Shown here piece by piece: positions 1 through 24,296 of a DNA stretch of 24,296 nt; position 1 is the stretch's first letter; every line of letters begins with the position of its first letter. The position numbers and the translations under genes are program-made. The notes under the pieces were generated by a model. It did no database searches. It saw only the letters and a program-made list of their open reading frames with translations, and had not been told where the DNA came from. The stretch is taken from IMG/VR virus record IMGVR_UViG_3300037245_003526, positions 1-24,296 of that record; one strand, 5' to 3'. Source of the stretch: a virus.

Positions 1-70
1 TGATAGAAGTTCATGTATTAAGAAAGCAAAAGCTTCTGCTAAAAAAGCTACAGCATAAGAGGTAACCCAT

Positions 71-484
71 ATGAAAAACTCTCTGGTTGAAGACTATCTT
101 GGAATGATTCAGGATTCCGAGATAGTCTCAGAGCTTGGTGTAAAAGGGGACTATGTTTTAATCGCAATGCTATCTGCTCAAGGTTGGACAGCATGGAGAA
201 AAATTGGTACTGGAAATGACAAAGCTCGAAAAAAATGTGGTACTTTTAAAATAAGTAATCAGAGAGATGCATGTATAGCAACAAATAGGATAAAATTTTG
301 TAAAGAACGAATTACTCTCATCAAGAAAGAAAAAAAGAAATGTGATGAGAAAAGGGATCCTAAAAAGTGTAGAAAAAATGCTGATGATAGAGTAGATTAC
401 GAAGAAGGTAAAATTAAAAAATATAAAAAACGTCTTGAAAAATTAAAAAAGAAGGGAAGGGGATATAACCCAAAAACTTACTAA
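71..484 (+). CDS. hypothetical lysine-rich basic protein with five Cys (137 aa)
   Basis: ATG start. Upstream AAGAGG Shine-Dalgarno. About 30% K/R with scattered cysteines. No recognisable catalytic motif. Confidence 0.5.
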   Translation: MKNSLVEDYLGMIQDSEIVSELGVKGDYVLIAMLSAQGWTAWRKIGTGNDKARKKCGTFKISNQRDACIATNRIKFCKERITLIKKEKKKCDEKRDPKKCRKNADDRVDYEEGKIKKYKKRLEKLKKKGRGYNPKTY

Positions 485-524
485 CCGAATTTCTTTATAA
501 ATCGAAAAAGAAAGGAGATGTACC

Positions 525-1325
525 ATGCCGTTTAAAGGATTTAATGTCAAGTATCCGGAGTACACAATTGAGACTCCACAAACAGGATTAAGTTTTAATG
601 TAAGGACTTTAAATGTTCAAGAAGAGGAACGTTTAAAAGGCAGTTTAAACACACCAAATAGTATTGCTGAGCATTTAAATAAATGTATTTATGAGGCTAT
701 GACGAAGAAGCCAGCTCAGATTAAAACATTCGAAGACTTTTTAAGTAAGACTACTTTAAAAGATAGAGATGCTCTACTATATGGACTTTACCATATAACA
801 TATGAGGAAATTAGAAACTATGATGTAACATGTTCCTCATGCCGAAAAGAATATCCAGTAACTATACAAGCCTCTGATACTTTCAGCTTCAACCCTTATC
901 CTCAAAAGGACATTTTGAATAAAAGACATGATGTACCTCTTCCTATTACTAAGGGAGTTATAGCAGTAATAAAACAACCATGTCTTCTTGATGAGGTAAA
1001 AGCTACCAAAGAATTAGGATCTAGACCTGGTTCATCAATCGAGACTATTGCTGAAACTATGATAATTGACTCTTTTAAACAAGATGTTCAAGAAAGTAAA
1101 GAAGCAGATATATATTCAGATCGTGTTGATATACTTGATGCTTACTTAACTCTTCCATCAAGAGATAAAAGAGCAATTCATAAAGCATATGATGAAATGT
1201 TTGGTAAATTCGGAATTGAGTTGAAAATGAAAAGTCATTGTATTCAATGCGGTAATGCAGAAGACATTGACATAGATTTGGTAAACCAATTTTTTCGTAT
1301 GGCATACTCGTCCACAGCTGATTGA
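525..1325 (+). CDS. hypothetical protein with two CxxC pairs (266 aa), first gene of a baseplate-like module
   Basis: AAAGGAG Shine-Dalgarno 8 nt before the ATG. CSSC around residue 103 and CIQC around residue 241 suggest a zinc ribbon. It sits directly upstream of the gp25-like gene. Confidence 0.55.
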   Translation: MPFKGFNVKYPEYTIETPQTGLSFNVRTLNVQEEERLKGSLNTPNSIAEHLNKCIYEAMTKKPAQIKTFEDFLSKTTLKDRDALLYGLYHITYEEIRNYDVTCSSCRKEYPVTIQASDTFSFNPYPQKDILNKRHDVPLPITKGVIAVIKQPCLLDEVKATKELGSRPGSSIETIAETMIIDSFKQDVQESKEADIYSDRVDILDAYLTLPSRDKRAIHKAYDEMFGKFGIELKMKSHCIQCGNAEDIDIDLVNQFFRMAYSSTAD

Positions 1326-1398
1326 AGAATATAGACAGTTGCTGAGCGAGAATATATTCACATGTATAGAAGTCCTTCACCAAGGATATCTTGATATA

Positions 1399-1488
1399 AT
1401 GTATATGCCTGTAAAACGATTTTATGACATGCTTAAATGGAAATCAGATTTAGAGGACCAACGAGCAAAACTTATAAATAGTAAATAG
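1399..1488 (+). CDS. possible small ORF (29 aa, MYMPVKRFYDMLKWKSDLEDQRAKLINSK) in the 175-nt gap between two baseplate genes
   Basis: Open frame with an amphipathic-looking peptide but no Shine-Dalgarno sequence. It may simply be non-coding spacer. Confidence 0.12.
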   Translation: MYMPVKRFYDMLKWKSDLEDQRAKLINSK

Positions 1489-1499
1489 GAGTATATATT

Positions 1500-1928
1500 A
1501 TGCCTTCAATGATAGATCTTTTTAATCAAAATGTAGTTGGTTCTAAAGGTTTCATCTCAGATTTTCTTCCTATAATATCCTCAAGTGGCGACTTTACTAG
1601 AGTAACAGAGCTTTCAGTTATAATATCTTCTTGGAATAATATATTATTAACACCTCTTAGAACTTATGTATATGATCCTGATTATGGTAGTGAATTATAT
1701 AAATATGTATTCGATCAAAATGATGATGAGACAGTTGATGATATAAAAGAAGAAGTAAGATATAGACTAACTAAATTTGATGATAGAGCAGTTATCACAA
1801 ATATTGAAGTAATCTTCATGAGAGATAGAAAAGGTTTCACAGTCAATATAGATTTCGTGTTTGGCGAGGAAGAGACTCGTATGAAGGTTAATATAGATGG
1901 TAATGTATACATAAGGTTTCTGGAGTAA
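1500..1928 (+). CDS. baseplate wedge protein, gp25 / GPW-like (142 aa)
   Basis: By eye it aligns with the T4 gp25 / P2 gpW family. The motif ILLTPLRTYVYDPDYGSELYKYVFD parallels IITTRKGSRPFDPEFGCDLSDQLFE (T4 gp25 recalled from memory, not checked), followed by a conserved V..I..V.V..hydrophobic pattern. The size matches (about 130-140 aa). Shine-Dalgarno AGGAG. Confidence 0.8.
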   Translation: MPSMIDLFNQNVVGSKGFISDFLPIISSSGDFTRVTELSVIISSWNNILLTPLRTYVYDPDYGSELYKYVFDQNDDETVDDIKEEVRYRLTKFDDRAVITNIEVIFMRDRKGFTVNIDFVFGEEETRMKVNIDGNVYIRFLE

Positions 1929-1933
1929 ATATT

Positions 1934-2578
1934 ATGCAATTATGGTCTCGTCTCTATGATTATATTCATGAGTATCAACAACTAGTTTATGAATATTATG
2001 CTCATAGTGCTGTAGCATTTCAGACTACATACTGGAATATTAATAAAGATGTAACAGTATGGGATGATGAACAAATGTTTGGTGGTGCTTATGAAATGTT
2101 AGGTAGTTTATCTGGAGTTAAGTGGAACAAATATTTATTACTGCCTGTATATTTTTCAGAAGAAATAACAACAGCATTTGAGGGTACAGAGACTGGACTT
2201 ATAAAAGAGCAAGAAAGTAGTATTGTAATTCCTTCTGAATATGGTATAACCCCATATGCAGGAGATATAATAAAATTAGAACAAGAGTTTTTACGTCCAA
2301 CTAATGATAATTTTCCAATATTTGCTGTAACTGGAGTAGAACCTCATCCAAATACAGATAGAAGATTTTGGAAACTTAAAATAAAAGTAAATCAAAGTGA
2401 AACTGTAGATGATATTAACGATCAAACAGAGAATTCATATGCATTTTATGACTATGATAAAAAGATTCATACATTAGAAGAAGCTACAGATTTGACTAGA
2501 TTACTAATAAAAAATGAAACATTAAGGGAACGTTTAAAAAATATGTGGGATGAAAATTCAGGTCTTTATAATATTTAA
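1934..2578 (+). CDS. hypothetical baseplate-module protein (214 aa)
   Basis: Tightly packed between the gp25-like and J-like genes (5-nt gap, GGAG Shine-Dalgarno). Function assigned from position only. Confidence 0.5.
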   Translation: MQLWSRLYDYIHEYQQLVYEYYAHSAVAFQTTYWNINKDVTVWDDEQMFGGAYEMLGSLSGVKWNKYLLLPVYFSEEITTAFEGTETGLIKEQESSIVIPSEYGITPYAGDIIKLEQEFLRPTNDNFPIFAVTGVEPHPNTDRRFWKLKIKVNQSETVDDINDQTENSYAFYDYDKKIHTLEEATDLTRLLIKNETLRERLKNMWDENSGLYNI

Positions 2579-2589
2579 AAGAGGCAATT

Positions 2590-5139
2590 ATGACTGACAA
2601 TACAGTATCTTCAGAAATATACCAAAGTCGAGATGCTACTAGAGATAAAATTATTGAACTTCTTCAGCGATACTTGGAGTTAGGTAATGTAGACTTGACA
2701 AAAACATCATTCCTATCATATGTTACGGATGTTATGTCTATACTTTCCTCAAATCTTATGTTTTACCAAGGTAATGTTTATAGAGAATTCTTTATGACAA
2801 AAGCTCAATTACCAGAGTCTATTTATAACTTAAGTTCTTTTATAGGTTATACTCCATCAGAAGCAAGTTATTCCTCTACAAATCTTCTTATAACAGTACC
2901 TCTACCTTTCAATGATACAAATATAACTTTTTCAATAGCAGATGGAAGAGATGGTAATTTTAAATTTCAAACATCCGATGGTATTAAATTTCTAACATAT
3001 TATACAACAACCGTAACTGTAATAAATAATAGTGATGTTACTATACAAATTGATCAAGATGGTAAACTTTATACCTTACCTGTTTATATTGATACAACTT
3101 CTGCTGATCAACAGTTTCAATTTGTACTACCTGTAAGACAATATAAAAGTACAAGATCTGAATTTATTATTGATCCTGATCTTCAACCAAATCAGTTTAC
3201 CAATATTGATGTTCCTATAGATGGTAAAGTTGCTGAAATGTCGGTGTATGTTAGGAACCCTGGAAGTGATGTAGACACCCTTGGTATGTTGTACGATGGC
3301 TCTTTTGATAGTCTATATTTAATGACTTCCTCTGATTATGGATATGTATCAAGAAACATATCTGAAGGTAAAAGATTATATTTTGGTAATGGAGTTATAG
3401 GACAACAACCTCTTCCTGGTTCTACAGTAATTGTATTCACTGACATAACAGAAGGGGAATCAGGTAACGTTATAGCTGGTTCTGTAACAACAGGTAGTAG
3501 AATATATACAATGGCTGGTGGTGCTTCAACAATAGTAAATTACACAGTAACAAATACTTCTCCTGCTACAGGTGGTAGTGATGAAGAGTCACTACAGGAA
3601 ATAAAACAAAATTCTATAGATAGTTTAACATCTCTAAATAGATTAGTTTCTGAAGGTGATTATGGTCATGTAAAAACTATAATTGAGGATGCTCCTATAG
3701 CTGAAAATTCTATAGCAGTATTAAAAAGATCTGATCTTAAAGTTAATGAAATTCAGTTATTCACTATTCTTAATTTCAATAATGAAATAGTTCCAACCAG
3801 AAATATATATTATTCAGTTCCCACTGGTACTACAGTAATTCCAAGAGATACTGTAATTACATTTGATGGAGTTGAATACATTACTATATTTGATATAGAA
3901 ATATCATCACTAAATACATATGCTGACTATGAATATAATCTACTACAACTACAAATTACACCTCTTTTAATACAAAGTTGGAGTAGTGCAAATCAAGATG
4001 CTTATAACTTTAACTCAAATGAATTATTAGTATCATATAATGATGCATCTGCAACTGTAACTTTTGAATTTTCATATTTTTCAGATGAAATAGATCGTAC
4101 TAATTGTTCTTGTGATTTAACAATTCTTTCTACAGATGATACTCGTGCTATGACAAATACTGCAAATGCAAATGGAGGAGTTTTTTCATACACATTTCCA
4201 AATTATACTGATATCCCGAAGGGAAGTCAGACGTATTATCTTACTGTAAGTAATTCAAACTTACCGATTCAACAATTAATATCACGATATTCTGCTTCCT
4301 TTATATTAAGACAGGATTTATCACCATTATATATGATGTCAAATACAGCGAATGATGGTACTACAACCATCATATATGATATACCAGGAATTAAAAAATC
4401 CTACTATGATAGTATTGATAAAATAGATTTTGAATCTGCTGTTATACAAGAATTTTTATCATCTATGGATTTAAAAGATTATAGAATGATGACTGATTTC
4501 ACTAATCTTAAATTCTGTAGTACTACTGGTAAGATGAATAATATGCTTTTAAATAAGAATAATAAGTTAGCAGTAAAAGACATGGGTTTAACTAGTATTC
4601 CTACATCTTTAACTACTGGGGACAGATATATTATAAGTGGTAATGAAGGAGGTACATGGACTGGTCATAGAGATGATATAGCAATTTGTACAGATTCTAC
4701 TGCTTCAACATGGACTTTTATAATGCCAAATGCTAATGATATTACATACGTTCAAAGTAAGAGTTCAAATTATATCTATACACAATATGGATGGAAAATA
4801 CCTCAATATGATATTCCTTTACAAATATCTATAGAACTATTTAGAATTCTTGATTCATCAATTACCGACGTTTCTTTAGTATATAATATACAAGCTGCTT
4901 TAGTTTCAGCATTTTCTAGTAGATTTGGTCCAAATTTAACTATTTATAGAACAGAAATAATAGAAGTTATTCAAGGAGTGACTGGGGTTTCCCATTGTAG
5001 ATTAATAGAACCAGAAAGTAGTGTTTTCTTTAATTTTGATCTTTTAGATTTTACAGAACAACAATTACTTGAATATGGTCCTGAATGGGTATATTTTGAA
5101 ATTGATGATATTACAATAAAAGTTCTTCCTGCGGAGTAG
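2590..5139 (+). CDS. baseplate J-like / gp6-like wedge protein (849 aa)
   Basis: Large protein immediately after the gp25-like gene, as in PBSX xkdS-xkdT, P2 W-J and T4 25/6 arrangements. The N-terminal region (SFIGYTPSEASYSSTNLLITV) resembles the baseplate-J family segment around GY.P..S. AAAGAGG Shine-Dalgarno. Confidence 0.6.
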   Translation: MTDNTVSSEIYQSRDATRDKIIELLQRYLELGNVDLTKTSFLSYVTDVMSILSSNLMFYQGNVYREFFMTKAQLPESIYNLSSFIGYTPSEASYSSTNLLITVPLPFNDTNITFSIADGRDGNFKFQTSDGIKFLTYYTTTVTVINNSDVTIQIDQDGKLYTLPVYIDTTSADQQFQFVLPVRQYKSTRSEFIIDPDLQPNQFTNIDVPIDGKVAEMSVYVRNPGSDVDTLGMLYDGSFDSLYLMTSSDYGYVSRNISEGKRLYFGNGVIGQQPLPGSTVIVFTDITEGESGNVIAGSVTTGSRIYTMAGGASTIVNYTVTNTSPATGGSDEESLQEIKQNSIDSLTSLNRLVSEGDYGHVKTIIEDAPIAENSIAVLKRSDLKVNEIQLFTILNFNNEIVPTRNIYYSVPTGTTVIPRDTVITFDGVEYITIFDIEISSLNTYADYEYNLLQLQITPLLIQSWSSANQDAYNFNSNELLVSYNDASATVTFEFSYFSDEIDRTNCSCDLTILSTDDTRAMTNTANANGGVFSYTFPNYTDIPKGSQTYYLTVSNSNLPIQQLISRYSASFILRQDLSPLYMMSNTANDGTTTIIYDIPGIKKSYYDSIDKIDFESAVIQEFLSSMDLKDYRMMTDFTNLKFCSTTGKMNNMLLNKNNKLAVKDMGLTSIPTSLTTGDRYIISGNEGGTWTGHRDDIAICTDSTASTWTFIMPNANDITYVQSKSSNYIYTQYGWKIPQYDIPLQISIELFRILDSSITDVSLVYNIQAALVSAFSSRFGPNLTIYRTEIIEVIQGVTGVSHCRLIEPESSVFFNFDLLDFTEQQLLEYGPEWVYFEIDDITIKVLPAE

Positions 5140-5147
5140 TATAACCT

Positions 5148-6257
5148 ATGGAAATATTACTAGCTAAATCAAATATAGATTTTATCAGACTTAGAAAAAA
5201 AATTCATACAATAGTAGGAACTGAATTACCAGGTTTAACAGAACCATGTTATTATCCTTCCTTAAAAAAATACTATTATGAACTTCTTCATCTATGTAAA
5301 TTAAAAGAATCTGATATCAAAGATTATGTTAAAAGATTTTATATGGGAACACCAGCTGCTAAATGGAAACTTCAAAGAGATCCTATTACTAATTTATATA
5401 TTTTTTTAATGCATGTATTTCTTACAAAAAGACAAGTTAATACATACCGCTCTATAATGCTTCTACATCTAATAAGACAATATACAAATCTTATGAATAA
5501 ACAAATTCAGTTTTGTAATAAAGATGCATTTAAATATACTTTAGAAAATATAGCAAAAACTCATTTATTTGTAAGAGAGGGAACAATTCCAAATGCGTTA
5601 GTTTTCTTATCAAGAGAAATGGAAAAAGCTTATACCAAAGATATAATAAATAAAGATGTAAATAGAGTAATTCTATTTATAACTGTATGTAGAACAAGAG
5701 TATCACAAAGTATTAAAAGTTTTGCAGAATTATACTATCATGCTAGTAAGGAAGGTTTAGGAATAAGACAACCAAAAGAAGATGAAGAAGAAAGAGGTGA
5801 AGTACAACATCAACAATTAGAAAGATCTTCAAGAGTTATAAATAGTGTAGTTAGAAAGATAACTGTTTATAGAGTTGTTGATAAAAAAGCAGTTGAAATG
5901 GCCAAGAATCTTACTAAAATTAGATCAAGTCTAGCAACCATGATTTCAAGTAATATAACTGATGTAAAATATGCAGATGATTTAAGAACAATCCTAGAAT
6001 TATTTGTTAAAGATTTACAAAACGTATCCTACTTATGTGGAGATGAATTCTTCACTTATGTTAAGAGTCTTATGGCTATTAAAAGAACTAAATCAATAAT
6101 CTACTTTAAAAAACAAATTAATGATTTGTTATTATCACTTCTAAAAACATTAAAATATGAAAAAGAATATAATAAACTTACTAAACAAACCCAATCCTTA
6201 ATTAACCTATATTTAGCATTCTACTTAACAATAGTTTTTAGAAATACAATTTGTTAA
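5148..6257 (+). CDS. hypothetical alpha-helical protein (369 aa)
   Basis: Long ORF with a weak Shine-Dalgarno. It is the last gene of the + strand module and converges on the - strand genes. Confidence 0.45.
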   Translation: MEILLAKSNIDFIRLRKKIHTIVGTELPGLTEPCYYPSLKKYYYELLHLCKLKESDIKDYVKRFYMGTPAAKWKLQRDPITNLYIFLMHVFLTKRQVNTYRSIMLLHLIRQYTNLMNKQIQFCNKDAFKYTLENIAKTHLFVREGTIPNALVFLSREMEKAYTKDIINKDVNRVILFITVCRTRVSQSIKSFAELYYHASKEGLGIRQPKEDEEERGEVQHQQLERSSRVINSVVRKITVYRVVDKKAVEMAKNLTKIRSSLATMISSNITDVKYADDLRTILELFVKDLQNVSYLCGDEFFTYVKSLMAIKRTKSIIYFKKQINDLLLSLLKTLKYEKEYNKLTKQTQSLINLYLAFYLTIVFRNTIC

Positions 6258-6279
6258 GATCCTACTACTGCACCTCCAA

Positions 6280-7500
6280 TTAGACCAGACCCACAGGTGG
6301 TGCAAAATCAACTGCCTTTTCCTGATCATCAACAGAAACTCTTCTAGGTGCAGGTTCAGCTACTTCAGGAGATTGTACTGTTTTTCCAGGATACTTAGGT
6401 GGTGGTGTAAAATTATCTGCGTCTTCACTAATTCTTAAATGTGATATAGATTGGTTGCTAGTCGATGCAGGACCTGGAACATTATACATTTTATAAAGAG
6501 TCCTTGTACTTATAGAATTATCCTTACCACCTAATACATTTAAATATGAATTCAATGTAGGTCTATTATCTCCAGCAGTACCAGCTTTTTCTTCTACTAA
6601 TATACTATTATATAAACTACCAAAATCAATTCGTACATCTACTATTGATAATGCTTGGTTCCATGCAATGCTTTGTTGATCTCCACCCTTTATAACAGAA
6701 ATACTATTTATAAAAGCAGCATTAATATCATAAATTCCATTTGCCCTTACCTTACAAAGAAATGGCCATTGATACCCTGAATTATCTGCAGACCCTCTTG
6801 GTAATCCTAGAATTAGAATAGCAGCTAATGGTCCAACAATATACTTTCTAGTCATGTCAGGATCGCCTGGACTTGGATTGTACAGTCTAATAGTCATAGT
6901 ATATGAAGGTTCAAAAGCACTATTCTTCCAAACCTTAGGAAAGTCAACTCTTGCTCCAGCTAAACCAGCACTAACTACATTTAACATTTTTTTAGCAAGA
7001 CCAGCACCTGCTGATCCTGCTGCCTGTCTAGCTTTTAAACTTTCTTGAAGTTCCTGTAATTTTTTATGTCCACCTAAAGCTGCTTTTCCTATAAGAGAAC
7101 CTTCTCCTAAAGCACCACCAATATTTTTTGCAGCTTCTGAAATAGTTGAAGCACCCATAAATTGTGATATTTCAGCTAAACCAGAAGAAGCCATCCGAGT
7201 AAATTTATCTAGAAAACTCTCACCATATTCATTACTGAATGTATCTGTTGGAAATGCGTCTGCTAGAAATGCTATTTTTAACTTTTTCTGATTAGTAGGT
7301 AATTCAAAACCATGGGTTTTTAATAGTTTATTATATAATTCCATTCCTTTAGTTGGATTAAGACCAAATAATTGTAATCCTTCCTTAAAATTTGGTAAGC
7401 ATGGGGTAATAGTAGCAGTTGGCATAGTATTTTTAACAACACCAGCAGTCGTATATGATACTGGAGGCATTCCAGGTATAAAATCTATTATTACAGACAT
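6280..7500 (-). CDS. tail/baseplate protein encoded directly downstream of the tape measure gene (406 aa); possibly a T4 gp48/gp54-like tube-baseplate junction protein
   Basis: AAAAGGAGAAAA Shine-Dalgarno. Gly/Ala-rich central segment. The position after the tape measure gene parallels T4 29-48-54. The functional call is positional inference. Confidence 0.5.
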   Translation of the reverse strand: MSVIIDFIPGMPPVSYTTAGVVKNTMPTATITPCLPNFKEGLQLFGLNPTKGMELYNKLLKTHGFELPTNQKKLKIAFLADAFPTDTFSNEYGESFLDKFTRMASSGLAEISQFMGASTISEAAKNIGGALGEGSLIGKAALGGHKKLQELQESLKARQAAGSAGAGLAKKMLNVVSAGLAGARVDFPKVWKNSAFEPSYTMTIRLYNPSPGDPDMTRKYIVGPLAAILILGLPRGSADNSGYQWPFLCKVRANGIYDINAAFINSISVIKGGDQQSIAWNQALSIVDVRIDFGSLYNSILVEEKAGTAGDNRPTLNSYLNVLGGKDNSISTRTLYKMYNVPGPASTSNQSISHLRISEDADNFTPPPKYPGKTVQSPEVAEPAPRRVSVDDQEKAVDFAPPVGLV

Positions 7501-7513
7501 TAATTTTCTCCTT

Positions 7514-10500
7514 TTATGTTAACCTTCCTCTAAGAATTGAATCAACTGCTTCATCATAATATGGTCTTGGTCCAGATAAACCACCCGTACCACCACCATT
7601 ACTAACCTGAGCAGTTTTCTGAGAACTATCCACAAATGATGTTACTACACTACTAGCAGCCTGAGAACCTGAAATTACAGCTCCTGATAATTTATCAAAT
7701 CCTTCAGTTAATTGCTTGAATATTGCCATATCTTTATTAACACCCATTGCTGCAAGTGATTTTTTATCCATATGAAATTTACTTAATCTTTCTTTTGCCT
7801 CTGGCATTGTAGGAAGATAACCTTTTTTAGTAAGAATATTTTTCTTTTCAATCATTGCAGCAGTAACTTTATCAATTCCACCTTTAGCAGTAGATGTCAT
7901 ACCAGCAAAACCACCAGCAGCAAATTTACTATACGCTTTATTCATTTGCTCAAGAGTAGCCACGCCAGATGATTGAGCTTTCTCCTTAATATCTTTCCAA
8001 GCTAAAATTTTACTTTTGTTCTTTTTAACAAGTTCTGCAGCTTTCCATATTCCTGTACCAATAGAATTTTTAGTGTATTTACCACTAGTTAAAACCATTT
8101 CAGAAGCTCTGATAATATCATCAGGAAAATTCATAAGAACTGTATTTGTTAACATACCCAAAAGATTTATAGGAAATGGTAAATAAGCTGTTACTTTTTC
8201 AGTCATTGCTCCAGTGGTAACTAAAACTGATGTGATTTTCCTTTTGGCCTGTTCACTAAGTTGTACTCTAGCTTGTCGTTCTCTTTCTCTAAATTCATTT
8301 CCACCAACTTCAGCATATAATTTTTCTTCACTTTTAATCTTTCCTTCATTTATTTTTACTAAATATTTAAAGAATGTTTGTTCTCTTCTCATTCCATACC
8401 CATGCGGATCTTTTCCACGATATATACCTATATCACGTTTTTGCCTCATAAAATTAAGTCTAGCAGCATTAACAGTGACAAATCCATATCTAGCATACTC
8501 ATCCATATGCTCTTGCATAAATGTTCTCTGACCAATATTTATAGAATTTATAGTATCTTGATCTGATTCACCAATATGTTTTTGTCGTTTTTTCTGCAGG
8601 CTAGCAATACCCCTATGAATTCTTTCTTCATGTGCAGCTTTTACTTTTTCTTCTACAGGTCCTCGGGCAGCTTGCATAGTCCTAACACGAGTAACAGTAG
8701 CGGCTCTTAATCCTATATCTGCTTTTTCTCTTATAAATTTTTCTTTACCCCATTCTTTCTCTCGTGATTTTACTATAGCATCACCTATTGGTTTACCTAT
8801 TAAATAACCTAAACCTGCAGCTCCTGCAATTCCTAAAGCAGGACCAAGTGCTGCCATAAGTCCACCAGCAGGAATAGCTTTTAAAGCTGTAATTAAAAGA
8901 CCTCCTAGTCCCTTGGCCCCTCTTCCAAGAAGTTCAAATAAACCTCCACCTATTCCTTTAAACTTCATAAGCATTGGAAGTACCATACCCATTATAGGCA
9001 TTACTAATCTCATTAAAAAACTAGTAGTATCAGCAGTTTTTCTTCCTCGTCTTCTTAAATATCTATGAGATTTATCAGCAGTTCTATTTTGTTTTCGTAG
9101 AAGATCAATAATAGTATCAATCTTTTTATACACCTTCTGTGGAATTCTGCCAGGTCTAGCTGCTGGGAATAATTTTCTTTGTTTCTTTTCAGTATATTCG
9201 GCCTCAATTGTTTCTTCCGCTGCAGGTTTACCTTTCCATCCTATTCTTCCTAGCAAGCCTCTACCAGCAGCACCAGCTCTTTTTCCTCTTTCTCCCCATG
9301 CTTCTTTTGTTTCTTCCAATTCACTTGCCATAGTTCTTCTTCTAGTAAGTTGACGTGCCATTTCCTCTGGTAATACTTTTTGAGCTAATGCTCCTATTCC
9401 TTTTCCAGCAAGTCCAATAGTACCTTTATATGCAAGTGCAGCTACTCTACCAGCTATTGACCATGATTCCTTTCTTTCTATACCTTGTCTACTCATAGTT
9501 TTACCAGAGGTATATGCTAGTATACCAACCAAAGCATTAACAGCATCACTAGTATTTCTAGCTATAGCTGGTAAATATTCAGCAAGAAGATTTTGTTGAG
9601 AAAATGAAGATGCCATCATATCTCTGACCATTGATCCAGTAGGTCTTAAAGGTCCACCTCGTCTTCTAAACAAAAACCTAAATGGTGTCATAACCATTTT
9701 TTGTAAAGTTCTTAAACCATATATGAAAAATCTTTGAAATGGACCAAGTCTTGCAACCCAGTTTGCAAAAATAGTTCTGATAAATCCCATAGCACCGCCA
9801 ATAGGTGCAACAGCTTGTCTGGTACCAAATGTATTATCAGCAATTCTTTCAAGAGCAGGTCGCTTACCTGATACTTCTTCCATAGTATCTTTATAAGCAT
9901 CCATAGCTTCTTTAATAAACATCTTTCGATCAGCAATATTACTAATTCCTTTAGTCACAGTTCTCTTATTTACTTGATCGACAATGGTTGCTACAATATT
10001 TTTAACAGGAGTAATTACTTCAGCGGCATGTATTTCTGCCATACCCCCTTTTTTGACGAACCCTCCCTTGGCCATTTTAGGGATTTTTTCTTTTGGTTTC
10101 TTTTTTTCAAAAGAAAGGACACCTCTTAATTTTTCCCAACCTGCTCCAGCTAAACTCTTGAATCTGGATGTAACTGAAGATAAAGCTTTACCTAGTCCTT
10201 CTTTCATTCTACTAATCATATTTTTGAAAACAACTGTTTCCATCATTTTAGCAGTTGCATAACCAACTATTGGACTTATCTTACCTACAGTAGTAACTAT
10301 TAAAGCTTGTTTATTAACATTAATATCTTCACTAATTGCTTTAGCATATTCATTTACAGCTTGTGCTCCACCAAGACTAATATGTTTTACTCCCCTAGCT
10401 GTTTCAGCAGTAATATGCCTCATTCCAGAAGTAAGCGTACCGGTAGCATCAGCGAGATTTTTCAGTACCCTATCTATTGAGCTAATTGAACTTTTATTAG

Positions 10501-10642
10501 AGATTTTTTCATCAAGATATTTACTTGCTTTTCTAGCTTCTTTATTTGCCCTTTCGGTTACAACTTGCGAAACAGCGCTGATATTTTTAATCCTTTGATC
10601 TCCAGCTTTTAGCGCATCTCTATTATCTATTTTTTTAACCAC
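7514..10642 (-). CDS. tail tape measure protein (1042 aa), GTG start
   Basis: Long, mostly helical protein with Gly/Ala-rich hydrophobic segments (LGGLLITALKAIPAGGLMAALGPALGIAGAAGLGYLIG) typical of tape measure proteins. The start codon is GTG at 10642, preceded by GGAGGG and overlapping the stop of the upstream gene by 1 nt (TAGTG). Confidence 0.75.
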   Translation of the reverse strand: MVKKIDNRDALKAGDQRIKNISAVSQVVTERANKEARKASKYLDEKISNKSSISSIDRVLKNLADATGTLTSGMRHITAETARGVKHISLGGAQAVNEYAKAISEDINVNKQALIVTTVGKISPIVGYATAKMMETVVFKNMISRMKEGLGKALSSVTSRFKSLAGAGWEKLRGVLSFEKKKPKEKIPKMAKGGFVKKGGMAEIHAAEVITPVKNIVATIVDQVNKRTVTKGISNIADRKMFIKEAMDAYKDTMEEVSGKRPALERIADNTFGTRQAVAPIGGAMGFIRTIFANWVARLGPFQRFFIYGLRTLQKMVMTPFRFLFRRRGGPLRPTGSMVRDMMASSFSQQNLLAEYLPAIARNTSDAVNALVGILAYTSGKTMSRQGIERKESWSIAGRVAALAYKGTIGLAGKGIGALAQKVLPEEMARQLTRRRTMASELEETKEAWGERGKRAGAAGRGLLGRIGWKGKPAAEETIEAEYTEKKQRKLFPAARPGRIPQKVYKKIDTIIDLLRKQNRTADKSHRYLRRRGRKTADTTSFLMRLVMPIMGMVLPMLMKFKGIGGGLFELLGRGAKGLGGLLITALKAIPAGGLMAALGPALGIAGAAGLGYLIGKPIGDAIVKSREKEWGKEKFIREKADIGLRAATVTRVRTMQAARGPVEEKVKAAHEERIHRGIASLQKKRQKHIGESDQDTINSINIGQRTFMQEHMDEYARYGFVTVNAARLNFMRQKRDIGIYRGKDPHGYGMRREQTFFKYLVKINEGKIKSEEKLYAEVGGNEFRERERQARVQLSEQAKRKITSVLVTTGAMTEKVTAYLPFPINLLGMLTNTVLMNFPDDIIRASEMVLTSGKYTKNSIGTGIWKAAELVKKNKSKILAWKDIKEKAQSSGVATLEQMNKAYSKFAAGGFAGMTSTAKGGIDKVTAAMIEKKNILTKKGYLPTMPEAKERLSKFHMDKKSLAAMGVNKDMAIFKQLTEGFDKLSGAVISGSQAASSVVTSFVDSSQKTAQVSNGGGTGGLSGPRPYYDEAVDSILRGRLT

Positions 10643-11586
10643 TATCTAATCCCTCCAAAAGCTTTGTAAATATTTGACATCTTTCCTGGATTAACAAGTT
10701 CTGAATACATACAAATTACTTCACTTGGATAAATTAATTCTTGAATGCATAAGCTTTTATCATTTTTAACTTTTAAACCTTCTTTATATGCGTCCTTCAT
10801 AGGTCTATATATTTGTATAAAATTTCGTATTGAAGAAATAAATCCATCTAAATTTATAAAATATAATTTAATCATAGTCATATATTGTATTAATAATTCC
10901 TGAAATTTATCAAACTCTAAACCAGTTCTGTTATTAAATAATCTAACTAATAAGTCTGTGTATTTTGTAATTGATGAATTTAAACTACCTACTGATGTAT
11001 TTTTATATTCAAATTCCTTAAATAAAAATGAATAAAAAATTTTCACTTCTTTATTAATATCCCCTGAAATATCGAACAATTTCTTAAAAAATGTTGAATA
11101 ATATAACGTTAATTCTTTGTCAAATATTCTTTGATATCTTTTCTTCAAGTGCGTAGAAGCCATATGCATAGATTCATGTACTAAAAGTCCAGCTAATAAT
11201 TTATTAGATGCAAAACCAAAAGACATATTATTATCCATTAATAAAAATATTTGATCTGCTTTTGTTGTATAAAATCCCATTATACTTTTAGAACCCATAG
11301 GAGCAAAAATCTTAAATATTGATAAAGAAAATATTCCTTTATTTAACCATGCTGGAACCACTTTATTATTATCTACAAGACTTCTAATTTTGTCTGAAAT
11401 TTTATTAGTTCTTTTATCTTTTACCATAGCTAAACAAAAACGATCTTTAAGACCTTGAGATGTGTATATTTTCATTCCATCTATATTAGCTACATGATAT
11501 GTATTCCAAGGAACAGTCCATATCTCCTCGATATATTGTTTATTACAATTATCAATAAACTCTTTGGTTAAAACATTATCATTCAT
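10642..11586 (-). CDS. hypothetical protein with an HExxH zinc-metallopeptidase-like motif (314 aa)
   Basis: LLVHESMHMASTHL contains HExxH. A Glu about 24 residues downstream (DKELT) could act as a third ligand. AAGGAG Shine-Dalgarno. Translationally coupled to the tape measure gene. Confidence 0.55.
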   Translation of the reverse strand: MNDNVLTKEFIDNCNKQYIEEIWTVPWNTYHVANIDGMKIYTSQGLKDRFCLAMVKDKRTNKISDKIRSLVDNNKVVPAWLNKGIFSLSIFKIFAPMGSKSIMGFYTTKADQIFLLMDNNMSFGFASNKLLAGLLVHESMHMASTHLKKRYQRIFDKELTLYYSTFFKKLFDISGDINKEVKIFYSFLFKEFEYKNTSVGSLNSSITKYTDLLVRLFNNRTGLEFDKFQELLIQYMTMIKLYFINLDGFISSIRNFIQIYRPMKDAYKEGLKVKNDKSLCIQELIYPSEVICMYSELVNPGKMSNIYKAFGGIR

Positions 11587-11597
11587 TTAATAACTCC

Positions 11598-13247
11598 TTA
11601 ACGAGAATCAAGTCCAAAAAATTCTAAAGTATTTATAAATCCTTTAGCTGAATCATCCCCTTCTCTTTGTGCTTTCTTAACCTGTGTAAGTATTGCTTCA
11701 TTGGTAATTCCTGTTGGTGTATCATCATTTAAACTCATAATATCTTTAAATAGACCTTCATATTTATTAGTAGTTCCTACCATAAGAGGTGGATCATATT
11801 TACGAACAAAAAATGCTAAAGCAGTTGCAAGTGCTAAGTCATCGTGACATCCAATATCCGCTTCTACTCTTCCAGATGGTTTACTTATAAGACCAATTAA
11901 TTCTAATACAAGTCTTTGAGATTTGACACATTCTGGAAACTCAGTAATTAATGAATATAGAGCATCAATCATTAATGGTCGTGATCTTCCTGTAGTCTGA
12001 AGTCCATTAATCTTTTTAGTTGATCTAGTTTCTCTATATACCATATGTCTGAATTCACTATTACACATTTCTTCTACTACTTGGTTTCCATATGAATTTG
12101 ATTCTATAACAAGGAGACCAGGATATTGAGCAGCTACAACTTTTACTACTTTAACAAAATCTAATACTTTACATTTACCTTGGTATTCAAAAACTTGCTC
12201 TAAATTTACATAATCCCAAACAGTAATCGCCGACTTATCATCCCCGTGTTCCGGAGCCGTATCAATTCCTGCTATGTAAAATACATCTTCAACTGGTTTA
12301 CTAAATCTCCATGCTTCACCATTAAATAACTTAATTTTTTCAATGATTGGTTCTTGAATATCTTGTAATACTTGATTAGTTTTTTCATCAAAGAATGATC
12401 CAGAAGTTGCTAGAAATTTCAGTTCTAACTCCTGTTGAATTTTCTTTGAATCATGTTCAAATAGTTGGCATTGTGTATTATACCATTCAGGATCATCAGC
12501 TAATTCTGAAACATCTTTCCAATGAATTACGAAATCTTTAAAAATATCATCTCCACCTATTGCTCTTTGATATTTTTCATAAAACCATTTTCCAGGACCA
12601 ACAGTTTTATTTGGAGTAGAAAGAATTACTGTTCCATAAGGTACATCTTTCTTTCTTGCATGCATCTGATTTGTTGATAATGCTGAAACCATACTTGTCC
12701 ATGCCTCATCAAGAAACTTGATAAAAGCTGCCTCATCAATTACTAAGAATGTAATTGCTTTACCACGAAGAGTTTTTTCTGGAGCATTTGGATTGACAGG
12801 TGATGCATATACTTTTGAACCATTTGTTAGTATAAAAGACTGTTCAGTTTTCTTATCAAATTTAATATTAAACCATTCAGGAATCTTTTCAATCATTGAT
12901 CTAATTGCTCTAGCAAAGTCAGTTGCTTCCTTACCATCTTTTGAAATAATACCTATTACAACATTATCAAAGAATATACTTAACCAAACTGAATATGCTT
13001 GAATTATTGTTGAGATTCCTATCTGTCTTGACTTTAATACTAATACATAATGTAATTCATTTATAGTTCGTACTAGTCTAGATTGTGGTTCATATGGTTG
13101 TAATAGTACATCTTCACCTGGCATTTCAATGAAAATATATCTTGAACAAAAATAGTCAAATGAGTTCTTACATTCCATATATTCAAGTAATCGCTTCTGC
13201 GCTAAATCTTTCAGTTTTTCATTTTTTTCGTCATATTTTGCAACCAT
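11598..13247 (-). CDS. terL: terminase large subunit (549 aa)
   Basis: Walker A-like LVLKSRQIGISTI and Walker B ITFLVIDEAAF in the N-terminal ATPase domain. C-terminal RNase-H-like nuclease domain (YIAGIDTA...HDD). Size and domain order are typical of TerL. AAAGGAG Shine-Dalgarno. Confidence 0.85.
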   Translation of the reverse strand: MVAKYDEKNEKLKDLAQKRLLEYMECKNSFDYFCSRYIFIEMPGEDVLLQPYEPQSRLVRTINELHYVLVLKSRQIGISTIIQAYSVWLSIFFDNVVIGIISKDGKEATDFARAIRSMIEKIPEWFNIKFDKKTEQSFILTNGSKVYASPVNPNAPEKTLRGKAITFLVIDEAAFIKFLDEAWTSMVSALSTNQMHARKKDVPYGTVILSTPNKTVGPGKWFYEKYQRAIGGDDIFKDFVIHWKDVSELADDPEWYNTQCQLFEHDSKKIQQELELKFLATSGSFFDEKTNQVLQDIQEPIIEKIKLFNGEAWRFSKPVEDVFYIAGIDTAPEHGDDKSAITVWDYVNLEQVFEYQGKCKVLDFVKVVKVVAAQYPGLLVIESNSYGNQVVEEMCNSEFRHMVYRETRSTKKINGLQTTGRSRPLMIDALYSLITEFPECVKSQRLVLELIGLISKPSGRVEADIGCHDDLALATALAFFVRKYDPPLMVGTTNKYEGLFKDIMSLNDDTPTGITNEAILTQVKKAQREGDDSAKGFINTLEFFGLDSR

Positions 13248-13312
13248 ATAGGCGCTCCTTTTATATTTTGTTCTAGTAAAATTCCAATCAGTTTAAAAAA
13301 ATCTTACTATAT

Positions 13313-13341
13313 ATATAACTAAGTGAAAGATATGTTTGCAA
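13313..13341 (-). promoter_or_regulatory. candidate sigma-A-type promoter for terL (TTGCAA, 17 nt, TTATAT read on the - strand)
   Basis: The -35/-10 pair has a 17-nt spacer and lies about 70 nt upstream of the terL start, inside a 492-nt intergenic region. Confidence 0.25.
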
Positions 13342-13393
13342 GTTTGTTTATATCTTTTGTAGTTTTATATTAATCCTAAAAAGGGGTCGACAC

Positions 13394-13507
13394 ATGATTA
13401 TTCTTTTGAAGGAAATTGGCTATTGTGCAGGGATGATTTCATCAGTTTTTGTTAATGCTAAGAAGCAGGAGACTTCTCATTATGACTACAATTGGACTAT
13501 GTTGTGA
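13394..13507 (+). CDS. possible small hydrophobic peptide (37 aa, MIILLKEIGYCAGMISSVFVNAKKQETSHYDYNWTML)
   Basis: AAAGGGG Shine-Dalgarno 7 nt before the ATG. The hydrophobic N-terminal half could be a transmembrane helix. It lies on the opposite strand to all of its neighbours. Confidence 0.2.
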   Translation: MIILLKEIGYCAGMISSVFVNAKKQETSHYDYNWTML

Positions 13508-13586
13508 CAAAAATGATTTACAACCTAAGGGAGGTGTTATTTTCGTTTTAGAAGAAAATAAGATTAAAAAAACTTTAACCACGGAT

Positions 13587-13669
13587 TCACTGGATTGCAA
13601 TAGGTTAAGTAAAAACATCTTATTTTTAGCGGGATCAAGCTTATTATTTAACCTATTGCAATCCAGTGA
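13587..13669. repeat. perfect 22-bp inverted repeat (TCACTGGATTGCAATAGGTTAA / TTAACCTATTGCAATCCAGTGA) separated by 39 nt
   Basis: Read directly: left arm 13587-13608, right arm 13648-13669. It is the longest perfect palindromic element in the window, and lies in the intergenic region upstream of terL. Confidence 0.8.
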
Positions 13670-13739
13670 GTTTAGCTTAAATTTAATTATAAACAGAAAT
13701 GAGATATTCCCAATTCTGGGATATTTTATTGTACAAATT

Positions 13740-14972
13740 TTATACTGTTCTATTTGTTTTAACAAGCTCTAAAGCAGCAGTTGCTTCCCATCCTGCCTCA
13801 GTTCTATGTAATTTAATGTCAGTAGAAAGTAATATATATTTTTTTCCAATTGGTTTATGCTCTAAGGTTTTTATACCTAATAATATTGAAGCACCTACAT
13901 TTAATAATGGTTCAATTAAAATATTTTTTTCTATGTTAATTCTAGATCTTGTCATATCATAAATACTTTTAGCCATCATTGATTTAGCAAATACTTCTGA
14001 TTCACCAAATCCTCCATGAGCAATATAATAACGAATTCTTTCTAAATCTTTATGAATAGGAATTTCACTTCCATCACTGCATCCATTTTCTTGAGAAATA
14101 GTTTCTAAATCAAGTTCAATTGTTTCACTTAATTTATCGTCAGGAAGAACTATATGTTTTAAAGTTTTTCCATAATAACTAAATTTAGCATTACCTGTAT
14201 AAGAAGTGTGAATATTATCATATGTTAAAACTTTACTTTTATCTTCTTCTTTAAGTACTGGATTATCACTAGTAGTCATATGCTCTATAATCATTGATGG
14301 TTGTTTTAATATTTCTTCTGCTAAATTTCTTATAAAAATAGTATTATCATATCTACAAAATATTCCAGAGACACCCTCAAAAATACCAAATGTACTATCT
14401 ATATAATTGATAGCATCGTAAAGTGTTGTTGGTGGAATACATACTTGTTTTATAATATCTATACTATCTCCAGTTCCCCATTCAGTTTCCTCTACATTAG
14501 GAGCATATGTACTTATCATGTCGTCTATAATTTGTTTAGGAGTCATGGGACTCATATGAACTCCATAAACTTTATTTACCATAGTAGTCATCGTAATAAA
14601 TGGTATTCTAGTAACAGTTTGAATTCTCATAATAGTTCGATCTTCTTGACTTCCTGTTGCCATCTCAGTAGTCACGGGTACTTCAAATTCTGAAGAAATC
14701 ATAAGAAGATCAAGTTCAGTATTTTCTTTAATAGTTTCATCTTGACCCAATAAATCCAACTTCAAAGTAATTGTATCTTGACCATATAATTTATCTTTGA
14801 TTATTACGTGAGGTGGAATAAAAATTTCTAGAGTGACAGCGGTCCATGCTGATACTAATGAAGTCTCTATTCGAATTTCTTCAAGAAATTTAGAGTATAA
14901 TGTATCTTGATTATTATTAATAGAAAGAGTTATATCATAACTCCTAGTTGGTTGAAGTAATTTATCTACCAA
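13740..14972 (-). CDS. hypothetical protein (410 aa), probably structural; TTG start
   Basis: The only possible in-frame start is TTG at 14972, preceded by AGGAGGTTTAAA. There is a stop immediately upstream. No motif recognised. Confidence 0.5.
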   Translation of the reverse strand: MVDKLLQPTRSYDITLSINNNQDTLYSKFLEEIRIETSLVSAWTAVTLEIFIPPHVIIKDKLYGQDTITLKLDLLGQDETIKENTELDLLMISSEFEVPVTTEMATGSQEDRTIMRIQTVTRIPFITMTTMVNKVYGVHMSPMTPKQIIDDMISTYAPNVEETEWGTGDSIDIIKQVCIPPTTLYDAINYIDSTFGIFEGVSGIFCRYDNTIFIRNLAEEILKQPSMIIEHMTTSDNPVLKEEDKSKVLTYDNIHTSYTGNAKFSYYGKTLKHIVLPDDKLSETIELDLETISQENGCSDGSEIPIHKDLERIRYYIAHGGFGESEVFAKSMMAKSIYDMTRSRINIEKNILIEPLLNVGASILLGIKTLEHKPIGKKYILLSTDIKLHRTEAGWEATAALELVKTNRTV

Positions 14973-15168
14973 TTTTTAAACCTCCTAAGTTAGGTCCGCT
15001 AAAATTACTAGCTATTTCAGCAGCACATTCCATCTGATTTTTTTTAGATCCAGCAACACTAATAGTACGATCTTTAAAATCAAAATCATCAATTTTGCAA
15101 CCATGTTTTTCCAAAATAATACTAATAATACTTAGAAAAAATGATTCTACATCTAGTGGTTTGTTCAT
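14962..15168 (-). CDS. hypothetical small protein (68 aa)
   Basis: ATG with AAAGGAAA Shine-Dalgarno. Overlaps the start of the following gene by 11 nt. Confidence 0.4.
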   Translation of the reverse strand: MNKPLDVESFFLSIISIILEKHGCKIDDFDFKDRTISVAGSKKNQMECAAEIASNFSGPNLGGLKIGR

Positions 15169-15180
15169 AATATTTCCTTT

Positions 15181-15240
15181 ATTTTTTGTTCCAAAAAAAA
15201 GACAAAAAAAAATAAGAAGCTAAATACACTCCTTATTTTT
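15181..15240 (-). terminator. weak AT-rich hairpin plus U-tract, a possible intrinsic terminator on the - strand
   Basis: AAAAATAAG / CTTATTTTT 9-bp stem (15208-15240). On the - strand it is followed by TTTTGTCTTTTTTTTGG. The stem is almost all A-T, so it is weak. Confidence 0.3.
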
Positions 15241-15247
15241 TTCAACA

Positions 15248-15541
15248 TTAAGTTGTCATAGAAAATCTAGTCAATGAGTGGAGATTTTCAATTGTTTTTC
15301 CCATTATTTCAGAAAGTTTAATATTTAAAAAATCATCCTTTATAAGTTCCTTTTTTTGCTCCTCTGATAATTTTGCCTCATCAATTTTAGCTTCTAAAGA
15401 CCATGTATCGAATGGGATTAATATTTCCTCTTTATCAAATATCACTCTAATATCACATTCAAGACCAAATGTTAATTTTTCAGAATATCCATACATTCCG
15501 TTTGTTGTTTCTTCAGCAAAACATTCTATTTGTAACTTCAT
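15248..15541 (-). CDS. hypothetical protein (97 aa)
   Basis: AGGAGGGG Shine-Dalgarno 4 nt before the ATG. Confidence 0.5.
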   Translation of the reverse strand: MKLQIECFAEETTNGMYGYSEKLTFGLECDIRVIFDKEEILIPFDTWSLEAKIDEAKLSEEQKKELIKDDFLNIKLSEIMGKTIENLHSLTRFSMTT

Positions 15542-15550
15542 AATCCCCTC

Positions 15551-15718
15551 CTAATCTAAATCTTCTGGATTTGCTCCATACTCAACAAGAACTTTTTTCA
15601 CTGATGACATACTAACATTTGATGTTTCAGATATACATTCACAATCTATTTCATTATAAATATCTTTTAACATCCTTCTAACTAATTTATTTAGTTCATT
15701 AGGAAGGCGGTTTTCCAT
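15551..15718 (-). CDS. small protein with a helix-turn-helix-like segment (55 aa, MENRLPNELNKLVRRMLKDIYNEIDCECISETSNVSMSSVKKVLVEYGANPEDLD)
   Basis: Not in the supplied ORF track. GGAGG then TTTAAAT then ATG. ISETSNVSMSSVKKVL fits the classic HTH pattern (I.e..g.S...V.r.L). About 9 nt separate it from the next gene. Confidence 0.4.
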   Translation of the reverse strand: MENRLPNELNKLVRRMLKDIYNEIDCECISETSNVSMSSVKKVLVEYGANPEDLD

Positions 15719-15839
15719 ATTTAAACCTCCTATCGACTACATTACTTTTTCTCCTTTCCTTATCAGCAAGATAGTCCCATTTAAATGGATCTTTAGGATT
15801 TCGTCTATCAGTTTGACCTTCTCTTCTTTCTGGTTGCAT
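15708..15839 (-). CDS. possible small basic protein (43 aa, MQPERREGQTDRRNPKDPFKWDYLADKERRKSNVVDRRFKYGKPPS)
   Basis: Not in the ORF track. AAGGGG then TTTAAAT then ATG, immediately after the ligase stop. Its last 11 nt overlap the next small ORF. Confidence 0.25.
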
Positions 15840-15850
15840 ATTTAAACCCC

Positions 15851-17047
15851 TTATTCATAATTTCTAACTGCTTCTCCTACAGGTTGTTGAGGAACCATAT
15901 CATCACTATATTCAGCAAATTTTACAGTTAATGGTTCTCCTATATAACTATTAAGATTACGATACATTTCTTGACGTTTTTCAACTGTACCTTTAGGACG
16001 AACATCAAATGTTAATCCTCCTTCAGTAACACATCTGAATACTATACATCCTTCATCAGTGCCTGTTCCTTCTTTTCCTCCAACGATATCAAATTCAGCA
16101 GTTTTAAATCCCTTAACTTTTTCAAGATCCTTAGAGTTATACTCAAACATATAGTGACCATCTTTGTTTCTTAACATTCCTCCTTCGAATCCCATAGAAA
16201 CCCATTTATCATGCCGAAGTTTTGCTTCTTTATATGAATTGACAGTTATGGTTTTTACCAGACGAATAGTTGGGGATGTACGTTCATTAATCAACATTTC
16301 ATTTAGAATACTAAGTCTTTCAGAAAAATGTAAAGTAGTATTAGGATAATCATAAATCCAATATTCAAGCTTATGTGCATCTGGTTTAAGGTCTTTTGTA
16401 TATGAACCTATCTTTTGTAAAGACCAATCATGATTATATAACTCACCATGAACCATCTCATTAACATTAAGAATATCATTAAGTTTATCAGTGAAATGTT
16501 CAAGAGTATGAAATAAATGACCTCCTCGTGAATGATAACAAATACCTTCTTCCATATCTTCATTTACCGGATGAAGTAAACCTTTATGTATTGCCCATGA
16601 TATATATTCATGGGAATATTGTTTAAATGAAGGTTCGGAAGCATATTTTCTAGCCATGCAACACACTCCATTTAACTTTGGTTGCATATAACATGGAAAT
16701 TTAATCTTACCTTTTTTAACACCTTTAGCTAATTGAGGAAGAATAATCCTTGGAACATAATTTTTTACATCAATTTGAAATTCATAATTAGCATCTCTTT
16801 TTGTATTAAACTCAGAAACCGCCATATTAACTGCTTGTTTAAAAGGAGTTGTTTCATTTGATTTTCCTATGTTCTTTCCTTTTTTAACATGATTAATATT
16901 TTCTCTAATCTTTCCACCTATTTGACCAGATTCCCTAATCAAAAAAGCAGTTTTATCATCCTGTTCCTCAACTTTAACTTTCCATTTTTGAACCTTTCCT
17001 GTTGAACTTATACCAAATAACATTGGTTGTTCAGCTGCTCTATTCAT
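15851..17047 (-). CDS. ATP-dependent polynucleotide ligase (DNA-ligase-like nucleotidyltransferase with a C-terminal OB domain), about 398 aa
   Basis: Motif I-like PKLNGV (a K-x-N-G variant of KxDG). Motif IV/V region FEGGMLRNKDG...EKVKGFK. The C-terminal approximately 80 aa resemble a ligase OB domain with a motif VI-like P..P.....R. The track ORF begins at a TTG at 17077. The ATG at 17047, preceded by AAAGGGGGTCAA, is the more likely start. Confidence 0.6.
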   Translation of the reverse strand: MNRAAEQPMLFGISSTGKVQKWKVKVEEQDDKTAFLIRESGQIGGKIRENINHVKKGKNIGKSNETTPFKQAVNMAVSEFNTKRDANYEFQIDVKNYVPRIILPQLAKGVKKGKIKFPCYMQPKLNGVCCMARKYASEPSFKQYSHEYISWAIHKGLLHPVNEDMEEGICYHSRGGHLFHTLEHFTDKLNDILNVNEMVHGELYNHDWSLQKIGSYTKDLKPDAHKLEYWIYDYPNTTLHFSERLSILNEMLINERTSPTIRLVKTITVNSYKEAKLRHDKWVSMGFEGGMLRNKDGHYMFEYNSKDLEKVKGFKTAEFDIVGGKEGTGTDEGCIVFRCVTEGGLTFDVRPKGTVEKRQEMYRNLNSYIGEPLTVKFAEYSDDMVPQQPVGEAVRNYE

Positions 17048-17361
17048 TTGACCCCCTTTATTTTTTTTACTTTCCAACCAGAAGTTTTAAATTTCTTAAT
17101 AACCTTTTGACATTCTTCATAAACATCACCATGATAATATCTTGCTGCTCCAGTTATATTACTTTTTATAAAAAATTTATTTTTTTGTACATCATAAAGT
17201 AAAGCATCAGTATAAAAATCTATCCTTTTATCTCTAATGTACATCTTAGGTTTAGGTTCAATAGGTAATTCAATCTCTTTTGTAATTATGTATCTCAAAT
17301 TTTCTTTACTACCTACATCCTCTGAATAACATTTAATTTCAATATTACATTTATACAACAT
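17044..17361 (-). CDS. hypothetical protein (105 aa)
   Basis: AGGAGGTG Shine-Dalgarno. Its stop abuts the ligase start. Confidence 0.5.
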   Translation of the reverse strand: MLYKCNIEIKCYSEDVGSKENLRYIITKEIELPIEPKPKMYIRDKRIDFYTDALLYDVQKNKFFIKSNITGAARYYHGDVYEECQKVIKKFKTSGWKVKKIKGVK

Positions 17362-17377
17362 TTATATAAACACCTCC

Positions 17378-18820
17378 TTAGAAATATGAGTTCATTATAT
17401 TTTTCATTTCCTCTATCTTTGGATTAAGTTTTCCAGCAAATAAAAGTGTATAAAATCTAATCATATCACCTTCTATCTTTGATAGAGGAATCCCTGTCAA
17501 TCTTTTTCCTGAATAAATATTACAGAAATTAACTCTGGATGTTCTTCCTACGAAAAAACTCATTATATCGTATGGTAATATTTTTGTAGTAAATCCAAAA
17601 AAGTTTTCAACACTTTGTTGAATATTTATAAAACCAAGTTCATTATTAACATTTTTAATTTTATATGTTGTAGCATTTGCTGGTTGACTTACTGGATAAA
17701 ATTCAAGTAAACTGAATAAATCACTGTATTCATTCTTAAATACTTTTTTCAAAATTGAGTGTATATAAACAGATAAAATAGCAGAATACTCTGGTGAAAC
17801 TGTTGAAAAATAACTGTATGGAATATCTGTCATTTCTGATAAAAGTGGAAATATTAAACAATCACTTAGAGGTGAGATATATTCAATAGAAGTGATACGA
17901 TTATGAAAATCATTAACTCTTTTATCATTTGCATCATCTTCTATAATAAAACGACTTTCTGATTCAATAGCTTCATGAATTTGTTCATATGCTATAACCT
18001 TTAATTTACCTAATGTATCATTAAAGGAATATGTTTTTAAATTATCTCTATCTGAACTATGAATATCTTCTGTAGAAATCTCATCATCATAAATCATAAC
18101 TCTTTTATAAACAGATCGTAAGAACCATTTAACTGATTCATCTACTACACCAACAAAATATGTAATTGGATTTTTCTGTTCTTCACATAATACCACAATT
18201 GAATTCATTATGAAGTTGAATATTTCATCAGCATGAGTATCTATAGTTTTACAATGCATATTCTTTAAATACTCCCACATATATGCATCAGTAAGATTAT
18301 ATCTATATGTTTTAGTCTTAACAACATTCAAAATTTTACTTACAATTTGTTTTTCGATAATTTCATCAATAATTATATTATAAAGTTTTTTATTAATCTT
18401 TTTAGGAAGTTTTAAATCACTATTAAATAAAACTGAAAATATTTTAAGATAATTTGAAGTTCTTATAATGCTTTTAATCTCATTTGGCTCAAATAGAATA
18501 GTTCCTTTTTTAACTTTCTTTCTATTTACAAAAGTCTCATAATCAATTTGTAAATTATCAATGTATTCATCAACGAATTCCTTAAGTTTATTAATATTAT
18601 CAACCATATCTTTAAGTTCTAATGATCCTAAATTAAGAAATATATCTATAAACCATTCATCAAATGATTCTCCAATTTGAATGGATAGTCTTTCTATGAA
18701 ATCAGTAATTATGAAAAATTTGTTTGTTATTGTGGATGAATCTAAATTAAGAGTTTTAACCATCTCATCATCCTTGAAAATGTTCCATTTTTTAGTTTGC
18801 TGCTTTTCGAATTTTAGCAT
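17378..18820 (-). CDS. hypothetical protein (480 aa)
   Basis: AAAGGAAGG Shine-Dalgarno, ATG start. No motif recognised. Confidence 0.55.
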   Translation of the reverse strand: MLKFEKQQTKKWNIFKDDEMVKTLNLDSSTITNKFFIITDFIERLSIQIGESFDEWFIDIFLNLGSLELKDMVDNINKLKEFVDEYIDNLQIDYETFVNRKKVKKGTILFEPNEIKSIIRTSNYLKIFSVLFNSDLKLPKKINKKLYNIIIDEIIEKQIVSKILNVVKTKTYRYNLTDAYMWEYLKNMHCKTIDTHADEIFNFIMNSIVVLCEEQKNPITYFVGVVDESVKWFLRSVYKRVMIYDDEISTEDIHSSDRDNLKTYSFNDTLGKLKVIAYEQIHEAIESESRFIIEDDANDKRVNDFHNRITSIEYISPLSDCLIFPLLSEMTDIPYSYFSTVSPEYSAILSVYIHSILKKVFKNEYSDLFSLLEFYPVSQPANATTYKIKNVNNELGFINIQQSVENFFGFTTKILPYDIMSFFVGRTSRVNFCNIYSGKRLTGIPLSKIEGDMIRFYTLLFAGKLNPKIEEMKNIMNSYF

Positions 18821-18910
18821 AGAATTCCTTCCTTTTTGTGGAAATTTCGTATTCCATTATAAACCAAGTTGTTATATATATTCATTTATGAGTAAAACTC
18901 TTCGAGAAGA

Positions 18911-18945
18911 GTAGTGCGACTAAGAACTCATCCTAGTCGCACTAC
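18911..18945. other. GC-rich perfect 12-bp stem (GTAGTGCGACTA / TAGTCGCACTAC) with an 11-nt loop, between two - strand genes
   Basis: Read directly. There is no clear U-tract on either strand. It is a GC island in an AT-rich spacer. Confidence 0.6.
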
Positions 18946-18969
18946 CGGGTTATCTACTATAAATATTAA

Positions 18970-20121
18970 CTATCCATTTATAGCAGCGAGGGCATTTATC
19001 ATTTGCTCAGGAATGACCAACACACGCTCAACAACATCTTCCAGGATTGTCTTTGCATTTATGTTTTTCTCAAGGGTTGTGAATTTTGCAAGAGCATTAA
19101 ACAAACCCCAGCTGGTAATATTTGCACGCTGTCCTTCTTCTCCAAACGCTTCTGTAATAATAACAGAAATATCTTCACGTCTTTTCTTCCCAGCTTTCTT
19201 TTCGATAAGGTCCAGAAGTTTCATCATATCATCTTCAGTAACAGGACTTTGAATATTCGCAGTAATCATGTCACCAATATTCTGTGTGAAAACAGTAACA
19301 TATTCACCCATTGCTGAACTCAAAATAGTGGAGGCACCTTCGATGTGAATCTGACGAATGTAACCAAGTTTGTTCTTTGAACCGAATCTTACATCCCCAT
19401 CATCACCGCTACTGAAATACATCCCGAATGTAATATCCGCTGCCTTGGTTCCGTCATAACTATTTCTGACACTTATCATCGGAAATACATCTCCAACCTG
19501 GGCAACGTTCTGGGCATTTGAAATAATTATTTCATGTCTCATTGTGGCAAAATTTGCGGAGAGATAGTTCTCTTCACTAAATACCGGAGAACCAACTTCG
19601 GATAAAGACTCCTTTATTCTGTCAATCAGAGCAGCATTACCCTCAAACTTATAAAAATTGGATATTGGACCAACATATTTCCATACAGAATCAGCTGCAA
19701 TACTCTTTGTAAATATTGCAATATGAGGAATAAGGGTATCTGCTATTGGGTTATGTTCCCCACCCATTGTTACAAGATTCATATAAGCAACTTCACTGCG
19801 GGTATCAACATAATGAAAACAACCAGGAGATAATGTAACCAAACCCATATCAGTTGCTCTATCTGCAAAGTCCTTACGTACAGGATCTGCTGGTGCTTCC
19901 TGGGTATCTTCCCCGGCGTCTGTATCATCAGTTGTGTCAGTTGCTTCAGTTGCTTCAGGAGTAAGATCTCCCTCAGTCTCAGATCCGATATCATTAGCTG
20001 CAAGAGCTTCCTCAAGATTTTCAAGATTTTCAATATCAAGATCACCATTTGCTGCTACGTCTGTGTCTACATTTTCTGTACCTTCAGTTGCTACGTTTTC
20101 TGCTGCATTTTGATCAATCAT
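18970..20121 (-). CDS. hypothetical protein with an approximately 80-aa acidic D/E/T-rich N-terminus (383 aa); compositionally atypical
   Basis: Long ORF with ATG and an AAAGGA Shine-Dalgarno. GC content (about 40%) and codon usage (GCC, CTG, CGT) clearly differ from the flanking genes (about 28-30% GC). Confidence 0.55.
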   Translation of the reverse strand: MIDQNAAENVATEGTENVDTDVAANGDLDIENLENLEEALAANDIGSETEGDLTPEATEATDTTDDTDAGEDTQEAPADPVRKDFADRATDMGLVTLSPGCFHYVDTRSEVAYMNLVTMGGEHNPIADTLIPHIAIFTKSIAADSVWKYVGPISNFYKFEGNAALIDRIKESLSEVGSPVFSEENYLSANFATMRHEIIISNAQNVAQVGDVFPMISVRNSYDGTKAADITFGMYFSSGDDGDVRFGSKNKLGYIRQIHIEGASTILSSAMGEYVTVFTQNIGDMITANIQSPVTEDDMMKLLDLIEKKAGKKRREDISVIITEAFGEEGQRANITSWGLFNALAKFTTLEKNINAKTILEDVVERVLVIPEQMINALAAING

Positions 20122-20201
20122 TTTTTTTCCTTTCAGATTTCATTTAAGTTAATTAATTAATTACTTCCTTTCGTTACTTCTCTAAAAAATTTACTACCTT
20201 T

Positions 20202-20576
20202 CTAATACCCTCCTTCTCCCTTAATAATTGTTATATTTTCAGGTACACTTCCTTCCTCTATTCCCTCATGACAAAGTGTAATCTCTGCACCTCCTCCTCC
20301 ATCACCTTCATCTGATGCTTGGAAGATTAATACTGTACCACCTCCTTCAATAATTTGTTTACATTGTTCATATTCTTCATTTTTATCAAAATAGTTTTCT
20401 TTCCATAATTCATCAAGCTGAGTAATAGTTTTTGCAACTTCTGAACCATGATCACTATATTCTACTTCATATACTGTAGTAATTGTTATAGGAACACTTT
20501 TAGCATTAGGATCCTTAATACCTAAAATAAATGAAGCACTTGATGAATTAGTTACAAAGTCTCCCTTGATTTTCAT
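20202..20576 (-). CDS. small acidic protein, paralog P1 of an N-terminally conserved family (124 aa)
   Basis: N-terminus MKIKGDFVTNSSSASFI. GGAGGGTGATAA Shine-Dalgarno. Translationally coupled to the upstream lipoprotein gene. Confidence 0.6.
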   Translation of the reverse strand: MKIKGDFVTNSSSASFILGIKDPNAKSVPITITTVYEVEYSDHGSEVAKTITQLDELWKENYFDKNEEYEQCKQIIEGGGTVLIFQASDEGDGGGGAEITLCHEGIEEGSVPENITIIKGEGGY

Positions 20577-20579
20577 TTA

Positions 20580-21164
20580 TCACCCTCCACAAGATATAGA
20601 TTTATAATCACCCCATTCATCTTCTACTGCTACATAATAAAGTTTTCTACCAATATAAAGTATAACCTTACTATCACCTTCTTTCCTTTCACAGTCCAAT
20701 AATAAATCATTTGAAAATTTAAATGATTCAAACTCATCTGATTGATCCCCACTTGAAGGAGCCGTATAATTATCAGTACCTATCAAACGAGCATACCATT
20801 CAGGGTCCAACTTATCAAACTTGGCACCATCATATGTTTTAATATTACTTTCAGCAGTATATGAATGGGTAAGTACAGTATCATTTGTAGATATAATTAT
20901 ATCCTTAATATCTATAAATGCCATAGCTGATTCTGATGGTTTAACTTTTCTCTGTCTTATTGCTTCTCTAACAAAATTTAGACGATCAGTTCTACCACTA
21001 CCCTTTGAATATCCCCATACATCAGCACATTTATCATATAATATTTTTTCTTTCATTGTCATTTTTTCAAAGGTTAGATTATACTTTTCCTCACCTTCAA
21101 TAGAATCACATCCAGTAAATAATAACAACAACATAAGGGGAATAAAAAGCATTATGTATTTCAT
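20580..21164 (-). CDS. predicted lipoprotein (194 aa)
   Basis: Signal peptide MKYIMLFIPLMLLLLFTGC with the lipobox LFTG|C, followed by a hydrophilic mature domain. Confidence 0.65.
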   Translation of the reverse strand: MKYIMLFIPLMLLLLFTGCDSIEGEEKYNLTFEKMTMKEKILYDKCADVWGYSKGSGRTDRLNFVREAIRQRKVKPSESAMAFIDIKDIIISTNDTVLTHSYTAESNIKTYDGAKFDKLDPEWYARLIGTDNYTAPSSGDQSDEFESFKFSNDLLLDCERKEGDSKVILYIGRKLYYVAVEDEWGDYKSISCGG

Positions 21165-21191
21165 AAATCATTTCCTTTCACTTTTCAAGGT

Positions 21192-21794
21192 TTATTTAAT
21201 TCTTTCAGCAATAAATCTAAGATAAATATCTCTACCATCAAATTCAAAATTTTCATCAAGATGCATTAATCTAAATCTTCCTTCATAGGTAAAGAAAAAG
21301 TTAGCTCGTTCTTTTGTCCATATTGAAGCATGTGGGCAAGATGGTTCATTAAGGAGTTCATAGGTGAGAGTTATGTTATGCTTTAAAAAATCAATATCTA
21401 ATACTTTCTCATTTAAAAGCATGTTTGCTAAAATTTTATAATTAGGAACAATTATATCAAGTATCCCTCCTATTTTTAAAGCAGTACTCATTTGATAGAT
21501 AGCAGATAAGACATCACTCTCAGGGATATGTTCAAGAAATCTATATGCAACTATCTTATCAACTTGAAAATTAATTCCATTTAAAACTTTAAACACATCA
21601 TCATCAAGATATATAATTCTGCTTTTATCTCTTGGTTCATCCTCTATTGACCATCTAGTTACCATATCCCTAAGATCTGCTAATCTTTCCCCAGTAAAAT
21701 AACCAGTATCAATATTAATAAGAAAATATGGATTCTTCAACTCCAAAGGTAATAGTTTACCTGCTCCTAAATTTAAAATAACTTCTTCTCTCAT
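21192..21794 (-). CDS. class I SAM-dependent methyltransferase-like protein (about 200 aa)
   Basis: Motif I-like VILNLGAGK. Acidic residue at the end of beta-2 (LINIDTG). Motif II/III-like IVAYRFLEHIPESD, comparable to the LEHVPDPE of Methyltransf_11/23 enzymes. The likely start is the ATG at 21794, preceded by AAAGGGGGTAGA. The track ORF starts 5 codons earlier at 21809. Confidence 0.5.
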   Translation of the reverse strand: MREEVILNLGAGKLLPLELKNPYFLINIDTGYFTGERLADLRDMVTRWSIEDEPRDKSRIIYLDDDVFKVLNGINFQVDKIVAYRFLEHIPESDVLSAIYQMSTALKIGGILDIIVPNYKILANMLLNEKVLDIDFLKHNITLTYELLNEPSCPHASIWTKERANFFFTYEGRFRLMHLDENFEFDGRDIYLRFIAERIK

Positions 21795-21808
21795 TCTACC
21801 CCCTTTCA

Positions 21809-22198
21809 TTAACCATTATAACCACAATATGTTTGAGATGTTACTTCATCAATTGTTATGATAATTCCTTTTTCCTTTAGTTGTTTTACCACTCTTTCTT
21901 TTAACTGAGAAACAGTTTCATCATCCTTCATTTGAAAAGGGGATATTCCAATTTGAATACAATCACCATCATAATCATGATAATTAATTAGATCATTTCC
22001 CTTGCATACTAATTCTCCCAATTCATACATTTCTAGAGTCTCAGTAGTTAAGGCAGGATTTTCCGGATTGTCTTCGTTATGAAGAATAACCAATTCTTTA
22101 TCATATTCTTTTTTAAATTGGTAATCCTCCTTCAATATACCCCACGCTACAAAAGATGTAGATGAACTATTTGTTACAAAATCTGCTTTTAATTTCAT
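21809..22198 (-). CDS. small acidic protein, paralog P2 (129 aa from the second ATG)
   Basis: N-terminus MKLKADFVTNSSSTSFV when started at the ATG at 22198. The upstream in-frame ATG at 22213 is followed by AAAGGAAAT, which serves as the Shine-Dalgarno for 22198. Confidence 0.6.
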   Translation of the reverse strand: MKLKADFVTNSSSTSFVAWGILKEDYQFKKEYDKELVILHNEDNPENPALTTETLEMYELGELVCKGNDLINYHDYDGDCIQIGISPFQMKDDETVSQLKERVVKQLKEKGIIITIDEVTSQTYCGYNG

Positions 22199-22238
22199 AT
22201 TATTTCCTTTCATTTTTTTAGTAAATAGACGGAATAAT

Positions 22239-22268
22239 GGGGGCAGATCCTAGCCTGGACCCACCCCC
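22239..22268. other. GC-rich hairpin (GGGGG...CCCCC enclosing a TCC/GGA inner stem) between tRNA-Ile and P2
   Basis: Read directly. GGGGG at 22239-22243 and CCCCC at 22264-22268. Unusual in this AT-rich context. No U-tract. Confidence 0.5.
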
Positions 22269-22279
22269 TCTCTTAGTAT

Positions 22280-22352
22280 TCATAACAATGGGAATCGAAC
22301 CCATGTTCTCATGTTTATCAGACATGTGCTTAACCAATTAAGCTATGTTATA
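22280..22352 (-). tRNA. tRNA-Ile (anticodon GAU), 73 nt, no encoded CCA
   Basis: Manual cloverleaf: acceptor TATAACA/TGTTATG (with a U1-G72 wobble), D arm GCTT-AATTGGTT-AAGC, anticodon arm CATGT-CTGATAA-ACATG, variable loop AGAAC, T arm ATGGG-TTCGATT-CCCAT, discriminator A. Confidence 0.85.
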
Positions 22353-22436
22353 TTGGTGCAGTTACGTTAATAACCGCAGGGTTACATCAAAAATGCTTTT
22401 CATTGAGTACCAATCTAAATATGACAAATATCCCTT

Positions 22437-22461
22437 TGCTCTACCGCTGAGCTACACGCCA
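22437..22461 (-). other. tRNA 5' half (acceptor strand TGGCGTG, then TA, then a canonical D arm GCTC-AGCGGTA-GAGC, then A) with no contiguous 3' portion
   Basis: Read directly as the reverse complement of TGCTCTACCGCTGAGCTACACGCCA. The downstream 85 nt cannot complete a cloverleaf. Confidence 0.5.
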
Positions 22462-22505
22462 GTAATTAAAAAATTATATAAACTTTAATTTATATAATTA
22501 TGTAA

Positions 22506-22540
22506 TGGCTGGCGTGACGGGATTTGAACCCGTGCATAGA
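22506..22540 (-). other. tRNA 3' half (variable region, T arm ACGGG-TTCAAAT-CCCGT, acceptor strand CACGCCA, discriminator G, encoded CCA) lying upstream of the 5' half
   Basis: Read directly as the reverse complement of TGGCTGGCGTGACGGGATTTGAACCCGTGCATAGAG. Its acceptor strand is a perfect 7/7 complement of the 5' half located 44 nt downstream on the same strand. Confidence 0.5.
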
Positions 22541-22634
22541 GAAAAATTATATGATTAAGTACCAACTATTGGGCAACAATGCATTTATAAGCTTGTTGGT
22601 TCGTAATTTAAAATAAGGATAATCTATCTGTGGA

Positions 22635-22652
22635 TCCAACATAATTGTTGGA
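22635..22652. other. perfect 7-bp stem / 4-nt loop hairpin (TCCAACA-TAAT-TGTTGGA)
   Basis: Read directly. It is part of a structured approximately 170-nt region (22547-22721) with further CCAAC/GTTGG pairings. Confidence 0.4.
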
Positions 22653-22721
22653 CAGAAATAATGAGGAATATAAGTATAAGCTTGAACCAATTTCAATAAT
22701 ATGTTCTCATCAATTAAGTAA

Positions 22722-23492
22722 TTATCCCTTAATTGCGCCATGTATGTAACTAAATATTTCTTTACCAACCTGACGAGATTCAACTTCAGTTCCATTTGCT
22801 CTTTGCCTTGACCTCTTTATTGCTCGAGCAAGTTTATCAATCCTGGCAAGAATTGCTGATTTCTGAGATGGGGAAACCATACCGCACCATCTGTGTGTTG
22901 AATATTCACCAATTGCACTATTCTCAACCCACTCTTTTATCTGGGCAGGATGATGATCAGTGGCATCGTACATAACCTTACTTTGCTGAGTTTTTTCAGT
23001 TTTCTGATCCTTAACCATATTATCATCCTGAAATACTCCTTCACCAATATCAGGAGCTTCTACCCATTTTATTCCAGGAGGAAGTGTAGGAATCTTGCTA
23101 TAAACATCCCTGAGTGTACTCAACTCATACTCCATTTCAAGAAGAAATGTAACTGGAACATTTTCTGCTATTGTAATTCCATCCACAGCTATGTCCGATT
23201 TAGCAAGACAGTTTCCACTTTCCTTTTGAAGCTTGGCATCCCAGAATTTTATGAAGCTCTCGGACATATAGTCAAGTTTATCCTGAACTGTTGTGGTGAT
23301 TTCCTGATGTTCTTCAGTATTCTCTTTTTGTCTGGCATCATCAAACATCCTTAAACTACGATGCTGACCATGAAAATGAGAGACTCTCTTTAAAAATGTT
23401 TGCTCAGTCTCAGTTTTGATTTTTTCTTTTGCTCCTTTGAGACTTCCTACCACTGCCAAAATTTCGTGTAAAACTGGTTTTTTCTTAGACAT
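22722..23492 (-). CDS. hypothetical protein (256 aa from the second ATG); compositionally atypical
   Basis: The ATG at 23492 (MSKKKPVLHEI...) is preceded by AAAGGAAAATTTAAA. The first ATG at 23510 lacks a Shine-Dalgarno. GC is about 40%, against about 29% for its neighbours. Confidence 0.55.
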   Translation of the reverse strand: MSKKKPVLHEILAVVGSLKGAKEKIKTETEQTFLKRVSHFHGQHRSLRMFDDARQKENTEEHQEITTTVQDKLDYMSESFIKFWDAKLQKESGNCLAKSDIAVDGITIAENVPVTFLLEMEYELSTLRDVYSKIPTLPPGIKWVEAPDIGEGVFQDDNMVKDQKTEKTQQSKVMYDATDHHPAQIKEWVENSAIGEYSTHRWCGMVSPSQKSAILARIDKLARAIKRSRQRANGTEVESRQVGKEIFSYIHGAIKG

Positions 23493-23524
23493 TTTAAATT
23501 TTCCTTTCATTAAATTAAAGTTGA

Positions 23525-23884
23525 TTAATCATGCTGAATTTCTATTCCTACTACTTTAAAACCATAAGCATCTTGATATTCAGATACAAAAGTATCAAGA
23601 GCTAGATACTTCATATAATCTGGTATATCTTCATAACCATTGTACATGGACGTCCATTCCTCTATAATAAAAGTATTTGGTTTTGAGTCCTCTTTAATAT
23701 CTGATCCATCCCAAAACCTCATATTTTTAGAAAATCCATGCCAATTATCGTTACCCTTAAACCATTCAATAAACTTACCGAATTGGTTTTTAAACTCTTC
23801 AATACCCGTATCTTCTTTTGTCTCCACTGTTAAAACAAAAGATGCAGAAGAACTATTTGTAATGAAGTCTGCTTTTGCTTTCAT
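23525..23884 (-). CDS. small acidic protein, paralog P3 (119 aa)
   Basis: N-terminus MKAKADFITNSSSASFV. AAGGAGGGAGGTGAT Shine-Dalgarno. Confidence 0.6.
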   Translation of the reverse strand: MKAKADFITNSSSASFVLTVETKEDTGIEEFKNQFGKFIEWFKGNDNWHGFSKNMRFWDGSDIKEDSKPNTFIIEEWTSMYNGYEDIPDYMKYLALDTFVSEYQDAYGFKVVGIEIQHD

Positions 23885-23897
23885 ATCACCTCCCTCC

Positions 23898-24296
23898 TTA
23901 ATGATTGTTTTCCGCTATTATTATTAAATTGGGTGTTTCTATATTTATACCCGCCATATCCATAGCTCCAGAAAATTTTGTTCCAGAGATTTCACCATCA
24001 TTATCACCAATACCAATTGCAAAAACTGAATTAAAACCCTCTGCTTTTAATTCAATTATATTTTCTATAATATTATCATCAAAAGCTTCATCTAATGTTT
24101 TTATATTTGGAAACATCCAATGCTTCTTTTCACCTGGTTTATCTTCTCTTATACTCATATCAAGTTGTCGTATAAGGTCCCAAATATTGAATGAATAATC
24201 CCATAATTGATTATTAACCTTATCTTCAATTGTAGTTTTATTATTAATAAGAGCTTTATATAAATTAATCTTATCACCCTTAAATATAAAGATATA
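23898..24296 (-). CDS. hypothetical protein, 5'-truncated by the window edge (at least 133 aa)
   Basis: The reading frame stays open on the - strand from the window end (…YIFIFKGDKINLYKALINNK…LDMSIREDKPGEKKHW…). The track's Met at 24158 is internal. Confidence 0.5.
   Translation of the reverse strand, partial: YIFIFKGDKINLYKALINNKTTIEDKVNNQLWDYSFNIWDLIRQLDMSIREDKPGEKKHWMFPNIKTLDEAFDDNIIENIIELKAEGFNSVFAIGIGDNDGEISGTKFSGAMDMAGINIETPNLIIIAENNH

What the first reader, a model, noticed from the sequence alone, without database searches (positions are those of the whole stretch)
22437..22540. Circularly permuted tRNA: 3' half with encoded CCA lies 44 nt upstream of the matching 5' half on the same strand
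Seen in sequence (- strand).
- At 22540-22506 the sequence reads ...TCTATGC-ACGGG-TTCAAAT-CCCGT-CACGCCA-G-CCA. That is a variable region, T arm, 3' acceptor strand, discriminator and CCA.
- A 44-nt AT-rich spacer follows. It carries TATAAT- and TTACAT-like hexamers.
- At 22461-22437 the sequence reads TGGCGTG-TA-GCTC-AGCGGTA-GAGC-A. That is a 5' acceptor strand plus D arm.
- The two acceptor strands pair 7/7 with Watson-Crick bonds.
- Neither half can be completed into a normal tRNA with its own flanks.
- The sequence before the 3' half (TTGGTACTTAATCA) resembles the sequence after the 5' half (TTGGTACTCAATGA).

Why it matters. Permuted or split tRNA genes are known from the red alga Cyanidioschyzon and from Nanoarchaeum, but I know of no description in phage. 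Possible explanations are a functional permuted or split tRNA matured through a circular or trans-annealed intermediate, the scar of two truncated tandem copies of an intron-containing tRNA, or an RNA decoy or regulator built from tRNA parts.
Basis: partly seen in the sequence, partly recalled or inferred. Interest (0 to 1): 0.75.

Follow-up and report, generated by a model that had tools for sequence, protein, structure and literature searches.

The report
Phage tRNA-mimic RNA beside DUF7873 gene
The "back-to-front tRNA" is real, but it is a conserved phage gene for a tRNA-shaped non-coding RNA of the bacterial Y-RNA (YrlA) type, with no anticodon arm, and it almost always sits just after an uncharacterised protein gene (DUF7873) instead of the usual Ro60 partner.

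Summary
On the minus strand, 22540-22506 reads variable loop, T arm, 3' acceptor strand, G and CCA. A 44-nt spacer follows, then 22461-22437 reads 5' acceptor strand and D arm. No complete tRNA can be built from either half.

It is not a scar and not a decoding tRNA. The same T arm, 7-bp acceptor helix and D arm order lies 100-400 nt downstream of a DUF7873 gene in 92 of 98 related sources. All four helices show compensatory changes, and the tRNA 15-48 tertiary pair covaries 43/43. The anticodon arm is replaced by a long covarying stem formed by the RNA's two ends.

The only Rfam match is YrlA, the tRNA-mimicking bacterial Y RNA, at 33.4 bits. A control phage locus next to a true Ro60 gene scores the same, 34.1 bits. 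DUF7873 is unrelated to Ro60, and the two proteins occur in largely different phage groups.

NCCA follows the acceptor strand in 65 of 80 distinct elements, and U precedes the 5' strand in 42 of 67 open linkers. This fits RNase P cleavage into a two-piece RNA, as shown experimentally for M. smegmatis YrlA.

Verdict: a new, Ro60-independent variant of a known RNA class. Its function is inferred.

The parts
22722..23510 (-). DUF7873 protein gene (262-aa ORF; relatives are about 256 aa, so the true start is probably the second ATG). It is the conserved upstream partner of the RNA.
   Evidence: - Pfam PF25283, E 6.6e-70.
- 63 homologues found by word search.
- 2,538 cluster representatives at 50% identity, all single-domain and about 250 aa.
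- AF2 model has pLDDT 91, with no informative fold match.
- Unrelated to Ro60 (hhalign probability 0.2%).
22586..22602 (-). Conserved upstream motif GAACCAACAAGCUUAUA (family consensus CCCnnCAGCUUUA), about 50 nt before the T arm. Its role is unknown: a promoter element, a processing site or a 5' hairpin.
   Evidence: - Invariant in four relatives whose DUF7873 proteins are 70-87% identical.
- A strict version of the motif is found at a near-constant distance in 35 of 79 elements.
22546..22566 (-). Basal stem, 5' strand (GUUGGUACU-U-AAUCAUAU-A-AU), preceded by the conserved A-N-U-A motif (AAUA, 22570-22567).
   Evidence: - MFE fold, z = -4.25.
- RNAalifold on 22 full-length relatives predicts 13 pairs, all with compensatory changes, plus a conserved 1-nt bulge.
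22538..22542 (-). 3' strand of the anticodon-stem-like helix (UCUCU). It pairs with AGGGA at 22435-22431.
   Evidence: - MFE fold.
- Family-wide mean of 4.4 consecutive pairs, against 1.6 +/- 0.15 with permuted partners.
22517..22537 (-). Variable loop AUGC (22537-22534) and T arm ACGGG-UUCAAAU-CCCGU (22533-22517).
   Evidence: -.
- T stem is 99.5% paired, with three covarying pairs.
- C48 pairs with G15. The Levitt pair is G-C or A-U in 43 of 43 sequences.
22506..22516 (-). 3' acceptor strand CACGCCA (22516-22510), discriminator G (22509) and encoded CCA (22508-22506).
   Evidence: - Acceptor is 7/7 paired in 79 of 80 distinct elements.
- NCCA is present in 65 of 80 and NCC in 73 of 80.
- GCCA is invariant in close relatives.
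22462..22505 (-). 44-nt AT-rich linker. It folds into its own hairpin (AUUA/UAAU plus a 12-bp stem) that extends the acceptor arm.
   Evidence: - MFE fold.
- Compensatory changes in L222-L224.
- Across the family the linker, counted with NCCA, is 7-147 nt.
22438..22461 (-). 5' acceptor strand UGGCGUG (22461-22455), U8 A9 (22454-22453), and D arm GCUC-AGCGGUA-GAGC (22452-22438) with G18 G19.
   Evidence: -.
- D stem is 95.9% paired, with compensatory changes at two pairs.
22396..22435 (-). Four consecutive pieces:
- AGGGA, the 5' strand of the anticodon-stem-like helix (22435-22431).
- Internal loop (22430-22426).
- Basal stem 3' strand with bulged U22406 (22425-22402).
- Conserved tail GAAAAG (22401-22396; family motif YGAAAG).
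   Evidence: The motif CUCAAUGAAA(A/G)G is invariant in close relatives.
22280..22352 (-). Canonical tRNA-Ile(GAT) gene, about 45 nt downstream of the RNA's conserved tail on the same strand. It is probably co-transcribed.
   Evidence: - ARAGORN and Rfam tRNA at 68.4 bits.
- A canonical tRNA follows the element within about 60 nt in many relatives.

Best explanation
Window 22566-22396 (minus strand, about 171 nt) is a gene for a structured non-coding RNA of the YrlA / bacterial Y-RNA type.

**Architecture.** Its head copies a tRNA: D arm, T arm, 7-bp acceptor helix, discriminator and CCA, and the elbow tertiary contacts. The strand topology is permuted. The RNA's 5' and 3' ends lie where the anticodon loop would be, and they pair into a long bulged stem. 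The acceptor end is closed by a variable linker.

**Protein partner.** Together with the upstream DUF7873 gene it forms a conserved two-gene module found in many tailed phages, usually inside or beside their tRNA gene clusters.

**Proposed mechanism.** Steps (i) to (iv) are inferred.
- (i) The RNA is co-transcribed with, or just after, DUF7873 and ahead of downstream tRNAs.
- (ii) It folds into a tRNA-like L-shape.
- (iii) In most family members host RNase P cuts at the 5' end of the acceptor strand, and the trailer is trimmed to CCA. This gives two RNA pieces held together by the acceptor and basal helices, as shown for M. smegmatis YrlA. In members with a closed linker hairpin the arm may stay intact, and the window's structured linker may belong to this group.
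- (iv) DUF7873 binds the conserved basal stem and internal-loop motifs, taking the role Ro60 plays for Y RNAs. The tRNA-like head then engages tRNA-handling factors, either as a tether or as a decoy, during infection.
For: **Shown**
- Rfam's only non-tRNA match is YrlA: 33.4 bits, E 2.2e-5, with T arm, acceptor stem and D arm in register.
- A relative with 41% DUF7873 identity has the same hit, 130 nt after its DUF7873 gene.
- A covariance model built from 43 DUF7873-linked elements scores at least 46 bits just downstream of DUF7873 in 92 of 98 sources. The window scores 77.4 bits. Two of the six misses are truncated loci.
- The model also hits cultured phages, in unannotated or mis-annotated gaps: Rhizobium RHph_TM30, Ralstonia phiRSL1, Gordonia Ziko, Klebsiella KpLz-2_45 and Vibrio D472.
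- Covariation on 43 sequences: T stem 99.5% paired, acceptor 99.7%, D stem 95.9%. There were 252 cells with a change on both sides, against 84.5 in shuffles (0 of 500 shuffles reached the observed value).
- The 15-48 tertiary pair covaries perfectly, 36 G-C and 7 A-U.
- The basal stem has 13 covarying pairs and a conserved bulge. The anticodon-like stem averages 4.4 pairs against 1.6 in controls.
- None of 54 elements overlaps an ARAGORN tRNA call.
- DUF7873 is the only recurrent neighbour across the loci.
- Control locus L125: two tandem elements of the same architecture lie directly upstream of a TROVE + vWA_Ro60 gene. They score 62 and 54.8 bits with my model, and 34.1 and 29.2 bits with Rfam YrlA, the same range as the window.
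- Ro60 occurs in 358 phage records and DUF7873 in 70, with largely different host genera. Only Vibrio, Gordonia and Rhodococcus phages appear in both lists.

**Supporting the processing step**
- NCCA occurs in 65 of 80 distinct elements. It occurs in 41 of 44 with an unstructured linker but only 6 of 13 with a closed arm.
- U is at -1 in 42 of 67 open linkers.
- The 7-bp acceptor plus 5-bp T stem gives a 12-bp stack in 79 of 80.
- M. smegmatis YrlA, which has a 7-bp acceptor stem, is cut by RNase P in vivo and in vitro and carries CCA (PMC4201824).
Against: - There are no expression data, so RNA ends, RNase P cleavage and CCA trimming are all inferred.
- In the window itself the linker is a conserved hairpin and C(-1) pairs with G73. 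The preferred U(-1) is therefore absent and cleavage is less certain here.
- DUF7873 binding to the RNA rests only on gene linkage. Its fold gives no functional clue.
- The Ro60-binding motif GNCGAAN0-1G is not on the 5' strand as in YrlA. A similar YGAAAG lies on the 3' strand.
- The Rfam YrlA score is below the gathering threshold of 69 bits.
- Stand-alone elements with neither DUF7873 nor Ro60 nearby exist (L145, L216, L217), so the protein may not be obligatory.
- My covariance model can also score tandem-tRNA junctions highly when their acceptor strands happen to pair (L120, 64.6 bits). Absence of a called tRNA is therefore needed as a second criterion.
Confidence: 0.72

Rival explanations
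1. It is a cis-acting tRNA-like processing or stability element of the operon transcript rather than a trans-acting RNP RNA. RNase P would cut at the tRNA-like module to separate the DUF7873 mRNA from the downstream tRNA cluster, or to define and stabilise the mRNA 3' end, as the mascRNA element does for MALAT1. DUF7873 would be linked only because it is the upstream cistron.
For: - The element always lies on the same strand between the DUF7873 stop codon and, often, canonical tRNA genes.
- It carries RNase P substrate features: a 12-bp stack, NCCA and U at -1.
- No separate promoter or terminator is detected in the window.
Against: - A minihelix would be enough for RNase P. Here a complete D arm, the 15-48 pair, an anticodon-like stem, a 13-bp covarying basal stem and conserved internal-loop and tail motifs are all maintained.
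- The same architecture occurs upstream of Ro60 in L125, where it is a known protein-bound RNA class.
- Some loci carry two tandem copies.
- 13 of 80 distinct elements have closed acceptor arms that are poor RNase P substrates.
Confidence: 0.13
2. It is a genuine circularly permuted or split tRNA gene. The transcript's ends would be joined, or the two halves annealed, to give a decoding, aminoacylated tRNA.
For: - The order is permuted, with encoded CCA, a perfect acceptor helix and full D and T arms.
- The phage encodes an ATP-dependent ligase-family protein elsewhere in the window.
Against: - No anticodon loop exists. Both strands continue from a short helix into a roughly 19-bp stem.
- No consistent anticodon-like triplet is present. 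Discriminators are mixed (U 32, G 23, A 19, C 6) and acceptor stems differ throughout, so no shared aminoacylation identity is visible.
- ARAGORN accepts artificial joins of the two halves at almost any junction, with arbitrary anticodons. That test is therefore uninformative.
- Bacteria and phages are not known to have the bulge-helix-bulge splicing endonuclease that matures permuted tRNAs in Cyanidioschyzon (established knowledge; PMC3978253 was retrieved but not read).
Confidence: 0.04
3. It is a two-piece (permuted) tmRNA gene, of the kind reported in marine phages.
For: - The topology is the same: T arm, 3' acceptor strand and CCA, then an intervening segment, then the 5' acceptor strand.
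- Phage two-piece tmRNAs called by ARAGORN are described in PMC9004378.
- There is a weak Rfam tmRNA_permuted hit of 15.5 bits.
Against: - ARAGORN, which detects permuted tmRNA, calls none in the window. No ARAGORN call overlaps any of the 54 elements in the related loci, in a run that also asked for tmRNA.
- The Rfam score is far below the gathering threshold of 47.
- Position 3-70 is G-C, not the universal G-U.
- A real 4-bp D stem is present, which tmRNA lacks.
- Only about 40 nt follow the D arm before the basal stem, leaving no room for a tag reading frame or pseudoknots.
Confidence: 0.01
4. It is a decayed remnant: two truncated tandem copies of an (intron-containing) tRNA gene, or the scar of a deletion or insertion.
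For: The flanks contain similar 14-mers, and phage tRNA arrays do decay.
Against: - The architecture is conserved in 92 of 98 sources across DUF7873 proteins as divergent as 31-87% identity, with compensatory changes in every helix.
- Close relatives conserve the region more strongly than the adjacent tRNA's anticodon loop.
- The similar 14-mers are explained as the two strands of a helix.
Confidence: 0.01

Closest known systems
YrlA (Rfam RF02553), the tRNA-mimicking bacterial Y RNA bound by Rsr/Ro60 (Chen et al. 2014, PMC4201824), especially M. smegmatis YrlA
   Same: - The module order is T arm, acceptor-like stem, D arm.
- tRNA tertiary nucleotides are present.
- A long stem is formed by the RNA's 5' and 3' ends.
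- M. smegmatis YrlA likewise has a 7-bp acceptor stem, is cut by RNase P and ends in CCA, and its two halves stay together.
- It is the only Rfam family matched.
   Different: - No rsr gene is nearby, and DUF7873 (unrelated to Ro60) sits upstream instead.
- The score of 33.4 bits is below the gathering threshold of 69.
- The Ro60-binding GNCGAAN0-1G motif is absent from the 5' strand.
- Different conserved motifs are present (A-N-U-A, YGAAAG, AUYAGC..UGAR).
- NCCA is genome-encoded, and the linker is long and variable (7-147 nt).
Phage Rsr-YrlA loci (mycobacteriophages, Streptomyces phages and others; control locus L125 here)
   Same: - It is phage-encoded.
- It has the same permuted tRNA-like head, with NCCA and a 7-bp acceptor.
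- The Rfam YrlA score is the same, 34.1 against 33.4 bits.
- Tandem pairs of elements occur in both sets.
   Different: - The gene order is reversed: in Rsr loci the RNAs lie upstream of rsr, whereas here the RNA lies downstream of DUF7873.
- The protein partner is different.
- The host ranges of the phages are largely different.
Two-piece (circularly permuted) tmRNA genes of Alphaproteobacteria, cyanobacteria and some phages
   Same: A permuted gene in which the 3' acceptor/T-arm piece with CCA precedes the 5' acceptor piece. The intervening segment is removed and the two pieces stay base-paired.
   Different: There is no G3-U70, no tag reading frame and no pseudoknots, and a full D arm is present.
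Circularly permuted tRNA genes of Cyanidioschyzon merolae and split tRNAs of Nanoarchaeum
   Same: The 3' half is encoded upstream of the 5' half, with a short linker between the acceptor strands.
   Different: Those systems regenerate a complete decoding tRNA by bulge-helix-bulge splicing and ligation. Here there is no anticodon loop and no such motif, and the genome is a bacterial-type phage.
Phage T4 stable RNAs species 1 and 2 (rnaC, rnaD) in the tRNA cluster
   Same: They are small stable phage RNAs of unknown function encoded next to tRNA genes, and rnaC ends in a T-arm/acceptor-like hairpin.
   Different: They are not permuted and are not detected by the family model. The only T4 hits are tandem-tRNA junctions at 31 bits or less, with unpaired acceptor strands. 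DUF7873 hits in the phage collection include no Escherichia phage.

Membership tests
YrlA / bacterial Y RNA (RF02553) | tRNA-like module in the order T arm, acceptor-like stem, D arm, with tRNA tertiary nucleotides | tested here: met
   - The Rfam alignment places all three arms in register.
- All three helices covary.
- G18 G19, the T-loop UUCRANU and the 15-48 pair are conserved or covarying.
YrlA / bacterial Y RNA (RF02553) | Reaches Rfam's curated gathering score (69 bits) | tested here: not met
   The window scores 33.4 bits. A phage element directly upstream of a Ro60 gene (L125) also scores only 34.1 bits, so this threshold does not separate phage members from non-members.
YrlA / bacterial Y RNA (RF02553) | Encoded next to an rsr (Ro60, TROVE-domain) gene | tested here: not met
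   - None of the 20 ORFs scanned against Pfam, which include every window ORF of 300 aa or more, has a TROVE domain.
- No recurrent neighbour other than DUF7873 was found in 98 loci.
- At least 61 of the 70 DUF7873 phage records belong to groups without a Ro60 hit.
YrlA / bacterial Y RNA (RF02553) | Ro60-binding helix with GNCGAAN0-1G on the 5' strand of the terminal stem | tested here: not met
   The Rfam alignment deletes that helix, and the 5' strand lacks the motif. A related-looking YGAAAG lies 3' of the basal stem on the opposite strand.
YrlA / bacterial Y RNA (RF02553) | Physically bound by Ro60/Rsr | not testable with these tools
   This needs immunoprecipitation or gel shift.
Canonical tRNA | Closed anticodon stem-loop with a 7-nt loop, giving a complete cloverleaf | tested here: not met
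   ARAGORN and the Rfam tRNA model find nothing here. Both strands of the anticodon-like stem continue into the basal stem.
Circularly permuted tRNA gene (C. merolae type) | 3' half upstream of the 5' half, with acceptor strands joined by a short linker | tested here: met
Circularly permuted tRNA gene (C. merolae type) | Transcript termini form a bulge-helix-bulge motif whose splicing regenerates an anticodon loop | tested here: not met
   The termini form a long, mostly continuous helix with single-nucleotide bulges. No conserved anticodon is present. Artificial joins give arbitrary ARAGORN anticodons.
Two-piece tmRNA | G3-U70 alanine identity pair, a tag reading frame, and detection by ARAGORN or Rfam tmRNA_permuted | tested here: not met
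   - Position 3-70 is G-C.
- ARAGORN makes no tmRNA call in the window.
- Rfam scores 15.5 bits against a gathering threshold of 47.
Bacterial RNase P substrate | 12-bp coaxial acceptor/T stack (7+5), 3' NCCA, and preferably U at -1 | tested here: inconclusive
   - Family: the 7+5 stack is present in 79 of 80, NCCA in 65 of 80, and U(-1) in 42 of 67 open linkers.
- Window: the stack and GCCA are present, but -1 is C paired with G73 and the linker is a hairpin.
- Cleavage itself was not tested.

The most novel reading that the evidence does not exclude
DUF7873 and this permuted tRNA-like RNA form a previously unrecognised, Ro60-independent phage ribonucleoprotein. RNase P splits the RNA into two base-paired pieces, which exposes a genuine tRNA acceptor end (N73-CCA-3'OH) on a molecule that cannot decode. 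The particle would use that end, together with the tRNA elbow, either to decoy or sense host enzymes that attack tRNA acceptor ends or bodies (defence toxins, nucleotidyltransferases, nucleases), or to recruit tRNA repair and processing factors to the phage's own tRNA pool.
Probability: 0.3. Interest if true: 0.8.

Novelty: new variant of a known kind. Interest (0 to 1): 0.6.

Why it matters
Y RNAs are defined by their partnership with Ro60. Here the same tRNA-mimicking RNA design is tightly linked to a different, structurally orphan protein family with about 2,500 diverged clusters, in phages that mostly lack Ro60.

- **Function for an unknown family.** It gives DUF7873 a concrete, testable function as partner of a tRNA-like RNA.
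- **A modular RNA head.** It suggests the tRNA-like Y-RNA head is a module that different proteins have adopted.
- **An unannotated gene.** It flags an RNA gene that current phage annotations miss or cover with spurious small ORFs, for example in Vibrio phage D472 and Gordonia phage Ziko.
- **Possible role in infection.** The module sits in phage tRNA clusters and keeps an RNase P/CCA-type acceptor end. It may therefore bear on how phages protect or manage tRNAs against host tRNA-targeting defences.
- **Annotation caveat.** A T arm followed by a D arm with complementary acceptor strands should not be dismissed as a tandem-tRNA artefact or as gene decay.

Tried and rejected
- **ARAGORN with introns and relaxed thresholds.** No tRNA is built from either half.
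- **ARAGORN on artificial joins of the 5' and 3' halves.** It accepts almost any junction, with arbitrary anticodons, so the test is uninformative.
- **DNA similarity to INPHARED phages.** Only the neighbouring tRNA matches, so there are no close cultured relatives. An exact 27-mer search of IMG/VR gave nothing.
- **DUF7873 function.** Nothing informative came from any of these:
  - PHROGs and NCBIfam gave no match.
  - A PDB sequence profile gave no match.
  - Foldseek against PDB and BFVD gave no match.
  - The afdb50 library was unavailable.
  - hhalign against Ro60 gave no relation.
- **T4 rnaC/rnaD as relatives.** Rejected.
- **Two-piece tmRNA.** Rejected.
- **Promoter in the spacer.** Not supported.
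- **Fixed-register anticodon-like stem.** Only 56% of cells paired on alignment A3. Allowing a 1-nt register shift showed the helix clearly.
- **Upstream CCCnnCAGCUUUA motif as a promoter.** By eye the spacings fit neither a sigma-70 nor a sigma-54 promoter, and it remains unexplained.
- **Generic T-arm...D-arm pattern scan of IMG/VR.** It returned mostly ordinary tandem-tRNA junctions. It also showed that my model can score such junctions highly when the acceptor strands pair by chance (L120).
Full report
**1. The observation**

- UCUCU at 22542-22538.
- Variable loop AUGC, then T arm ACGGG-UUCAAAU-CCCGU at 22533-22517.
- 3' acceptor strand CACGCCA at 22516-22510, discriminator G at 22509, CCA at 22508-22506.
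- A 44-nt AT-rich linker at 22505-22462.
- 5' acceptor strand UGGCGUG at 22461-22455, then UA.
- D arm GCUC-AGCGGUA-GAGC at 22452-22438.

ARAGORN and Rfam at gathering thresholds find only tRNA-Ile(GAT) at 22352-22280. ARAGORN with introns or relaxed thresholds completes neither half.

**2. First lead**

A permissive Rfam scan of 22150-22850 gave one meaningful non-tRNA match. It was YrlA (RF02553, 'Y RNA-like') at 22553-22415 on the minus strand, with 33.4 bits and E 2.2e-5. The T arm, acceptor-like stem and D arm aligned in register. The acceptor loop was 49 nt instead of 2, and the model's Ro60-binding helix was deleted.

In YrlA the tRNA-like module naturally has the order T arm, acceptor stem, D arm (PMC4201824).

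**3. Context**

The window is a tailed phage. It encodes a T4-type baseplate protein, a gp25-like protein, a large terminase and an ATP-dependent ligase-family protein.

The ORF immediately upstream on the same strand, 22722-23510, is Pfam DUF7873 (E 6.6e-70). No TROVE/Ro60 gene is present in the window.

**4. Relatives**

A viral contig whose DUF7873 protein is 41% identical (L001) has the same YrlA-like hit 130 nt after its DUF7873 stop codon, with a different but complementary acceptor stem.

I aligned 35 DUF7873 proteins (A1). With them I fetched 80 viral loci and 16 loci from genome assemblies.
- A scan by sequence only (T-loop motif, then D-arm motif, no pairing required) found 63 distinct elements. 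Of these, 47 had 7/7 acceptor pairs. Slid controls averaged about 2 pairs, with a maximum of 6.
- None of 54 paired elements overlaps an ARAGORN tRNA call. A canonical tRNA gene often follows about 60 nt downstream.
- Clustering all flanking ORFs showed that DUF7873 is the only recurrent neighbour.

**5. Structure and covariation**

On 43 elements (A3) the pairing was as follows:

| Helix | Cells paired |
|---|---|
| T stem | 99.5% |
| Acceptor stem | 99.7% |
| D stem | 95.9% |

- There were 252 cells with a change on both sides, against 84.5 in shuffles (0 of 500 shuffles reached this). Slid registers gave 33-48% pairing.
- The T and D stems were not selected for pairing, so those counts are unbiased.
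- The tRNA Levitt pair 15-48 is G-C in 36 sequences and A-U in 7, that is 43 of 43. This argues for a true tRNA-like three-dimensional core.
- A helix in the position of the anticodon stem averages 4.4 consecutive pairs, against 1.6 +/- 0.15 with permuted partners.
- Beyond it, 22 full-length sequences share a 13-bp basal stem with a conserved single-nucleotide bulge, and every pair shows compensatory changes.
- The stem is flanked by conserved A-N-U-A (often AGUA) on the 5' side and YGAAAG on the 3' side. These resemble a loop-E/bulged-G module. That is my inference and was not tested.

The window's own minimum-free-energy fold reproduces the whole design (z = -4.25).

**6. Strength of the linkage**

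A covariance model built from A3 (R1) scores at least 46 bits just downstream of DUF7873 in 92 of 98 sources. The window scores 77.4 bits. Two of the six misses are loci truncated right after the gene.

Cultured phages carry the element in unannotated gaps or under spurious small ORFs:

| Phage | Score (bits) |
|---|---|
| Rhizobium RHph_TM30 | 71.5 |
| Klebsiella KpLz-2_45 | 70 |
| Ralstonia phiRSL1 | 68.6 |
| Vibrio D472 | 67 |
| Gordonia Ziko | 52.8 |

Three close relatives of the window (DUF7873 70-87% identical) conserve the element. They show compensatory changes in the T stem, the acceptor stem and the linker hairpin, and GCCA is invariant.

DUF7873 is a large family. It has 2,538 cluster representatives at 50% identity, all about 250 aa and single-domain.

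**7. Relation to true Y RNAs**

A generic pattern scan of IMG/VR returned mostly ordinary tandem-tRNA junctions, with unpaired acceptor strands and no DUF7873. It also returned a few stand-alone permuted elements without DUF7873 (L125, L145, L216, L217).

In L125, two tandem elements lie directly upstream of a TROVE + vWA_Ro60 protein, which makes it a genuine phage Rsr/YrlA locus.
- They score 62 and 54.8 bits with my DUF7873-derived model.
- They score only 34.1 and 29.2 bits with Rfam YrlA, the same as the window.

So the window's RNA resembles Rfam's YrlA as closely as a bona fide Ro60-linked phage element does. Failing the gathering score does not exclude it.

DUF7873 is unrelated to Ro60 (hhalign probability 0.2%).
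- Ro60 hits 358 phage records, mainly Mycobacterium and Streptomyces phages.
- DUF7873 hits 70 records: Vibrio, Rhizobium, Klebsiella, Serratia, Gordonia, Arthrobacter, Ralstonia and cyanophages.
- By genus counts, at least 61 of the 70 DUF7873 records lack Ro60.

**8. The acceptor end**

Among 80 distinct elements, NCCA follows the 3' acceptor strand in 65 and NCC in 73. The acceptor helix is exactly 7 bp in 79. The linker, counted with NCCA, is 7-147 nt with a median of 22.5.

Linker classes:

| Linker class | Elements | With CCA |
|---|---|---|
| Unstructured | 44 | 41 |
| Contains its own hairpin | 23 | 18 |
| Continues the acceptor helix (closed) | 13 | 6 |

U is at -1 in 42 of 67 open linkers. 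In several hairpin-containing or closed members, CCA or CCU pairs with UGG or AGG while the discriminator bulges out.

A 7+5 bp stack, 3' NCCA and U(-1) are the classic bacterial RNase P determinants (established knowledge). M. smegmatis YrlA, which has a 7-bp acceptor stem, is cut by RNase P in vivo and in vitro. It carries CCA, and its two halves remain in the Rsr complex (PMC4201824).

I therefore infer that many family members mature into a two-piece tRNA-like RNA. The window's own linker is a conserved hairpin with C(-1) paired to G73, so cleavage there is less certain.

**9. Rivals**

- **Decoding permuted or split tRNA.** There is no anticodon loop, no shared identity elements and no bulge-helix-bulge motif. 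This is unlikely.
- **Two-piece tmRNA** (reported in marine phages, PMC9004378). There is no G3-U70 and no room for a tag reading frame, a real D arm is present, and ARAGORN makes no call. Rejected.
- **Decay scar.** Refuted by conservation.
- **Purely cis-acting RNase P 'punctuation' element.** This stays possible. It does not explain the conserved D arm, tertiary pair, basal stem and motifs, or the Ro60-linked homologues.
- **T4 species 1 and 2 RNAs.** They are not members.

**10. Novelty**

Full-text searches found no paper mentioning DUF7873 and nothing on permuted tRNA-like genes in phages beyond the YrlA work.

The RNA class (YrlA, including phage copies next to Ro60) is known. The DUF7873-linked, Ro60-independent subclass, with its own stem motifs and an encoded NCCA, appears to be new.

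Function remains inferred, and there are no expression or binding data.

Noticed in passing
window 22280-22352 (-); L223 1782-1854; L222 4179-4250; L224 2442-2516: The canonical tRNA just downstream of the element keeps nearly the same body in close relatives, but its anticodon differs:
- GAT (Ile) in the window.
- ACA in L223.
- GAG (Leu) in L224.
- An aberrant loop in L222.
This looks like anticodon switching within one phage lineage.
   Followed up: partly
window 20202-20576, 21809-22213, 23525-23884 (all - strand): Three paralogous small ORFs (119-134 aa) share an N-terminal motif K(A/G)DF(V/I)TNSSS(A/T)SF and flank the DUF7873-RNA-tRNA block. They have no Pfam, PHROG or NCBIfam match. A homologue sits upstream of DUF7873 in a few related loci, for example L005.
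   Followed up: partly
window 22586-22602 (-); same relative position in 35 of 79 related elements: A conserved motif (consensus CCCnnCAGCUUUA; GAACCAACAAGCUUAUA in the window) lies at a near-constant distance, about 50 nt upstream of the T arm. It is often the loop of a small hairpin. By eye it fits neither sigma-70 nor sigma-54 spacing. Its role is unknown.
   Followed up: partly
L048 3405-3518 and 3560-3662; L087 3425-3528 and 3570-3651; L095, L089, L091, L092, L099, L225 (weaker second hits): Several DUF7873 loci carry two tandem tRNA-like elements, reminiscent of the YrlA/YrlB pairs at Ro60 loci.
   Followed up: no
window 22547-22795 (-); L226 2428-2523; L100 3503-3712: Short ORFs overlap the RNA gene. 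In deposited genomes (Vibrio phage D472, Gordonia phage Ziko) they are annotated as hypothetical proteins. They are probably mis-annotations of the RNA locus.
   Followed up: partly
L082, L083, L097 (MAG contigs labelled Promethearchaeota or Bathyarchaeia): The DUF7873 + tRNA-like RNA module also occurs on contigs binned into archaeal MAGs. These are either archaeal viruses or mis-binned phage contigs.
   Followed up: no
L125 6271-8653 (-): In the control Ro60 locus, the genes immediately upstream of the two tRNA-like RNAs encode an AAA ATPase and an ATP-dependent ligase-domain protein. This hints at an RNA repair context.
   Followed up: no
L145 1994-2085; L216 504-584 (-); L217 4087-4168 (-): Stand-alone permuted tRNA-like elements score 67-71 bits with the family model. 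They sit inside phage tRNA arrays with neither DUF7873 nor Ro60 anywhere in the fetched locus, so their partner, if any, is elsewhere or different.
   Followed up: partly
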